Positions 1 through 64,000 of a stretch of 64,000 bases of DNA are shown piece after piece. The position numbers and the translations under genes are program-made. The notes beneath the pieces are model-generated. The model searched no databases and had not been told where the DNA came from. It saw only the letters and a program-made list of their open reading frames with translations. Positions within the stretch are counted from its first letter, which is position 1; every line of letters begins with the position of its first letter. The stretch spans positions 1 through 64,000 of the forward strand of contig CAWEQH010000009.1 in assembly GCA_963811165.1 (NCBI GenBank), in the 5' to 3' direction. The DNA comes from an uncultured Nitrospiraceae bacterium. Lineage in GTDB: Bacteria; Nitrospirota; Thermodesulfovibrionia; Thermodesulfovibrionales; UBA6898.

Positions 1-1604
1 CCGCTTCCGTTTCCGCGTCCAGCCCGGTGACCGGCTCATCGAATATAAAAATCGGTGCGTTCTTCAAAATCGCCCGGGCCAGTGCTATGCGTTGTCTCTG
101 CCCGCCTGAAAGATTGGCGCCGCCTTCTTTAAGAGATGTGTCATATCCGCTGGAAAGCCTCATGATAAAGTCATGGGCCTGCGCTGCTTTCGCCGCATCT
201 ACTATTTCTTCAAAGCGTGCTTCAGGTTTGCCGTAAGCGATATTTTCCCGGATGGTTCTCCGAAAAAGCAGGGGTTCCTGAAGCACAACGCTTATCTGTT
301 CGCGAAGGGATTTGAGCGTATATCGGCGAATATCCTGCCCGTCGATCAGAATCCGGCCATTCCATGGGTCATAGAATCTCAGAAGCAGATTCACAACCGT
401 GGATTTCCCTGTGCCGCTCAAACCGATCAGGGCGATCATCTCCCCGGGCCTTGCCTTAAAAGAAAGATCCTCCAACACAGGCTCTCCGGATCATAACCGA
501 AGGTCACCTTTTCAAAAACCACCTCGCCTCTGAAAGGAGGCGCATCAATCGCATCAGGGGCATCTACAACCTGATTTTTGTCTCCAGTATTTCTGCAACC
601 CTCTCTCCGCACACGAGCGAACCGCTGAAGTCTATGATCAACTCCGAAAAGCCCTCCCACAGGCCTGTAGAGGTCCCTGAGATATGAAACGAACACTATT
701 AGAGTCGCCGGGAGTTATGTAGCCTGCGAGGGCCCTTCTGGCGCCGAGATACACAACCAGGGCGGTACCGATGGCGATGATCACTTCGACTGTCCTTCCA
801 AAGCCTTTGCTGACTTTCATTCTTTCCAGTGATCGCGTCCAGGCTCTCCTCGCTTTCCTCTGCAAAACGTTTCTTTTCCTGCTCTTCCCGGGCAAAGGCC
901 TGCACGACCTCTTTCGATGTCAGGGTCTCCTGAACAAGGGATGCCACTTCACTCTCTTTCTCCCTTTTTTTCCGGGTAAGTTCGGCAACCTTGACGGAAA
1001 AATACAGTGATATAATATACAATGGCGGCGCCACTGCAAGGGCCCACAGCAGTGAGCTGCCAATCCATCAAAAACATGGTAACGCCGATGCCTGCAAACG
1101 TTAAGAAATAGTTCACCAGAGTCTGAATATGCTGGGTAAGCAGGAGTTTCAGAGAATCGATATCCGAGGTCAGCCGAACAATAAAATCTCCCGACCTTCC
1201 TGTCCCGCTTTCGAGCATCTGAAGATGTCCGAAAACCTGTTGCCGTATGTCGTTTATTGTCCTTTCGCCTGCGCCGGCCATGAAGTATTTGCGGATGAAG
1301 GTGAAGAGACCTTCCAGAAAAAATATCCCCACAATACCGGCGCATGAGAGAGCCAGCAGTGTCAGCTTTTCATGGCCCGCCAGGGAGTCTCAGAAACATG
1401 ATCCGCTGCGGCATGGGTTTATTCAGAAGGACATAGTCGAAGATGAGCTTGAGAGGCCAGGGCTTGAGCAGATTCATGATCATGGCGGCGAAAAGCGCGA
1501 GGTATGCCAGGAAAAAAGTTTCCAATATGTCTTTAAGCTGGGGAAAAACCGAACGCTTGATATTCCCTCAATTCAATGCCTTCAAAAAATGAGACAACTT
1601 TCAT
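1..1604 (-). CDS. ABC transporter permease/ATP-binding protein (MsbA-like); several frameshifts; runs off the window edge
   Basis: Stitched minus-strand frames give a TMD ([39 protein letters not shown]) then an NBD. The NBD signature [27 protein letters not shown] lies at about 30-125. ATG at 1604. Confidence 0.85.
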
Positions 1605-1623
1605 ATTCAAAAGACCTTATTCT

Positions 1624-3142
1624 TCACATCGAGAGGCGGGCCAGATGATGCTCCGCTTCCACCAGCACCCGCCAGAGGTTTTCGCTCTCGCCAAGCTTCA
1701 GCTTTATAAGATAATAGCCGATGCTGAGGCTCGTACGGGCCCTGAAGACTTCGACCTGCCGGAGAAAATCATCGTCCACCTGTGTGGCCTCATTCAGGTA
1801 TTTCTGAAGAAAGACAGTTTCAATGACTTTGTCATGGACCTCCTGCATGCCATAAAACTGGTTCCGGAACTGAGCAAGAAATGTCCCTACATCGAATGCG
1901 GGAGGCATGGTATAGGAGCTGCCGAAATCAATGGCGGCAACAAAGCGGGACGAGGGATCATCGGAATCCTGTCCGATAAAAATATTTTTAGGATGGAAAT
2001 CTCCGTGTCCCTGCATCAGCTTCTCCGGGTGTCTGCAGTATAGGGACGTTTCGAACTCGATGACCTTGTCCATAATCTCCTGCGCTTTCCGGGTATGACG
2101 ATGACCAGTCCTGTAAAAGGCCGAGAGATATCGTTCGAGACGACGCGTTTCATCTGAGAAAAACTCTTCGGGCGGAGCAATCTGCAGCCTGCAGTTGTGA
2201 AGGCGGGCCAGCCATTCTGCCGCCATTTCGAGATGATTCACGGCTTCCCGCGGCTCGGCCTCAACGAGCTTATCAAAAAGGGTCTTGCCTTTGATTCCCT
2301 CCTCAATCATCGTAAGGCTTTCCCGATCATTACCGAGCGGCTTCGGAACACGGAATCTCCCTTCCTCAAATCCGTGGCGGCGGATCTCATCCATTACTGT
2401 GAGACCTCCGGGCGGCGGAGCGCCAGGCCGTCAAGATTCTTGTGTTTCTTGATCACGTATTTTTCGCGGATGTCGCCGCTCTTGCCGGTACCGATCGTGA
2501 TTTCCGTTACCTGGGTGCTGCTCGATACCCGCCCGGGGAATTTCTTTAAAAAAAGGCCGGCAGCGACCCGCCCTGATTTCACCGGCCAATTCTGTTATCA
2601 GTCGAAATGGGATGATCGAAAATAGTGGGATAGAGCCCGGCATAACTGAGCGCATGGGTATCGGTTCCGGCAATCGCGGTAAACTTGAGATCATGCCAGT
2701 CACGCAGCCCTCGGCTGCTTTCGGCCACTGTATGATTCGAGCTGAATATTTCGATACCGTTGATAAGGGGATGAAATAACTTGTCGCGGGGCGGGATATT
2801 TTCATGCCGGTAGGGATGCGCCCAGATAATCGCGGCGTCAGGAAAATGCTTTCGTATGCTTTCCAGGGAGGTGCCCTTTTCGATTGAAACATCCGCGCCG
2901 TAGACAAGGACATCACCCAATTCCGGGGTGGCCACTTCCTGGCCGGACAGGATCAAATAATAATCAGGGACTTTAAGCTTGCGTCTTAATTCCTCGATCT
3001 CCTCCTGAGGCCATAGGTAATGATGATCTGTGAGCACGGTACCCTGCAGCCCTATATCAAAATTGTGCTGCACAATATCGGCGGCGCTCACCGAGCTGCA
3101 GCCGGAATGCTCGGCCGTATGACAATGCATTTCAAGAATCAT
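1624..3142 (-). CDS. PHP phosphoesterase fused to an aminoglycoside-phosphotransferase-like kinase; frameshifted into pieces
   Basis: 2579-3142 has PHP motifs EMHCHT, LTDHH, AHPYR and GTDTH. 1624-2394 has kinase motifs HGDFHPKN and AIDFG. The intervening frames (ITELAGEIRAGRCRPFFKEIPRAG, then SSTQVTEITIG..KYVIKK) bridge them. Confidence 0.7.
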
Positions 3143-3497
3143 AATCTGCCGGCAGTTGAAGAATCTTCATATATTCCCGCGCCTGATAACAATGTATCCC
3201 GACAGCGGCCACAATTCAAGTCGTTTCATACTCTATACAGGTGTCAAGAGCAATTTGAAGCCGCAATCAAGAATGTAACTTTCCGAGAAAATAACGAGTG
3301 CTCAGACCCTCGTAGTGTTCTCCCTCAAGCATCGCACTTACGTTAGGCAGGTGAGCAAGACAGATTTCACAAGGACTGACACAGTTTATCTAATAGACCT
3401 TCTCCCTCACGTCACCGCCCAGAACCGCCATGAAAATACGTGTATCTTCTCGAGGTAATGGTCAGCTTTGGCAATCTGTTTCGAAGGAGCGAATACA

Positions 3498-3535
3498 AAA
3501 AAAGAGGGCACCAGGTTTCAGCGCCCTCTTTTTGT
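3498..3535. terminator. Rho-independent terminator hairpin for the minus-strand gene ending at 3544
   Basis: aaaaaaagagggc...gccctctttttg inverted repeat with A/T tails. Confidence 0.65.
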
Positions 3536-3543
3536 CAAAACAG

Positions 3544-4512
3544 TCAACCCCGTTCTTCCGGACAGGTTGCGACTGGCGGGAAAGTGATGGCAATTCCATC
3601 AGCTACCCCATACCCATATCTTTCCTGGTGATAATTTACTGTCACCAGGTCACCTACTCTGATGTCTCTAACATCCCTTCTTTCGTTGCCTATCATTACC
3701 GAAACGCCGAAATCCAGAGCGAAAGAACGTATGCCCATTATCCCGCCGTATTCAGGTCCATAGCAATATGAAGGATCAATTGTGAGCGTCCTTGCATATC
3801 TGTCAATCGCCACGACCTTTCCGGTAAATGACAACTGCGTCCTTTCCCCCATATAGGGCATGGGTGGATAAGCAATGGCGATGCCTTCAGCGACACTAAG
3901 GCCGTTTCTTTCCCGGTGAAAGTTAACAGTCACCCAATCACCTACTCTAATGTCTCTCATTTCCCGTCTCTCGCCTCCCATCATCACCCATACGCCCTCA
4001 TCCAACGTGAATGTTCGCGATCCATTGCTACCATAGTTCGGTCCGTAATAATATGATGGGTCTACGACCAACGTTTTTGCATCCGGGTCAATTGCCACAA
4101 CCTTTCCGGTAAGAGAGAACTGGGCCCTTTCTTCCTTATAAGGCGTGGGCGGAAGCGCATAGGCGATTCCTTCAGCTATTACAATCCCTCCGCTTTCCTC
4201 GTGATAGGTGACTGTCACCCAATCACCTACTCTGATGTCTCTAAAGTCCCTCTTTTCATTGCCCATCAGCACCAATGCGTGTTTATCAAGAGCGAACGCC
4301 CGGTCCGGTCCTTTAAGATTCAGTCCGTCATAAGGAGTTACAGTAAGCGTCGCTTTATCTCTGTCGATACCGGAAACCCTGCCAGTCAGAGAGAAGGCCT
4401 GGGCACTGGGCGTGATTATGAGAGACATAACAAAAAGAGCGGCCAAAACCACCGCCGCTGTCTTTAATAGATCAGCCGCTCTCGTCGACGTTTTTCTATT
4501 TTTGTATACCAT
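3544..4512 (-). CDS. Exported protein with three tandem OB-fold-like (DUF5666/CusF-like) repeats
   Basis: Signal peptide (..PSAQA), then three copies of FxxTGKVVAID...F.LD..V.VM.G.E.R..RDIRVGD.VTV.YH.E..G..AEGIA. GGAGG RBS upstream. Confidence 0.75.
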   Translation of the reverse strand: MVYKNRKTSTRAADLLKTAAVVLAALFVMSLIITPSAQAFSLTGRVSGIDRDKATLTVTPYDGLNLKGPDRAFALDKHALVLMGNEKRDFRDIRVGDWVTVTYHEESGGIVIAEGIAYALPPTPYKEERAQFSLTGKVVAIDPDAKTLVVDPSYYYGPNYGSNGSRTFTLDEGVWVMMGGERREMRDIRVGDWVTVNFHRERNGLSVAEGIAIAYPPMPYMGERTQLSFTGKVVAIDRYARTLTIDPSYCYGPEYGGIMGIRSFALDFGVSVMIGNERRDVRDIRVGDLVTVNYHQERYGYGVADGIAITFPPVATCPEERG

Positions 4513-4625
4513 GATCTACACCTCCTTCTTTTTTGAACTCTATTACTTTAATTACACTCGTTAAACCCACATCTTTTTCCCTTTTTGACATCTGCATACT
4601 TTGCCTTCTTACCACGTACGCCTAT

Positions 4626-4844
4626 TTACTTTTCGAGTTTAAAGCCTCCCGCACATTCCCGTTTCAGTCCTTCGATCCTGTAATCGAACTCATCGCTGAT
4701 ATTATGAAGTTCGTTAACTTCGTTTATGACCCCTTTCTTGTCATTTGACGACGAATGATCTAACTTACTGACGACGTTATCTATTTTCGACTTCCACCCG
4801 GAAAGTTCAGCCATTATATTGTCGCAATACTCTTTGGTTTCCAT
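4626..4844 (-). CDS. Small hypothetical helical protein
   Basis: 72-aa ORF with GAGGAG RBS; YCDNIMAELSGWKSKI coiled-coil-like sequence. Confidence 0.65.
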   Translation of the reverse strand: METKEYCDNIMAELSGWKSKIDNVVSKLDHSSSNDKKGVINEVNELHNISDEFDYRIEGLKRECAGGFKLEK

Positions 4845-5232
4845 GGAGTTTCCTCCTCTCTCTGAAATTCTTTTCTATTCGTTCATTTTGTTCATTTTTT
4901 ACCCACTTCTATGGTTTAAATATAGTCTGCTCAGGATAAAATTTCAAAGCTCTGTTTTGTCCATTTTTTAATTATTTTTATCAAATTATCCGAAAATTAC
5001 CCGAATTAAGACCATAATCATCCTTTTTTGGGACGGGAGCCGAGAAATGAGTCAGATATGATCGACTGCGGCCCAACTGCTTCGCCAATGAAAAACGTTA
5101 AATCAGCAATTGTCCTCTCATAATAAGGACTAACATGCAAACCTTCTAGGGTTTAGGAGGCTCAGTTGCATCGGTCATATTTTGTGCGATAATGGGATAA
5201 TCTTAATAAAATTAAATGTAAAGGAGAAGAAT

Positions 5233-5685
5233 ATGAGGAAGAGCAATGGATTGTCTGTTTTGATCTGCATCTCTTTTGTCGCGATGTTGTTCCTGCCCGG
5301 TCTCGTAAAAAACGTCCGGGGGCAGGGGGCAGAGGGAAAACCTAACGTGGAGAAGAAATCGGGTGAAACAGCTTCGACAAAGGAAAAATTCTCCGAAGAC
5401 AAGAAAGAATTTGAGGCAAAGGCGAAAGCGAGACTCCATGAGCTGGGTAGAAAAATTGATGAACTGGAGGCAGAGGCAAAAAAGGCTGGCTCGAAAGTGA
5501 AGACGGAGACTAAAGAAGGCCTGCAGGAACTCAAAGAGAAGCGTGCAGCGTTAAAGAAAGATATGAAGAAACTAAAAGCAAGGAGCAAGACAAAATGGGA
5601 AGAGGCAAAGCAGAAGATACAGTCCGCAGGAGACGAACTCGAAGAGGCATATAATAAGGTGCGTGACAAGTTCAAGTCGGAATGA
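5233..5685 (+). CDS. Exported coiled-coil protein
   Basis: AGGAG RBS before ATG 5233; hydrophobic N-terminus, then K/E-rich amphipathic helices. Confidence 0.75.
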   Translation: MRKSNGLSVLICISFVAMLFLPGLVKNVRGQGAEGKPNVEKKSGETASTKEKFSEDKKEFEAKAKARLHELGRKIDELEAEAKKAGSKVKTETKEGLQELKEKRAALKKDMKKLKARSKTKWEEAKQKIQSAGDELEEAYNKVRDKFKSE

Positions 5686-5820
5686 GAAAACAATCCCGGA
5701 CAAGGATGCAAAAGAGATCGCGAAATATATTTTGAAGACGTTTAAGTAAGCAAGGCATAAAACAAATAATCTTGAATAAACAGTCAGAGAAAGCGAAGAT
5801 CAGGAGTCGCTAATGCGAGA

Positions 5821-6072
5821 ATGGGATGGCTTATGTATGGCTTCGAGATTCGTGCCTTGAAATTTCTATTCGCGCTTCTTTTGACAGTATTAACCTGCAT
5901 TGCTTGCGCGAGCTTGCGGAAGCGCGACGTCGAAAGCAACCGTATTTCGGAGATGGAAAAGAACTGTAAGAAAGTCGAGATCAAGATGGACTATGATCAA
6001 AAAGTCTACGTAATAACCTACACGGGGAAGGTATCAAAGGATAGATGTCCTATAGCTCTGATACACGGATAG
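5821..6072 (+). CDS. Small putative lipoprotein
   Basis: Hydrophobic stretch ending in a CIAC lipobox-like motif; start uncertain. Confidence 0.4.
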   Translation: MGWLMYGFEIRALKFLFALLLTVLTCIACASLRKRDVESNRISEMEKNCKKVEIKMDYDQKVYVITYTGKVSKDRCPIALIHG

Positions 6073-6134
6073 AAGGATGACAGGATAATCGGAAAGAAGG
6101 AAGTCGACATATGCGGATGCAAGGATAAATAAGT

Positions 6135-7736
6135 ATGGGCTACAAAGTGTTAGTCACGGACGAGATTGACAGGATTGCGGTGAAAATCCTAAAGGATGCG
6201 TGCGAAGTAGATTACAAGCCCGTTGTGACCGCTGATACTCTTAAGGCGATCATAAATGAGTACGACGCATTGATGATAAGGAGCGCCTCCAAAATTACGA
6301 AAGATTTACTCTCAGATGCAACGAGGCTGAAAGTGATCGGCAGGGCAGGCGTCGGGGTGGATAATATCGATATCGAAACAGCCACGGAAAAAGGGATAAT
6401 CGTCATCAACTCTCCCGAAGGCAATACTGTCGCGGCTTCTGAGCATACCATAGCCATGATGCTGTCCTTGATAAGACACATCCCCGCCGCCGACGGCTTG
6501 CTCAAACAGGGCAGATGGGAGAGGTCCGCACTGATGGGCAAGGAAGTATTCAATAAAACGATAGGCATAATCGGCTTGGGAAAAGTCGGCAGCAGGGTGG
6601 CTTCTATTGTCAGGGCGATGGGCATGAAAGTTCTGGCATATGATCCGTTTATCGGCAAAGACCGCGCAGAAGAACTCGGTGTTCATTATGTCACTTCTCT
6701 TGATGAGATATGGAGGTCCTCCGATTTCATCACGCTTCATGTGCCAAAAAGCAGAGACACCATTAATTTAATCAATAGAGACGTCATAGCCAAAATGAGG
6801 AGAGGAGTAATTATCATCAACTGCGCCCGCGGCGGATTGATAAACGAATCAGACCTGGCCGGGGCGATACAGGACGGCATCGTTGAAATGGCTGCCATAG
6901 ATGTTTTTGATAAAGAGCCGGCCGGAGATTCTCCGCTTTTAAAACTGGGCAATAAAGTCGTTCTTACTCCGCACCTGGGAGCGAGCACTGAAGAAGCGCA
7001 GATAAACGTTGCGGTCGATGTCGCCGAGCAGATCAGAGATATGGCCCTGGGAATGCAGGCCAGAAGCCCCGTCAATATTCCTTCCCTTAAGCCTGAGACC
7101 CTTGAGCCGGTCAAAAACTATATGGCACTTGCCGAAAATCTGGGGGCTTTCGTAAGACAAGTTACCGCCGGAGCTGCCAGGGAAGTGGAGCTCATAGCTT
7201 GCGGTGATCTCGCTCAGCTCGATCTGGCGCCCCTGACGGTTGCGGTCACAAAAGGGGTTTTGTGCTGCAACAATGAGGGAGTAAATTATGTGAACGCCCC
7301 AAAATTGGCCGAAAAAAGAGGTATTCACGTGAAGAAAGCGACTTCGACTGATTCTGAAAACTTCTTAAGCCTGTTAAGAGTTGTCCTGACGACGGACAAA
7401 GAAAGCCGCAAGATAACTGGGACCATGTTGGGCAGGGACATTCCAAGGATCCTCGGATTGAACGGATATCACACCAGTATTGAGCCTGCCGAGCATATGC
7501 TGGTCCTGCCCCACAAGGACAAGCCCGGGATGGTTGCCCAGGTTGCGGCGGTATTGAGCGGGGAAAACATCAATATCTCAATGATGCAGGTGGGAAGAAA
7601 GGTCCGCGGGCGGGCCGGCGGTGAGTCTATAATGGTCCTCAACGTGGATGAGCCTGTAAGCGCCTCTGTGCTCCTCCGGTTGCAAAATATAGAAGGCATC
7701 TATGACGCCCAATACGTTAACCTGAACGCGAAGTGA
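6135..7736 (+). CDS. serA: D-3-phosphoglycerate dehydrogenase (long form, ASB + ACT)
   Basis: RAGVGVDNID, GIIGLGKVG, INCARGGL, TPHLGASTEEAQ and a C-terminal ACT domain (HKDKPGMVAQV). Confidence 0.95.
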   Translation: MGYKVLVTDEIDRIAVKILKDACEVDYKPVVTADTLKAIINEYDALMIRSASKITKDLLSDATRLKVIGRAGVGVDNIDIETATEKGIIVINSPEGNTVAASEHTIAMMLSLIRHIPAADGLLKQGRWERSALMGKEVFNKTIGIIGLGKVGSRVASIVRAMGMKVLAYDPFIGKDRAEELGVHYVTSLDEIWRSSDFITLHVPKSRDTINLINRDVIAKMRRGVIIINCARGGLINESDLAGAIQDGIVEMAAIDVFDKEPAGDSPLLKLGNKVVLTPHLGASTEEAQINVAVDVAEQIRDMALGMQARSPVNIPSLKPETLEPVKNYMALAENLGAFVRQVTAGAAREVELIACGDLAQLDLAPLTVAVTKGVLCCNNEGVNYVNAPKLAEKRGIHVKKATSTDSENFLSLLRVVLTTDKESRKITGTMLGRDIPRILGLNGYHTSIEPAEHMLVLPHKDKPGMVAQVAAVLSGENINISMMQVGRKVRGRAGGESIMVLNVDEPVSASVLLRLQNIEGIYDAQYVNLNAK

Positions 7737-7757
7737 TAGTGCAGTCATTTTTATAAC

Positions 7758-9182
7758 GTGCGGATGAAAAGATTCAGAAAGCTTTTTTTTATATCGGTTT
7801 TCCTGATCGCTGCATGCATAGTATGCGGCTGCGCGAGCCTGCCTAATGTTTCAGAGATAATTGAGGACGTGCCGGAAGGGGAGAGACCTCCGGAGATCGT
7901 CGGCGCCAAGGGTGTGCTCTCCGAGCAGACCAGCAAGAAGATCATAAAGAAGATCAAGCGCTTTTCAGGCGTGAGCGACATTATCGAGAAGCAGACCCTG
8001 GCATTGGAAGATGTGAGCGGCAGACCGCTTGTGGCGGGCAACAAGGTCACCCTTCTGGTTGACGGGCCTGCGACATACGCCGCAATGCTGAAGGCTGTCA
8101 GGGGGGCAAAAAACAATATCAACCTAGAGACCTTCGTTTTCGAAGACGACGAAGTCGGTCAGCTCTTCGCCGGGGAGTTTCTGAAAAAGCAGGCCGAAGG
8201 CGTTCAGGTCAATATCATCTATGACGGCGTGGGCTCGAAAAATACGCCGCATATATTCTTTCAGCGGCTGCGCGACAGCGGGATCAACGTCCTCGAATTC
8301 AATCCTGTCGATCCCTTTCTGGCCCTTGTCGGAAAATGGCATCCGACCCATCGGGACCACCGTAAAATCCTCGTTGTGGATGGCTTAATCGCCTTTACCG
8401 GCGGGGTCAACATAAGTCATGTCTACTCAAGCAGCCCATCCGGGATAGCCGGTGAACATGCGAAAAAAGAGCTGAAAGAGAGAGAGGTGGAGGAACCCTG
8501 GCGGGATACTCATGTGCAGATCGAAGGACCGGCTGTCGCTGAATTTCAGAATCTCTTTCTGGAAACCTGGAAGGACAAGAAGGGGCCGGAACTTAAAGAG
8601 AAAGACTACTTACCGAAGCTGGAACCAAAGGGGCGCGACCTGGTACAGGTGATAGGCAGCACCCCGGGAGAACTGAACCGGGTCACCTTCATCATGTATG
8701 TCGCGGCGTTTGTGAATGCGCAGCGCTCTATCCACCTCACTACGCCATACTTTGTGCCCGACAAACAGGCGGTCAGCGCCCTTATCGACGCTGCCAAACG
8801 CGGGGTCGACGTGAAGATCATCCTGCCTGAGGCGAGTGATTCGAGTCTGGCCCTCTATGCCGGCCATTATTACTACTCAAACCTTCTGAAGGCGGGCATA
8901 GAGCTCTATGAACGACAGCATGCGATGATACATGCCAAGACCTCGGTGGTCGACGGGGTCTGGTCCACGGTTGGATCCACGAACATGGACCTGTGGAGTT
9001 TTCTCCATAACGACGAGGTGAACGCCGTCATCATCGGCGGCGATTTTGCCTCTGAGATGGAAGCCTTGTTCGAACGCGATCTGCAGCAATCAAAGGAAGT
9101 GGCCCTCGATGAATGGAGAAGGCGGCCTCTCTTCCCCCGCCTCAAGGAGTGGTTCGCACACCTCTTCAGGCGCTATCTATAG
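7758..9182 (+). CDS. cls: Cardiolipin synthase / PLD-family lipoprotein
   Basis: Two HKD motifs (HRKILVVD, HAKTSVVD), GSTNMD, N-terminal lipobox. Confidence 0.9.
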   Translation: MRMKRFRKLFFISVFLIAACIVCGCASLPNVSEIIEDVPEGERPPEIVGAKGVLSEQTSKKIIKKIKRFSGVSDIIEKQTLALEDVSGRPLVAGNKVTLLVDGPATYAAMLKAVRGAKNNINLETFVFEDDEVGQLFAGEFLKKQAEGVQVNIIYDGVGSKNTPHIFFQRLRDSGINVLEFNPVDPFLALVGKWHPTHRDHRKILVVDGLIAFTGGVNISHVYSSSPSGIAGEHAKKELKEREVEEPWRDTHVQIEGPAVAEFQNLFLETWKDKKGPELKEKDYLPKLEPKGRDLVQVIGSTPGELNRVTFIMYVAAFVNAQRSIHLTTPYFVPDKQAVSALIDAAKRGVDVKIILPEASDSSLALYAGHYYYSNLLKAGIELYERQHAMIHAKTSVVDGVWSTVGSTNMDLWSFLHNDEVNAVIIGGDFASEMEALFERDLQQSKEVALDEWRRRPLFPRLKEWFAHLFRRYL

Positions 9183-9338
9183 CGTGTCGCTTTAGAAGGC
9201 TCCTTGGGTTTCTCTTCGCATACCGGTTTTGCTTCTTGATTCCCCATTATATGACTGTGATATGATTGAGGAGGGTGATACGTTGTATATTTTTTTTCAG
9301 CAATGCGAAAACGCGTACCGACCTGTAAAGGAGAAGAT

Positions 9339-9911
9339 ATGGAAACACGCTCAGTAACATCGGATTCCGCCCCCGCCACAGACCCGGCGGATCATTACCT
9401 TCGATTTCACCTTCCTCACATGCATCTTAGCTCGGTTTTCGGAGATGATTGGTTTGCGCTGAAGGCGGAGTCCTTCGCCCGTTTTTTTGGTACCCCCGTG
9501 TTTATTATGGCCCAGACGGTAATGGTAGCGATCTGGATCGGTCTGAACGCCGCAGGATTCACCAAATTCGATGTCTATCCTTTTATCCTTCTTAATCTCG
9601 CCTTCAGCCTCCAGGCCGCCTATGCAGCGCCGCTCATCCTTCTTGCGCAAACGCGGCAGGCTGACCGGGACAAGGCGCATTCCGAGGCCGATGCGCAGCA
9701 TCGGGAAGCTTTGGCCTTTGCAGCCGAGCAGCGACAGACTTTGGCGGCAGGGCAGACTGCACAGATGCTGGAATTGCTCCGGCAGAACACGCAACTTACC
9801 GAACTGGTAAGGGAACTGAGCCAACGCATCGAGACGCTGACACTTGAACTGCACGACAAAGTTGTCCGTGGCGGCACGAGTATTGGCCAGGCATCAAATT
9901 ATAAGCAATGA
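9339..9911 (+). CDS. DUF1003 membrane protein
   Basis: FDVYPFILLNLAFSLQAAYAAPLILLAQTRQADRD signature; AGGAG RBS. Confidence 0.9.
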   Translation: METRSVTSDSAPATDPADHYLRFHLPHMHLSSVFGDDWFALKAESFARFFGTPVFIMAQTVMVAIWIGLNAAGFTKFDVYPFILLNLAFSLQAAYAAPLILLAQTRQADRDKAHSEADAQHREALAFAAEQRQTLAAGQTAQMLELLRQNTQLTELVRELSQRIETLTLELHDKVVRGGTSIGQASNYKQ

Positions 9912-10079
9912 AACACCTCATCGTTAAAACTTCAGGTTGACAAAGTGGTCGTGGACAAGGGAAACTTAAACAAAGGGGAGGACTGGATGAGGCCGAGGCG
10001 CCCCAATCGCAACAGGGCGATGTAATATTCCCTGTTTCCTCCTCCCCAAATTACTTTCCTCTCTCTCACTACTACGAAT

Positions 10080-10112
10080 AAAAAAAGGGCGGGAGATTCC
10101 CCGCCCATTCTT
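10080..10112. terminator. Terminator hairpin
   Basis: aaaaaaagggcggg-agattc-cccgccc, located between convergent genes. Confidence 0.7.
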
Positions 10113-10133
10113 ATGACTTACTGCCGTTCTGCA

Positions 10134-10505
10134 CTACTCAACTTTCTTCATTTCCATCCCGCAGGGGCATTTCCCGGGGTTCTGGCTGATGGTCTCGCAC
10201 TTGCAGTCAGCCCCGCAGGCGCAGGCATACTTACCGGTGGTTTTGAAGGAACGTTCCTTCTCCCACGAATCGGCCTTCAACATCGCCTGACCCTCTGCAA
10301 CACTCATTACCTTCGCCTTCACCATATCTTTGCCGCAGGTACATTTGCCCGGCATTCTCGACATGGTATTGCATGGGCAGTCCGCACCGCAGTTGCAGGC
10401 GTAGATCTCGTCGCCCACCTTTAGGTCCATCTTGCCGAGGGTACCGGCGAATGCCACTGTAGCGCAGAACAGGACGATGACTGCAAAAAAAATAGTCTTC
10501 CTCAT
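10134..10505 (-). CDS. Exported Cys-rich protein with two heavy-metal-binding-like repeats
   Basis: Signal peptide, then two copies of YACxCGADCxCxTxSxxPGKCxCGxxM; GGAGG RBS. Confidence 0.8.
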   Translation of the reverse strand: MRKTIFFAVIVLFCATVAFAGTLGKMDLKVGDEIYACNCGADCPCNTMSRMPGKCTCGKDMVKAKVMSVAEGQAMLKADSWEKERSFKTTGKYACACGADCKCETISQNPGKCPCGMEMKKVE

Positions 10506-10611
10506 GATTTCACCTCCTTTACGGTTTTCTCTGAAGTTACGGTTATAAGGTCTAATTCCACTCTATGGCATTGCGGAGCCGCTGTCAAGGGAAGATTTTT
10601 GTCGGCTTCGG

Positions 10612-11466
10612 CTACCTGATAATCTCCCACATATCCTCGAAGGCTGCAGTCATGACATTCCGGAAGCCGGTGATCGAGCCGCCGAACTCACGCATGAACG
10701 CCTCGGCATCTTCCTTCCTTTCGAAGGCCCATTTGCCTCTTATCGACATGACCCCATGCTTCGAGCCGCCCAGCACCCAGACCGCCTTCTCAGTACCGAC
10801 AAGGTTTCCGCGGTCAAAGATGCCGACCATAATCCGTGCAGGCCCCTTTTCCGGGTGAAGCGCCAGTTCAATCCCTGCGCAGTGGAGACTGCAGAGACCG
10901 ACTTCCGAGCCGTCGCGGTACCTGAGCAGCACCCTGCTGTATGCGTACTGCTTACGGTCCATGCCGCAGTAGGCACATTTGGGGTGGGTGGCGATGTCGT
11001 CGCTCATCTCTTCATGGGTCAGCGGCTGCGCTTTCTGAATTTCGTCGAACATCCCTGAGAAGACCGCAGCCATCGTATCTCTGAAACTTGCGACCCTGCC
11101 GCCATTGGCCGTTGAAAACGCTTCGGCATCCATTTTCTCGAAAAAGGCCTCCCTGCTCCTGTCGCTGAGACCGAGCACCCAGAATGCCTTCTTTGCATCA
11201 AGGAGTTTTCCGCTTCCGTGCTCCCTCACCCAGATCGTCTTTACATCTTTACTGCGGTATGCAGCAAGCATCGCTCCTGCGCAGCGAAGACCGCATGCGG
11301 ACCGTGCTGTCCCATCCCGATATTCGATACGCACCTCCCGTGGTGATCCCGGCGTCACATCATCGCATGTGCGGCATCCCGATGTGTCCGCCTGCGAGTG
11401 CGCACACAGGCCCGTGAGTACGAGCGCCCCCCAAATGAGAACGATGATCTTCAGCGGTTTCTTCAC
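10612..11466 (-). CDS. NosL-family protein with tandem domains
   Basis: Two CxxC...CxxxC units with LLDAKKAFWVLG / TEKAVWVLGGSKHGVM..WAFERKEDAEAF..GG, typical of NosL. Confidence 0.8.
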   Translation of the reverse strand: MKKPLKIIVLIWGALVLTGLCAHSQADTSGCRTCDDVTPGSPREVRIEYRDGTARSACGLRCAGAMLAAYRSKDVKTIWVREHGSGKLLDAKKAFWVLGLSDRSREAFFEKMDAEAFSTANGGRVASFRDTMAAVFSGMFDEIQKAQPLTHEEMSDDIATHPKCAYCGMDRKQYAYSRVLLRYRDGSEVGLCSLHCAGIELALHPEKGPARIMVGIFDRGNLVGTEKAVWVLGGSKHGVMSIRGKWAFERKEDAEAFMREFGGSITGFRNVMTAAFEDMWEIIR

Positions 11467-11567
11467 ATGCTCCCCTCTCTTTTTGCGAGTTTCATCCCTA
11501 GGTTATAGGATAACACCCCAATCGGCGTTCCTCAAGCGGCCGGGAAAGTTTATGAATTTAGTAGCAT

Positions 11568-11676
11568 GTATCTTCTTCGCCCGGCCCACCTCGCCGCTCT
11601 GCAGGCGGACTTTAATGCCGTGCGGATGATTGGGCGACTTGGTGAGGATGTCTTTCACCATTTCTTCCGTGAGCTT
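11568..11676 (-). pseudogene. 5'-truncated duplicate of the YwbE/DUF2196 gene
   Basis: Translates to KLTEEMVKDILTKSPNHPHGIKVRLQSGEVGRAKKI; colinear with 26993-27101. Confidence 0.85.
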
Positions 11677-11745
11677 TTCGCTCAGCTCTTAGTTGACAGA
11701 CCAGCTGTCTTGTGATAAGGATTTAGAAAGAAAGGAGAGAAAGCC

Positions 11746-11916
11746 ATGGACTTGAAATTAACTAACCTGGAGGCGGTTGCGGTGATGAACGCGCTTCAAC
11801 ATTACGACAAAGCCTTAGAAAAAATGGGCGAAGAAAAAGGGGTTTTGATTGAGAAAAAAACTGTCAAGGGTATTATCAGCAGGATAGAGTCTATGCCTGC
11901 GGGCGAAGTCCCGTAG
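11746..11916 (+). CDS. Small 56-aa hypothetical protein (below the ORF-track cutoff)
   Basis: AGGAG RBS, then MDLKLTNLEAVAVMNALQHYDKALEKMGEEKGVLIEKKTVKGIISRIESMPAGEVP*. Confidence 0.6.
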   Translation: MDLKLTNLEAVAVMNALQHYDKALEKMGEEKGVLIEKKTVKGIISRIESMPAGEVP

Positions 11917-11929
11917 ACCGCTTGCGGTC

Positions 11930-12037
11930 ATGGGATGCACTATCGATGAACTTTTAACTACGGCGGATGCATCGATGTATGCCCAAAAAAGGAATAAAAG
12001 AGGTCTCACCCATATTTGACGGCGCCTTTAATTGGTG
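11930..12037 (+). pseudogene. C-terminal remnant of a GGDEF domain
   Basis: TIDELLTTADASMYAQKRNKR resembles the final GGDEF helix (LL..AD..MY..K). Confidence 0.5.
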
Positions 12038-12067
12038 ATGGCCTGTTGAGGTGGGTGAGCTTCGCTA

Positions 12068-12613
12068 TTATTGCCTGGCAATATAAAAGTAATATTTGGC
12101 TTTGTAGGGCACCCGCGTCTCTTTGCCGGCCTGTGCCTGGGTACAACCCTCTGCAGGCGCTTTGCCTCCGACAGTATTGAGACGCTGGATACTCTTCGTC
12201 CGGCTGAAGACGCCATTTCCCGAAGTTGATTTCGCGCTCAGCAGAAGCCATGGTATGGCGTTTGGGTCCGGCCCATTGTCTTTCGCTTTTACCTCGCCGA
12301 CCACTTTGCTTCCATCATTTGCCTCCCAGGTCGGACCTGCGTAATGCCTGGCGATCTTTTTGCCAGCACTATCGAACAGTTCGGCCTCCGGTGCCTTGAA
12401 GACCCACTCGAACTTCGCAGGATCGTCTTTACCTGCCTTGCACTCATAAATTTGCACACCGGTGCCTTGCGTCTCAAGCGATAATACCTGAGTTGCCGAG
12501 ACCTTAAGGGTTTCGGGGACCCCGGGGACTGCCCCCGCATTAGCAGTTGCGCAGCACGCAAAAAGCGCGACGAGTGATACTTTGGCGATTGTCGTTACAT
12601 ATCGTTGTTTCAT
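12068..12613 (-). CDS. DUF3455 exported protein
   Basis: GVQIYEC, APEAELFD, HYAGPTWE..DGS.V.G, AIPWLLL, IQRLNTVGGKAP, VPYKAKYYFY. Confidence 0.9.
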   Translation of the reverse strand: MKQRYVTTIAKVSLVALFACCATANAGAVPGVPETLKVSATQVLSLETQGTGVQIYECKAGKDDPAKFEWVFKAPEAELFDSAGKKIARHYAGPTWEANDGSKVVGEVKAKDNGPDPNAIPWLLLSAKSTSGNGVFSRTKSIQRLNTVGGKAPAEGCTQAQAGKETRVPYKAKYYFYIARQ

Positions 12614-12739
12614 GACTAAAGTCCCTCCATTATTTTTTATGCCGCATGCGTATTTTTATTAAAGTATAGGCGCTGTACATGGATCGGTCAATCAAACTAT
12701 TAGTGTTTTGCAAAACTGATTTGAATGTTGTCCCTGGTG

Positions 12740-12844
12740 GGCTTGGGATTGTGATATTTGATCCGATAGGAAAAAAAAGGCTCCCGAAGGGGCCCGCTCT
12801 TATTATATTTTGATTAAAGGCGTTGCTATAAGTCGCTACGTATC
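12740..12844. repeat. Flank A copy 1 (terminator-like hairpin); paralogous to 19367-19463
   Basis: tgggattgtg...aaaaaggctcccgaaggRgcccg...gctataRgtcgStaMgtatc shared by both copies. Confidence 0.75.
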
Positions 12845-12860
12845 AGTGATTCCAGCTTTG

Positions 12861-13766
12861 CTAATCGATCACCACGCAATTGCGGCCGGATAGTTTACCC
12901 TTATACATCAATTGGTCTGCCTTGTCGATCAATTTTTTGGCGGCATCGCTCTTTTTTGAGATCGTACCCCCGATTGAGACGGTGACATTGACTAATTCCT
13001 GTCCGGCGAAAAAGCTCGATTGCTCGACGAGTTTGCGAAGTTTGTCGGCCAATGTATAAAGCGTATGTGTATCTATATGTGAAATCAATGCAATAAATTC
13101 TTCGCCACCCCATCTGCTTACTGTGTCGGACGACCTGACCCCGTTATATAGTGTCCTGGCTACCATTTGAAGGACCTTGTCGCCGGTCTCGTGGCCATAG
13201 GTGTCATTGATCTTCTTAAAATTATCTATATCCATAAAAAGAACGCCGAAATTCCAGTCGTACCTGCGCATTTCGTCCAGCTTATTATCCATAGTTAGTT
13301 CCGCATATCTCCTGTTGCCCAGCCCGGTGAGCTGGTCGAGCATGGTCAACTTTTGCAATTCTTCGACTTTATGTTCAAGGTCGATTCTAGGGGAATTATC
13401 GCTGAATATTTCTACGGCGCCGATTATGCGTCCCTTTCCATTTTTTATGGGACTTGCACGGACCAGAACAGGCACCCTGTGTCCGTCTTTGTGTCTTAGA
13501 TATACTTCCTGTTCCAGCATTGCGTCTTCTTTCATAGATCTAACGAGCGGACATGGCCCGAGGCAGAGGCTTCCGCCTTCCATATCGACATGCATAAGGA
13601 TATTGTCCCAGCAATGCCTGCCTATAATGTCGGGACCCTTGTATCCGGTGATAGATTCCGCGCTCTTGTTCCAGTAGGTGATCGTTCTATGCGAATCGAC
13701 GAAATAGACACCGTCATAGAGGTTATCAAGAATTGTTTTGTAGAATTTCTCTTTTATGTCAATCAT
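12861..13766 (-). CDS. PAS-GGDEF diguanylate cyclase
   Basis: PAS domain (DGVYFVD..ITYWNKSAE.ITGY), DQLTGLGNRR, DIDNFKKINDTYGHETGD, RWGGEEF. Confidence 0.95.
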   Translation of the reverse strand: MIDIKEKFYKTILDNLYDGVYFVDSHRTITYWNKSAESITGYKGPDIIGRHCWDNILMHVDMEGGSLCLGPCPLVRSMKEDAMLEQEVYLRHKDGHRVPVLVRASPIKNGKGRIIGAVEIFSDNSPRIDLEHKVEELQKLTMLDQLTGLGNRRYAELTMDNKLDEMRRYDWNFGVLFMDIDNFKKINDTYGHETGDKVLQMVARTLYNGVRSSDTVSRWGGEEFIALISHIDTHTLYTLADKLRKLVEQSSFFAGQELVNVTVSIGGTISKKSDAAKKLIDKADQLMYKGKLSGRNCVVID

Positions 13767-13848
13767 CTTGTCCCTTCCAGGCCTCTGTTAAATCCTACTA
13801 TATTTCCTGCTCAAATATCGAAAAATCCTCTGATCGGAGAAAAAAAAT

Positions 13849-13953
13849 GACCGGGAAAAACCGTTTTTTTTCTTGACACTGATTGGGAGGCAGGGTATAA
13901 AATAGCGTCTAACCGGCGGGGAGAATGGTAATAATAAGAAGGGGGGAATTCAT
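13849..13953 (+). promoter_or_regulatory. Flank B copy 1, containing a sigma70 promoter; paralogous to 20173-20275
   Basis: TTGACA (13873) - 17 bp - TATAAA (13896). Confidence 0.75.
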
Positions 13954-14037
13954 ACCTGCATATTCTTCATCCGAGACTTTTCATTCCATGACAGCCCTCG
14001 CTTGCAATAATAGACCGGACCTTTTCGAGGTGATCAC

Positions 14038-14664
14038 ATGACTGATGAGAAGAGAAATAGAGAGGAATATGTAATGGTAGTTCCTGCGGCAGATCTGTGG
14101 CGTGCGGGGTACTTTGAAGGCTTATGCTTCGATTTGCCAAAGTATTTAACGATAATAGAAGGGCAGCAGCATATTGAGTTCAAACCGCGGGAGGAGATGG
14201 AGATTAATCCGGATTACAAGCAGATAATTCCGTATGTGATTCTTTCCCATAAGGGGACCATCTTTTCCTATCGTCGCGGCAAATTAATGGGAGAAACGCG
14301 ACTGCTGGGTAATTATTCAATAGGTGTCGGCTGGCATATTTCCGCATCTGACAGGAATTTGTTTGACCACACATACAAGGAAGCTATGCGCCGCGAACTC
14401 AATGAAGAGGTGGAAATAGCATCGCCTTATAAAGAGTATGCTGCTGCACTCATCAATGATGACAGTAACGAAGTGGGGCGCGTCCATTTTGGTATGGTGC
14501 ATATTTTGTGTTTGGATAAGCCCATCGTAAAACCCAGAGAGAAATCGATGAATGAACCGGCCTTCGTTGACCAAACAGCCTTATTAAAAGATATTGATAA
14601 ATATGAAAATTGGTCGCAAATCTGTATTCGAAATATAGAACGGATACTGGATCTTACAAAATAG
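14038..14664 (+). CDS. NUDIX-like phosphoesterase (COG4112 type)
   Basis: E.NPDYKQIIPY, E.RL...SIGVGxHI, RELNEEV, INDDSNEVGRVHFG, ENWSQI. Confidence 0.85.
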   Translation: MTDEKRNREEYVMVVPAADLWRAGYFEGLCFDLPKYLTIIEGQQHIEFKPREEMEINPDYKQIIPYVILSHKGTIFSYRRGKLMGETRLLGNYSIGVGWHISASDRNLFDHTYKEAMRRELNEEVEIASPYKEYAAALINDDSNEVGRVHFGMVHILCLDKPIVKPREKSMNEPAFVDQTALLKDIDKYENWSQICIRNIERILDLTK

Positions 14665-14999
14665 CATAGCGCCGTATGCGATGGTTGTGGCGCCAAGATT
14701 TGGGGAGTCCTTTTTCACCCGATCTTGACAGCTCACATCGAAACGGAGCCGCCGTCAACTCCCTGAACCGGAAAAGTGACCGTCTCATCTCCGACCCTCT
14801 ATCGAAAATGGTTCATGGCTGTCCATTCTCATTGTAGCAGAGTAAGTGGCTATGACCTCCTGAGCTTAGTAAGACCTTAGACCCGTAGGAACCCTTTGTT
14901 CGGAGTCCGTGAAAATGAACTACCCCGCAGCAGAGCTGCGAGGTATCTATTGTTGTCATTCCGGCTGATATGTATTAAACCTGTCAAGTGGGCTAATTT

Positions 15000-15337
15000 C
15001 TCTTTAGGTATTTTTTATTTCTTTCAGTGTTAAAGCCGTGGACTCTGGTCAGGGCACAAGAACTTAGACGACGGTAGATCATTCTGATATACGCGGGTTG
15101 GGTACCGCATGACTTGTCTTCGTCGTGGAGCTGCCTCTGTCTTGTATCGAGGGTCATCCATTTTGCAGGAGCCTCAAGCCGGAAACGAGGATTCTCCATA
15201 CCTGTTCTTCGAACCCTGGCCGAAATACACGGCGCATTATAATAAATCTGTTGTCTGTAGGGGCGGAGAAACACTGCTCCAGTTTCGAAGCCCCGGAAGA
15301 CAATTTCCTTTGTTCTTTCTTTCGTCATCAGTTCCTT
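15000..15337 (-). ncRNA. Putative bridge/seek RNA of the IS110 element (boundaries approximate)
   Basis: Structured non-coding end downstream of the transposase; contains a 10-nt target match (15175-84) and an 8-nt donor-junction match (15083-90). Confidence 0.7.
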
Positions 15338-16468
15338 TTATCCGTTCATCACAACACTGATATTGCCTTTTCCCATAACTTCATGTGCAATGGCCCAGAT
15401 AAAGCCGACCAATTCCCGAGCCACGGCTATACAGCTTTTAACGGGTAGCTTCCCTTTGTTGATCAAATACCAGTACCGGCTGCACAGTCTCTTCTGGGCC
15501 TTCCATGCGATCTCCTGTACAGCTTTGCTGGTCTTCTCAGCCTTTCGCCTCAAGTGAGCAGTTTTGCGCGCTGGCAAGCGATAGCACCAGGAAGCTTCTA
15601 CCATCACTCGTCTTACGTGGCTGTTGCCGGTCTTTGTAATCCCGCCCCTCTTCTGCCGTTCTCCACTTGAATGTTCCGATGGCACCAGTCCCAAGTGTGC
15701 CATTAGCTGCCTGGGAGATTCAAACCTGGTGATATCTCCAAGTTCTGCTACTATCGTAATCGCAGCTACCAGATCCATTCCGCGCAAGGCCATCAATCCT
15801 TCAACTACAGGCTTGAGTATCCAATCTTCCAAGGCCTTTCTTATTTCTTCCTCCATTGATGCTGTCCGCTCCTGTGTATGCTTAACCATATCTATATATT
15901 CCTGCAATACAATCTGCTGGGCTGCCGTTTCAAACCGGAGAGTCTCAAGCCACCTAAAATAGGTCTTCGTCCATTTGCTCTTGCCAGGATAGATTTTCCC
16001 ATGTCTCAATAAAAACCCTCCCAGCCGTTGCCGACTATGCCGTTCCATTCCTTTCATGTCCTCCCGCGCCCGGGTCAGATCCCTCATCGCTTCCTGTTCT
16101 TTATCAGGCACCCAGATTGATGTTAGTTCTCCAGCTCTCAGCAGCCTTGCAAGACTCACTGCGTCCCTCCGGTCCGTCTTCACCCTGTCTCCAGCTTTCT
16201 TCGGTATCAGTGACGGAGCTATCACCACACAGTCATACCCAGCCTTCGTCAGTTGCCGATAAATTTCATATCCGCATGGCCCGGCCTCGTAACAGAACAA
16301 TACCTGATCTCCAACTTTACTTAATTTCTTCGCCAGCTTCAGGCAGGCATAGGGTGTATTCTCTATCGTGCCGTAATAACCTGCCTCTCCTCTGTCGCCC
16401 TTCGCTATGCCTACCGAAATCTCTGCCTTGTGTACATCCAGCCCTGCAAATTTGCTATAATTCTTCAT
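15338..16468 (-). CDS. IS110-family DEDD transposase/recombinase
   Basis: GLDVHK, YEAGP, KTDRRDA (RuvC-like DEDD) and GLVPSEHSSG...GITKTGN (catalytic Ser domain). Confidence 0.97.
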   Translation of the reverse strand: MKNYSKFAGLDVHKAEISVGIAKGDRGEAGYYGTIENTPYACLKLAKKLSKVGDQVLFCYEAGPCGYEIYRQLTKAGYDCVVIAPSLIPKKAGDRVKTDRRDAVSLARLLRAGELTSIWVPDKEQEAMRDLTRAREDMKGMERHSRQRLGGFLLRHGKIYPGKSKWTKTYFRWLETLRFETAAQQIVLQEYIDMVKHTQERTASMEEEIRKALEDWILKPVVEGLMALRGMDLVAAITIVAELGDITRFESPRQLMAHLGLVPSEHSSGERQKRGGITKTGNSHVRRVMVEASWCYRLPARKTAHLRRKAEKTSKAVQEIAWKAQKRLCSRYWYLINKGKLPVKSCIAVARELVGFIWAIAHEVMGKGNISVVMNG

Positions 16469-17023
16469 GACCTGTCCTCCTTAATGTGGCTCTGAGCCTT
16501 TGGTTTTTCTACCTTTAGCTTAACCCACGTCCTTAAGGATGGACAGGTTTTATACATTATGTCTTGTCCGACAACCCCTCCCAGCCTCCCCTTGTCAGGG
16601 GAGGGAAATTATTCTCGTCCCCCTGATAAGGGGGATAGAGGGGGTTGAAGGATTCCCGGCGCGCTTTGCTTGCGGGAATGACAAACAATAACCCCGATGC
16701 AGAGCATCGAGGAATTCTTTTGATTAAAAATATTTCATCTCCGGCAGAACAGTCCTTCGTTAGTAACAGTGAGTTCTGTAGGATAGAAGCTGACTTTACA
16801 ATTAGATTTAGTCTGACAGATTTTCTTTTTTTTTCTGATATAAGGAATCTATAGAATTGCCGTCACTGGAAAGGAGGTGCTGTTTTCTCCGGTGCTTGGC
16901 GATCTCAATCGCAACGGGAGGTCGCCCAAAGAATACCCTGGCTCCTCGAAGGACAGAAACTCAAGCTTTCGAGGGTGAATTTTAGTGAAGCGGTCTGGTT
17001 CTTATCTGTAGGAGGTATTTGAA

Positions 17024-18301
17024 ATGAAAGATATACTTTTCAAGGGCAGTATGATTGCCGGAACCATCGGTCGTTACATTATGGCCAAAGCAGTCGCATT
17101 TATGTTCGTGGCCATTTATCTGGCGCTTGCTGTCGGCGTGGCGACCGCCACTTCCCTTACAGTGGGGAAGATGTATGTAGTAAATGCTACCTTTAACACG
17201 GTCATCGAGGCGAACCTGGACGGCACGGGAGGAGTGAGCCTCGGCAACCTCAACGGTCTGACTATCGGCGGCGTATCCGATATAGCGTTGGACAAACTCC
17301 ACGGCAAGATGTATGTAACGCCGTATTTCAACTTGGTCCAGGCGAATCTGAACGGCACGGGAGCAGTAGACTTCGGCGATCTCAACGGCCTTTATAAGGG
17401 AGGAAACGGGATAGCGCTGGACATAGCTGACGGCAAGATGTATATAGTCACCAATAATACCGTGGTCCAGGCGAATCTGGACGGCACGGGAGCAGTGAGC
17501 CTCGGCAACCTCAACGGCACGCTTAATGATCCGGCCAAGATAGCGTTGGACCTCGCTGGCGGGAAGATGTATGTAGTAAATGCCGGCAATAACACAGTGA
17601 GTCAGTCGAATCTGGACGGTACGGGAGGAGTAAACCTCGGCACCCTCAACGACACACTCGACGGGCCGATTGGGATAGCCTTGGACACCGCTCACGGGAA
17701 GATGTATGTAACCAATAGTTTCAATAACACAGTGAGTCAGGCAAATCTGGACGGCACGGGAGGGGTAAACCTCGGCACCCTCAACGACACGCTCGGCTGG
17801 CCGTTCGCGATAGCCCTGGACCCGCTTGGCGGTAAGATGTATGTAGTGAATTCCACTGCTGACACGGTGAGCCAGGCAAATCTGGATGGCACAGGAGGAG
17901 TAAGTCTTGGCAACCTCAACGGCACGCTCAACGGCGCAAACGGGCCATCTGCTATAGCACTTAATTTTGAGACTCTGCCACCTTCGGTTTTGAATAATCT
18001 CTCTTTGTACGTGCAGATACTGTTCGGGGTCGGGAATGACGGCGGCGGCATAGGCATCCTGCCGGGCGGGGGGATAATACACATTCCGCCCAGCGGCCCT
18101 CCGGACCCGATCTTCCTGACGCTTCGTAATAACATGCCGCAGGTGCTCCGGGCGGTGGAGCTTTACGAAAACGGCCTGGCTGTTCCCGGCACTGCAACGA
18201 GCAGCACGATGCAAAGAGAAAAAAGAGAGGCTTTGCTTATGGCGATAGATGCGCTATTGAAGATGCAGGTGTCATTGGGAAAAGCGCTTATCGGCAGATA
18301 A
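17024..18301 (+). CDS. Exported YWTD/LDL-receptor-class-B-like beta-propeller repeat protein
   Basis: AGGAGG RBS, hydrophobic N-terminus, six repeats of GKMYV.N..NTV.QANLDGTGGVSLGNLNG.L..P..IALD. Confidence 0.85.
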   Translation: MKDILFKGSMIAGTIGRYIMAKAVAFMFVAIYLALAVGVATATSLTVGKMYVVNATFNTVIEANLDGTGGVSLGNLNGLTIGGVSDIALDKLHGKMYVTPYFNLVQANLNGTGAVDFGDLNGLYKGGNGIALDIADGKMYIVTNNTVVQANLDGTGAVSLGNLNGTLNDPAKIALDLAGGKMYVVNAGNNTVSQSNLDGTGGVNLGTLNDTLDGPIGIALDTAHGKMYVTNSFNNTVSQANLDGTGGVNLGTLNDTLGWPFAIALDPLGGKMYVVNSTADTVSQANLDGTGGVSLGNLNGTLNGANGPSAIALNFETLPPSVLNNLSLYVQILFGVGNDGGGIGILPGGGIIHIPPSGPPDPIFLTLRNNMPQVLRAVELYENGLAVPGTATSSTMQREKREALLMAIDALLKMQVSLGKALIGR

Positions 18302-18344
18302 GGGGGCAAGACCGATGCATGCTCAATGCACGAACATCTGAAAT

Positions 18345-18379
18345 TAAAAAGGGCGGGACTGTGTGTCTCGCCCTTTTGG
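18345..18379 (+). terminator. Terminator hairpin after the propeller gene
   Basis: aaaagggcggga...tctcgccctttt. Confidence 0.6.
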
Positions 18380-18804
18380 TAGGCACAAAAAATACAAGAG
18401 GAGCTTTGCGCGCGGCAAGAGATGCCATGAAGAACATGTAGCAGACGTTGCAGAAAATTCATTAGTGCCTACTTTGCGGAGGTTTTGAAACATGGGACGC
18501 GGCAAAAATGGCCGCGTCCCTTTGTCGTCGGCGATCGTGGGCTTAATCTCACATCTTCACTTGTGCTGAATGGACAATGGTGTCTTTTCCCAACTCGTGT
18601 TTTGATTCCCTTCCCTCGTTTGCAATAACAGAACAAGCTGCCTTTTTCTGACAGAAGGTCGGAACAAATAAAAGTGAGAAGCGCGGAAGAGAGATGAAAT
18701 TGACTGTTACTTCATGAATCAGATATGCATACATATGATTGCAATATGCTATGCAGATGGCTATAATACAAACAGAGATTAAAACAAGATTCGGAGGTGC
18801 TGAA

Positions 18805-19023
18805 ATGGCCACAGCCGTAAGAATATCAGAAAAATTAGTCAATGAGGCGAAGAAATTTAGCCGCGTCGACCATCGCTCTATAACGGGTCAAATAGAGCAC
18901 TGGGCGCAAATCGGCAAATGCGCTGAAGAGAATCCTGATTTAACGTATAGTCTTATCAAAGAAATGCTTATGGGCCTGGAAGAACTGGAACAAGGCCAGA
19001 GATCAGAATACAAGTTCGGCTGA
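18805..19023 (+). CDS. ParD-like type II antitoxin
   Basis: MATAVRISEKLVNEAK....HRSITGQIEHWAQIGKCAEENPDL; GGAGG RBS. Confidence 0.9.
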   Translation: MATAVRISEKLVNEAKKFSRVDHRSITGQIEHWAQIGKCAEENPDLTYSLIKEMLMGLEELEQGQRSEYKFG

Positions 19024-19030
19024 TTACCGG

Positions 19031-19312
19031 ATGAAGATCTATCAATCGAGGACATTTGAAAACAAGATAAAAAAGTTTTCGCTGCAAGAAAAGGAAATAT
19101 TGGATGAGGAAATCAAAAAGATAGCGAAGAACCCTCTGGCCGGAGAAGAAAAAAAAGGTGACCTGAAATGTGTTTACGTGTACAAGTTCAAAATCAAGTC
19201 AATTCAGTATCTCCTTTCGTATAGAATGATTAAAGCCGGCCTGGAGTTAATCATGATCGGCCCGCACGAAAATTATTATCGTGACCTCAAAGGCTATTTA
19301 AAACGGAGATGA
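19031..19312 (+). CDS. RelE/ParE-family type II toxin
   Basis: NPLAGEEKKGDL..VYVYKFK...YLLSY...IGPHENYYRDLK; directly downstream of the antitoxin. Confidence 0.9.
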   Translation: MKIYQSRTFENKIKKFSLQEKEILDEEIKKIAKNPLAGEEKKGDLKCVYVYKFKIKSIQYLLSYRMIKAGLELIMIGPHENYYRDLKGYLKRR

Positions 19313-19366
19313 CAAAAAGGGTAACACATAAATCGAGGCGACCGGAAAAAGCCAGTGGCGGGGCAG

Positions 19367-19463
19367 GCCTGGGATTGTGGCATATGGTCCAGCAGGGAAA
19401 AAGGCTCCCGAAGGAGCCCGTTTTTTTTATTTAGGATACAAGCGCTATAGGTCGGTAAGTATC
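19367..19463. repeat. Flank A copy 2
   Basis: Aligns by eye to 12740-12844. Confidence 0.75.
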
Positions 19464-20003
19464 TTTTCGCGTAATTTCAAATGTTCTTCTTCTGTTATAG
19501 AACCGTTTTCCTTTAAATCATCACATTCTTTTAAACGTTCTTCAACCGTTTTTTCGCGGATGGCCGTTGGCGGCGGTGAAGGCGCAGGTTCGAGTGATTC
19601 AACGAGGAGGGATAGGTTTTAGTTCAACCAGCTTGATTACTACAGGATTTGGTTTTAAGTCGTACATGGCACCGGAACCGGCATCAACAGCAGCACCTAT
19701 TAATCCGCCAAACAACACATTGCCTGCCATTCCTGCGCTACCACCACCTGAAATCTGTGGGGTTATATTCACCTCAACCGGTTCGTAGCCTTCACGTTCT
19801 ATTTTTACAACACATGCCTCTTTTCTTTTCATTTTTAATGAACATGGCGTTTTGCATATTAAGCCGTTGGATAATCTCGCTTCTGCACTTGGCGGGTCTG
19901 TTTCAATAACGAGCGTGTCGTTAGAGCCGCGTGTTATGGTAGCACAAGCCGAAGTTAAAGCCATCAAGCAGATGATAAGAAGACCCCTTAGAATTCTTTG
20001 CAT
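19445..20003 (-). CDS. PEGA-domain lipoprotein with a C-terminal SHOCT domain (frameshift near 19605)
   Basis: Lipobox TSAC-ATITRG, PEGA-like region, Gly-rich helix GNVLFGGLIGAAVDAGSGA. The shifted frame continues EPAPSPPP...VEERLKECDDLKENGSITEEEHLKLREKILTDL*. Confidence 0.75.
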
Positions 20004-20172
20004 AAATCCCCCCTTAAACTGTATTTAGGCTATTTGTTATCCCCTCAGAACTACCCAAGTTTATACATTAAATAATTTTAATGTCAATGAAGTACCAGGG
20101 TGAGTATGTTTTTGAGGCTGCAAGTTGAAGTCGTTATTCCGCCCTCAGAACTTTGGAGATTAAGGTCAAACA

Positions 20173-20275
20173 GACCGGAATTAAACCGTTTCCTCTTGAC
20201 ACTGATCGGGCGGAGGGGTATAAAATAGCGTTAGGTGACGGGGAGAATGGGTAATAAAAGGGGAGGAAAGTTCAT
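20173..20275 (+). promoter_or_regulatory. Flank B copy 2, containing a sigma70 promoter and RBS
   Basis: TTGACA (20196) - 17 bp - TATAAA (20219), then GGGAGG and ATG. Confidence 0.75.
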
Positions 20276-20316
20276 GATGTTCGCTACAGCACCTTCTTTC
20301 AATCTCCGCAGACAAG

Positions 20317-21015
20317 TCAGCTCAATAAGGCTTTTATTGATTCGTTCAGCAGGGGATCAAGGATATATAGGGGAACAAATACTTCATACCTACCCTCCGC
20401 GTACGAACCTACTTGATATGGGTCAAAAAACACACGGATGCCGCCCCTCGTAAAGACAAAATGTTTGTAATTTCTATAATACGGCGCTGCGCCCGATAGA
20501 ATCCATGCATCTTCCTTGTTCATTAGCTCTTTGGCTCGTTCATTAGTGTCATGAAAACGAAGTGGCTGCTGCCTATGTAAATCCGCCACGCAATACTGGG
20601 ACAGAAGCTTGAGGTAATTGCTTGATGCCTTGAATACGGCCTTCAGTTCCAGGCGTAATGACGGATGAAGCTGAAAGTTTAAAGTGCGGGTGTGCATGTT
20701 GGGATGCATTCCCATCGCATAATAGCTCATAAACTCAAACTCTATTGATAACAATTTAGGAGTGTATAGTGAAATGTTGTGCGAGATCGACAATTCATCC
20801 CACGCCGCTACAGTCACCTTTTTCATCTCATCCTTCTCCACTGAGCGTGCAATCGCCTCCGCACGGAACCGATCTAACGTATCCGTAATAAAGGTAGTGA
20901 TGCAGAGATTTGTCGCCGCATCTGCTGTTGAATCGTCAGTGGCAACTTGCGGATAGTCGGCTTCAAAGGAATACGAGTATTGGTCGCTGTACTCTTTCAT
21001 TTGTAGGTATTTCAA
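20317..21015 (-). CDS. RsiV/DUF3298(+DUF4163)-domain protein; probably the C-terminal part of a fusion with the upstream HNH
   Basis: ADYPQV, LLSIEF...Y..GMHPN..TRTLNF, F.FT..GIRVFFDPYQVGSYAEG.YEVFVP; no signal peptide or TM segment seen. Confidence 0.8.
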   Translation of the reverse strand: MKYLQMKEYSDQYSYSFEADYPQVATDDSTADAATNLCITTFITDTLDRFRAEAIARSVEKDEMKKVTVAAWDELSISHNISLYTPKLLSIEFEFMSYYAMGMHPNMHTRTLNFQLHPSLRLELKAVFKASSNYLKLLSQYCVADLHRQQPLRFHDTNERAKELMNKEDAWILSGAAPYYRNYKHFVFTRGGIRVFFDPYQVGSYAEGRYEVFVPLYILDPLLNESIKALLS

Positions 21016-21344
21016 AGCGCGCGTTGCTCCAGTGTCGGTGACCGCTGGTTGTCCGGCCTATGCTCCTTGTCTCGGTTCACAGAGACTCTTCTTACCCAAT
21101 CTGCCTTATACAAAACTATTTGCGCGGCGTTCAACTTTCGATCGAATCCACCGCAACTGTGTATCGCGGTGGCATTCCATACAGAGAACAGCCAAATTGT
21201 CAGCTCCATTATTGGTTGGATTGTCATCTATGTGATGAATTTGTACTGGCCTACGGCGTTCACGACAGACACAGCAAGTTGGTGGACTCAAAGAGCAACT
21301 GTGCAGCGCGGTCTGGCGGAATTTCACTCTGCTTTTTGGGTCAT
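21012..21344 (-). CDS. HNH endonuclease domain (frameshifted)
   Basis: Stitched frames read EIPPDRAAQLLFES..TCCVCRERRRPVQIHHIDDNPTNNGADNLAVLCMECHRDTQ..GGFDRKLNAAQIVLYKADW. Confidence 0.8.
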
Positions 21345-21614
21345 CTTGCAGCGTTGCTCAATCCACCTAGAGTTGTATAGTTTCTGCTCATCTTCGCAAA
21401 TTCTATCATAGCCCCTCAGGATTTTGACAGATTTCGTATTCTTCAAACTGGATATCATGCCTTTTCAAGTGAAAGCAGCATCCAGCAAGGTAACTTTATT
21501 AAAAAGAAATAAAGTCTTGTCTTTAGCATGTGTAACGTATTATCATTAATCACTTTTTACAATATGGGGATAGAGAACAAGTGGCCCTTGCGAGGTCCGA
21601 CGTTGGAAACGAAG

Positions 21615-22365
21615 ATGAAAAGAGTGGGTCTCAAGATGCAAGACCCGACTACATTTGTAGGGTCAGTGTATATTAATACATCTGTCGCTCACAGGAGCTT
21701 GGCATCGCGCCTATATCAATATGTAGCGTGTATATATGAAGATGATTCTATTTCTCGTGCTCAAAATGCTATTGTGGCTTCTCATATCGGCACACCTATA
21801 CATTTTGTACAGTTAGTTCTTGCAATGGAGGACAAGCGTTTCTGGATTCATCCGGGATTCGATCCGATTGGAATTGGTAGGGCAATGCTAATGAAAACGC
21901 TCAGGAAAGGGCGCCGGCAGGGGCAAGCACGATTCCCGAGCAGATTGTGAAACTTAGACGCAAGCAAACTGGACCTACAGGCGTTGTTCGACGCGCTTTA
22001 AGAGCTGTAGCTGCTATTTCGCTTACTTTTCACGAACCGAAAGTGGATATCTTAGTGGAATATTTACAACGTGTTTATTTGGGTGGCTCTTCTTATGGCG
22101 TTGCATCCGCCAGTCAGTCGTACTTTCATTGCTCCCATTCCGAATTAACACCATCTCAGGCTTTTTTTATTTCTTAGCGATCGCCTTGCCGAATAAGTGG
22201 AGATCCGCTCGGCTTGTCAATGCGCTTCAGAGGCAGCGTATTCGCACACTTATAGGCGATGACCTCAAAAACCTATCACTAATTTACGGCAAGTTCTTTG
22301 GCCCCAATGCAGAATCGGAGGTATATAGAATTTGCTTTGCAACAACAAAGACCAATGAGAGCTGA
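21615..22365 (+). CDS. Stand-alone GT51 peptidoglycan transglycosylase-like protein (two frameshifts; start uncertain)
   Basis: Motif 1 AMEDKRFWIHPGFDPIGIGRA. After the G-run at 21920-23: QGASTIPEQIVK, KVDILVEYLQRVYLG..SYGVASASQSYF...ELTPSQA. Confidence 0.8.
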
Positions 22366-22899
22366 AGAAGCACACGAAGCGGGCCGCCAAGGGGTGATAC
22401 GCGCCAGACATTTGCTGTGGCAAGTGTTGGGTGAGGCAATTGACCTTCCATTCAACGCTTATGATCATAGAGCAAAGCTTACATTTGACGAGATGAACGG
22501 CGCGATGAAACGCCAATTTTGTTTTGACCTTGGCGGGATATTGCGCAGTAGGAAACCCACGCGTGTCTAGGCCTGGAGGTAGTTGAAGTCTTTGTGGAGG
22601 TAAAGGCGTATCAGACAGGCACTGACCTGCTGTCGCAATATAGAGAATTCTTGCGACATGCTGCCATAGTGTCTTTTAACGATCGCCATAGGGACAGTTG
22701 GTTCATATTTCTGGCAAGCACCCCCTTTGGGAGTAGCGTTGGAGTGAAGCTGTGTGATGGGTCGTTTATGGAAGAAGCCAGAGAAACTTGGGATACTAAT
22801 TTGAAGGCGGTCTCAAAAGATCTTCATTCGAGGTCTTGTTTAATAATAGCTACGCAATCGTTTGAAAGATTATTGACTAAATGGGGCCGCGATGTCTGA
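22355..22899 (+). CDS. Putative PD-(D/E)XK restriction-endonuclease-fold protein (frameshift near 22565)
   Basis: N-terminal helix AHEAGRQG, then FDLGG, then in the shifted frame EVFVEVKAY (D...ExK); start overlaps the upstream stop. Confidence 0.6.
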
Positions 22900-23944
22900 T
22901 TTTACACTACTTGTAAATCGAGCAAATACATGGGCGGAGTACTACGGTGCCTTCAAGGATGCTTACCGTTACTTACTTGAAGACAGCTTGGCCTTAGGTA
23001 ATGCGGGTTTTGCACAACAGCTTCATCACACTGCAATCCCGGACGTTACGGGAACGATGGTCGGATCTCTCAATTGGTCTGTTTACTCACAACCTTCTCC
23101 CCAAACTTTGCAAGCTTTTTTGCCAGTTTTTCGAGATTTACTGAAGGCCGAGCCTCACCGCATTCGCAGTAGCCGCTATCTTTTTTTTGTCACTGAGGGG
23201 TCTCCTTTATCGAGGGTTGCCATCAAGTCGGCTTTGGGAGAGTTGGGAAACATAGTTGATTTCTGGTGCGGATCTCTCGATACAACAATATCATTATCCA
23301 AACAATATGCGCTTCCGCTTAGTTTAGACGCTCTTCTCGGCGATGGCACATTGCTCGATGGGTACCTATCGAGTCACTCACCATACTTGGAAGACAGTCC
23401 GGTGGATTTCCTTGCTTCTTTTCGAAACTACTTTAGAGCATCTCCCTGTCGAGACTTCTATTGCACCGCGACCTATCCGAAGACCCCTGATCGATTCATC
23501 TTTTATTCTAGCCTCATTCAAACTGAATATTGATCCCGAACGGGTCGTGGCCATGATGGGCACTGACATAGGCATATCTCGTATATGGCATCAAATAGAG
23601 CTAAAGCTTCCAATTGGCAAGCTGAAACTGTTGCCTATTGTGAACGCATCTTATTGTTAAGTCCTCCTAAGGTCATCGAATATACTGTGGAACCTGGCGA
23701 TATTCTTTCCAGGATTGTCCGAAAACATTACGAGATGTCATTTTCACTGCTATGGCCCCTTATCCGAATACTGAATCCAGACATTTCTGATCCGAATCGT
23801 ATCTTCGCTGGGCAACAAATTCGGCTCCCTGACTTATCGCTGGAAAAAAATACACTTCGGAGTCGGAAGGATGAAGCGACCCATGGAATTCAGGGATATG
23901 TCTTAATTGCGGTGAAAAGGAAAAGCTTCAGTTGCGTTATCTAG
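22892..23944 (+). CDS. Unknown N-terminal domain plus C-terminal LysM domain (probably one gene with two frameshifts)
   Basis: YTVEPGDILSRIVRKHY......IRILNPDISDPNRIFAGQQIRLP is a LysM motif; frames 22892-23533, 23343-23660 and 23585-23944 overlap in sequence. Confidence 0.7.
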
Positions 23945-24046
23945 TGGCACTGTTACTTGCGCAATCTTCATTGTATCTAGAATTAAGAATGGTCGTCATA
24001 TGCAGAAAGAGATGTCGTTTATTATTGGACGAACTCCACTCGACAA

Positions 24047-24098
24047 CAGATGAAACGTTTTGAATGGGCCTATAAGGGCGAACTCGAACAGTCCTATC
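24047..24098 (+). pseudogene. Duplicate of the first ~50 bp of tag
   Basis: cagatgaaacgttttgaatgggcctataagggcgaactcgaacagtcctatc closely matches 25908-25959. Confidence 0.8.
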
Positions 24099-24286
24099 TG
24101 AAGGACGCCGATGGGTACAATGTCTGTGCCGAAAACTGTTATGATGTACTGATTTCAATCTACAATATCTTAGTGGTGAGCAGTGGCAGCGATGCAGGCA
24201 AGGAAAGCACTCTATGAAAGGAAGGTCGGCAGGAAGATGACGAAGTTTCGGCGGAACAAGGTATCGAACCTCGCCCTCAACTTATC

Positions 24287-24937
24287 ATGAGACAGGCACT
24301 CAACGATCAGGAGCGTATGCAGCTTGACCGGCGAACGGCCGAGGCAGAGAAGCGCACCGGCGCGCAGATCGTTCTTGCGGTCATCGAACGCTGCGACACA
24401 TACCCCGAACTGCCGTGGAAAGCCTTCGCTCTGGCAGCGGCTGTAGCAGGTTTGCTTGTTTCCGCGGCAAATTTGTTCCGGCCCGGCTGGGCTTCAGGCA
24501 CGGCGGTGCTGTTCTCCGTTGTCGCAACCCTTGCGGCAGGGGCCGCTGCCGCATTGTTCTGTGTCTTTTTTCCTAAGTTCGGCCGGCTCTTTCTTGACGC
24601 CCACCGCGCAGAGGCGGAGGTGAGGCAATATGCCGATTCACTTTTCCTTTCGCGGGGACTCTTCGCCACCCGCGGACGTACAGGAGTTTTGGTGCTCGTC
24701 GGCCTGTTTGAGCGGCAGGTCGTCATTATTCCCGACACCGGGCTTCGCGAACGCCTCAAACCGGACGCCCTGCAAGTGATAGTTTCACAGATGACGACTG
24801 CCCTTTCATCCGGCAGGGTCGCCGCTGCGCTGGAAGATGGGCTCACAGCTATCGAACAGGCCCTGTCCGCCTCCGCACCTTCAGCCTCTCAGGAAAACGA
24901 ACTTCCCGATGAGGTCGTCGAGGAGAAAGGCACATGA
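24287..24937 (+). CDS. TPM-domain membrane protein
   Basis: AEKRTGAQIV, two TM helices, TRGRTGVLVLV.LFERQVVIIPDTG. Confidence 0.85.
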   Translation: MRQALNDQERMQLDRRTAEAEKRTGAQIVLAVIERCDTYPELPWKAFALAAAVAGLLVSAANLFRPGWASGTAVLFSVVATLAAGAAAALFCVFFPKFGRLFLDAHRAEAEVRQYADSLFLSRGLFATRGRTGVLVLVGLFERQVVIIPDTGLRERLKPDALQVIVSQMTTALSSGRVAAALEDGLTAIEQALSASAPSASQENELPDEVVEEKGT

Positions 24938-25885
24938 AGCAGGCCTTGAGGTTTGCCGTGCTGGCGAGTATTTTTCGCGGTGGCGATGTTTGCTCAAGCG
25001 GCGGACGTCCCTTACCTGTCTGGCCGCATCACCGACAACGCGGAAATTCTTTCTCAGGCAAAGCGCCAGTCGCTGACCGAACTCCTCAAGGCCCATGAAG
25101 ACAAAACCGGCAATCAGATCGCCGTCCTCACGGTGACCACGCTGGGCGGCCAGAGCATCGAGGAATACGCTACCGCAGTCTTCGATGCGTGGAAGCTCGG
25201 TCAAAAAGGCAAGGACAACGGCGTACTTATTATCGTGGCTCCCACCGAGCGGCGCATGCGCATTGAAGTGGGCTACGGTCTCGAAGCCACACTCACCGAT
25301 CTCCTGGCCGGCAGGATCGTAAGCAACATTATGACGCCCAGATTCAAGACAGGGGATTATGACGGAGGGGTTGAAGCCGGCGTAATAGCCGTTATCACAG
25401 CCCTGGAGGGAGGCGAGGTGCCCGCGGTGGCGAAAACAGGCCCCGACACACAAAAGTCATCCGGCTTTCATATAGATGCACCGGACATGCCGCTCACTCA
25501 GCGCATCCTTTTCGGTGCCTTCACCTTCGGCATTATCGGACTTTTTACCGTGATGGGCGTCGTTACCCCTGGGGTCGGTTGGTTCCTTTACTTCTTCCTC
25601 ATCCCTTTTTGGGCGATGTTCCCGATCGTAGTCGTCGGGACAAGAGGCGCCTTTTACCTGCTCATCACTTATGTCATCGTATATCCCATCGCCAAGCTGC
25701 TGCTCAGAAACACCGACTGGTATAAGAAAGCCGCTACGGATCTTCGCACCAAAGGCCATGCCTCCATAGGCGCCTTCTCGATCTCGTCCGGCGGGAGTTC
25801 GTGGAGTTCGGGGTCTTCCGGCGGGGGAGGTTTTTCAGGAGGCGGCGGGTCTTCAGGGGGAGGGGGCGCCTCCGGCGGCTGGTAG
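24934..25885 (+). CDS. TPM/YgcG (DUF477) protein with a Gly/Ser tail (probable frameshift in the signal peptide)
   Basis: GRITDNAEILS, WKLGQKGKDNGVL, RIEVGYGLE, GGFSGGGGSSGGGGASGGW. Confidence 0.9.
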
Positions 25886-25910
25886 TCTTCGATAGTTCAT
25901 TAAACAGCAG

Positions 25911-26468
25911 ATGAAACGTTGTGAATGGGCAAATAAGGGCGAACTTGAACGGTCCTATCACGATAATGAATGGGGCGTGGAGATCCACGACGACAGGACG
26001 CTGTTTGAATTTCTTATTCTGGAGGGCGCGCAGGCTGGACTTAGCTGGTCTACTGTCCTTCGGAAGCGGGAAGGCTACAGGAAAGCTTTTGATAATTTCG
26101 ATGCGCGGAAAATCTCCAGATACTCTGAGAGCAAAGTAACCCGGTTGCTCACCAATCCTGAAATCATAAGAAACAGACTCAAAATTAATGCGGCGATCAC
26201 TAACGCCAAAGCGTTTCTTAAGGTGCAGAAGGAATTCGGGAGTTTTGATAAATACATTTGGCAATTCGTTGATGGTCGGCCTGTCCAGAACAGATGGAAA
26301 AGAATGACGGATATCCCTTCGAGCACCCCTCAATCTGATGCCATGAGCAAGGATTTGATCAGGAGAGGATTCAAATTCGTCGGAACGACCATCTGTTATG
26401 CGTTCATGCAGGCAGTAGGCATGGTAAACGATCATGTCGTAGACTGCTTCAGGTACAGGGAACTGTGA
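25911..26468 (+). CDS. tag: DNA-3-methyladenine glycosylase I
   Basis: RCEW, YHDNEWG, LEGAQAGLSW, IIRNRLKI, GFKFVG.TICYAFMQAVGMVNDH..C. Confidence 0.97.
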   Translation: MKRCEWANKGELERSYHDNEWGVEIHDDRTLFEFLILEGAQAGLSWSTVLRKREGYRKAFDNFDARKISRYSESKVTRLLTNPEIIRNRLKINAAITNAKAFLKVQKEFGSFDKYIWQFVDGRPVQNRWKRMTDIPSSTPQSDAMSKDLIRRGFKFVGTTICYAFMQAVGMVNDHVVDCFRYREL

Positions 26469-26866
26469 TTATGAACAGCGAGATACCTCGGAGATTTCCG
26501 ATTCTCTTCGATAAGTGGTATGGGATTTTGTCGTGCGCATTATTTTTGGCTCCTTCGAAATGCTATATCGAAGTAGACGGTGATCAGGTCTCTGTCCAAA
26601 TGGGTTGGGCATTTCGGACCCGCTTCCCGCGATCGGCAGTGGCCGCTGTCGCGGAAACGGGTAAGCACCCGATCAGTCGTGGGGTGCATGGATTTGGGGG
26701 CCGGTGGTTGGTGAACGGATCGGGACAGGGAATCCTGGCGATTGACCTCACGCCGACTCACCGTGGATACGTCATGGGCTTTCCGGTTCGTTTGCGGCAA
26801 CTTATGGTGAGCGTAGCCGACCCCGCGGCGCTGGCAGCGATGCTCGGGAACGAAAAGAAAGCATAA
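26465..26866 (+). CDS. Hypothetical protein
   Basis: Coupled to tag; VQMGWAFR, GVHG..GRWLVNGS. Confidence 0.7.
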   Translation: MIMNSEIPRRFPILFDKWYGILSCALFLAPSKCYIEVDGDQVSVQMGWAFRTRFPRSAVAAVAETGKHPISRGVHGFGGRWLVNGSGQGILAIDLTPTHRGYVMGFPVRLRQLMVSVADPAALAAMLGNEKKA

Positions 26867-26877
26867 CGATCCAACTG

Positions 26878-26906
26878 CCGGCGCGCTTACTTTGCGGGAA
26901 TGACAA
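26878..26906. repeat. Half copy of the REP-like repeat also seen at 16656-16684
   Basis: ccggcgcgctt..ttgcgggaatgacaa. Confidence 0.65.
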
Positions 26907-26984
26907 CGTCGCCCTGGCCATCCCGTTACGCTTAGTTCCGGCGCGGGAACGCCGATATGCTCTCCCTGGCTCCGACCCTATTTC

Positions 26985-27179
26985 TCACACAAGTATCTTC
27001 TTTACACGTCCCACTTCTCCGCTTTGAAGACGTACCTTAATGCCGTGCGGATGATTGGGAGATTTAGTGAGGATGTCTTTTACAATCCCTTCCGTGAGCT
27101 TCCCGGTCCGCTGGTCCTGTTTGAGCACGATAGATACGCGCAGGCCTGGTTTTATATCGATACGCTTAGTTCCATCCAT
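26985..27179 (-). CDS. YwbE/DUF2196 family protein
   Basis: IVLKQDQRTGKLTEGIVKDILTKSPNHPHGIKVRL..G.VGRV. Confidence 0.9.
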   Translation of the reverse strand: MDGTKRIDIKPGLRVSIVLKQDQRTGKLTEGIVKDILTKSPNHPHGIKVRLQSGEVGRVKKILV

Positions 27180-27232
27180 ATGTAGGACATTATAAAACAT
27201 CTTTAATAGACTGTGGTGAGACTGTGGGAGAT

Positions 27233-27260
27233 TTGACAATCGTTCAAAACCCGATAGAAT
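27233..27260 (+). promoter_or_regulatory. Sigma70-like promoter of the oxidase operon
   Basis: TTGACA - 16 bp - TAGAAT. Confidence 0.55.
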
Positions 27261-27310
27261 TTATGTAATAGGATTTTGCCTTTTTTTATTTGGGCGTGAC
27301 GAGGTAAGGA

Positions 27311-28108
27311 TTGGAAAAAACAATATCTGTCGTTTTCCTGCTGACACTTTTTCTGATGGGAAATGTCCGGGCCGTTCAGGCCGCTTACCCGGAAGCCGCC
27401 CTGGATGAAAAGCCAGGCAGCGTCATACCGCTCGATCTGACCTTTCAGAGCGAAGAGGGGAAGAATGTTTTGCTCAGGGACCTGATCGACAGACCGACAG
27501 TCCTTATGCTTGTTTACTATGACTGTTCGCATCTCTGCCCGCAGATGCTGGCAGGTCTTTCGAAATCGCTCGGCGACCTTCAGCTCGTGGCCGGGAAGGA
27601 CTATAGAGTGATCACGCTAAGCTTCGACGATACGGACAAACCTGCGGAGGCGCTTGCGCAGAAACGAAATTACATAAGGGCGATAAACCGTCCCTTCCCT
27701 CAAGACGCCTGGCACTTTCTCACCGGCGACAAAGATACTATAAGAAAGCTGTCTGATGCCGTGGGGATCAGGTTTAAAAAGGCAGGACACGGCTTTATCC
27801 ATCCCGAAGTCCTGATCTTCATTTCTGCCGGGGGAGTAATTACGAAGTACATGCATCTCCCGAGATTCAATTATGGGGTGGCTGACCCCATGGTCTTTTC
27901 CGCGTTGGGTCTTAAGGATGCTTTCATCGAGGCGTCTATGGGAAAGGTGTCGACCGGCGGCAGGGTAACGCCGATGTACTGCTTTCTTCATGAGCCGCCA
28001 AATCAGGAAAAATTCTTCAATATGTTGAAAGTATCGGGGACCCTTACGGTCCTGACCCTTTTTCTGCTCTTTGTGTATCTGAAGGGGCAAAAAAGGACCG
28101 AAAGATGA
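27311..28108 (+). CDS. SCO1/SenC copper chaperone
   Basis: YYDCSHLCP (CxxxC), WHFLTG, conserved His in FIHP; first gene of the cox operon. Confidence 0.9.
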   Translation: MEKTISVVFLLTLFLMGNVRAVQAAYPEAALDEKPGSVIPLDLTFQSEEGKNVLLRDLIDRPTVLMLVYYDCSHLCPQMLAGLSKSLGDLQLVAGKDYRVITLSFDDTDKPAEALAQKRNYIRAINRPFPQDAWHFLTGDKDTIRKLSDAVGIRFKKAGHGFIHPEVLIFISAGGVITKYMHLPRFNYGVADPMVFSALGLKDAFIEASMGKVSTGGRVTPMYCFLHEPPNQEKFFNMLKVSGTLTVLTLFLLFVYLKGQKRTER

Positions 28109-28120
28109 TAAGGGGGCGAA

Positions 28121-29704
28121 TTGGAAAATAGCGCATCTGATTACGAAAACAGTTTCTACCATGAAAAGGGCAAGTATAAAGGTGTCCTCTCATGGCTGAT
28201 GTCGACCGACCATAAGCGGATAGGCATCCAGTATCTGGCGGCGATCCTGACCTTTTTTTCGATAGGCGTGATGCTAGGTCTCCTCATCCGCCTGAGCCTG
28301 ATAGCCCCGGGGAAGGTCCTCGACCAAAACACTTATAACCAGGTCTTTTCCGTTCACGGGATCCTCATGATCTTTCTCTTCATCATTCCGGGCGTCCCTG
28401 TCGCCTTCGGAAACTTCTTCCTGCCTATCATGATAGGCGCACGGGACGTTGCGTTTCCCCGCTTAAACCGGCTCACGTGGTGGCTCTATCTCACCGGCGC
28501 GGTCCTCGTCGCAGCCTCTCTTTTTACCAAGGGCGGGCCGCCGGACACGGGCTGGACGTTTTATGCGCCGTACAGCATAAGGGCCCAGGCCAATATCACG
28601 CTTGCCGTCTTCGGGGTCTTTGTGCTCGGTTTTTCCTCGATACTTACGGGCCTCAATTTCGTGACAACCATCCATCGGCTCCGTGCGCCCGGGATGACAT
28701 GGTTTAAACTGCCGCTTTTTGTATGGACACTGTACGCCACAGGCTGGGTGCAGATGCTTGCAACGCCCGTTCTTGCGATCACCCTTGTCTTCATCATATT
28801 AGGCAGGGTATTCGGCGTTGGGTTCTTCGACCCCTCAAAAGGGGGCGATCCTATCCTCTACGAGCATCTCTTTTGGACCTACTCGCATCCGGCCGTCTAT
28901 ATCATGGTCCTTCCGGCCATGGGCATTATCAGCGAGGTCATCCCCGTATTTGCGAGGAAGACGATATTTGGATATAAGGCGGTCGCCTATTCTGCACTCG
29001 GCATCGCCAGTGTGGGATACTTTGTCTGGGGGCATCATATGTTTACAAGCGGGATGAGCGACACGGCGAGGATCATTTTTTCCTTCATCACCTTCTTGGT
29101 CGCGGTCCCGTCGGGGATAAAGATATTCAACTGGGTCGCCACCTTGTACAAGGGGTCGATCATGCCGCATGCACCGCTCTATTTTGCGCTCTCCTTCATT
29201 TTTCTGTTTTCGATCGGCGGACTCACCGGGCTGATCATCGGCTCGCTCGCGCCTAACCTCCATCTCCACGGCACCTACTTTATCGTCGCCCACTTCCATT
29301 ACGTGATGTTCGGAGGGGCGGGGTTTGCGATCCTGACGGCACTTCATTACTGGTTCCCCAAGATGTTCGGGAAGATGTATAACGAAAAGGCCGCGAAGAT
29401 CGGGTGGTTCATCCTCTTCATCGGGTTCAATGTACTTTATTTCTCGATGTTCATCCTGGGCTATGAAGGCATGCCGAGGCGGTATTTCGACTATCCTCCC
29501 AGATACTTCCCTCTTCATCTTGCATCGACGATAGGCTCGTGGATACTTGCGGCGGGACTCGCGATCGTCCTCGTCAATCTCATAAGGGCGCTCTTTAAGG
29601 GGCCTCAGGCACCTGCCAACCCGTGGGGCGGCAAGAGCCTGGAGTGGACGATCGCATCGCCGCCTCCTGCCGAGAATTTCGGCGAATTGCCTGTGATAAA
29701 GTAA
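28121..29704 (+). CDS. coxA: Cytochrome c oxidase subunit I, type A2
   Basis: DHKRIG, GWTFYAP, WTYSHPAVY, WGHHMF, VAHFHY, GMPRRY. Confidence 0.97.
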   Translation: MENSASDYENSFYHEKGKYKGVLSWLMSTDHKRIGIQYLAAILTFFSIGVMLGLLIRLSLIAPGKVLDQNTYNQVFSVHGILMIFLFIIPGVPVAFGNFFLPIMIGARDVAFPRLNRLTWWLYLTGAVLVAASLFTKGGPPDTGWTFYAPYSIRAQANITLAVFGVFVLGFSSILTGLNFVTTIHRLRAPGMTWFKLPLFVWTLYATGWVQMLATPVLAITLVFIILGRVFGVGFFDPSKGGDPILYEHLFWTYSHPAVYIMVLPAMGIISEVIPVFARKTIFGYKAVAYSALGIASVGYFVWGHHMFTSGMSDTARIIFSFITFLVAVPSGIKIFNWVATLYKGSIMPHAPLYFALSFIFLFSIGGLTGLIIGSLAPNLHLHGTYFIVAHFHYVMFGGAGFAILTALHYWFPKMFGKMYNEKAAKIGWFILFIGFNVLYFSMFILGYEGMPRRYFDYPPRYFPLHLASTIGSWILAAGLAIVLVNLIRALFKGPQAPANPWGGKSLEWTIASPPPAENFGELPVIK

Positions 29705-30310
29705 ATGGAAAAGGGTGAGCAACAGAGAGACCGCACGGGGGCCAAATACGGCATGTGGTTTTTCCTTTTTACCGAAATCCTATTTTTCGGGGGGATGTTC
29801 ATCCTCTACTCCGTTTACCGCGCAAAATATGCACAGGACTTCCATACGGCGGCAGCGGAGGAGAATCTTCTTCTGGGGTCGATCAATACCGCAGTGCTTC
29901 TGACGAGCAGTCTTGCGATCGCAGTTTCGATATCCGCACTCAAAAAGGGCGATTACCGTTTGTCGATGCGGTTGCAGAGCGCTACTGTCCTGATGGGACT
30001 GGCCTTTCTCGTCATTAAATACTTCGAATGGACCGCAAAGATTTCGAAGGGGATATATCCGAATTCGCTGGTGCTTCTGAAGATGAGCGGGGGAGAAATA
30101 CTTTTTTTCGGGCTCTATTATGTGATGACGGGCCTTCATGGACTCCATGTCCTCATCGGTGTTGTGGTTATTTCCTTTATGCTCTATTTCACCAAGACCG
30201 GAGACATCACCCGTGAGAACTTCTCGAAGCTCGAAAACACCGGCCTTTACTGGCATTTTGTGGACATCGTATGGATATATCTCTTCCCGTTGTTTTATTT
30301 GATTACCTAG
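29705..30310 (+). CDS. coxC: Cytochrome c oxidase subunit III
   Basis: GMWFFLFTEILFF, NTAVLLTSS, TGLHGLHV, LYWHFVDIVW. Confidence 0.95.
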   Translation: MEKGEQQRDRTGAKYGMWFFLFTEILFFGGMFILYSVYRAKYAQDFHTAAAEENLLLGSINTAVLLTSSLAIAVSISALKKGDYRLSMRLQSATVLMGLAFLVIKYFEWTAKISKGIYPNSLVLLKMSGGEILFFGLYYVMTGLHGLHVLIGVVVISFMLYFTKTGDITRENFSKLENTGLYWHFVDIVWIYLFPLFYLIT

Positions 30311-30313
30311 GAG

Positions 30314-30616
30314 ATGAAGATGGCGCAGGGTGAGACGGAAAAAAGCGTTCACATAGTGGCGTATAAGACATACGTCTATGTCTGGATCGCGCTGCTCCTT
30401 CTCCTTGCGGCGACGATCGCGGTAGCGAAGGTCGAGTTCTCGAAATACAGCGTGTTTGTGAACCTGCTCATCGCCTCGATAAAGGCGGGGCTTGTCCTTT
30501 TCTTCTTTATGCACCTCAAATATGAGAAATGGCTTCTCAAGGCGATGCTTTTTATGGTGATCAGCACGCTGACGGCCGTAATAGCGCTCTTCTTTGCGGA
30601 CGTACTGTACAGGTGA
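30314..30616 (+). CDS. coxD: Cytochrome c oxidase subunit IV
   Basis: Three TM helices, IASIKAGLV.FFFMHLKYE. Confidence 0.9.
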   Translation: MKMAQGETEKSVHIVAYKTYVYVWIALLLLLAATIAVAKVEFSKYSVFVNLLIASIKAGLVLFFFMHLKYEKWLLKAMLFMVISTLTAVIALFFADVLYR

Positions 30617-30626
30617 GGAAAAATAT

Positions 30627-31529
30627 ATGGTGTTAGGACCATCAAATATAGCGGGAAAGATCGAGACCTCATTCCTGATCATCGTCAGCGCCTGCGTCGT
30701 GCTCCTCGTGGCGGTCACGGTGACGATGCTCGTCTTTCTCTATAAATATAACAGGAAAAGGCACCCAGTCCCGAAGGATATAAAGGAGAATATTCCGCTA
30801 GAGGTGGTATGGACGGTCATCCCCACGGTTCTTGTGATCTTTATGTTCTATTTCGGATGGGTGGACTTCGACTATATCCGCAACCCGCCCAAGGACTCGA
30901 TGAACATCGATGTAATGGCGCGGCAGTGGTCATGGACCTTCAGGTACGAAAACGGCAGACAAAGCGACACGCTGAGAGTACCGGTCGGCAGACCCGTTAA
31001 ACTCACCATGACGTCGGAGGATGTGATACATTGCCTTTTCATCCCCGCCTACCGCGTAAAGGAGGACTGCGTGCCCGGGCTAAAGACTCACCTTTGGTTT
31101 ACGGCGAACGAGGCCGGGACATATGACATCTTCTGCACGGAGTACTGCGGGCTCGAACACTCGCATATGCTTTCCAAACTGATCACGATGCCGGCCGCCG
31201 ACTTTACTGCGTGGTATCAGGCCGCTCCAGAGAAGAAGGGCAAGGAAACGGGACCTGAACTCCTTCAGACCAAAGGATGCCTCGGATGCCACACTACAGA
31301 CGGGACACCGAAGGTCGGACCGACCTTTAAAGGCCTTTACGGAAGCAAGGTGACGGTGCTGACCGGCGGCAAGGAGCGGGTGATTACCGCAGACGAGGAG
31401 TATCTGAAGAGGTCGGTGCTCGAACCCGGCGCCGATATCGTAAAGGGATACCAAAACATTATGCCTAAGCTGCCCGTGACAGGGGAAGATATTGATGAGA
31501 TAGTGGATTATCTGGAGACGCTCAGATGA
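30627..31529 (+). CDS. coxB: Cytochrome c oxidase subunit II with a fused cytochrome c domain
   Basis: LEVVWTVIP, DVIH, CuA motif CTEYCGLEHSHM, heme motif CLGCH. Confidence 0.95.
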   Translation: MVLGPSNIAGKIETSFLIIVSACVVLLVAVTVTMLVFLYKYNRKRHPVPKDIKENIPLEVVWTVIPTVLVIFMFYFGWVDFDYIRNPPKDSMNIDVMARQWSWTFRYENGRQSDTLRVPVGRPVKLTMTSEDVIHCLFIPAYRVKEDCVPGLKTHLWFTANEAGTYDIFCTEYCGLEHSHMLSKLITMPAADFTAWYQAAPEKKGKETGPELLQTKGCLGCHTTDGTPKVGPTFKGLYGSKVTVLTGGKERVITADEEYLKRSVLEPGADIVKGYQNIMPKLPVTGEDIDEIVDYLETLR

Positions 31530-32410
31530 AGGGGCCTTTTTCCGCCGCAAAGGAATATTTGGAACTCTGCAAGCCTAGAATCTCTCTTTTTTCAGCCCTT
31601 TCCGCTGCGATGGGCCTTCTGCTTTCAGCTCATAGGATCGGCTCAGGCACGCTTGGCCTCACCTGTGGCGTCTTTTTCCTTGCATGCGGCGCCTGCGCAC
31701 TAAACCAGTACCAAGACAGGGGCATCGATGCCGTTATGCTCCGGACGGCAGGCAGGCCTCTGCCTTCAGGGAGGATCAAGCCGTCGGCGGCGCTGAGTTT
31801 CGCGCTTGCGCTGATATGTTCAGGTTCCCTTCTGCTTCTCATCGAGGGCAGGACGGCCGCTGTTTTATTGGGTCTATTTGCGGTCTTTTGGTATAACGGA
31901 GTTTATACTTTTTTGAAAAGAAGGACCGCCTTTGCGGTAGTCCCCGGCTCTTTGGTAGGCGCGGTTGCGCCTGCTATTGGATGGGTCTCGGGAGGAGGGA
32001 CGCTTTCCGACCACAGGCTGATTGCGGTCTGCTTTTTCTTTTTCATGTGGCAGGCACCGCATTTCTGGCTTCTCCTGATGGAGCGCGGGGAGGAATATAA
32101 GAGGGCGGGTCTTCCGTCGGCGACGGAGTTGTTCAGCAAGTCCCAGTTGCGCAGAATAATATTTATCTGGATAAGCGCTGCAGCGGTAAGCGCCCTTTTC
32201 ATCCCGATGGGGGGAGTCGTTGAAAATCACGGCATAGGCCTTTTCCTTCCAGGCGCTTCATTGTGGCTCGTCTATAACGGCGTCCGGGTACTAAGGGGAG
32301 GGGAAAGCGATGCCGGCTGCATCCTCGCCTTCAGAAAAATAAATGTCTTTGTCCTTGTTGTAATGCTCCTTTTGTCCCTGGATACGCTTGTCCGGGGCTT
32401 TCTCCTCTAA
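31526..32410 (+). CDS. ctaB: Protoheme IX farnesyltransferase (heme o synthase)
   Basis: LCKPRI, NQYQDRGIDAVM.RT..RPLPSG, YT.LKRRT, WQAPHF. Confidence 0.92.
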   Translation: MKGPFSAAKEYLELCKPRISLFSALSAAMGLLLSAHRIGSGTLGLTCGVFFLACGACALNQYQDRGIDAVMLRTAGRPLPSGRIKPSAALSFALALICSGSLLLLIEGRTAAVLLGLFAVFWYNGVYTFLKRRTAFAVVPGSLVGAVAPAIGWVSGGGTLSDHRLIAVCFFFFMWQAPHFWLLLMERGEEYKRAGLPSATELFSKSQLRRIIFIWISAAAVSALFIPMGGVVENHGIGLFLPGASLWLVYNGVRVLRGGESDAGCILAFRKINVFVLVVMLLLSLDTLVRGFLL

Positions 32411-32472
32411 GGCTCTGGGACCGTTAACGGCAACGGAAAGATATAAATGAGAGTAAGGCGGAATAAAAGCAG

Positions 32473-34218
32473 CTATTGCCTTGGCAGGGTAATACTGAAA
32501 GTGCTTCCCTTTCCCGGGGAACTTTTTGCCCAGATTTGGCCCCCGTGTGCCTCAACGATTGTCCTGGCAATGGACAAACCGAGGCCTGATCCCATTGCCT
32601 CGCGGGTCGCCCTGTAGAACGCATCGAAGATATGAGGGAGCTGATCATTGGCTATGCCTATGCCGGTGTCCCTGACCTCTACTAAAACGTCTTTGTCCAT
32701 ATTCATGACCCTTACGTCTATCGTTCCTTCGATAGTATACTTGACGGCATTATCAAGAAGGTTTGCGATGACCCTGTGTATCATCGCCCCGTCCGCCTGT
32801 ATAACGGGGAAGGGCCTCTCCGAAAAATTATATGTTATTTTGATCTGTTTCTGGTCGGCTTCCCCCTTTGCGCTTTCTATTTGTTTGAGCAGCGCGGCCC
32901 CCAGGTCGAATGGACCGAACTGCGGCATATATTCTTCCGTTTCAAACCGCGAAAACTCGATGAAGGTGGTGAGTAAATGCTCAGCCGTCGTTAACCTGTC
33001 CCTCACTAATTCAAGGTCGGCCTTCGCGTCCTTGGCCTTGCCCGATAGGGTCCTCGTCAGGAAACCTACGGAAGGGATGATGGCATTTTTTATGTCGTGG
33101 GCGAACATCGAGAGGATGTTCTTGCGCTCCCTGCCGAGTTTCCCGATCTCCGTCAATCTGTTTTCCAGTGCCGTGATCAACTTTTGACGTTCGACAGAAT
33201 AACGGATCGACTTCAGCAGGGACTCGCTTTCGACGCGCCCTTTGACAAGATAGTCCTGCGCCCCGCTGCGCACCGCCTTTACCGCGAGTTCTTCATCGTG
33301 AAGCCCTGTCAGTACAATTATGGGCATGTCGGGATAGATCGTATGGATCCTGATAAATGTCTCCAGGCCCTGACTGTCGGGCAGTCCGAGGTCGGAGAGT
33401 ACTACGTCGAACTTGTCCTTTGCCAGATGCTCGACACCGGAAGACAACCGGCCGGCATAGGTAACATTCACGCGGCTATCGGTCTCCGATAACAGCGCGC
33501 GGATGTAATCGGCGTCGCCCGGGTCGTCCTCCAGCAATAAGACTTTTATAGAGCCATAATCCGTCGGCGCGCCCTCAGTAATTATTCCCGCGTCCTTCTT
33601 CAAGCTGTCATCTTTAAGTATCTTTTCATGGAGTTCGGGGTTGACTTTCTTCATGCACCGAGGACAGATGCCGTGGGTAAAAGAGGCGTCGGTATGTTCC
33701 TCGATATATTTTTCGACCCTTAGCCAGTACCCTTTGTCGTCACGGATATTCCTGCACCATGCGCACATGGGGATTAAACCCCTCAGCGTCTTGATTTCCT
33801 TGAGGTTTTTTTCAAGTTGAGCGATCATTTTTTGCCGTTCTATCGCGTACCGCATGGAACGGATGAGCAGGTCGCCCTCGACCCTCCCTTTGACGAGATA
33901 GTCCTGTGCGCCTCCCTGCACCGCTTTTATCGCCAGGTCTTCGTCGCTCATCCCCGTAAGCACGATTATGGGGGTATCGGAATAGCGGGTATGGAGCCTC
34001 AGAAATGTCTCTATGCCGTTACTGTCGGGCAGTCCCAGGTCGGACACGACGATATCAAACCGCTCCGACGAGAGATTGTCAAATGCAGAAGACAATCTGT
34101 CCGAATGCCGGATGTCGACGGAAATACCTTTCGTGTCCCTCAATATCTCGCGGAACAGATAGGCATGGTCCGGATCGTCCTCTATCAATAATACCTTTAT
34201 ATGTTCTTTTTTTTTCAT
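32473..34218 (-). CDS. Hybrid kinase: REC - Cys-rich linker - REC - HisKA/HATPase
   Basis: Two REC domains (LLIEDD..DLGLPDS..GAQDYLVKG), CAWC...THGICPRC, FAHDIKN, NLLDNAVKY, GSGLGL. Confidence 0.9.
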   Translation of the reverse strand: MKKKEHIKVLLIEDDPDHAYLFREILRDTKGISVDIRHSDRLSSAFDNLSSERFDIVVSDLGLPDSNGIETFLRLHTRYSDTPIIVLTGMSDEDLAIKAVQGGAQDYLVKGRVEGDLLIRSMRYAIERQKMIAQLEKNLKEIKTLRGLIPMCAWCRNIRDDKGYWLRVEKYIEEHTDASFTHGICPRCMKKVNPELHEKILKDDSLKKDAGIITEGAPTDYGSIKVLLLEDDPGDADYIRALLSETDSRVNVTYAGRLSSGVEHLAKDKFDVVLSDLGLPDSQGLETFIRIHTIYPDMPIIVLTGLHDEELAVKAVRSGAQDYLVKGRVESESLLKSIRYSVERQKLITALENRLTEIGKLGRERKNILSMFAHDIKNAIIPSVGFLTRTLSGKAKDAKADLELVRDRLTTAEHLLTTFIEFSRFETEEYMPQFGPFDLGAALLKQIESAKGEADQKQIKITYNFSERPFPVIQADGAMIHRVIANLLDNAVKYTIEGTIDVRVMNMDKDVLVEVRDTGIGIANDQLPHIFDAFYRATREAMGSGLGLSIARTIVEAHGGQIWAKSSPGKGSTFSITLPRQ

Positions 34219-34240
34219 CTGCCGCTATCTCCTTCTTGTC

Positions 34241-34284
34241 AAAAAAAGTCCCCATCCCATTGTTTCACATGTCGGGGACTTTTA
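34241..34284. terminator. Hairpin/terminator between the two kinase genes
   Basis: aaaagtcccc...ggggactttt. Confidence 0.5.
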
Positions 34285-34307
34285 CAACGGCATCTCCTGA
34301 TCTCTAT

Positions 34308-36059
34308 TCACTCAACGGTCTGTCTTTCGGGAATGGTGAAATAAAAAGTGGAACCTTTTCCCGTCTCCGATTCCGCCCAGATACGTCCGCCGTGTCTTTC
34401 AACGATCTTTTTACAGACGGCGAGTCCGATGCCGGTCCCGGGATATTCCTCCTGCGTATGGAGTCTCTGGAACATGACAAAAATGCGGTCAAAAAACTCC
34501 TCCGCTACCCCTATCCCGTTATCGCTTACCGAAAACAGCCATCCATCGTCTCCGCGTTTGGCAGAGATATGGATGCGCGGTTGTATGTTACGGCAGAACT
34601 TGACGGCGTTTTCGATAAGGTTCTGAAAGACCTGGCCCAATTGCGCTTCGTCCGCCATTACTGTGGGCAATGCATCATAGGTCACGACGGCGCCGCAGCT
34701 TTTTATGGGTTTATCCAAATCCGCAAGGACGCGGTCAAGGACCTTATTGCAATCGGTCCTGAGAAACGGTTTTCCCCTCGTTCCCAGACGGGAATATGCG
34801 AGCAGGTCATTAATCAGTGCCTGCATCCTTTTCGCCCCATCCACGACATAGTGCAGGTATTTCTTTGCTTCCTGGTCCAAGCCGTCTTTGTAACGCTCTT
34901 CCAGAAGCTGGATAAAGCTCGTAATCCTGCGCAGGGGCGCCTGCAGGTCATGGGAGGCGACGTAGGCAAACTGTTCCAGTTCCTTATTTGATCGCTCGAG
35001 CTCAGCCATCGTATCGGCAAGTTTTCGTCCCGTGCGAAGATGTTCGTTGAGTTCGGTCCCGAGCTTCTCCTTCATCTCTCTTTCATAGATCTCCTTTTCC
35101 CGAAGCTCGAGGGAGAGTCTGTGGCTCGAAAAAAGGAGCCCCGCACCTTTATAAGCGGCAAGCCCTCCGAGGACGAGAAACGCGGCGGCCAAAATAACAA
35201 GACCCAGTGCGATCTCCCTGGCGCGCTGAAACACCTCCTTAGCCGGTCTTTGCATCACCAGTCCCCAACCCCATTTCATGGGTCGAAATGTTGAGATGAT
35301 CGGCTCATTATGCACCGGGTCCAAGCCCTCTTGGGTCCCTGTAAGGCCCCTCTTTACTTTATCGACCGCCGGTATCTTTGAAAAATCAACTATCCTGTCG
35401 AGACGGTAGTCGGGATGATAAATAAGGTTGCCGTGCCTGTCGACGGCGTATATAAAACTCCTTCCTACATGCATCGGACTCAACACGTTTTTCAAATAGT
35501 CCTCCTTAGGCTGGAGCACGAGCACCCCCGCGACTTTCCCCGATTGATCCTTGATCGGTACGGCGATCACAAAGAGATATCGCCTGGGAAAAGCTTCCCT
35601 CAGGAAAAAATCAGACACGTAGGGTACCAATTTTTTCGAGACCCCCCGATACCAGCCCCGGGAGGAGAAGTCTATGCCTATCGCATCCGGGTTCTCCGGG
35701 TATTGGGCAAACATGGCCCCTTTCGGGAGTGTGACGGCGGCCCTTTCGATAGTCGTAAGGTTTTCGAGAAGGCCCCTAAGATGTACACCAACAGAATTCC
35801 GGTCGCCTTTTTCCAAGGCCTTTATAAGCTCCGGTCTCGCGGCAAAGATCGTACCACTCGATATGTCATCATCAATTTTCTCTTCGACGTGATACACTGC
35901 GAGATTGAAAAAAGCCTGGTTCTCTTCAACCGCGATCTGTTTAAATTGCGAGATGACCTGCAGATAGACGTAAATGGTGAGGCAGACAAGAGGGAATGCA
36001 ACCGTGAGAAAGCCTGCAAGAAGTATCCGCCATCTCTTTTCGAGAAGCCATTGTTTCAA
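34308..36059 (-). CDS. dCache membrane sensor histidine kinase
   Basis: Two TM helices, Cache domain (DFSSRGWY, PYVSD), ELEQFAYVASHDLQAPLR, FQRLH..EEYPGTGIGL. Confidence 0.92.
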   Translation of the reverse strand: MKQWLLEKRWRILLAGFLTVAFPLVCLTIYVYLQVISQFKQIAVEENQAFFNLAVYHVEEKIDDDISSGTIFAARPELIKALEKGDRNSVGVHLRGLLENLTTIERAAVTLPKGAMFAQYPENPDAIGIDFSSRGWYRGVSKKLVPYVSDFFLREAFPRRYLFVIAVPIKDQSGKVAGVLVLQPKEDYLKNVLSPMHVGRSFIYAVDRHGNLIYHPDYRLDRIVDFSKIPAVDKVKRGLTGTQEGLDPVHNEPIISTFRPMKWGWGLVMQRPAKEVFQRAREIALGLVILAAAFLVLGGLAAYKGAGLLFSSHRLSLELREKEIYEREMKEKLGTELNEHLRTGRKLADTMAELERSNKELEQFAYVASHDLQAPLRRITSFIQLLEERYKDGLDQEAKKYLHYVVDGAKRMQALINDLLAYSRLGTRGKPFLRTDCNKVLDRVLADLDKPIKSCGAVVTYDALPTVMADEAQLGQVFQNLIENAVKFCRNIQPRIHISAKRGDDGWLFSVSDNGIGVAEEFFDRIFVMFQRLHTQEEYPGTGIGLAVCKKIVERHGGRIWAESETGKGSTFYFTIPERQTVE

Positions 36060-36143
36060 CTTATTTCCCCTGTCTCATTATAGTACGATATTATCGCTAT
36101 TACGGTAAAATACATTTGGAACTGTCGATAATTGAAACGAGTG

Positions 36144-36440
36144 ATGAAAGAAGCCGGCGGACAAAATGACGATATGCCGGTCGAGCTCCCCATAGAGGGG
36201 GTGCTGGACCTGCATACCTTTAATCCCCGCGAAGTAAGGGAGCTGCTTCCCGATTACATCGCCGCCTGCAAGGAGAAGGGCATATTCGAGATGCGCATAA
36301 TCCACGGCAAGGGGACAGGGGCCCTGAGGGAGACAGTCCATTCTATACTCCGCAGACTGCCGGGGATTGTTTCGTTCAGGCAGGCCGGGGAAGACGCGGG
36401 GGGATGGGGCGCGACACTGGTCGTGCTCGAACGGGATTAA
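36144..36440 (+). CDS. Stand-alone Smr-domain protein
   Basis: LDLHTF, IIHGKGTG.LR, GGWGAT.V.L. Confidence 0.9.
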   Translation: MKEAGGQNDDMPVELPIEGVLDLHTFNPREVRELLPDYIAACKEKGIFEMRIIHGKGTGALRETVHSILRRLPGIVSFRQAGEDAGGWGATLVVLERD

Positions 36441-36510
36441 ACAGTTGGAAAGGGCACACTCGCTTCCTGATTTCGGCATTTACGATTAGGACAAGGCAGG
36501 CATAGTATTG

Positions 36511-36550
36511 TCGCTCATTCTCGGCCCCGATAAATCGGTGCCTCCGAGGC
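36511..36550. repeat. Partial copy of repeat family C
   Basis: tcgctcattctcgg...cctccgaggc. Confidence 0.6.
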
Positions 36551-36689
36551 TTTTTCCTCTTTATATCAGAAAACTTTTGTGAGGAATATCGGCAAAAGAA
36601 ACCGCTCCGATACCATACCTGCCTTGTCCCCCATTGGTCAGATCTAAACCAAGCTGTTGGAAAGGCCCAATTGCACCATCAACTATGCA

Positions 36690-36805
36690 TGAGGACAGCA
36701 TGCGAGCGGCTTCAGCGGCGCGTATTGCATCACCTTTCAGGTGATGCGCGACGGTGCCTCGGAGGTCGCTGCAGCGATCGAGAATGAGCGCGCGTGCTGT
36801 CCCCA
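36690..36805. repeat. Repeat family C (~120 bp, terminal IRs, MITE-like)
   Basis: gaggacagca...tgctgtccc ends; interior is the reverse complement of 42435-42555. Confidence 0.8.
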
Positions 36806-36862
36806 TGCATCAGTTCCTTATGCTGATTAAATAAGTCCGCCCCATGATTTAGGAGGTTAAGG

Positions 36863-37687
36863 CTATCGAGGCAGCGAAAACTCGACTTCCTGATTGCTGA
36901 CAGGACACGTGAATTTGAGCGATACGGCGGTCAGCTTCAGCCCTTCCGTATTCTTGTTCCCCTTTCCGTATTTCGGGTCCCCCATTACCGGATGTCCTAT
37001 CATTTCAAAATGCCTCCGGATCTGGTGCAGCCGCCCGGTCCGGATAATGATATCGACGACCGATGTATCTCTCACAGGGTCGTATGACAGGACCTGATAT
37101 TCCGTCAGTGCAGACTTGCCGTCGAGAGGAACCGCTATAGTGCCTCTCAGGTGATTTTTTCCAAAATCGCCGAGGACTTCGGCACGATATCTTTTTGTGA
37201 TCAGATTTCCTTGGAATATCTCGGAAAGTCTTGCAGCGGCCCGCCTGTTATGGGCTATAAGCATAATGCCGGACGCCTCCCGGTCGAGGCGATGGACGAG
37301 AAATACCTCTCTTTTCGGTTTGAAGAAGAGCTCCGCATGTCTCATAAGGGAACAATGATCGCCATACAGGGTACCCTGCGCCGTCATCCCCGGAGGCTTA
37401 TCCCATACACTATAATCTCCCCGGTCGCTTAGGCAGTCGGCAGAAGGAGATTTCAACGAAAGTATTTTTTCATCATAATGCAGTTCAATATGGTCTCCTT
37501 TTTTGAGGCCTGTGGTCGCCCTCCTCAGCCTGTTCATTCCGCCTTTCTTCCTTTTCAGCCAGACGGCACCCTTATTCATCGCATCCTTCACTTTACTTTT
37601 GGAGAGGCCGGATTTCGAAACAAGTAAGTCGGAGGCCGTTGCGTGCATATCCGAATCGAGGTCTATCTTTAGGTCTATTGTATTCAC
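36863..37687 (-). CDS. RluA-family pseudouridine synthase
   Basis: KPPGM, VHRLDREASG, TGRLHQIRRH...GHPVMGDPKYG. Confidence 0.93.
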   Translation of the reverse strand: MNTIDLKIDLDSDMHATASDLLVSKSGLSKSKVKDAMNKGAVWLKRKKGGMNRLRRATTGLKKGDHIELHYDEKILSLKSPSADCLSDRGDYSVWDKPPGMTAQGTLYGDHCSLMRHAELFFKPKREVFLVHRLDREASGIMLIAHNRRAAARLSEIFQGNLITKRYRAEVLGDFGKNHLRGTIAVPLDGKSALTEYQVLSYDPVRDTSVVDIIIRTGRLHQIRRHFEMIGHPVMGDPKYGKGNKNTEGLKLTAVSLKFTCPVSNQEVEFSLPR

Positions 37688-37855
37688 CGTTTAGTTTACC
37701 ATCATTAGGGGTTTTACCGGCCATTGAAGTCAAATCCGATTTGTGTTAGCATCTTTTATGTCCGGTCGATATCGTAATTAGCCGGACCGAAATACCGGAC
37801 TTGGATCAGAGGGAGAATCAGGGCCTGGACATTTCAAAGGAGGAGGAGATAATCT

Positions 37856-39070
37856 GTGGCTGAAGTCTATCACGCGCTGGGTCTTACCATGCATCAGCCG
37901 CTTGGAAACCTCCTGGAACTTCATAACTCCGGTGAATCCTGGGAGGCCAGTCAGATACTGTGGTGCTACGACAGGCCTACGCGGATGCTCGAAGGATATG
38001 AGGACGTGGCGCGGCTGCATATGAGTTTCTCGGGAACACTCCTGAAACAGCTCGAAGACCCTGCTGTCAGAGAGGCCTTTCACGATGTGGTAAACATACA
38101 CGATTTTATCGACCGCTACAAGCGGTCGAACATCGAGTTTACAGGCACCGGACTCTACCATCCCGTCTATCCCCTGACCCCCCCTTCGGACTGGGACGCC
38201 CACACATCCTGGTGGTTGGGGCTCGGACGTCATCTCCTTGGAAGGGAGCAATTCCAGGGGTTCTGGCCGCCTGAAATGGGTTTCTGCATGGAGATGATCC
38301 CGATGCTTAGGCGCCACGGATATCGCTATGTTGTTGTGGACTCTTGGTACATAAAACCGAAGCGGAAGATGAGATGGGAAGAGCTTCGGTACAGGCCGTA
38401 TATCGCACGCTATGAGGGAGAAGAGATTATTGTCGTGCCGCGGGACCGGGAACTCTCGGACGCCCAGGAATCGGGGCTGGATCCCGGATGGTTTCAGCAT
38501 GAAATATATGAAAGGACGAAGTGGTGCGACTTTCCGGCGCTCGTCACCACCTGGACAGACGGTGAAAACGGAGGCTGGTTCCGGACAACCCAGACGGAAA
38601 GCGGGTTCTGGGGCCACTTTTACCATGCCATCCTCAACAGGTACCGCGAAGGCACCCTCGGGTTTACGCCGATCCATATCAGCGAGTACCTCGACAAGTA
38701 CCCTCCGGAAGAAGAAGTGGAGGTGCATCGCGGTGCGTGGAACACGGGACACCACTGGGGCGGTGATTTCACGCAGTGGACAGGCTCACTCTTACAGAAA
38801 AGGGGCTGGGACGAGATACGTAATGCAAGCGCCTATTATCAGGCGGTGAAGAAACGCTTTGATAAATACAAGGGGAAGGCGTCTGACCCCGAGGAAGTCG
38901 GTCAGCTTATCGTAGAGGCATATGACCATATTCTTACCGCAGAGACCAGCTGTAATTTCTACTGGGGAAGCAGCTGGGTGCACCGTTCCTTCGATGGTCT
39001 TGAACAGGCATATTATCTTCTCGATACTGCTATGGGCCTGCTTAAGGGAAAAAAGGGCCGGAATGATTAA
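37856..39070 (+). CDS. Glycoside hydrolase family 57 protein
   Basis: MHQP, GFWPPEMG (nucleophile), TDGENGGW (acid/base), AETSCNFYW. Confidence 0.88.
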   Translation: MAEVYHALGLTMHQPLGNLLELHNSGESWEASQILWCYDRPTRMLEGYEDVARLHMSFSGTLLKQLEDPAVREAFHDVVNIHDFIDRYKRSNIEFTGTGLYHPVYPLTPPSDWDAHTSWWLGLGRHLLGREQFQGFWPPEMGFCMEMIPMLRRHGYRYVVVDSWYIKPKRKMRWEELRYRPYIARYEGEEIIVVPRDRELSDAQESGLDPGWFQHEIYERTKWCDFPALVTTWTDGENGGWFRTTQTESGFWGHFYHAILNRYREGTLGFTPIHISEYLDKYPPEEEVEVHRGAWNTGHHWGGDFTQWTGSLLQKRGWDEIRNASAYYQAVKKRFDKYKGKASDPEEVGQLIVEAYDHILTAETSCNFYWGSSWVHRSFDGLEQAYYLLDTAMGLLKGKKGRND

Positions 39071-39163
39071 AAGAGTGACGACCGTGACCCTTCCAAGAAG
39101 ACCGGCCCATCGGTTATAATTTGGTAATCATCATTTTACTTTTATGATAGGAGGCCATGAGTT

Positions 39164-39955
39164 ATGAACCTTAAGCCGCTTCAAGACTGGGCCGTAATCA
39201 GAAGGTCCGAAGCCGACGAGAAGACCGCCGGCGGCATTATCATACCGGATACAGCGAAGGAGAAGCCCCTCGAAGGGGTGATTGTCGCGATCGGCCCGGG
39301 CAGATATAAGCTGGAAAAAGGGAAGGAAAAAGAGAAAAAGAAGAAGTTCTTCCCCACTGTTCTTAAACCGGGGCAGAAAGTCATTTACCAAAAATATGCC
39401 GAACGGGAAGTGGAACTGGGCAGCGAGGTTATCACTCTCGTCAGGGAAGAAGACATCCTCGGAACGGTAGAAGATTACGCTGTCGCCAATAGAAAGACGC
39501 ATGCCATAGAGGAGAAAAGGGAAGGGCCGGTAGCAATAAGGGAAAAGGCCCATGTCCCGGCGGTCACTCCCGCCAGGGTGTCCGGGAAAAAACCTTCCAC
39601 CGTCGAGAAAAAAACTCCGGAAAAGAAGCCGGCGGCAGTGAAGGGTAGCGCGTCTAAGAAAGCTGCGGCGAAACAGCCTGCGGAAAAGGCAACGAAAAAA
39701 ATCGTCGCGGAAAAGACGCAAAAGAAGGCACCAAAAAAGACATTACCTGTAAAGAAAAAGGCCGCTCCTCCGGCCATGAAATCCGTAGCCGGAAAGAAGG
39801 CGAAGGAAAAGGTCGTTGCCGGGAAACCGGCTGTAAAAAAGGCGGCCCAGCGTAAAACGACGAAGCCAGCGGCAAAGAAATCCGCAGTAAAAAAGATCGC
39901 TGTGAAAAAGATTGTGAAAAAGACATTGGCGAAGACCAAAGGCAAGAAGAAATAG
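39164..39955 (+). CDS. groES: Co-chaperonin GroES with a long Lys/Ala/Pro-rich C-terminal extension
   Basis: LKPLQDW.VI, KTAGGIIIPDTAKEKP.EG..VAIGPG, VREEDILG, then ~150 aa of basic low-complexity sequence. Confidence 0.85.
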   Translation: MNLKPLQDWAVIRRSEADEKTAGGIIIPDTAKEKPLEGVIVAIGPGRYKLEKGKEKEKKKKFFPTVLKPGQKVIYQKYAEREVELGSEVITLVREEDILGTVEDYAVANRKTHAIEEKREGPVAIREKAHVPAVTPARVSGKKPSTVEKKTPEKKPAAVKGSASKKAAAKQPAEKATKKIVAEKTQKKAPKKTLPVKKKAAPPAMKSVAGKKAKEKVVAGKPAVKKAAQRKTTKPAAKKSAVKKIAVKKIVKKTLAKTKGKKK

Positions 39956-39967
39956 AATCTGACTTCC

Positions 39968-39997
39968 GGGGGCTTGGAAAAGCCCCCTTTGTTTTTA
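39968..39997 (+). terminator. Terminator after groES
   Basis: ggggctt-ggaa-aagcccc followed by a T-rich tract. Confidence 0.7.
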
Positions 39998-40151
39998 CCT
40001 CCTATGAAAGTTTTCTGTCGGAGTTTACCGCCCCCCGTTCTCTCTTTCGGCGCCTTCAACGTTTTGGTAATTTTTAAAAAGGCCGTTGCTTACATAAGAC
40101 GCTCTGCGAGTTGTAGACAGGGCACGAAAAGAATATCATCGCAATCAGGGT

Positions 40152-41339
40152 CTATTCGGTCTGCGTTCTCTCTTCGGGAGGCTGGTAAGTACATCCCATT
40201 TTTCCGCAGTAATGGCCGACGTATTCCGACTCGGGCCTGTAGAGGGCGGGTTTTTCCTGCGCCTCTGAGAACTTCTCCTCGATAATATGTGCGCACCAGC
40301 CGGCTATCCGGGAGACAGCAAAGAGCGGGGTCATGAGATCCACCGGTACGCCCATCATATGATATACAGAGGCGCTGTAAAAATCGCAATTAGGCTTTAT
40401 CGTCTTTTTTCCCCTTCTGTCGAATTCTTCGAGGGCGGCCTGCTCGACCTGGATCGACAGGTCATACCATTTCTTTTGCCCCAGTTTCTCCCCTAGTCTG
40501 CGCGACATCTCTCGAAGAATCGCGGCCCTGGGGTCCATCGTCTTATAGACCGCGTGTCCCATCCCCATGATTTTCCTGCCCTGATCGATCTCCTTCCTCA
40601 CCCACCCGGCGATGTCCTTTTCCTGTTCCAGTTCCATAAGCATCCTCATGACCCGCGCGTTGGCGCCGCCGTGCAGGCTTCCCGAAAGTGCCCCCACTCC
40701 GGCCGCCACTCCGGCATACATATGGGCCCTCGTCGACACCACCTCGCGGCAGGCAAAGGTCGATGCGTTAAAGGTATGGTCGGCGTGGAGGATAAGGCAG
40801 ACATCGAGGTCCCGGGCGATTTCGGGATCAGGCTTTCTTCCGTGCAGCTGCCACAGAAAGTTGCCTGCATGCGAAAGACCCTTGTCGGCAGGAAGCGGCT
40901 CAAGACCGTTTCTGATGCGGTGCCAGGCAGCGATGAGGACAGGGATTCTTGCGATTAATCTGATCGCCTTTCTTAAGTTCCCCTCCCGTGTCTCATCCGG
41001 CAGTTCAGGGTCGGCAATGGCAAGAAGGGGCACGGACGCCTGAAGCACGTCCATCGGGAGCGACTGTTTCGGCCATCTTCTGAATGAATCATAGATAAAA
41101 TCCGGTATCTCTCGTGACTCCTCTATCTGCCCGGTGAAAGATTTGAGCCGATCTTTATCCGGAAGCCCGTCATTGAGAAGCAGCCAGACAGTATCGGGAA
41201 AGGTGGACTTTTCTGCAAGGTCCTCTATCCGGTACCCGCGGTAGATAAGGACGCCTTGTTCTCCATCGATGAAACTGATCTTCGTATCGGCCACAGCGAC
41301 CCCGCGGAGGCCGGTATTTTTTATGCGGACTGTTTCCAT
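40152..41339 (-). CDS. Citrate synthase / 2-methylcitrate synthase
   Basis: GLRGV, LIYRGY, HADHTFNAST, LHGGAN, MGMGHAVYKT.DPRA, PNCDFYS. Confidence 0.95.
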   Translation of the reverse strand: METVRIKNTGLRGVAVADTKISFIDGEQGVLIYRGYRIEDLAEKSTFPDTVWLLLNDGLPDKDRLKSFTGQIEESREIPDFIYDSFRRWPKQSLPMDVLQASVPLLAIADPELPDETREGNLRKAIRLIARIPVLIAAWHRIRNGLEPLPADKGLSHAGNFLWQLHGRKPDPEIARDLDVCLILHADHTFNASTFACREVVSTRAHMYAGVAAGVGALSGSLHGGANARVMRMLMELEQEKDIAGWVRKEIDQGRKIMGMGHAVYKTMDPRAAILREMSRRLGEKLGQKKWYDLSIQVEQAALEEFDRRGKKTIKPNCDFYSASVYHMMGVPVDLMTPLFAVSRIAGWCAHIIEEKFSEAQEKPALYRPESEYVGHYCGKMGCTYQPPEERTQTE

Positions 41340-41387
41340 TATTGTCGCTCCTTTTCCTTTATACCGGACATAATTCTCTGGGTTACG

Positions 41388-42350
41388 CTACCGCACCTCA
41401 ACCATAAAACTCAGGACTACAACTTTGCCGTTGTGCCCGACCTGGCTGAATACCTGGTAGAGACCCTTGGCCGGAAATACGACGGGCACATCGATTTCAG
41501 GTCCGAATTTTTTCGGGACGTTCATATGCATCATGTGCATCATATGTCCCATATGCTCATGTCCCATCGATGCCCCCGGCAACTCGCCGTGCTCGTGCAT
41601 AAAGTTTTCGAGGTCGGAAGAGATGATGGCAACATGCATAGGCGCCGCAAGATACGGTTCAAGGTCTGTGACCGGTTCGCCGTCTTTTCTGATCATATAT
41701 TTCAGGGTCGTCTCTTTCCCGGCGGTGATCGTTTCAGGGACAGTTGTAAGGGCCACCGATAAATCGCCGAACTTCTTGTTGCGGGAGAGATCTTTTGTAA
41801 AAAGACCCATCTTCGGTCCGCCTTCGACCGCCACAGTAAAATGTTCGGAGATGAGATTGTCCTTTGCCGCTGTGTCGAGGGCGATGATATAGCGTCCTGC
41901 CTTCGGAAAGGTGAAGCGCACCGGATATTCCGCCTTCTTCTTCATCTCATCCGTGATCGGCCAGAAATCGTCGGGGTGGATGTGGGCGAACACCGTAAAA
42001 TCTGCCGAAGCGATGACCACATGAACCAGGCGGTCGTGTGTGATCTGAAGGTCCTGGACCGGTTTGCCTTCGCGGTCCTTTATCGTAAAGAGCATCTTTG
42101 CCTCGGTCCCCGCCTTCAGCTCTGCAGGCACTGTCTTAAGGTCGACAACGACTTCGGAGGCCTTCATTATATGCATGTCCTTCATCTGCATATCTCCGTC
42201 ATGGGTGTTGTGGTGATGCTCGTGCATCGCCGGCATCTCTGAAAAAACGTAACCGCAGAAGAGCAGAGGCATAATTACGGCACCCATTACGACGACTTGC
42301 CGCAGACAGACAACGCGTCTTTTTAAAAAAATACTGATTCTGTTCGTCAT
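41388..42350 (-). CDS. Exported His/Met-rich putative copper/heavy-metal-binding protein
   Basis: MHEHHHNTH, HDRLVHVVI...FAHIHP, LEPYLAAPMH...FMHEH, GHEHMGHMMHMMHM, FPAKGLYQVFSQ. Confidence 0.8.
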   Translation of the reverse strand: MTNRISIFLKRRVVCLRQVVVMGAVIMPLLFCGYVFSEMPAMHEHHHNTHDGDMQMKDMHIMKASEVVVDLKTVPAELKAGTEAKMLFTIKDREGKPVQDLQITHDRLVHVVIASADFTVFAHIHPDDFWPITDEMKKKAEYPVRFTFPKAGRYIIALDTAAKDNLISEHFTVAVEGGPKMGLFTKDLSRNKKFGDLSVALTTVPETITAGKETTLKYMIRKDGEPVTDLEPYLAAPMHVAIISSDLENFMHEHGELPGASMGHEHMGHMMHMMHMNVPKKFGPEIDVPVVFPAKGLYQVFSQVGHNGKVVVLSFMVEVR

Positions 42351-42434
42351 GAGATATCTCCTTGTGTAAATACGCTGATCTTAAATGGATTATATCATGC
42401 CAATTTTCGAACGCAAGATGATAAGTCAGCCGTC

Positions 42435-42555
42435 TGAGGACAGCATCCTTGCTCATTCTCGGTCCATCGAAGCTCCGGACCTCCGAGGCACCGTCGCGCA
42501 TCACCAATGTGGTGATGCAATACGCGCCGCTGAAACCGCTCGGATGCTATCCTCA
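42435..42555. repeat. Repeat family C, second full copy (inverted)
   Basis: tgaggacagcatc...gatgctatcctca. Confidence 0.8.
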
Positions 42556-42599
42556 AACGTATTTTTTTTGTGGTTTGTACCTGGGTAGAGAGGCGGTGA

Positions 42600-43271
42600 T
42601 TATTTAAGAAGGATGTAGAGCGCTCCGAGACCGCCGTCGCACTGCCGGGCCGTAACAAAGGCCGCGACATATTTCCGGTACTTGCCCGAGAGGCGCTTGA
42701 CGAGCGTCTCTTTCAGGACGGGGCCGCGGGGTGAGCGAAGCCCTCTTCCATGGATAATCTTTACACATTGGTACCTCTTTTTCAGGGCCTCTTTGAAGAA
42801 GGTTTCGACTTCCTCCTCCGACTCCTCTACGGAAAGGCCGTGCAAATCGAGACAGTCCTTTACGGAGAAGCGTCCTTCATGGAGAAGCCTGGTAATATCG
42901 CCGCTGAAGTCCTCGTTTACCCATTCCACATACTCCTGCGTATGAGCGAGATTGACCGCCCGCCGGCCCGCGACGATTTCCTTGAGTGCGGTGAGCGCTT
43001 CGTTTTCCCGGTTGCCTTTCTTGCAGGGAACGGTCGCCCTCTTCACATCCGCCCGAAGTGACCTGAATTCCCTGATCTCCTTCACCCCGGACATCTCCCG
43101 GGCAAAGAGTTCTTCGTCGGTGAGGGTCTCTTTTTTTTTGGTAAGAACTGGTTTGGGGACTGCTGTTATGGGAGCTGCTTTAATCCCGCGGCCATCGATC
43201 ATTTTTTTCAGGCCCTCAAACGGCTGGAACGAAAAGGTCTCGGGTGTATTTCTTTTTTCGCCCATGTGCAT
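42600..43271 (-). CDS. Smr/MutS2 C-terminal domain protein (SmrA-like)
   Basis: ELFAREMSGVK, LDLHGL, IIHGRGLRS, DGGLGALYILL. Confidence 0.9.
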   Translation of the reverse strand: MHMGEKRNTPETFSFQPFEGLKKMIDGRGIKAAPITAVPKPVLTKKKETLTDEELFAREMSGVKEIREFRSLRADVKRATVPCKKGNRENEALTALKEIVAGRRAVNLAHTQEYVEWVNEDFSGDITRLLHEGRFSVKDCLDLHGLSVEESEEEVETFFKEALKKRYQCVKIIHGRGLRSPRGPVLKETLVKRLSGKYRKYVAAFVTARQCDGGLGALYILLK

Positions 43272-43368
43272 ATCCTTGCTTATTGTAACAAAAGTATTGT
43301 CCCGGGCACTCTCTTTTTGGTAGTTTCTTAGATCTGGGACACTACCCTCCTTTCTCCCCGGCGCATTC

Positions 43369-44823
43369 CTAATACCTCATCCTCACCCTGTAGGTCAGTT
43401 TTACCTCGCTGTCCTTTGCCACGGGCACGCTAAACTCGGCGGTGAAGGCCTCTGTCTTTTTGTATTCGACTGAGGAGCTAAGCATTCTCCAGTCTCCAGG
43501 AACCGGCTCCACGACCCTTACGATAACGTCTTCCTTCTTATGGTTCCTTATCGAGATTTCATATGCAGCCTCATACGTGTCGTAGGCGATCTTTTTCCAG
43601 TCCGTCTGTTTCCTGGACCCGACCACGTCGAATGCGTCTCCGAGTTTGATCCTGATCTTCTCGTCTTTTGGCGTATGGTCGATCGAGTCTTCCCCGATGA
43701 ACTGCAGGCTTCCCTCCGTATCGTTCTTATAGACGCGGACTGTACCCTTTGGAAGCGGGATGCCGAGGTTGTTTTCTTTTTTGTTTTGGATCTCGACATA
43801 GACACCGATCTTTTGGTTGGTCATCGCTTCGCCGTATTGGCTGTAATAATAGTATTTGGCGCCGTAAAAAAGCAGTTCCTTTTTTACGGGAATATCCCCG
43901 GCGCTTACGAGGCCGATCTGTTTCGTCTGGTTGTCTTTGATCGTGGAAGGTCTCTGCAATGTGTAAATGTGGTACTCAAAAAATGATTCTTCCTTAAACT
44001 GGGGGGCTGCCGGGCGGGCCATAGCGCCCGCGAGACGTTCCGTTCTTGCCTTATATTCAAATTCATCTTTGACCCTGTTTACGTCACCGGCCACGAGTTT
44101 GATCTTTGCATCTCTGTATATTGTACCGCTTTTGTTGTCGATCGTGACCCATCCGGAGAGGTCGGCACGGTCGTCTTTTTCGTTCATGGTGAGGACATAG
44201 TCGGCCCTCCAGTTTAAATTGTTTGTCAGATAAGATGCCTCGATCGCCTGGGCCGAGGTGAGACGGTTTTCGAGGAGCCAAAGAAGTGTAGGTTTCGATA
44301 TAAGGTTCTCGGGAACGCCGGGGAAAATGATCCTGCCGGGATGGCCGAAGGTTATCCCGCCGTCTATCTTGAATATGGGACCGCCGTTGTTTGAAAGGAG
44401 GGTTGCGGAGATGATCTCTTCCCTTTCCGTGTACGGATTTTTCTGATAGAGTTTTACCTCCTTCCCCACGTACTTGTCGAGGAGTTTCTGGGGGTTCAGG
44501 AGATCGTATTCGTAGTTTTGTTCGAGTACATCGAGGCTGCCGGGGTCCGTGAGCGACTTTATGTATACACTCGTCGGGATTATTTGCGATGCGACGTCCG
44601 TAAATCGTACCTCACTCTTTCCCGTGGGGATGGCGATCTTTCTCCGGTCTTTGACGAGTCCGAGGTTTACGTTATAGATCGTAACCGCGACAGCGGTCTG
44701 GTCCGCTAACCCCGATGAAAGACCGGCGCCTTTGTCCCCGCTCTCGGGATATGCGCTTCCGAGAAATAGTGTGACAAGAAAAAGTACCGACGATATAAGA
44801 CCAAAAAAAGGTTTTGCTTTCAT
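43369..44823 (-). CDS. DUF4139/DUF4140 exported protein
   Basis: VTIYN.NLGLVKD.R, LEQNYEYDLL, YLT..LNWRADY, FEYHIYTL, GIPLPKG.VRVY. Confidence 0.88.
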   Translation of the reverse strand: MKAKPFFGLISSVLFLVTLFLGSAYPESGDKGAGLSSGLADQTAVAVTIYNVNLGLVKDRRKIAIPTGKSEVRFTDVASQIIPTSVYIKSLTDPGSLDVLEQNYEYDLLNPQKLLDKYVGKEVKLYQKNPYTEREEIISATLLSNNGGPIFKIDGGITFGHPGRIIFPGVPENLISKPTLLWLLENRLTSAQAIEASYLTNNLNWRADYVLTMNEKDDRADLSGWVTIDNKSGTIYRDAKIKLVAGDVNRVKDEFEYKARTERLAGAMARPAAPQFKEESFFEYHIYTLQRPSTIKDNQTKQIGLVSAGDIPVKKELLFYGAKYYYYSQYGEAMTNQKIGVYVEIQNKKENNLGIPLPKGTVRVYKNDTEGSLQFIGEDSIDHTPKDEKIRIKLGDAFDVVGSRKQTDWKKIAYDTYEAAYEISIRNHKKEDVIVRVVEPVPGDWRMLSSSVEYKKTEAFTAEFSVPVAKDSEVKLTYRVRMRY

Positions 44824-44942
44824 ATAGGGCCTCCGTGAATTTCTTCTGATAGATATAAGTTTATCCCAGATAGGTCTTTAAAAATAGTAAAAATTATAAT
44901 TGTGGATCTACTATCCATTTGTGAAGAAGGGAGATCGTCTTT

Positions 44943-44987
44943 TCGCTCATTCTCGCCCGCCCGCCTGAGGCGGGCAAGCTCCGAGGC
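44943..44987. repeat. Partial copy of repeat family C with an internal hairpin
   Basis: tcgctcattctcg-cccgcc-tga-ggcggg-ctccgaggc. Confidence 0.6.
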
Positions 44988-45183
44988 AATTTCTCGATCC
45001 GCCCGTGTCGGATCAATACGAGAAATTGAAGCCGCTCAAAGACGATCTCCCTTCTTCATTTGTGCGATGCCGGAATAAAGTTTGTGAATTGTATGGGCGG
45101 TATTCCCCTTGCGGTCCTGCACTATGGCTTGACAACCATCCCCTTGTCGTATAAATTAACCCAAAAAACCAAGGAGGACAGGA

Positions 45184-45603
45184 ATGGCTAAGGCGACGAT
45201 ACGATATAACGGAGGACTGCAGTTCGTGGGAGAGGCCGATTCCAGGCATGCGGTCGTCATGGACGCGGAAGAGAAGTTCGGCGGCAGGGATTCAGGCGCC
45301 AGGCCGATGGAACTCCTGCTTATGGGTATCGGCGGATGCTCCGGCATGGACATCGTTTCGATATTGAAGAAAAAGAGGGAACATGTTACCGACCTTGAGA
45401 TAAATGTGGACGGGAAAATGGCCGAGGATTACCCCCATAAATATACTCAGATCGATATCGAATATGTCGTCACTGGAAAGAATTTGTCCGACGAGGCGGT
45501 GAAGCGGGCGGTGCAGCTCTCGATGGACAAGTACTGCTCGGTCAAGGCAACACTCGAAGGCTCCGCGAAGATAACCTTTTCGTACAAGATAGTCGAGGAA
45601 TAA
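45184..45603 (+). CDS. OsmC/YhfA family protein
   Basis: GARPMELLL.GIGGCSGMDIVSIL.K, LS.DKYCSV; GGAGG RBS; TTGACA at 45129. Confidence 0.92.
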   Translation: MAKATIRYNGGLQFVGEADSRHAVVMDAEEKFGGRDSGARPMELLLMGIGGCSGMDIVSILKKKREHVTDLEINVDGKMAEDYPHKYTQIDIEYVVTGKNLSDEAVKRAVQLSMDKYCSVKATLEGSAKITFSYKIVEE

Positions 45604-45631
45604 GTAGGGGCACATTGCAATGTGCCCCTAC
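45604..45631. repeat. GTAG-type REP palindrome (may act as a bidirectional terminator)
   Basis: gtaggggcacattgcaatgtgcccctac, a perfect palindrome between convergent genes. Confidence 0.75.
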
Positions 45632-45647
45632 AGCCACTGTTTTTTTG

Positions 45648-48600
45648 TCATTCCGCCGCAGTCTGTTCTTTATGATGCTCTGCAGCGACCAACATATAGA
45701 TGGAGGGCACCACAAAGAGGGTAAAGAGGGTGCCTACGAACATGCCTCCTACCAGCACAAGACCGATTGAGTTACGGGCGGCTGCGCCGGCCCCGGTGAC
45801 GAGGGTCAGGGGAAAGTGACCGGCAATGGTGGCGGCGCTTGTCATCAGGATCGGCCGCAGTCGTGTCATTGCTGCTTCACGCACTGCCTCAAGCTTGGGG
45901 TGGCCCTCCAATTGCAGCCGGTTGGCAAACTCCACGATCAGGATTCCGTTTTTGGACACCAGTCCGACCAAAGTTACCAGTCCGACCTGGGAGTATATGT
46001 TTAGAGTGGTAGTCCAGCCGCGCGTCCAGAAGGGGACGTTGGGGTCCGGCATCTTCAGGAAGGTGAAGAGCAGCGCTCCGAACATGGCCAGCGGCACCGA
46101 ACCCGCCAGGATGACAAAGGGGTCGCGGAAGCTGTTGAACTGGGCGGCCAGCACCAAAAATATCAGGATGACTGCCAGGCCAAATGCAGGGAGAAACTTG
46201 TTTCCCTCGGTGCGCAACTGGCGTGACTCTCCGGTATAGTCGATGACATACCCTTTGGGCAGGATCTTCGCTGCCTCGTCCTCAAGGTAGCGGAGTGCCT
46301 CGTCAAGCGGCCGCACCGCCACGCCGCTAATCTTGACTGCGTTTAGCTGCTGGAAGCGGTTGAGGGAACGGGGCACGACAGAATCGCGAAGTGTGGCGAT
46401 GGTGTTAAGCGGGATCAGCTTGCCGCCCGGGCCGGTGACATAGATATTCTGGAGTTGCTCCGGGTTAAGGCGTCCGATCCGCTCGATCTGGGGAATTACC
46501 TTGTAGCTTCGGCCGAAGATGTCGAAGCGATTGACGAAGTCCCCCCCACCATGCCTCCCAGGTCGCCGCCAATCTGCCCTAGGTTGAGCCCCAGGTCTGC
46601 GACCTTGTCGCGGTCTATGAGGAATTCCGACTGGGGTTGGTCGATCTTGACATCGATCTGAGGCGGGAAGGCGAACATGCCGCTTTGAATGGCCTTCATT
46701 TGCAGTTGGTGTGCGAAATCGAGGATCTGTCCGGCCTCGGCGGTCGATGCCAATATGAATTCGACAGGAAACTGCCCGCCTCCCGGCAGCGCAGGCGGTG
46801 TCACAGGGAAGATCTGGATGCCGGGGATCTTCTGCAACTTCTGCTGGACCTCGGGCATGATCTGGAAGATGTTTCGTTTGCGCTTGTCCCAGGGCTTGAC
46901 CACCATGCCTCCGAAACCAGAATTGGGGAAGGTGATCTGAAAGGTGAAGTCGGTCTCGGGCACACTCATGAAGGCCCGGTTTACCGCCGCTGCGTAACGT
47001 GTGTTTTGATCGAGGGTGGAGTTGGCCGAGGCATCGAGGATGCCGAAGATGACGCCCTGGTCCTCGGTCGGCGCCAGTTCCTTGGCGGACATCCTAAACA
47101 TCGGCACGGTCAGCAGGGAGATAATGATCCAGACCGTGTAGACCGCGGGACGGACATTGAGGGTGGCGGTGAGCAATCTGCCGTATGTTTCCCTCAGGCG
47201 TGTGAAGTCATGCGAGATGCGGCCGGCCAGGCCGTGCTCCCCGGCGCCAGGTTTAAGCAGTGTGGCTGACATGACCGGAGAAAGGGTCAGGGCCACGATC
47301 CCCGAGATGGTGACGGCACCCGCGAGGGTGAAGGCGAACTCCTTAAACAGAGAGCCTGTCAATCCCCCCTGCAGACCTACGGGGAGATAGACCGCCGCAA
47401 GCGTGACGGTCATGGCGATGATCGGCCCGACCAGTTCGCGGGCGCCAAGCAGGGCGGCCTCTAGGGCCGATTTTCCGGTCCGCAGGTGGCGCTCGACATT
47501 TTCGACCACAACAATGGCGTCGTCGACAACCAGTCCGACAGAGAGGACGATGGCCAGAAGGGTGAGCAGGTTCACCGTAAAGCCGAAGGCCTGCATCAGG
47601 AATACCGCGCCGATAAGTGAGACCGGGATGGCGACTACCGGGATGAAGACCGACCGGAAGGAACCGAGGAAGAGGAATATGACGACGACCACGATCATCA
47701 GCGTGTCACCGAGGGTCTTGAGCACCTCGTGGATGGCGTTGGTAATATAGTCGGTAGCGTCGTAGGCGACACGGGACTGCATGCCGCTTGGCAGGTCCCG
47801 CTGAATGGACGCCATCTCGGTCTTCACCCGCTTGATAACGTCCACGGAATTGGCGTTAGGAAGAGGCCAGATCCCCATAAAGACGGCTGTCTGCCCCGAG
47901 AAGTGGACCTCTGAGTCGTAGTCCTCGGCCCCGAGGACCACGTCGGCGATGTCTGAAAGACGCACGATGGCGCCGTTTTGGTCACGCACGGCAAGCTGTT
48001 TGAACTCCCCGACCGTCTTCAGGTTTGTATCGGCGGTCAGGTTGACCTGGATGTAGACGCCTTTGCTCTGGCCGAGGGCGGCAAGGAAGTTATTGGCAGC
48101 CATGGCCTGGCGCACCTGGACAGGGCTGATGTTAAGGGCGGCCATCCGCTCAGGCTTGAGCCATATGCGCATGGCAAAGGTGCGGGCTCCCAGTATGTCG
48201 GCCCGCTGCACCCCGTCGATGGCCGCGAGGCGCGGCTGGACAATGCGCACCAGGTATTCGGTGATCTCATTCTGTTTCAGAATGTCCGAGGTGAAGCTGA
48301 GGTATGCCGAGGCGAACTGGCTGTCAGCCGACTCGATGTTGATCGCAGGCACCTCGGCCTCGGGCGGGAGATCACGGCGTACCTGGTCAACCTTCGAACT
48401 GATCTCGGCAAGTGCCTTGGTAGAGTCGTAGTTGATCTTGAGTCGCACCTTGATGGTCGAGAGCCCGAGCGTGCTCTGAGACTCCATGTACTCGATGCCG
48501 TCGGCGGCTGCGATGGTACGCTCAAGAGGGGTGGTGACGAACCCACGCACCAGTTCGGCGCTGGCTCCGACATAGACTGTGGTAACCGTCACCGCCGCGT

Positions 48601-48724
48601 TTTCACTGCGGGGATACTGACGCACATTTAGGGTCCGGATTGCCTGCAGACCGGCTATGAGGATAAGCAGGTTTACCACAAGGGCCAACACAGGCCGGCG
48701 GATGAAGAGATCGGTGATTTTCAT
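45648..48724 (-). CDS. RND efflux permease (MexW/MexI-like) with a frameshift at the homopolymer 46541-46547
   Basis: FIRRPVLA, GLVVDDAIVVVENV, KNGILIVEFA, RLRPILMT. Adding one G restores GGDFVNRFDIFGRSYKVIPQ. Confidence 0.93.
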
Positions 48725-48737
48725 GAGACGAGCATAC

Positions 48738-48853
48738 CAACCCCTCCCGACCTCCCCTTATCAGGGGAGGGGTAAAAGAGTCCGGTCTTATCCTTCTCAG
48801 TGGTGAAGAACGAAATTTCTTCCCCCTTGATAAGGGGGGATTGAGGGGGGTTG
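48738..48853. repeat. C/G-rich palindromic repeat, same family as 16572-16647
   Basis: caacccctccc..cctcccctt.tcaggggaggg ... tccccc.tgataagggg..t.gaggggg.ttg. Confidence 0.75.
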
Positions 48854-48869
48854 GGGTCGGTTTTCTCTT

Positions 48870-49988
48870 TCAATTGTTCTCAGGCCTTGGCGCCATCTGA
48901 AATGCAGGCGCCAGCTTGTTGTCCACAACCACCGACTGGCCGTTTCGGAGCTTAAAGACGCCGGTGCTGACGACCGTCTCGCCTTCCTTAAGCCCGCTAG
49001 TTACGGCGACGAAATCACCGCGTTTTTTCCCGAGGCGTATGAACTGTTGCCTGAGCACCTTTCCTCCCTTTCTGTCTTTGTTCTCTTCGATGATAAAGAC
49101 CGAGTCGCTATAGGGGGCATAGAGGACCGCTGTGGCCGGTATGACCAGCACCGGCTGGCGGACCGGCAACCCTACTGCCACATTGACGAACATCCCGGGC
49201 CGAAGTCTCTCTTGGCGGTTGGCCAGCGTAGCCTCTATTTTGATATTGCGTGTATCGGCATCGACCAGGGGATTGATTGCGGTGATCCGGCCCTCGATCG
49301 TCTCTCCGGGCAGGGCATCGCTCGTCACCCTGACAGGCAGGCCTAGGCGGACCCGCGGTAGCTCCTGCTGGGGCAGACTGAAGTCTACATATATTGGGTC
49401 AAGGGACTGCATGGTGACGATGGGATCTCCCTCGCGAAGCATCTGGCCGAGGTTGACCTGGCGTATCCCGATCCGGCCGCTGAAGGGTGCCCGGATCGTC
49501 TTTTTGGCTATGGTGGCCCGTATGGTTTCGGCTTGGGCAATCGCCTGCTCGTGGTTGGCGACGGCGGTGTCGTAGTCGGCCTGGGAAATCTGCTGCGTCA
49601 GCATCTTCTCGTCTCGTTCCAGGATGGTCTTCGTCAGCTTCACCTGGGCGACGGCGCCGGGAAGTTGGGCCTCTTCAGAGGAAGTGTCCTGACGAAGGAG
49701 GATGTCCCCTTTTTTCACGGAAGTTCCGGCATCGAAGGAGAGCTTGACCACCTTCCCCACCAGCTCGGCGGCTACGGTCACTCCCTGCACGGCGTTCAGA
49801 GTGCCGACCGCGTTTAGGCTGGTCTCCCATGAGTCGGCCTTTACTATTGCAGAGGTCACGGTCTCAGGCGGAGGAACGAACTTCTTGCCCTGATTGATCA
49901 TGGCGCGGATCTGCAGGGCCTTGACAGCACCTAACACAGCGATAAGAATAGCCAGTCCTATGAGGGTGAAGATTATGAGCTTCTTCAC
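48870..49988 (-). CDS. RND periplasmic adaptor (MFP)
   Basis: GKVVKLSFDAGTSVKKGD, IRAPFSGRIG, LRPGMF, SGLKEGE.VV; GTG start overlaps the OMF stop. Confidence 0.93.
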   Translation of the reverse strand: MKKLIIFTLIGLAILIAVLGAVKALQIRAMINQGKKFVPPPETVTSAIVKADSWETSLNAVGTLNAVQGVTVAAELVGKVVKLSFDAGTSVKKGDILLRQDTSSEEAQLPGAVAQVKLTKTILERDEKMLTQQISQADYDTAVANHEQAIAQAETIRATIAKKTIRAPFSGRIGIRQVNLGQMLREGDPIVTMQSLDPIYVDFSLPQQELPRVRLGLPVRVTSDALPGETIEGRITAINPLVDADTRNIKIEATLANRQERLRPGMFVNVAVGLPVRQPVLVIPATAVLYAPYSDSVFIIEENKDRKGGKVLRQQFIRLGKKRGDFVAVTSGLKEGETVVSTGVFKLRNGQSVVVDNKLAPAFQMAPRPENN

Positions 49989-51493
49989 GGTTGGTCTTCT
50001 CTTTTCCACCACCCGCCCCCCATCGCCTGAAACAGCGCCGCCGTGTCTGCAAAGCGGGCCGCCTGCGTCTGAACCAGCCCAAGACGGGTCTGCTGATACT
50101 GGCGTTCTGCATTGAGCAGCGAAAGATAGCTTACCGCCCCGAGCTGAAACTGCTTCTGCGTCAGGTCCAGGGTGTCGGCCGCGGCCGCTTCAGCGTCGGC
50201 CTGTGTCGTGAGCGCCCGTGCGTCCGCTTCCAGGGCGCGCAGCGAATCGGCCACATTTTGGAACGCCATCAAAACGGTTTCTTGATATTGTGACGCTGCC
50301 TGATTGTATAGTTCGACTGCGGCACGGCGCCTGGCGGTAAGCGTCCCGCCATGGAAAACGGGCTGGACCAGCCCTCCGGCGATGCTCCAGAGGGCCGCAC
50401 TGCTTTTCAACAGATCGCGAAGCCTGGAGGACTCCGACCCATAACTTCCGGTCAGCGTGATCTGGGGGTAGAGATTCGCCGTCGCCACGCCGATCTGTGC
50501 GCTCGCAGCATGCAGCAGCGCCTCAGAGGCAAGGATGTCAGGGCGCTGGCGCACCAGCGACGACGACAGGCTCACCGGTAATTCCCCAGGCAGCTGCAAT
50601 CCTTTGAGATCGAACTCAGGCATTGACCCCGCCTCGCCGGGGAAGATGCCCGTAAGCGCCGCCAACTGGTGCCGGGTCTGGGCGAGCTGTCTCTCTAACG
50701 GCGGCAGCGTCGACCGTGTCTGCGCAAGCTGCGTCCGCTCCGCAAGCACGTCAGAGCGCGACGCGCCGCCGAGCTGAAACTGATGTCCGACCAAGTCGAG
50801 CTGTTTCTCCTGTGCCTCCAGTATCTCCTGCGTCGCCCGGATTTGCCCACGAAGCGAGGCCTCCTTCACCGCTGCAGTGACGATATTGGACGTGAGCGTA
50901 AGACGGACACCTTCGAGCTGAAAGCGCTGGTAGTCGATCTGCGCCTGAAGCGCCTCCAGGTCTCGTCTTATGCCGCCGAAGATGTCAAGCATGAACGAGA
51001 CATTCACCGAGGCGTTATAAAGGGTGAAGGGGCTGAAACTGGTGCCGGGCTGTCCAAACGAGGCTCCCGAGATCTTTTCGTGAAGGGCCGAGGCGTTTGC
51101 GTCCACACTCGGCAAGAGTGCGCCGGCTTCTGCTTGCCAGTTCTCCCGCGCCTGGCGCAACGCGGCCTTTGCTGCAGCAAGTGTCGGGCTGTCTGCCAGC
51201 GCCCTGCGGATCAACTGATCCAGTACCTCGGAATGAAACAGCGTCCACCACTGGTCGGGTATCTCTTTCCCGAAGGCAAAGTGTTGGCCCTCGCCTCCGG
51301 TACCCGGCGCTGAAGACGTCTTCTCCGGCAGGGGGACTGTCGTGTACACATCTGTCTTCGGCGCCTCGGGACGGTGAAAATCAGGTCCCACAGAACATCC
51401 GGTCATTGCGATGGCGACGATCAGTAAGACGGTAAACCCGAAATGCGGAAGAAGGTTTGCCGCCTCCTCTCTATCCTTTGGTCTTTCTCTCAT
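49985..51493 (-). CDS. RND outer-membrane factor lipoprotein (NodT/OprM family)
   Basis: Lipobox MTGC-SVGPDF, WWTLF, RQRPDI..SEA.LHAA.A.IGVA.ANLYP, LFQAMGGGW. Confidence 0.93.
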   Translation of the reverse strand: MRERPKDREEAANLLPHFGFTVLLIVAIAMTGCSVGPDFHRPEAPKTDVYTTVPLPEKTSSAPGTGGEGQHFAFGKEIPDQWWTLFHSEVLDQLIRRALADSPTLAAAKAALRQARENWQAEAGALLPSVDANASALHEKISGASFGQPGTSFSPFTLYNASVNVSFMLDIFGGIRRDLEALQAQIDYQRFQLEGVRLTLTSNIVTAAVKEASLRGQIRATQEILEAQEKQLDLVGHQFQLGGASRSDVLAERTQLAQTRSTLPPLERQLAQTRHQLAALTGIFPGEAGSMPEFDLKGLQLPGELPVSLSSSLVRQRPDILASEALLHAASAQIGVATANLYPQITLTGSYGSESSRLRDLLKSSAALWSIAGGLVQPVFHGGTLTARRRAAVELYNQAASQYQETVLMAFQNVADSLRALEADARALTTQADAEAAAADTLDLTQKQFQLGAVSYLSLLNAERQYQQTRLGLVQTQAARFADTAALFQAMGGGWWKREDQP

Positions 51494-51822
51494 CTCAGTC
51501 CGTGCATGAATCCCGTCAGTTTATCGCCTTTCCGATTTAACGAAGTATTTCGCACATTATATCAGGTCTTTAAGAGATGGACTACTGGGTGCGAGATGTG
51601 TGTTGAAGAAGGTTAAAAAAGGGAGCAATGTCGAAAAAGAGAAAGGATGCTTTGATAACTAAACATATTTATTTCTTTTCAGTCCTATGACCCCCATAAT
51701 TTTATCTTTTCAACCCAATGATGGGTTGCTAATCCGCGCAACATGTTTTAGGTTAGGGCAAGAGTTCAGTAAGGTGCTTTAAAGGGCAGTAGCGGAGCCC
51801 GATGAGAAAGGTGGTGTGAATA

Positions 51823-52194
51823 ATGTCGGGAAAAAAGAGCATAGAAAAGAAGGTGAACCGTCTCGCCGTATTTTTCATGATGTTTGTTGCGGCGCTTTTT
51901 GTGATCTCCATGGCAAGCTCGGCCAGTGCCTATCCTTTCACCCTGCAGGGTAAGGTCGTGTCGATCGACAGCAACAGCAAGAAACTCACTCTGCAAGAGG
52001 ACCAGTGCGGTATGAGCGGACGGTATGGAATCACATGGGATAACAATGCGACAGTGATGAGAGGGAATGATTTTGTGTCCTTTAACGACATCAGGGCAGG
52101 AGATGACGTAATAGTCACCTATTACGAAAAAAGCCCGGGCGAGTATGTTGCTGAAGACATTACTATTCCCACTATGGTGTCACCACATTGCTGA
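51823..52194 (+). CDS. Exported single-domain OB-fold-like protein, homologous to the repeats in 3544-4512
   Basis: Signal peptide, FTLQGKVVSID...DIRAGDDVIVTYYE..G.YVAEDI. Confidence 0.75.
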   Translation: MSGKKSIEKKVNRLAVFFMMFVAALFVISMASSASAYPFTLQGKVVSIDSNSKKLTLQEDQCGMSGRYGITWDNNATVMRGNDFVSFNDIRAGDDVIVTYYEKSPGEYVAEDITIPTMVSPHC

Positions 52195-52296
52195 TTGGTA
52201 AAAAAAGAGCCGGTAAGCGCCGGGATCGTTCGGCGCTTTCTTTTTTTACCCTAAAGTAAGGAAGCACAAATGCGAAAACAGAAAGGAGAAAAGGGC

Positions 52297-52764
52297 ATGA
52301 GAAAAACAATGCGTATGATTATCTTTCTCTTGGTCATTGGTCTTGCTACCGCCGGCATTGCAGCGGAAAAGAGTTTCAAGGCGGCGCTTTCCGGCAGTGA
52401 GGTCGTTCCCTCGGTGAAGACCATGGCAAAGGGTGAAGCGACCTTTACACCCGGAAAAGACGGCAAAGAGCTTATGTACAAGGTGACGGTCTCAGATATC
52501 GAAAATGTCACCGCCGTGCATATACATATGGGAAAGATGGGAAAGAACGGTCCGCCGGTGGCACTTATTGATATAAAGGGGAAAAAGGCCGGCAAATTCA
52601 GCGGCACCCTTTCGGAAGGCAAGGTTACCGCAAAGGAGCTGCTTGGCCCACTAAAGGGCAAGACAGTCAAGGACCTCACTAAGGAGATCGAAGCGGGAAA
52701 TACCTATCTCAATGTGCACACCGACAAGTATCCGGACGGAGAACTGCGAGGGCAGATTAAATAG
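52297..52764 (+). CDS. CHRD-domain exported protein
   Basis: FKAALSGSEVVP, AVHIH.G..GKNGP, YLNVHT.KYPDGELRGQI. Confidence 0.92.
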   Translation: MRKTMRMIIFLLVIGLATAGIAAEKSFKAALSGSEVVPSVKTMAKGEATFTPGKDGKELMYKVTVSDIENVTAVHIHMGKMGKNGPPVALIDIKGKKAGKFSGTLSEGKVTAKELLGPLKGKTVKDLTKEIEAGNTYLNVHTDKYPDGELRGQIK

Positions 52765-52792
52765 TGGCCGGATGGGGAACGGGATGTTTCCT

Positions 52793-52869
52793 GTAGGGGC
52801 AACCCCCGTGGTTGCCTTTTTTAATGCGGCTCTGCCTACCGGAAGGGCGGCCGGGGAGGCCGCCCCTAC
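52793..52869. repeat. GTAG-type REP doublet (REPIN-like)
   Basis: gtaggggcaacc..ggttgcc ... gggcggcc..ggccgcccctac. Confidence 0.7.
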
Positions 52870-52920
52870 AAGTAAGGATTACCCGTCCTCCCGATACCGC
52901 TTCTGGTATACTATCTGACG

Positions 52921-53424
52921 ATGATGAAAGAAGAGGGCCCGATCGAGAGAAAGAATTCTGTGTCCTCCGGCTCTCTCATTCCGGCACTTCTTAAAAATGT
53001 CGCTACCCTTGGTTTTATCGGGTACCTGCCCGTTGCGCCCGGCACATGGGGTACCGGGGCAGGGCTCATTTTCGTTGTGCTGCTGCCGATGTCTTCCTTT
53101 GCACTGCTGGGGATAGTGGTTACCGTAATCATGATAGGCACTATTGCAGCCGGCACCGCCGAAAGGTTGATCGGCGAGGCCGATAGCGGCCATATCATTA
53201 TCGACGAGTTTGCCGGGTTTCTCGTCTCGATCATTTTCATTCCCCCCACATACCGCTATCTGGCTTCAGCCTTCCTTTTGTTCCGTTTTTTCGATATACT
53301 AAAGCCATTCCCCATAAGGAGACTGGAAAGGACGATAAAAGGCGGCGCCGGCATTATGGCCGATGATATTTTGGCAGGTATTTTCACGAACGTGGTCCTA
53401 CAGATATGGAAAATGAATTTCTGA
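52921..53424 (+). CDS. pgpA: Phosphatidylglycerophosphatase A
   Basis: APGTWGT, D..IIIDEFAG, FRFFDILKPFPI, GGAGIMADD. Confidence 0.95.
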   Translation: MMKEEGPIERKNSVSSGSLIPALLKNVATLGFIGYLPVAPGTWGTGAGLIFVVLLPMSSFALLGIVVTVIMIGTIAAGTAERLIGEADSGHIIIDEFAGFLVSIIFIPPTYRYLASAFLLFRFFDILKPFPIRRLERTIKGGAGIMADDILAGIFTNVVLQIWKMNF

Positions 53425-53894
53425 CCGTCATCAAGGTGATTGCCGACAGGCTGACCGGAAAAGACCTGAAGCTGGGCGTTGCCGAGTCCTGCACCGGCGG
53501 GCTTATTGCACACGAGATCACGAACCTTCCCGGGGCGTCAAAATTTTTCGAGATGTCTGTCGTGAGCTACTCTGAAAAATCCAAAAAAACTGTGCTCGGG
53601 TTAAGTGGGTCTTTGTTGAGAAAACACGGCACAGTAAGCGAAGAAGCGGCAGTTGCCATGGCCGAAGGTGTCAGGAAACTCTCAGGCGCGGACGTTTCTC
53701 TTTCGATCACGGGTGTGGCTGGGCCCGAGCCTCTTGAGGACAAAGACATCGGCCTCGTATATATGGCGGTCTCTCTGAAGGACATGACGGAATCGAAGGG
53801 GTTGAGCCTGCACGGCGACAGGGAGACGATCAAGAGAGACGCTTCACTGGAGGCGCTCATGTTTTTGAACCAGGTCCTGCGTTTATGGCTTTAA
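53406..53894 (+). CDS. cinA: CinA C-terminal / PncC NMN deamidase
   Basis: AESCTGGL, PGAS, VSYS..K, HGTVSEE.A.AMAEG, ITGVAGP. Confidence 0.9.
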   Translation: MENEFLTVIKVIADRLTGKDLKLGVAESCTGGLIAHEITNLPGASKFFEMSVVSYSEKSKKTVLGLSGSLLRKHGTVSEEAAVAMAEGVRKLSGADVSLSITGVAGPEPLEDKDIGLVYMAVSLKDMTESKGLSLHGDRETIKRDASLEALMFLNQVLRLWL

Positions 53895-54460
53895 GATGTT
53901 TTATCGCGGTGGCCCTGCCCGGACCGCTGAAGAGGGCTGTCGGGGAGGTCATATTAAAGCTCAAAGAATCCGGGGCCGACATCAAGTGGGTGCCTTATGA
54001 AAACCTCCACCTTACGCTCAAATTTCTAGGTGCTACCGGGGAGGAGCTCATAGATGAGATAAAGGGTGCGCTCAATAAAAAATTGTCCCATTACGCCCCT
54101 TTTTATATTAAAATAGGCGGCGTCGGGTATTTTCCCGGAGGAAGAACCCCGCGCGTAATATGGGTGGGAATCGAAGAACCGGGGTCCCTTGCGGACATCT
54201 GCGCGGATGTTGAGAATGTGATGGTGAAATTTGGTTATCCTCGGGAGGAGAGGCCATTTTCACCCCATCTGACGATCGGAAGGGTACGGTCTCCAAAGAG
54301 GGTCGCAGAGGTGACCAGGAGACTCGAGGGATTCCGCACCGTCGCTTTTGATGAATTCATGGTAAAGGAAGTGACTTTGATGAAGAGCGAACTTAAACCC
54401 GGCGGGGCGGAATATTCCGGCCTTGCCGAAATATCTTTGGAGGGGAAAAATGACGATTAA
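53885..54460 (+). CDS. thpR: RNA 2',3'-cyclic phosphodiesterase
   Basis: Two HxT motifs: [10 protein letters not shown] and FSPHLTIGR. Confidence 0.92.
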
Positions 54461-55473
54461 GGAGACCAGTAAAGAGATGAATAAGGACAAGCTTAAGGCC
54501 CTCGAGATGGCGATTTCACAGATCGAGAAGAATTTCGGGAAGGGGTCGATCATGCGGCTCGGGGAAGATGGTGTGGTGGAAGGTGTGCAGTCTATCCCGA
54601 CCGGCTCGCTCACGCTCGATATCGCAACGGGGATAGGGGGTCTTCCCAGGGGCCGGGTTGTAGAGATCTACGGACCGGAGTCTTCAGGGAAAACAACGCT
54701 TGCGCTGAATGCGATAGCACAGGCGCAGAACGCCGGCGGGGCAGCCGCATTTATCGACGCCGAGCATGCGCTTGACGTGAATTATGCGAAGAGGATTGGG
54801 GTGAAGATCGAAGACCTCCTGGTCTCGCAGCCCGATACCGGTGAACAGGCGCTCGAAGTGGCCGAAGCGCTTGTCCGAAGCGGGGCACTCGATATTATCG
54901 TGATCGACTCGGTCGCCGCGCTTGTACCCAAGGCGGAGATCGAGGGAGACATGGGAGATTCCCTTCCGGGCCTGCAGGCCAGACTCATGAGCCAGGCGCT
55001 CAGGAAGTTGACTGCCTCGATCTCAAAGTCGAACACGACGGTGGTCTTCATCAATCAGATAAGGATGAAGATAGGGGTAATGTTCGGAAGTCCGGAGACG
55101 ACGACCGGCGGAAACGCGCTCAAATTTTACGCCTCGATGAGGCTCGATATCAGAAGGATCGAAAACATCAAGGACAACCAGGAGATCATAGGCGGCAGGG
55201 TCAGGGTCAAGGTCGTCAAAAACAAGATGGCCCCGCCCGTTTCGGCAGGCCGAATTCGACATACTTTTCAATCTCGGTGTTTCGAGGGAGGGTGAGATCG
55301 TCGACCTCGGCGTCGAGAAAGGGATCATCGAGAAGGCAGGCGCCTGGTACAGTTACGGCGGCAACAGGATCGGCCAGGGCAGGGAGAACGTGAAAGAGTA
55401 TCTGAGGAACAATGTCCCTGTTGCCAAAGAAATAGAGGAGAAGATCACCGAGGCAGCGAATCTCAAGAAATGA
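54450..55473 (+). CDS. recA: Recombinase RecA (one extra base near 55235; true end 55473)
   Basis: [30 protein letters not shown]. The shifted frame continues [21 protein letters not shown]...IGQGRENVK. Confidence 0.97.
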
Positions 55474-55489
55474 CCTCAAGGAGACAGGT

Positions 55490-56632
55490 ATGGATATCAA
55501 CGAGCTTTTAAAATCGGCCCATTCGATGGGGGCTTCGGATGTACACCTGAAGGTGGGGTCCCAGCCTATCGTCAGGGTCAACGGTCAGCTTGGTCCCATA
55601 CCGGGAAACAGACTCAGCCAGGAAGAGACGCTGAAAATAGCTTTTTCCGTAATGAGCCCCGGGCAGAGGGAGACATTCAAGAAGAAAAACGACATCGACC
55701 TTGCCTACAGCGTGCCGGGACTCGGACGTTTCAGATGCAATATATTCATCCAGAGAGGGACGATAGGTCTCGTGTTCAGGGTAATCCCGATGAGAATCCC
55801 CACCATAGAGGAACTGCTGCTGCCGGAGATCATCAAAAAGATCTCCATGGAGCCGCGCGGACTCATCCTTGTTACGGGCACCACCGGAAGCGGCAAGTCC
55901 ACTACCCTGGCCGCGATGATAGACAATATAAACAGCACCAGGACCGACCATATCATGACGATCGAGGACCCGATCGAGTATCTTCACAGGGACAAGAGGT
56001 CCATCGTAAACCAGCGGGAGGTCGGCAACGATACCGAATCCTTCAGCAAGGCGCTGAGGGCCGCCCTCAGACAAGACCCTGACGTAATCCTCGTCGGGGA
56101 GATGAGAGATTTTGAGACGATCCAGACCGCCCTTACCGCTGCCGAGACGGGACATCTCGTCCTGAGCACGCTGCATACGATCGATTCGACCGAGACAGTC
56201 AACAGAATAATCTCTGTTTTTCCGCCCTACCAGCATAAGCAGGTAAGGATGCAGCTTGCCTCGGTCCTGAAAAGCATTATCTCGATGAGGCTGGTCCCGA
56301 AAGAAGACGGCAAGGGGAGGGTACCTGCGGTGGAGGTCCTTATCGCGACCGCGATGATAAAAGACTGTATACTCGATCCTGACAAGACCAAGATGATACC
56401 GGACGTGATCGCCCAGGGCACGGTCCATTACGGCATGCAGACCTTCGACCAGTCGCTCTTTAGCCTTTTCAAATCGGGGTTAATCTCCTATGAAGAGGCC
56501 CTCAGAAGGGCCACCAACCCTGATGATTTTGCGCTGAAGGTCAAAGGCATACAGTCCACGAGCGACCTGGCCTATGACGACTCGCCCCGACCTGACAAGG
56601 AAGAAATGAAGATTGACAGATTCGCGCAGTGA
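55490..56632 (+). CDS. pilT: Type IV pilus retraction ATPase PilT family
   Basis: ASDVHL, GTTGSGKSTT, TIEDPIE, ALRQDPDVILVGEMRD, AETGHLV.STLHT, GMQTFDQ. Confidence 0.93.
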   Translation: MDINELLKSAHSMGASDVHLKVGSQPIVRVNGQLGPIPGNRLSQEETLKIAFSVMSPGQRETFKKKNDIDLAYSVPGLGRFRCNIFIQRGTIGLVFRVIPMRIPTIEELLLPEIIKKISMEPRGLILVTGTTGSGKSTTLAAMIDNINSTRTDHIMTIEDPIEYLHRDKRSIVNQREVGNDTESFSKALRAALRQDPDVILVGEMRDFETIQTALTAAETGHLVLSTLHTIDSTETVNRIISVFPPYQHKQVRMQLASVLKSIISMRLVPKEDGKGRVPAVEVLIATAMIKDCILDPDKTKMIPDVIAQGTVHYGMQTFDQSLFSLFKSGLISYEEALRRATNPDDFALKVKGIQSTSDLAYDDSPRPDKEEMKIDRFAQ

Positions 56633-57089
56633 TGTCAGAAGACATGCCTTTCGATTGCTCGGCTACCGGGGAAGAAGTGAAAAAGAATTAAGGGAGCGGC
56701 TTGTCAGAAAAGGTTTTTCGGAATCTGCGGTTTCAAAGACGCTTCTGTACCTGAAAGAGGCCGGATTTATCAATGACGCGGCCCTCGCAGAGGACCTTAA
56801 GAGACAGGCCCTCGGGCAGAAAAAGCTCGGTTACAGTGCGACCCGGTCTTTTATGCAAAAGAGGGGTCTCCCAAGGGACCTTGTAGAATCGACTTTGGGA
56901 TATGATGAAGAGGTCGAACTCGGTAACGCCCGGAACCTCCTGGAAAAGAAACTCAAGTCCGCGGGAAATTATCTCACGGTGAAGGAAAAAAAGAGACTTT
57001 AGGATTATCTGTCGCGAAGGGGCTTTTCGTCTTCCGTTATAAGTAAGGTGTTCAGAGACTTCGAATCAGACGAGAGAGAGGAAGGATGA
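56613..57089 (+). CDS. recX: Regulatory protein RecX with an in-frame TAG at 57000-57002
   Basis: LL.YR.RSEKELRERL..KGF, GFINDA. The same frame continues past the TAG as DYLSRRGFSSSVI...*. Confidence 0.85.
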
Positions 57090-57159
57090 AAAAGGTGTGT
57101 AATCGGTTGTTCCTTAAGGAAGATATAGGGGTGAATGAAGCGGGTGCAAGGAGAAGGCC

Positions 57160-59796
57160 GTGAAGGGCTCGGAGATAAGAAGAACGTTTCTTGAGTTTTT
57201 CAGATCGAAGGGACATACGGTCGTCCCGAGCTCGTCGCTCATCCCCGGCGACGACCCGACGCTTCTTTTTACGAACGCGGGCATGGTGCAGTTCAAGTCC
57301 GTTTTTTTAGGACAGGAGCGGAGACAATATAGCCGGGCCACCACGAGTCAAAAGTGCATGAGGGCGGGGGGGAAGCACAACGACCTCGAAAACGTCGGGC
57401 ATACGGCGCGACACCATACCTTCTTTGAGATGCTCGGGAATTTTTCGTTCGGGGACTACTTTAAGCGTGATGCCATCATCTTCGCCTGGGAACTCCTGAC
57501 AGAAAATTTCAACCTGCCGAAGGAGCGACTTTGGGCGACGGTCTACGAGGATGACGACGAGGCGGCCGGGCTATGGACGGAGCTCACAGAGATACCCGCG
57601 GCACGAGTGGTAAGACTCGGGGCGAAGGACAATTTCTGGCAGATGGGCGATACCGGTCCGTGCGGGCCCTGCTCAGAGATCATCATCGATCAGGGCGCCG
57701 AGATCGGGTGCGGGAAGCCGGACTGTACCGTAGGATGTGAGTGCGACCGTTATCTGGAGATTTGGAACCTTGTGTTCATGCAGTTCGACAGAGACAAGGC
57801 CGGGAGCCTCAATCCGCTTCCGAAACCGAGCATAGATACGGGCATGGGGCTTGAACGACTGGCCGCTGTGTTACAGGGCAAACATAATAATTTCGACTCC
57901 GATCTTTTTGTCCCGATCATCAGGGACATTTGCCGTTTCTCGAACAAGACGTACGGCAAAGACCGCGCGACCGATACTGCGATAAGGGTGATTGCGGACC
58001 ATATCAGGGCCATAACCTTTTTGCTCTCGGAGGGGTTGACCCCGTCCAACGAAGGCAGGGGTTACGTGCTCAGGAGGATCATACGCCGCGCCGCGCGCTA
58101 TGCAAAGTCCCTCGATATCGGCGTTCCTGTCCTTCACACGTTATGCGGTTCCGTGGCAGAGGCGATGTCCGATGCCTATCCCGAACTCGCCGATGAGCAG
58201 GCGAGGGTAGAGCAGATGCTTCGGATGGAGGAGGAAAGGTTCGACAAGACACTCGAACAGGGTCTTTCTCTTTTAAACAGCATCATCAGAGACGTAAAGG
58301 AAAATGGGGCCGATACCATAGGAGGGGATGATCTCTTCAGGCTCTATGACACGTACGGATTTCCGCTCGATATCGCAAGGGACATTGCGGCGGAGCATGG
58401 ACTTAAGATCGATGAGTCCGGGTTCCACAGCGAGATGCAGAAGCAAAAGACCAAGGCGCGTGCGTCGTGGACCCAAGAGGAGGCCGCATCAGCGCCCGTT
58501 TACCGGGAGCTGCTTGCGAAGTACAGAAAGACCGAATTTAGCGGGTATGAGTCCATAGAGTCGGAAGCAACGGTGCTTGCGCTCATCTCAAACGGCGAAT
58601 CGGTCGGTGAGTTGGCGGCGGGACAACAGGGGGAAGTCCTTCTGGACGTAACGCCCTTCTACGCCGAATCGGGCGGTCAGGTCGGAGACACCGGCGAGCT
58701 TTCGTCCGACTCGGTAAAGGCTGTCGTGCTCGACACGAAAAAACCGGTTGAAGGAATATCGGTGCATAAGGTCGAGATCAAAAAAGGGGCGTTAAAGACA
58801 GGCTCGAAAATACGGTGCTCGGTCGACGTCCAAAAAAGGCTTGCCACCATGAGAAACCATACGGCGACACACCTTATTCATGCATCGCTTCGAAACCTCC
58901 TCGGCGAACACGTCAAACAGGCCGGCTCTTACGTATCGCCTGAGAGTCTCCGGTTCGATTTCAACCATTTCTATGCCCTCGACAAAAATACGATAGAGGC
59001 CCTGGAAGACGAAGTAAACGAGCAGATACTTAAGAACATCAAAGTAGAGACCACGGTGATGGATACGGCGAAGGCCATGGAATCGGGTGTTACCGCGCTT
59101 TTCGGGGAAAAGTACGGCGACAAGGTGCGGGTTGTGACCGTCCGGGGAATATCTGCCGAGCTCTGCGGAGGCACGCATGTCAGCGCCACTGGTGACATCG
59201 GTCTTCTTAAGATACTTGCCGAAGGGAGTGTCGCGTCGGGCATAAGAAGAATTGAAGCGGTGACAGGCAAGGAGGCAGTCCGTTATTTCAGGGGCAGGGA
59301 AAAAGAGCTTGGCCAGGTAACCGAGGTCCTCAAGACCTCTGAAAACCCGTCTGAGAGGGTCAGGAAACTCGTTACGGAAATGAAGGAACTCGAGAAGGAG
59401 CTTGAGAAGTTCAAAGGCAGGTCTGCTGCAGAGAGATCTTCGGAGATACTCGCAAAGGCGCGTGAGGCCGGCGGGGTGAAGGTGGTTGCCTGCAGGGTCG
59501 ACGGCATGGAGACGAAAGACTTGAGGGTCCTGGCCGACAACGTCAGGGAAGGTCTCGGCTCGGGCATCCTGATGCTGGCGTCGGTGAAGGACGACCAGGC
59601 GGCAATGGTCGCGATGGTAACGAAGGACCTGGTCGAAAGGTTCAGTGCGGGGGACCTCCTCAAGAAGGTGGCTGCTGCTGCAGGAGGCAGGGGAGGCGGC
59701 AAGCCCGACATCGCACAGGGCGGTACGAAGGAGATCAAAAAGCTGGACAAGGCCCTCGAATCATTATACGATATAGTTAAGAAAGAGGCGGGCTGA
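57160..59796 (+). CDS. alaS: Alanine--tRNA ligase
   Basis: DPTLLFTNAGMVQFK, HHTFFEMLGNFSFGDYFK, DTGMGLER, NHTATH, ELCGGTH, GGGKPDIAQGG. Confidence 0.98.
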   Translation: MKGSEIRRTFLEFFRSKGHTVVPSSSLIPGDDPTLLFTNAGMVQFKSVFLGQERRQYSRATTSQKCMRAGGKHNDLENVGHTARHHTFFEMLGNFSFGDYFKRDAIIFAWELLTENFNLPKERLWATVYEDDDEAAGLWTELTEIPAARVVRLGAKDNFWQMGDTGPCGPCSEIIIDQGAEIGCGKPDCTVGCECDRYLEIWNLVFMQFDRDKAGSLNPLPKPSIDTGMGLERLAAVLQGKHNNFDSDLFVPIIRDICRFSNKTYGKDRATDTAIRVIADHIRAITFLLSEGLTPSNEGRGYVLRRIIRRAARYAKSLDIGVPVLHTLCGSVAEAMSDAYPELADEQARVEQMLRMEEERFDKTLEQGLSLLNSIIRDVKENGADTIGGDDLFRLYDTYGFPLDIARDIAAEHGLKIDESGFHSEMQKQKTKARASWTQEEAASAPVYRELLAKYRKTEFSGYESIESEATVLALISNGESVGELAAGQQGEVLLDVTPFYAESGGQVGDTGELSSDSVKAVVLDTKKPVEGISVHKVEIKKGALKTGSKIRCSVDVQKRLATMRNHTATHLIHASLRNLLGEHVKQAGSYVSPESLRFDFNHFYALDKNTIEALEDEVNEQILKNIKVETTVMDTAKAMESGVTALFGEKYGDKVRVVTVRGISAELCGGTHVSATGDIGLLKILAEGSVASGIRRIEAVTGKEAVRYFRGREKELGQVTEVLKTSENPSERVRKLVTEMKELEKELEKFKGRSAAERSSEILAKAREAGGVKVVACRVDGMETKDLRVLADNVREGLGSGILMLASVKDDQAAMVAMVTKDLVERFSAGDLLKKVAAAAGGRGGGKPDIAQGGTKEIKKLDKALESLYDIVKKEAG

Positions 59797-59842
59797 TGCC
59801 CGTCGAAGCGGTTTGAACTACTAATATTGAGGAGGGCTTATT

Positions 59843-60154
59843 ATGTCGTTAATCGATACCATCAGGAATGCGATGCTTGCCGGTTTCGGGATGCAGGAGA
59901 AGGTGAAGGAATTCGTTGATGACCTCGTGAAAAAAGGTGAGCTGAGCGAGTCCCAGGCCGCAAAGCTCGTGAAGGAGTGGTCTGATAAATTCGAAAAAAA
60001 CACTACCGACATCAGCAAGAGTCTTAACGAAGTGGTGACCAAGACACTAGAGAAGATGAACCTCTCGACGAAGGACGATATTCAGAAGCTTAACGAAAAA
60101 GTCGATACGCTGGCTGCAAGGCTGGCGAAGATCGAAGATAGAAAAGCGGAGTGA
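59843..60154 (+). CDS. Phasin-like / PhaI-F-like small protein
   Basis: MLAGFG..EK..EFVDDLVKKGELSE, LSTKDDI..L..KV..L; upstream of ubiB. Confidence 0.8.
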   Translation: MSLIDTIRNAMLAGFGMQEKVKEFVDDLVKKGELSESQAAKLVKEWSDKFEKNTTDISKSLNEVVTKTLEKMNLSTKDDIQKLNEKVDTLAARLAKIEDRKAE

Positions 60155-60169
60155 CGGGAAGGCTGCTAG

Positions 60170-61873
60170 ATGCCCTTTAACCTTCTGGGCCTCAGAAGGA
60201 CATTCAGAAACGCAAACAGGGTAGGGCAGATCGTCAATGTCTTTCTCAAATACGGCTTCGGAAAGATAGTCGACCAGCTTCACCTCAACAGGTTCGTCCC
60301 GTTCAGAAAGCGTCTCAGGACCTTCGGTCAGTGGCCTCCTCTGAAAAGCCCGACCGTGCCTGAAAAACTCAGGATGGCCTTTGCCGAGCTCGGCCCGAGT
60401 TTCATCAAGCTCGCCCAGATACTTTCGACGAGGCCCGACCTCATCAGCAAGCCCTTTGCGGACGAATTCAAGAAGCTTCAGGACAGGGTCCCCCCTTTTC
60501 CCGCTGAAGAGGCGAGGGCGATAGTAGAGGCAGAGACCGGCCGTCCCGTCGAGCAGGTATTTTCCAGACTCGACGCCGATCCGGTAGCTGCTGCCTCGAT
60601 AGCCCAGGTATATCACGGGACGTTGCGAGACGGCAGTGAGGTGGTCGTCAAGGTCCAGAGGCCGGGGATCAGGGACCAGATTGAGACTGACATCAGCATC
60701 CTGACGGCGGTGGCCCAGCTGATGGAGAGGTACATATCCGAGAGCGTCTTTTATAACCCCACCGGCATTGTCGAAGAATTTGCGAGGACCGTCAGGAAAG
60801 AGCTCGATTTTACCGAGGAGGCGAGGAACTGCGTCCGGTTCAGGAGGAACTTCGAGTCTGTCCATGAGGTGGTCATTCCGAAGATCTACAGTGAATTCAC
60901 GACGGACACGCTTCTCGTCATGGAGAGGATCGACGGCGTAAGGATAGACGACATTGCAGAGATTACCGCACTCGGGCTTGACCGGGTGAGACTGGCGAAG
61001 ATCGGCGTGGACGCCTATTTCAAGCAGGTGCTCGAGGACGGTTTTTTTCATGCGGACCCTCATGCGGGCAATATCTTCGCGCTGAGGGACGGCAGGATAG
61101 GGTTCATGGATTTCGGGATAGTCGGGAGGGTCACGCCCGAACTCAGGGAGACGATGGCTAATACCTTTCTCGCCCTGATCCACAAGGACTTCGACAGGCT
61201 TATCGAGCAGTACATCGAACTCGGTCTCGTGCCCGAACACGTTGACCTCGACGTATTCAGAAGGGAATTCAGGCTGGACCTCGCGGATTTTCTCGAGCCG
61301 CTCTACGGTCGGACGTTAAAAGAGTTGAATTTTGCGGAATACATGGACACCGTGACCCATCTTGCGATCAAGCATAGGATGAAGATACCGTCTGACCTGA
61401 TACTCGTCAATAAGGCGATGCTTATCCTTGAAAACCTCGGCCGGGAACTCGACCCGGATTTCGATTTCATAGCCGCCGCGGAGCCCTATGCGACAAAGCT
61501 CGTGAAGGAGAGGATAAGTCCGGGCAGGATCTATGAGAAGACAAGAAAAAACCTTATGGAAGTGAGCGACTTCGTGGTGCTCTTCCCTAAGCAGATGAAA
61601 CAGATCATAAGGAAGATCCTGAAGGACGACATCCATATCAAGATGACGCATATGGGGCTCGATAAATTCATACGGGACATGGACCGTTCGAGCAACAGGA
61701 TATCCTTCAGTCTTATCATAAGCGCCATCCTGCTCAGCTCGGCGATCATGCATGCCACGGGTGTCGGCCCTAAGTATCATGGCATGTCGATCCTCGGTTT
61801 CCTCTCCTTCGGCTTCGCCTTTCTTATGGGCATCTGGCTTCTCATATCGATAATAAGGTCGGGCAGGCTCTGA
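60170..61873 (+). CDS. ubiB: ABC1/UbiB-family atypical kinase
   Basis: ELGPSFIKLAQILSTRPDL, AAASIAQV, VKVQRPG, GFFHADPH.GN, DFGIVG, two C-terminal TM helices. Confidence 0.92.
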   Translation: MPFNLLGLRRTFRNANRVGQIVNVFLKYGFGKIVDQLHLNRFVPFRKRLRTFGQWPPLKSPTVPEKLRMAFAELGPSFIKLAQILSTRPDLISKPFADEFKKLQDRVPPFPAEEARAIVEAETGRPVEQVFSRLDADPVAAASIAQVYHGTLRDGSEVVVKVQRPGIRDQIETDISILTAVAQLMERYISESVFYNPTGIVEEFARTVRKELDFTEEARNCVRFRRNFESVHEVVIPKIYSEFTTDTLLVMERIDGVRIDDIAEITALGLDRVRLAKIGVDAYFKQVLEDGFFHADPHAGNIFALRDGRIGFMDFGIVGRVTPELRETMANTFLALIHKDFDRLIEQYIELGLVPEHVDLDVFRREFRLDLADFLEPLYGRTLKELNFAEYMDTVTHLAIKHRMKIPSDLILVNKAMLILENLGRELDPDFDFIAAAEPYATKLVKERISPGRIYEKTRKNLMEVSDFVVLFPKQMKQIIRKILKDDIHIKMTHMGLDKFIRDMDRSSNRISFSLIISAILLSSAIMHATGVGPKYHGMSILGFLSFGFAFLMGIWLLISIIRSGRL

Positions 61874-61944
61874 ACAGTTGAAGTTATACTTGCATCTATT
61901 TATATTTCTGAAACAACAGCAAGGGGAAAGGGGGGATTAGGGAC

Positions 61945-62526
61945 ATGTCCGACACCAGGTATTGTTTATGCTGCGATGAGCAGGTGCCTTTTGGTTTGGT
62001 GGAGAGGAATGAACGGAGGGAGGTCACCTGCAATTACTGCGGATTTATACTCGATATCGAGAAATTTGCAGAGATGCGTCAGGTGGATTCAAAGGGGTAT
62101 ACGCTCGTCGCCGACGATTCGAGGTACACAAGAAAAATAATCGAGGACCTCGTCATCGATAAGAAATTCTCCTCGGACGTCATGTCTTTTGAAAACGGAC
62201 TCGAACTGATCACTGCATACTCCAAATTCCTTGCGGAAAGGAAGGCGGTCGACGTAGCGATTATCGATCTCAACATGCCGGTGATGAACGGTCTTACCGC
62301 TGCCAGGGCGATCCGGGCGATCGAGGCGCAGAAGAAGATTCCCTTTGTCCCGATAGTTTTTTTCTCGGCTGAAAAGGCTGACGATGACCTCAAGGAACAG
62401 ATGCAGAGCCTCGAGCCCGCCTATTATGTAAACAAGGGCTCTGACCCCGACCCCGATAAACTTGCCGGCCGTGTCGAGTATTTGTTGGGATATTTGCGGG
62501 ACAAGTTCGGTCGCCAGCCGGGATAA
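61945..62526 (+). CDS. Response regulator with an N-terminal zinc-ribbon-like motif
   Basis: CLCC...CNYC, then a REC domain (VADDS, IIDLNMPVMNG, FFSA, VNKG). Confidence 0.85.
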   Translation: MSDTRYCLCCDEQVPFGLVERNERREVTCNYCGFILDIEKFAEMRQVDSKGYTLVADDSRYTRKIIEDLVIDKKFSSDVMSFENGLELITAYSKFLAERKAVDVAIIDLNMPVMNGLTAARAIRAIEAQKKIPFVPIVFFSAEKADDDLKEQMQSLEPAYYVNKGSDPDPDKLAGRVEYLLGYLRDKFGRQPG

Positions 62527-62594
62527 TCGATCGAGCTCAGGAGAGAACCAGCTTCTCTTAAGAGGCTTAAAAAAATCTCCCCCAAAGGAGATCT

Positions 62595-62990
62595 CTAAAC
62601 TCCCGCTCTTTGGGGAAGCCCATGATACTGAATGGTAACTTTATAGGTGATGTCTACATGCCTGGAGGTGATGCCGCTGCCCTCACAATGTAACTCTCCC
62701 TTTTCCGATGATACATGATTTCTGATCATCTGTGTGACAACCTGGTCAAGATGGAACCCTTCCGTGCAATCCTTACAATCTCTGTTGAGGCATTCAACAC
62801 GGAAATACGCGTGGCTTTCGGAGAAGAAATTGAGAGTCCGCAATAAGTGAACCGCACCCATTCCCTTTCCGTTGTGTTCCATGTCAACGACTATGCCTGA
62901 AACTTCGGGAAAACGCTGAGAAATAAGTCCGGCATCATCCCTCTCCTGTGTTCTTTCCAGCTTTGCATCACACTTTTCACGATAGGTCAT
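62595..62990 (-). CDS. Hypothetical Cys-containing protein
   Basis: 131-aa ORF with AAGG RBS; CLNRDCKDC. Confidence 0.7.
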   Translation of the reverse strand: MTYREKCDAKLERTQERDDAGLISQRFPEVSGIVVDMEHNGKGMGAVHLLRTLNFFSESHAYFRVECLNRDCKDCTEGFHLDQVVTQMIRNHVSSEKGELHCEGSGITSRHVDITYKVTIQYHGLPQRAGV

Positions 62991-63134
62991 TATTCACCTT
63001 TCAGATGACGGGGCTCGTTGAACTGATCTATTAATACCACGTCCCGGGTCCATAAGTCCAATCGGTCCCGGGATAACAGCCATTACCGGGGGAAAGGGCC
63101 TTTACGTATTGTAAGAACCCTCTTCTCACGGGGG

Positions 63135-63635
63135 TTACTCCTGGTAGCCCACGGATGTCACCACAAAGGCCTCCGTACCGCCTGGTCTGATCACCACAAC
63201 TTCTTCCCCCTCGGTCTTGTGCAATAACGCTTTTGCCATCGGAGAATCGATACTGATAAAACCCCTCTCGGCGTCGAATTCGTCCGGGCCGACAATACGA
63301 TACCGGAACCGGCCCCCCCCTGAACCCTCAAGCTCGACCCAGGCGCCGAAAAACACCTTCGACGCATCATCAGGCTTCCTGTCCACGACAATCAACTCGC
63401 TTAACCTCTTTGTGAGGAACCTCATGCGGGAATCGATCTGTCTTAATTGTTTCTTACCGTAAATATACTCGGCGTTTTCTGACCGGTCCCCCATGGCAGC
63501 GGCTTCGGCAACCGCCTGTGTCACCTGCGGGCGCTTCACCTTCCAGAGGTATGACAGTTCCTCGCTTAAATGCGTTCGCCCTTCAGGCGTAATATACGGG
63601 GAGACGTTTGCGTTGTGAAGGGAGGGCCTGGCCAT
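63135..63635 (-). CDS. greB: Transcription elongation factor GreB
   Basis: ITPEG...L..LW...RP.VT..V..AAA.GDRSENAEYIYGKK.LR.ID, ISIDSPMAKALL. Confidence 0.95.
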   Translation of the reverse strand: MARPSLHNANVSPYITPEGRTHLSEELSYLWKVKRPQVTQAVAEAAAMGDRSENAEYIYGKKQLRQIDSRMRFLTKRLSELIVVDRKPDDASKVFFGAWVELEGSGGGRFRYRIVGPDEFDAERGFISIDSPMAKALLHKTEGEEVVVIRPGGTEAFVVTSVGYQE

Positions 63636-63638
63636 TCC

Positions 63639-63842
63639 TTATTTCCTTTTTTTGTCCCCTTCGTCTTTACGGGCGGTATGAGTGATGATGAAATTCTCCG
63701 GCCGGAGGTCCGGATCTTTCTCCAGCTCCTCGACAAAGACAGTGATCGCCTTTCGCATGAAGGCCGAGAAGTGTATACGTCCCGGTAATGCCTGGATCCT
63801 CTGTCGTGTATCTTCGTCGATTGTTGCCGTATACTTTGCCAT
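63639..63842 (-). CDS. Small putative ribbon-helix-helix DNA-binding protein
   Basis: GGAGG RBS; KYTATID strand, helix, then FSAFMRKAI helix. Confidence 0.55.
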   Translation of the reverse strand: MAKYTATIDEDTRQRIQALPGRIHFSAFMRKAITVFVEELEKDPDLRPENFIITHTARKDEGDKKRK

Positions 63843-64000
63843 AACTGTTCCTCCGTTCCTTATATGGTATTATAACGGAACCACCGCTTCGCCGTGTCGC
63901 AACCCGCCGCCAGGAGTGAAAGGCGGTCCTTCTGCCGGGCAATTCACCGGCCCAAGACAGAGTGTCTGCTCAAGTAGAACAACCCCGCAGCGATCGAAAT

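Follow-up and report, generated by a model that had tools for sequence, protein, structure and literature searches.

The mechanism by which bridge or seek RNAs guide recombinases of the IS110 family was described in 2024. For the IS1111-type seekRNA elements ISEc11, ISPa11 and ISKpn4, the account of Siddiquee et al. 2024 (PMC11187229) includes sub-terminal inverted repeats, 7/3 terminal extensions, a downstream non-coding region, and an RNA in which the complement of the target top strand lies ahead of the match to the bottom strand. IS1111 inverted repeats span 7–17 bp according to PMC11208160, in which a branched donor loop is also described for many IS1111 elements. IS621 and ISCro4/IS622 (PMC11208160, PMC11208158) are described with a recombinase of DEDD and serine sites, a CT core on the plus strand, and a long first guide followed by a short second guide and then a handshake-like base that matches the donor. 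ISCARN28 is one of the six elements whose bridge RNAs are drawn in Durrant et al. 2024 (PMC11208160). Targeting of palindromic repeats has been reported for ISPa11 (PMC11187229), IS621 (PMC13626964) and ISPpu9, natural reprogramming is stated in PMC11187229, and a screen of 72 orthologs is reported in 10.1101/2025.05.14.653916. Because the mechanism, palindromic-repeat targeting and natural reprogramming are all published, the main claim made here is not a surprising one. Bridge recombinases are under development as genome-editing tools, and an ortholog with a well-mapped predicted RNA and dozens of naturally reprogrammed relatives allows design rules to be read directly.

We analyzed a 64,000-nucleotide stretch of DNA, here called the window, from an uncultured Nitrospiraceae bacterium. 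It contains an insertion sequence of 1,596 bp on the minus strand (14967..16562), bounded on each side by a core dinucleotide that reads CT on the plus strand and AG in the transposase sense (14965..14966 at the right-end junction, 16563..16564 at the left-end junction); with one core copy counted in, the element ends are 14967–16564. We conclude, with a probability of roughly 93%, that this is an IS110-family element of IS1111-type layout inserted at the CT core of a palindromic repeat that occurs in multiple copies, and that its downstream end encodes a predicted bridge/seek RNA likely to guide the recombinase to that site. Underlying this conclusion are the ends, the cores, the open reading frame, the empty targets, another copy placed identically in the repeat, and covariation both of guides with targets and within stems, all of which are observed. 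The sub-terminal inverted repeats are 16 nt long and 94% complementary, with one mismatch. At the right end the repeat (14970..14985) follows a 3-nt terminal extension (14967–14969), and at the left end (16542..16557) it is followed by a 7-nt extension (16558–16564) that includes the core. The non-coding stretches of the element amount to 371 nt downstream of the gene as against 94 nt upstream. A sequence-only reading of this DNA had proposed an IS110/IS1111 element at 14967..16562, of a type known for sub-terminal inverted repeats and a downstream non-coding region, and each of these could be located. The stop codon is separated from the predicted RNA by an extra hairpin (15251..15303, minus strand) that is present in close relatives too. 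A 111-aa open reading frame at 14993–15328 has no Pfam match and was rejected as spurious.

The recombinase gene (15338..16468, minus strand) is an open frame of 376 aa, which is longer than the 330–350 aa given as typical of IS1111 transposases in PMC11187229, and its ATG is preceded by a Shine-Dalgarno-like AAGGAGG (16476..16482, minus strand). The protein matches PF01548 at 61.5 bits and PF02371 (Transposase_20) at 76.4 bits, and it scores 262 bits against NCBIfam NF033542, for which the cut-off is 140. From motif positions and alignment to IS621, with residue roles taken after PMC11208158, we infer that D11, E61, D99, D102 and S268 are counterparts of the catalytic residues, the serine lying in an SG motif. 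Similarity to IS621 and ISCro4 is remote (E 1e-7 and 1e-3, respectively), and the protein is only about 25% identical to IS5075/IS4321, so that its membership of the IS1111 clade is tentative, the layout agreeing with the rules of PMC11187229. Two other IS110-family genes in the genome (G000:C4:420125-421105 and G000:C10:228448-229401) are unrelated, and neither was matched by the RNA model described below.

Within IS110-IS1111 the element belongs to the ISCARN28 / ISSfr2 / ISEc45 branch. An ISSfr2-family transposase is 53% identical to the window protein over 97%, and the region downstream of that transposase gene scores 86.7 bits against our RNA model. In the conserved stretch at the C terminus, the ISCARN28 protein shares 46 of 74 residues, compared with 59 of 74 for the representative row that bears the ISCARN28 label in Durrant's table (both counted by eye), the real ISCARN28 protein being the more distant of the two. 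The collections searched contained no named element closer than ISSfr2 or ISCARN28. Nitrospiraceae and Thermodesulfovibrionales assemblies are the source of the nearest named relatives, which makes a host of that phylum probable, and the search for relatives in viral contigs gave none. The window element differs from the named members of the branch in its target and in the +1 guide register of its clade. The earlier suggestion that the class is known and the ortholog may be new therefore needs a qualification: the class is published and the ortholog is a new member, but its branch already has named elements. In comparison with ISEc11, ISPa11 and ISKpn4 the layout features listed above are all shared, and a possible difference from those three is a donor loop with two guides in the window element. 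The DEDD and serine sites, the CT core on the plus strand, and the succession of long guide, short guide and handshake-like base are common to this element and to IS621 and ISCro4/IS622, from which it differs in its long inverted repeats, its branched donor loop, and the placement of the RNA downstream rather than upstream of the gene.

The element interrupts a palindromic host repeat. The left half of the repeat lies at 14953..14964 on the plus strand, with GTCATTCCGG at 14955–14964, and the right part occupies 16565..16684 on the same strand. Inside the right part is a nested hairpin repeat with arms at 16588–16601 and 16620–16633, and the partner arm of the palindrome lies at 16672–16684. 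The 16-nt empty target named in the sequence-only reading has 8 exact occurrences in the genome, and the wider target word GTCATTCC[CG]G has 82 occurrences compared with approximately 14 expected. We found one other copy of the element (G000:C10:186611-188202), with a DNA identity of 84% and a protein identity of 89%. It has the same repeat position and orientation as the window element, as predicted by the idea that other copies would sit in target sites. The insertion position and orientation around the core are thus fixed in both genome copies, and they are also fixed in close relatives. The proposal that the element is aimed at a host repeat is supported by the second copy and by the empty sites. 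No RAYT/Y1 transposase (PF01797), a candidate mobiliser of the repeat, was found in the 95%-complete genome. When 150 of 633 genome candidates were scored with the RNA model, only the two element copies matched and no stand-alone RNA copies were found. Among contigs from two DNA runs, none spanned the element and none contained an end-to-end joint, a result that carries no weight for or against. The insertion site itself is a mosaic of three repeat types, with a hairpin repeat on each side (14910–14946 and 16679–16715) and another nested in the target palindrome (region 16573–16645); the flanks match other places in the genome.

The predicted RNA (15033..15233, minus strand) is closed by a long helix in which 15204–15233 pairs with 15033–15063. 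This helix was missed by the alignment and found by duplex energies: the mean for 84 distinct pairs was −44.6 kcal/mol with the element's own partner, −25.4 across elements, and −19.0 for shuffled sequences. A consensus fold of 66 sequences places both target strands in an internal loop between the outer stem and an inner hairpin (15148..15175, minus strand; helix 2, two-sided changes in 7 of 8 pairs); the loop that contains the donor strands is branched. The target guides thus occupy unpaired columns, in agreement with the expectation that they should fall in loops. Two-sided changes were present in 13 of the 23 stem pairs, a number reached in none of 500 shuffles. The fold pairs 96% of cells compared with 30–50% for slid controls, over which it is favoured because the consensus was derived from the same sequences. 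The single-sequence fold of the window RNA is unremarkable (z = −1.05), and in it the two target guides are partly paired to one another. A search of Rfam over 14000–18000 gave no real family, the one match having an E value of 0.94. In nine loci (L114–L119, L121, L123 and L124) the inner hairpin of the target loop is longer by an insertion of about 27 bases with no change in the target, and the arm therefore tolerates extension. In L031 and L071 another insertion sequence lies within the RNA region or stands in its place.

Three matches had been noted on the minus strand of the non-coding end, and all are present: TTCCGGCTTG at 15175–15184, a 10-nt match to the target; ACAAG at 15141–15145, described as complementary to the right half and corresponding to the second target guide; and ATATCAGA at 15083–15090, an 8-nt match to the predicted circle junction. 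When the non-coding end was shuffled 2,000 times, target matches of at least 10 nt appeared in 8 of the shuffles and donor matches of at least 8 nt in 178, so that the donor match is not significant by itself. The last base of the 10-nt match does not belong to the guide, because conservation of G15175 reaches at least 90% across 66 homologs irrespective of target, which marks this base as scaffold. The description of an intact programmable recombinase appears sound as judged from the sequence, with a programmable stretch shorter than the 10 nt that had been quoted. The first target-loop strand (15176..15185, minus strand) is the complement of the core and right target, and lies ahead of the second (15138..15147, minus strand), which matches the bottom strand and consists of the ACAAG guide (15145–15141) followed by a handshake-like AC (15140–15139).

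Single matches of this kind are suggestive at best, and the case therefore rests on homologs. We assembled 162 loci, made up of 80 from genomes, the best 80 of 284 from metagenomes, and the two copies of this genome. Guides could be parsed in 106 of these, giving 67 distinct guide sets, and the other 56 were unparsable. With the target written in the transposase sense (left flank, AG, right flank), we set aside the left flanks of L022 and L032–L035, which have no true junction, and of L094, which has an end-to-end junction, as well as the right flanks of L008 and L009, which contain an internal duplication. The L170 protein is identical to that of L004 and the two are not independent. For 42 distinct guides in the standard register, the first guide matched the right flank at 4.56 of 6 positions compared with a permutation mean of 1.76, and none of 20,000 permutations was as high; the signal is confined to positions 1–5, with none at position 6. 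For 30 guides the second matched the left flank at 3.12 of 5 positions compared with 1.66 when permuted, again with 0 of 20,000 as high and with the signal at −3 to −1. The wrong-flank control for the second guide was null (1.13 compared with 1.16 permuted). Since the homologs are related, these permutation counts overstate independence. From 28 later-fetched loci we parsed 19 distinct guide-flank pairs, of which the 16 in standard register had a mean of 4.4 of 5 matches in register and 1.9 when displaced by one base. The anticipated covariation of guides with targets in homologs thus holds for both guides, and the later loci agree.

Among the parsed loci, the first guide strand does not appear to hold the core at one fixed position. 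This strand is 10 nt long in all 106. In most loci the right flank begins opposite strand base 6, giving an arrangement of 6 bases, core and 2. In 30 of the 106 loci (12 of 67 guide sets), the window element included, the register is displaced by +1, so that the flank begins opposite base 7. The 7 + core + 1 strand of the window resembles the 9-nt guide and single linker base described for IS621. Loci of the +1 type have 6 of 6 matches at +1 compared with 2–4 of 6 at 0, with one L096 flank having 4 at +1, and compensatory changes at +1 hold in L092–L094, L109, L110, L133 and L123. Permutation within the +1 group gave a score as high in 1,646 of 20,000 trials, a comparison underpowered with no more than 4 distinct guides. 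Around the window element the +1 loci make up one clade (SH-aLRT 95–97), the type recurs in L133 and L172, and well-supported branches force at least two changes of register, both trees being quick searches. Every clean +1 locus whose right flank is known sits in the palindromic repeat family targeted by the window element. L171 can be fitted to a register only if one extra target base is allowed, and the 11-nt first strands of the distant relatives L040, L052 and L055 are possible intermediates between registers. We consider it an even chance that the core position is truly not fixed, being 7 + core + 1 in the window clade and at least one separate lineage as against 6 + core + 2 elsewhere. 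If so, natural retargeting would proceed by register slips as well as by substitutions, and programming rules would not be transferable between close orthologs. A confirmed slip would also point to flexible seating of the core in the target loop, and would warn against fixed-offset guide design and fixed-column covariation analysis. The part of the bridge and seek RNA literature covered here contained no statement of such a slip; a survey of guide lengths in 32,190 RNAs (10.64898/2026.10.21.760802) may cover the ISCARN28/ISSfr2/ISEc45 branch.

We also examined the donor loop. Its second strand (15082..15091, minus strand) matches the right end and core (ATATCAG) and changes together with the right end in a few distant lineages, namely L038 and, on visual inspection, L056 and the loci from alphaproteobacteria. 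In the first strand (15109..15118, minus strand), GTC at 15113–15111 complements the core G and the first two bases of the left end; this fourth guide of about 3 nt is nearly invariant and so far weakly supported. In the second target strand, the handshake-like base just behind AG is identical to the base that opens the left end in 48 of 50 distinct sets, two of which are T/T cases; the tally retains six exception rows, four of them apparently mis-parsed. By analogy, this base would fit the handshake pairing described in PMC11208158. Among the tallied homologs, no tracking of the target by the base after the donor guide, as in the donor-loop handshake of IS621, was found.

Work on IS621 and ISEc11 suggests how such an element would move. 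The element would circularise, and its joined ends would form a TTGACA-18-CATAAT promoter that transcribes both gene and RNA, the latter being processed from the transcript. The predicted circle-junction promoter would consist of an outward-facing −35 hexamer, TTGACA (14982..14987, minus strand), and a −10-like CATAAT (16556..16561, minus strand), 18 nt apart after the predicted joining of the ends in the clade of the window element. Similar hexamers, judged by consensus match only, are present in most of 29 distinct junctions, and a linear promoter search over 14900–16750 gave none. The target loop would open the target, with one strand pairing with the core and about 6 bases of the right target and the other matching about 3 bases of the left target and the core. 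The donor loop would hold the circle junction, and the DEDD and serine sites would exchange strands at the 2-nt core without true duplication. Whether excision occurs by cut-out or by single-strand copy-out is debated in PMC13626964 and 10.64898/2026.08.31.748434.

Other interpretations have to be weighed against RNA-guided insertion. The matches could be due to chance or be remnants of target DNA, with the protein alone picking the site, given that the words are short, that the donor match is within chance, and that the single-sequence fold is weak. This explanation is contradicted by the position-specific covariation of 42 first and 30 second guides, by the null result with the wrong flank, and by the agreement of the later-fetched loci, and we judge it extremely improbable. 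A different question is whether RNA pairing is the only check. The protein may read the hairpin shape of the repeat too, so that RNA pairing would share the task of target choice; a precedent is ISPpu10, for which 10.64898/2026.03.19.712850 reports a stem-loop determinant. The 11-nt guide word has 11 matching sites in the genome, and both copies of the element are in the repeat although 3 of the 11 sites lie outside it; the restriction of clean +1 loci to this repeat family points the same way. However, with 8 of the 11 sites in the repeat anyway, two insertions reveal no preference, and standard-register relatives use many unrelated flanks, so that a second check of this kind seems to us rather unlikely.

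It is also doubtful, in our estimation, that this copy, though of the kind proposed, has lost the ability to move and survives as an inactive relic. Its frame is open with all five inferred catalytic residues, its RNA scaffold matches the full length of the model at 176 bits (a model that includes the window sequence), and relatives at 91–94% identity carry the same guide. What speaks for a relic is that the 95%-complete genome contains this version only once, beside a single copy at 84%, with no identical second copy found although 8 exact empty sites are available and unused, and that there is one mismatch in the inverted repeats and one at the first base of the guide strand, where the C10 copy matches its target.

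Several loci differ in their junctions. In the 80 loci for which both ends were parsed, the cores were AG/AG in 70, AG at the left with AA at the right in 10 (two of these being duplication artefacts), and the reverse in 0. The AG-left/AA-right loci are L040, L042, L052, L054, L055, L070, L100 and L135, and most of their guides have TT at the core. The asymmetry fits inheritance from one exchanged strand, a crossover between the core bases, or selection at the left end. In L008 and L009 the last 75 or so bases of the right end are present as a tandem duplicate whose join lies at the right-end core and an internal site, which looks like recombination of the right end with the element's own non-coding region. 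The duplication is absent from L007 and L010, which share a genome with these two. In L094 a right-end-like stretch precedes the left end, giving an end-to-end junction such as is expected in a circle, and the upstream end looks diverged or is part of another element. Several relatives, namely L007, L010, L012, L032–L035, L146 and L163, insert beside the word GAG(G/C/T)CTGTC, which recurs in some loci as the inverted-repeat end of an element and thus suggests targeting of another mobile element's ends.

Genes near the element include one for a 425-aa protein (17024–18301) with internal repeats of about 43 residues and a weak SGL match below the cut-off, which is probably a beta-propeller. Two short adjacent open reading frames at 18739–19312 may form a type II toxin-antitoxin pair, resembling ParD-like and RelE/ParE-like proteins.

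Follow-up and report, generated by a model that had tools for sequence, protein, structure and literature searches.

The 64,000-nucleotide stretch of DNA from an uncultured Nitrospiraceae bacterium that we analysed (the window) carries a broken copy of a conserved three-gene cassette. We consider the chances roughly even that the intact relatives of this cassette form a nuclease-based anti-phage (conflict) system in which a nuclease pair would be controlled through the binding of a cell-wall-type glycan. The cassette lies at 21615-23944 on the forward strand, where the ORF listing and three-frame translation revealed three overlapping genes spread across three frames, each annotated here as a pseudogene. 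Gene 1 (21615..22365, +) is GT51 (Transgly)-like and lacks a TM anchor, as judged by Pfam PF00912, tblastn with the relative P0040 and a profile match. Gene 2 (22355..22899, +) encodes a predicted PD-(D/E)XK-fold nuclease, placed by tblastn with P0017, a family alignment and a structural model. Gene 3 (22892..23944, +) encodes an apparently degenerate nuclease-like domain, a helical linker and a LysM domain, placed by tblastn with P0002, 12 intact homologs and a model. For the intact relatives we propose, as the likely reading, a nuclease-based defence role under glycan control, which draws on the co-inheritance of the genes, a nuclease-LysM fusion, a catalytic triad, a predicted pairing, a conflict context, rarity, a shared promoter-like element and the accessory status of gene 1.

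State of the copy in the window

The gene boundaries proposed from sequence alone were borne out by the ORF listing and tblastn: the gene 1 stop (22365) overlaps the gene 2 ATG (22355), and the gene 2 stop (22899) overlaps the gene 3 ATG (22892). Breaks were placed by tblastn with the closest intact relatives, P0040 for gene 1, P0017 for gene 2 and P0002 for gene 3, to which identity was 78-95% per aligned piece; the 78% value comes from gene 3 read in a single frame through an out-of-frame stretch, and all other pieces were at 84-95%. Gene 1 aligned with P0040 at 84-95% over three frames and gene 2 with P0017 at 88-90% over two. The sequence-only reading had described the genes as split by frameshifts, and we found five such shifts and, in addition, one nonsense codon, which together break all three genes. 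Gene 1 has a -1 shift near 21923, inside a G run, a TAG at 22178-22180 where its relatives have Glu, and a second -1 shift near 22183, straight after the TAG. Gene 2 has a -1 shift near 22567. In gene 3, a +1 (or -2) shift near 23431 is followed by a -1 shift near 23580, so that ~150 nt between them (~23431-23580) are out of frame.

The remaining genome reads cleanly: ORFs of 100 aa or longer cover 85.6% of it, 111 ORFs reach 800 aa or more, and only 2.2% of its 1566 same-size windows have a longest ORF as short as that at the cassette. Because three genes are broken in an otherwise intact genome, this copy is, on sequence grounds, probably a dead pseudogene relic in a strain-specific variable region. 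Among 40 related genomes we found no relatives of this DNA at the nucleotide level, apart from a short promoter-like element. The same lesions could instead be local assembly or consensus errors of the metagenome bin, leaving the cassette intact in the organism; five of the six are indels of 1-2 nt, one of them in a G run, and residue conservation of the pieces is high (84-95%). We regard this as quite improbable, because the genome is clean by the measures above and one lesion, the TAG, arose by base substitution. We also rejected programmed frameshifting and an alternative genetic code, since the intact relatives need neither and the remaining genome reads normally. An Rfam scan of 21300-24200 returned nothing above chance. 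With all three genes inactivated, the cassette is non-functional in this copy, unlike the working nuclease system that had been suggested for it, and for the source genome itself the finding is modest.

The three proteins and their predicted pairing

Gene 1 is clearly homologous to the GT51 glycosyltransferases, i.e., the GT domain of class A PBPs and MtgA. Transgly PF00912 matches two pieces of it, at 21528-21950 (33.8 bits) and 21947-22177 (46.3 bits; cut-off 27), and scores 109-123 bits in intact relatives, while the gene 1 profile matches the GT51 domain of A. aeolicus PBP1A with an E-value of 4e-34. Motifs 1, 2, 4 and 5 are recognisable, and the window retains EDKRF..HPGFD, GASTIPEQ and K.DIL.EYL.RVYLG; motifs 1, 2 and 4 and a degenerate motif 3 had been noted earlier, and all were found as described. 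The catalytic glutamates of GT51 enzymes are those of motif 1 (EDxxF) and motif 3 (RKxxE). In 22/22 gene 1 sequences, motif 2 and the first of these glutamates are unchanged, which speaks for conservation of an active or binding site. However, where RKIKE of 2oqo/3nb6 has the motif 3 Glu, the aligned residue is mostly Arg, with Gln or Lys in some members of the wider clade, and only one relative (L016) keeps the Glu; the region reads VVRRALRA in the window. Polymerase activity of gene 1 is therefore doubtful. Gene 1 further differs from GT51 enzymes in that it has no transpeptidase domain, is embedded in a nuclease operon and falls below all equivalog cut-offs.

These features bear on whether genes 1 and 3 are simply ordinary exported cell-wall enzymes, gene 1 a monofunctional transglycosylase and gene 3 a protein that binds the wall through LysM. 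In Pfam, both GT51 and LysM are classic modules of the wall, and one source labels relatives as 'membrane peptidoglycan carboxypeptidase'. In a crude Kyte-Doolittle scan, however, none of 7 homologs of gene 1 and 6 of gene 3 showed a TM or signal-like segment, in agreement with earlier claims that gene 1 lacks a clear TM anchor and gene 3 a signal peptide. By this crude test, the top 19-residue mean of gene 1 was 1.35-1.84, and in 6 of 7 sequences the peak fell away from the N terminus, in a conserved helix that precedes EDKRF. Gene 1 was also far below the cut-off of every NCBIfam equivalog for MtgA or class A PBPs (mono_pep_trsgly, 58.4 bits vs 182.65; PBP_1a_fam, 105.7 vs 508.75). The same genome has three intact canonical GT51 genes elsewhere, indicating that gene 1 is accessory. 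Given these results, the loss of the second catalytic Glu and the translational coupling to two nuclease-fold partners, export as ordinary wall enzymes was already disfavoured and is highly improbable. The N terminus of gene 1 in L016 has a mildly hydrophobic stretch.

Gene 2 is a D...ExK protein of ~181 aa whose pieces have no Pfam match. Its model (pLDDT 87.6) gave VIA matches to NucS (Z 9.2, rmsd 2.8, 108 aligned), XisH (8.9), AF1548 (8.9), PaqCI (8.0) and the R.BspD6I small subunit (7.8), and nearly all 50 rows belonged to the PD-(D/E)XK superfamily, although Z 8-9 is also the typical best VIA score for models without a clear match. Foldseek returned mostly nuclease domains of Avs3, Cap4, MspJI and HamA, with a best E-value of just 3e-3. 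Both searches support the earlier assignment of gene 2 to the PD-(D/E)XK nucleases. The FD...EVK noted earlier, present in the window as FCFDLGG and VEVK, corresponds to D58, E82 and K84 (P0017 numbering), that is, D...E-V-K, which is invariant in 23/23 gene 2 sequences. Modeling thus indicates a restriction-endonuclease fold for gene 2, which also carries the PD-(D/E)XK triad and is a predicted nuclease. In the ESM Atlas, clusters bearing Mrr_cat matched gene 2 at 0.87-0.91, and we treat these as leads.

Gene 3 is ~330 aa long (316-333 aa in the 12 intact homologs) and ends in LysM. The LysM domain (23681..23830, +; PF01476) covers residues 33-82 of ORF 23585-23944 at 31.2 bits (cut-off 20.9), and the N-terminal part has no Pfam match. 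In the gene 3 model (pLDDT 86.2), VIA-align assigned residues 1-153 (22892..23350, +) a FokI / R.BspD6I-like restriction-endonuclease fold. This domain, the first ~150 residues, matched the R.BspD6I small subunit (2p14_A; Z 8.5, 139 aligned, rmsd 3.7) and the FokI cleavage domain (Z 8.1), again at the level typical of best matches for models without a clear relative. P50-D51 is invariant, and the next strand, placed from secondary structure, reads N-W-A-V-Y-S-Q-P-S and lacks an acidic-x-Lys, with S-Q-P where (D/E)XK is expected. The earlier label of "LysM protein" was thus right as to the LysM and incomplete as to the rest, which includes an apparently degenerate FokI-like N-domain. LysM structures, with their beta-alpha-alpha-beta fold, matched the C-terminal part at Z 5.7-6.7 (rmsd 1.6-3.0), among them Kbp (Z 6.2). 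LysM folds are also known in cytoplasmic proteins with other ligands and in phage baseplates, so glycan binding by this LysM is not assured. Because hhalign detected no similarity between genes 2 and 3 (probability 0.1), an origin of gene 3 by recent duplication is unsupported. A profile search with gene 3 recovered about 20 full-length clusters followed by LysM-only proteins, and none of the 150 profile matches listed joined its N-domain to another C-terminus. Searches of BFVD with the gene 3 fold gave only LysM-sized matches, PHROGs gave only weak LysM-type matches, and the ESM Atlas gave no usable match to residues 1-250.

Structure prediction paired genes 2 and 3. Their complex scored 0.63 (runs 0.59, 0.63 and 0.65) while the best of 3 controls scored 0.00, and part of this pass may be memory of the PD-(D/E)XK fold, because dimers of that fold are common among solved structures; the 0.63 mark was reached by 116/157 solved complexes and 2/215 mismatched pairs in a calibration from which our prediction, with its custom alignments and three chains, differed. 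The runs agreed on at least 85% of contacts, with a partner pLDDT of at least 72, and the predicted interface joins gene 3 residues 12-18, 42-49 and 67-86 with gene 2 residues 8-41. Gene 2 is predicted to bind the nuclease-like domain of gene 3, each contributing its best-conserved motifs to the interface. For the GT51-like chain the model gave no confident contact, a result that is neutral as to whether it joins the complex.

Distribution, context and proposed function

The three-gene synteny anticipated for this operon is conserved elsewhere. We fetched 12 loci with gene 3, two of which were too short to judge, and tblastn found all three genes in 9 of the 12, in the same order and with the same overlaps as in the window. 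Identities of the three proteins co-vary over 8 loci (r 0.83-0.95, from 28 non-independent pairs). One locus, L016, has a four-gene form (Transgly, an extra ORF, gene 2, gene 3). A distant genome, G362, has a two-gene form in which a Transgly gene is followed by a 245-aa nuclease-LysM protein; hhalign aligns residues 6-178 of this protein with the gene 2 profile (probability 99.3, E 3.6e-20), and its tail is LysM-like at 20.1 bits, just under the cut-off of 20.9. This fusion suggests that the nuclease and LysM belong together. The cassette is rare, occurring in 3/401 genomes of its own phylum and 1/401 of another, and it recurs in the same order in other phyla and unrelated bacteria. The operons of L009 and L010 are 88-92% identical, yet their flanks differ. 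Sequence comparison thus indicates that the cassette is a conserved, co-inherited, rare and horizontally spread unit. Gene 2 had no tblastn match among phage and plasmid records, and an IMG/VR scan with the gene 3 alignment gave 10 pattern matches, none of which was confirmed.

The neighbourhood agrees with the AT-richer island, toxin-antitoxin pair and IS described earlier. GC is 0.41-0.48 over 18.5-24 kb vs 0.53-0.59 outside, and the neighbours are a ParD/ParE pair (18739-19312), an IS110 transposase (15338-16468) and an HNH ORF. Neighbours elsewhere include QatA, QatC, RadC, DUF932 and a TrwB-like ATPase (L008), an IS (L009), two Gp49/HTH pairs (L010), DUF4238 (L013), and an AbiV-type HEPN and RHS toxin (G362). 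Across about 9 distinct loci, the neighbourhoods are variable and mobile or defence-like, except for those of L015 and L017, which are housekeeping-like.

The close predicted interface and this context could also fit an addiction (toxin-antitoxin-like) module, in which a gene 2 toxin would be checked by the gene 3 pseudo-nuclease and the cassette would persist by post-segregational killing. The genes overlap and are translationally coupled, the distribution is sporadic beside TA pairs and IS elements, and the decay of all three genes in the window fits a selfish module that has lost its grip. We nevertheless consider an addiction module rather improbable, since it leaves the conserved GT51-like gene and the LysM unexplained, and since G362 has nuclease and LysM in one protein with no separate gene 3.

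Under the defence reading that we favour, the gene 2-gene 3 heterodimer would be the effector that cuts DNA. A GlcNAc/MurNAc-containing ligand that reports infection would be recognised (or produced) by LysM and the cytoplasmic GT51-like protein, candidates for this ligand being unflipped lipid II, UDP-MurNAc-peptide and imported muropeptides, and activation would halt the infected cell or cut the invader. The trigger suggested in the sequence-only reading, peptidoglycan fragments or a phage lysis protein, is purely conjectural. In textbooks, GT51 and LysM modules belong outside the cytoplasm; here, they carry no detected export signals and are genetically tied to a restriction-enzyme-fold pair, with a LysM-nuclease fusion in one lineage. 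Should the cassette prove to be a defence system, it would bring bacterial immunity a new sensing or signalling logic based on the reading of cell-wall precursors or a glycan, in a simple, testable unit of three (or two) genes.

Effectors of CBASS, Thoeris and type III CRISPR read nucleotide signals. Like Cap4 (CBASS), Can1/Can2/Card1 (type III CRISPR) and NucC, the cassette has a nuclease-fold effector and a small-ligand module beside an enzyme; however, LysM stands in for SAVED or CARF as the putative sensor, and a GT51 homolog for the nucleotide cyclase as the neighbouring enzyme. By analogy, infection might prompt the GT51-like enzyme to build a short glycan, such as a GlcNAc/MurNAc oligomer, out of cell-wall precursors at the cytoplasmic face; this second messenger would be read by LysM on the heterodimeric nuclease, which would then cleave DNA. 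In its smallest version, with two genes, the cassette indeed consists of an enzyme and an effector with a ligand-binding domain fused to it; motif 2 and the Glu of motif 1 are preserved; and Cap4, Can1, Can2, Card1 and NucC, all ligand-activated nucleases, are among the fold matches of genes 2 and 3. We hold a glycan messenger to be unlikely, because the motif 3 Glu is replaced by Arg, Lys or Gln in all but L016 and no infection sensor is evident in the cassette; moreover, we know of no glycan messenger in any defence system. If true, bacterial immunity would gain its first signal that is a carbohydrate instead of a nucleotide, and the peptidoglycan polymerase fold its first role in the cytoplasm.

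A precedent, itself predicted, for cytoplasmic immunity proteins acting on peptidoglycan precursors is provided by the Lipocone (Min-Wnt) immune effectors, which are predicted to act on unflipped lipid II (eLife 2025, PMC12419801). Their fold is unrelated to those in the cassette and their operons differ, and the passages of that paper on LysM, transglycosylase and lipid II do not describe the cassette. The architecture had been thought not to match a named system, and our searches agree: PADLOC-DB 2.0.0 (2023) gave no match for the trios of L008 and L009 (E up to 1) or for the G362 pair (E up to 1e-5), none of the three proteins matches an NCBIfam name, and we found no paper on a GT51-nuclease-LysM operon among open-access papers and bioRxiv.

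A promoter-like element upstream of the cassette

Upstream of gene 1 (21511..21572, +), a consensus scan and an alignment of 7 copies defined a promoter-like element consisting of TTGTCT-18 nt-TATCAT (21517-21546) followed by a GGGGA RBS-like motif. It had 9/12 matches in the consensus scan, and its core is invariant across the 7 aligned copies. The element occurs in 14/151 genomes of the order, with two copies in its own genome. Of 25 other occurrences, 13 are followed directly by one or two ORFs that match PADLOC models, although many of these matches represent related cassettes (PDC-S05 and DUF262 recur) and several matches to the element are just 26-30 nt long. The downstream matches comprise parts of type I, II, III and IV RM systems, DUF262/Orf5, PDC-S05, S22 and S23, as well as Old-like and mad6/PD-T4-6.

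The sharing of this element with RM and Mrr genes counts in favour of a type IV-like restriction reading, in which LysM and the lysozyme-like GT51 fold would read glycosylated phage bases and the gene 2-gene 3 pair would cut. The cassette has two restriction-endonuclease-fold modules, with best matches to the cleavage domains of FokI, R.BspD6I, MspJI, AspBHI and LlaBIII, and has no methyltransferase. In fold and in predicted pairing, genes 2 and 3 resemble the FokI cleavage domain and the large and small subunits of R.BspD6I, which are two-subunit or dimeric type IIS cleavage modules. They differ from these modules in that no sequence similarity is detectable, one partner appears to lack the (D/E)XK triad, and the cassette has neither a DNA-recognition domain nor a methyltransferase. 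Because no DNA-binding or base-flipping domain was recognised and nothing in our data indicates modified DNA, we think type IV-like restriction rather unlikely; to our knowledge, neither GT51 nor LysM binds DNA-linked sugars. In this order the element also precedes RM, Mrr, DUF262 and further defence genes; it may mark defence cassettes under common regulation and could be a handle for finding further ones.

A frameshifted cassette copy

On the forward strand between 21.5 and 24.0 kb, the window is split into eight short ORFs over three frames (ORF list and three-frame translation), with Pfam Transgly (PF00912) matching two adjacent pieces in differing frames and LysM (PF01476) matching the final piece. 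Using the closest intact relatives as rulers in tblastn (P0040, P0017 and P0002 for genes 1, 2 and 3, all reported from one 22,249 bp contig), we placed three plus-strand genes: the GT51-like gene 1 (21615-22365), the PD-(D/E)XK-fold gene 2 (22355-22899) and gene 3, which ends in LysM (22892-23944). Genes 1 and 2 overlap by 11 nt and genes 2 and 3 by 8 nt, so the three genes with overlapping stops and starts described in an earlier sequence-only reading were recovered by homology. Each correctly framed piece is 84-95% identical to its relative. Gene 1 has lost one base in a G run (~21923), carries TAG in place of the relatives' Glu (22178-22180) and has lost another base directly 3' of this stop. 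Gene 2 has lost one base (~22567). Gene 3 has gained one base, or lost two, at ~23431 and lost one at ~23580; together these lesions shift ~50 codons out of frame, and a single-frame reading across that stretch is 78% identical.

ORFs of 100 aa or longer cover 85.6% of this 3.66-Mb genome, with 451 reaching 500 aa and 111 reaching 800 aa. Among 1566 windows of 2.33 kb, only 2.2% lack an ORF longer than the longest one in the cassette region. Because the genome is this clean, the adjoining genes are intact and one lesion is a base substitution that creates a stop codon, we read this copy as a pseudogenised relic; that the lesions instead reflect a local assembly fault is improbable in our estimation. 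No second copy of gene 2 was found in the genome. Three intact canonical GT51 genes lie elsewhere in it, making gene 1 an accessory copy.

Conservation and distribution of the three modules

Gene 1 is, judged by its profile match to the GT domain of A. aeolicus PBP1A (E 4e-34), a true GT51 homolog. All 22 gene 1 sequences share motif 1 (EDxRF.H.G.D) and motif 2 (G.STI..Q) without variation. The motif 3 Glu is replaced by Arg in the main family and by Gln or Lys in a wider anchor-less clade, and among the aligned homologs it is retained only at locus L016. This wider clade (P0049-P0055; alignment A7) consists of short GT51-like proteins of 205-260 aa whose source labels include Thermotogae and Thermosipho. 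A hydropathy scan of gene 1 homologs revealed no hydrophobic N-terminal segment, and gene 1 scores far below every NCBIfam cut-off for PBPs or MtgA. That the cassette encodes ordinary exported wall enzymes, as the GT51 homology might suggest, is thus an explanation we regard as very improbable.

We collected 12 near-full-length homologs of gene 3 (316-333 aa), 23 of gene 2 (165-187 aa), and 10 close and 8 more distant anchor-less homologs of gene 1. The gene 3 alignment, run against genome and metagenome contigs, picked out 12 loci (about seven distinct, given the near-duplicate pairs L009/L012, L010/L011 and L013/L018), and tblastn placed genes 1, 2 and 3 in this order with overlaps in nine of the 12, bearing out the three-gene synteny; two loci, L014 (1.8 kb) and L019 (1.3 kb), are too short for judging gene content. 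At L016, Transgly is followed by an extra 245-aa ORF and then by genes 2 and 3. This ORF (4733-5470), which gives the cassette a four-gene form, matches PHROG 32008 (E 7.6e-9) and no Pfam family. Going by record titles or source labels, the hosts include Nitrospiraceae, Syntrophaceae and Terriglobales.

Pairwise identities of the three proteins co-vary (r 0.83-0.95; eight loci, 28 non-independent pairs), which fits inheritance as a single unit. The operons at L009 and L010 are 88-92% identical in different flanks, consistent with mobility. The cassette is rare among sampled genomes: gene 2 is present in three of 401 from the window's phylum and one of 401 from the phylum to which the L009 genome belongs. 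When 1.84 billion cluster representatives were searched with a gene 3 profile, the matches listed comprised only ~20 full-length gene 3 clusters and then LysM-only proteins. No copy was found among the phage or plasmid records searched.

The distant genome G362 (locus L024) encodes a 253-aa Transgly protein followed by a 245-aa protein that aligns with the gene 2 profile over residues 6-178 (hhalign probability 99.3, E 3.6e-20). This second protein retains FSFDL...FVESK in that part and has a LysM-like tail (20.1 bits, slightly below the cut-off of 20.9). This two-gene form indicates that the same three modules have been kept together over deep divergence, and that nuclease and LysM can share one chain. 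In side observation, a ~495-aa PD-(D/E)XK nuclease gene lies near the cassettes of both L016 (374-1852; PDDEXK_1 and RNase_H_2) and G362 (L024 15548-17050; Cas4-type PADLOC matches).

Predicted nuclease pairing and a possible glycan-gated mechanism

The gene 2 model (pLDDT 87.6) has a restriction-endonuclease core. Its best VIA-align match was NucS (Z 9.2, rmsd 2.8, 108 aligned), followed by XisH (Z 8.9), AF1548 (8.9), PaqCI (8.0) and the R.BspD6I small subunit (7.8); among the matches listed, nearly all of 50 rows were PD-(D/E)XK enzymes. Foldseek returned the same nuclease theme with weak E-values, and D...E-V-K is invariant among gene 2 homologs. In the gene 3 model (pLDDT 86.2), residues 262-317 match the LysM fold. 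The best matches for residues 1-153 were to the small subunit of R.BspD6I (Z 8.5, 139 aligned) and the cleavage domain of FokI (Z 8.1), ahead of many other nucleases. Z values of 8-9 count as middling under the tool's own guidance, and the weight rests on the consistent match lists and motifs. The gene 3 N-domain keeps an invariant P-D, and its next strand, NWAVYSQPS, lacks acidic-x-Lys; it is probably a pseudo-nuclease.

Complex prediction with three chains from the 22-kb contig (genes 1, 3 and 2, each with its own alignment; gene 2 scored) gave 0.63 (runs 0.59, 0.63 and 0.65) versus 0.00 for the best of three controls. This level is attained by 116 of 157 solved complexes and two of 215 mismatched pairs, counts that are only rough here since the calibration was built on single pairs and other alignments. 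Runs shared at least 85% of contacts, with partner pLDDT of at least 72. Every confident contact lies between gene 3 residues 12-18, 42-49 (QLHHTAIP) or 67-86 and residues 8-41 of gene 2 (including PFNAYDH..K), the most conserved motifs in both proteins; none was named for the gene 1 chain. These models predict a gene 2-gene 3 heterodimer, although the PDB is rich in dimeric nucleases of this fold and the pairing score may partly reflect fold memory.

We hypothesize that the intact cassette acts as a conflict system in which a glycan-binding part gates the nuclease, a reading to which we give about an even chance. What the data show is which modules make up the cassette and that they are conserved, that gene 2 has the fold and triad of a nuclease, and that the GT51-like protein has lost its second Glu. 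The predicted heterodimer would cut DNA; LysM and the cytoplasmic GT51-like protein would bind, or make, a GlcNAc/MurNAc-type ligand reporting infection; and nuclease activation would abort infection. A glycan-messenger version, within or beside this general reading, seems unlikely to us, and restriction of sugar-modified DNA, which would also employ a nuclease, slightly more so. The Lipocone paper (PMC12419801) offers a published precedent, likewise a prediction, for immune effectors that target unflipped lipid II; the passages found in it do not describe the GT51-nuclease-LysM cassette.

None of the three proteins matches a PADLOC 2023 model, and PADLOC 2023, NCBIfam 2026, PHROGs and Pfam hold no name for the cassette beyond its two domains. 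Full-text searches of open-access papers and bioRxiv found no description of it. The observation made in the earlier sequence-only reading holds, and the interpretation put on it is supported in part; we take the copy in the window to be a relic. We rate the cassette as a multigene nuclease cassette of defence islands whose GT51 and LysM parts are unprecedented.

Genomic surroundings

A conserved promoter-like element of ~60 nt precedes gene 1 (21511-21572; TTGTCT-18-TATCAT, an AT-rich core and a GGGGA motif). Among 151 genomes of the order, 14 carry it at 79-94% identity, with one to three copies each; the window's own genome has two. Besides the window, its sites comprise G000:C8:~290974-291030 (L006/L039) and loci L002-L005, L007 and L028-L047. 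At 13 of 25 other occurrences, the first one or two downstream ORFs match PADLOC models (E up to 1e-5): a type II REase and MTase in the window's own genome and, elsewhere, type I HsdR (two), type III MTase, Mrr-type type IV, DUF262/Orf5, PDC-S05 (several), PDC-S22, PDC-S23-like, Old/AriA-like and mad6/PD-T4-6 kinase. Several of the element matches span only 26-30 nt, and the cassettes are in part related to each other, so this is guilt by association rather than a statistic; it suggests all the same that the GT51-nuclease-LysM operon belongs among cassettes with a common defence-type promoter. Such an element could tag defence cassettes under common regulation, or the edge of a cassette.

Of the remaining 12 occurrences, two are at contig ends without an ORF to test and several resemble TA pairs, their opening residues read by eye. 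A pure addiction module is a reading of the cassette that we consider about as unlikely as restriction of sugar-modified DNA. Neighbours of the cassette at other loci are two Gp49/HTH pairs at L010; DUF932 and RadC upstream of L008, with a TrwB/mad8-like ATPase, ASCH, QatC (7.6e-79) and QatA (9e-58) downstream; DUF4238 at L013; an IS at L009; and, in G362, an AbiV-type HEPN gene immediately downstream and an RHS toxin upstream. L015 and L017 have housekeeping-type neighbours only.

Compared with seven same-genus genomes, the 14-30 kb region of the window shows colinear matches only from ~27.4 kb, at SCO1/cytochrome oxidase genes. At least 13 kb around the cassette (~14000-27400) are therefore strain-specific; this stretch has lower GC, and from it only a ParDE pair and a small gene at ~27.0 kb recur elsewhere in congeners. 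Located 5' of the cassette are this ParD/ParE pair, a PEGA lipoprotein, a DUF3298 protein and a 73-aa HNH ORF, with IS110 5 kb away. The HNH-motif ORF (21106-21327, minus strand) adjoins the cassette and matches ZorE models in their HNH part (E 2e-8); it could be what is left of a different nuclease gene.

The stretch also holds repeats. A 56-nt direct repeat (24043-24098 and 25904-25959, 89% identical) copies the ribosome-binding region and first codons of tag (3-methyladenine glycosylase, 25911-26468) and flanks two GC-rich TPM-domain genes (24287-25885), which suggests insertion or rearrangement at the tag 5' end. About a dozen sites in the same genome (C1, C4, C5, C6, C8 and C10), and sites in relatives, carry sequence 78-96% identical to a ~125-nt piece beside IS110 (~16555-16685), which looks MITE- or REP-like; a related 29-nt piece lies at 26878-26906. 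Finally, a 425-aa ORF (17024-18301) consists of five to six tandem repeats of 129-135 nt (43-45 aa) and weakly matches SGL and LDL-receptor class B beta-propellers.
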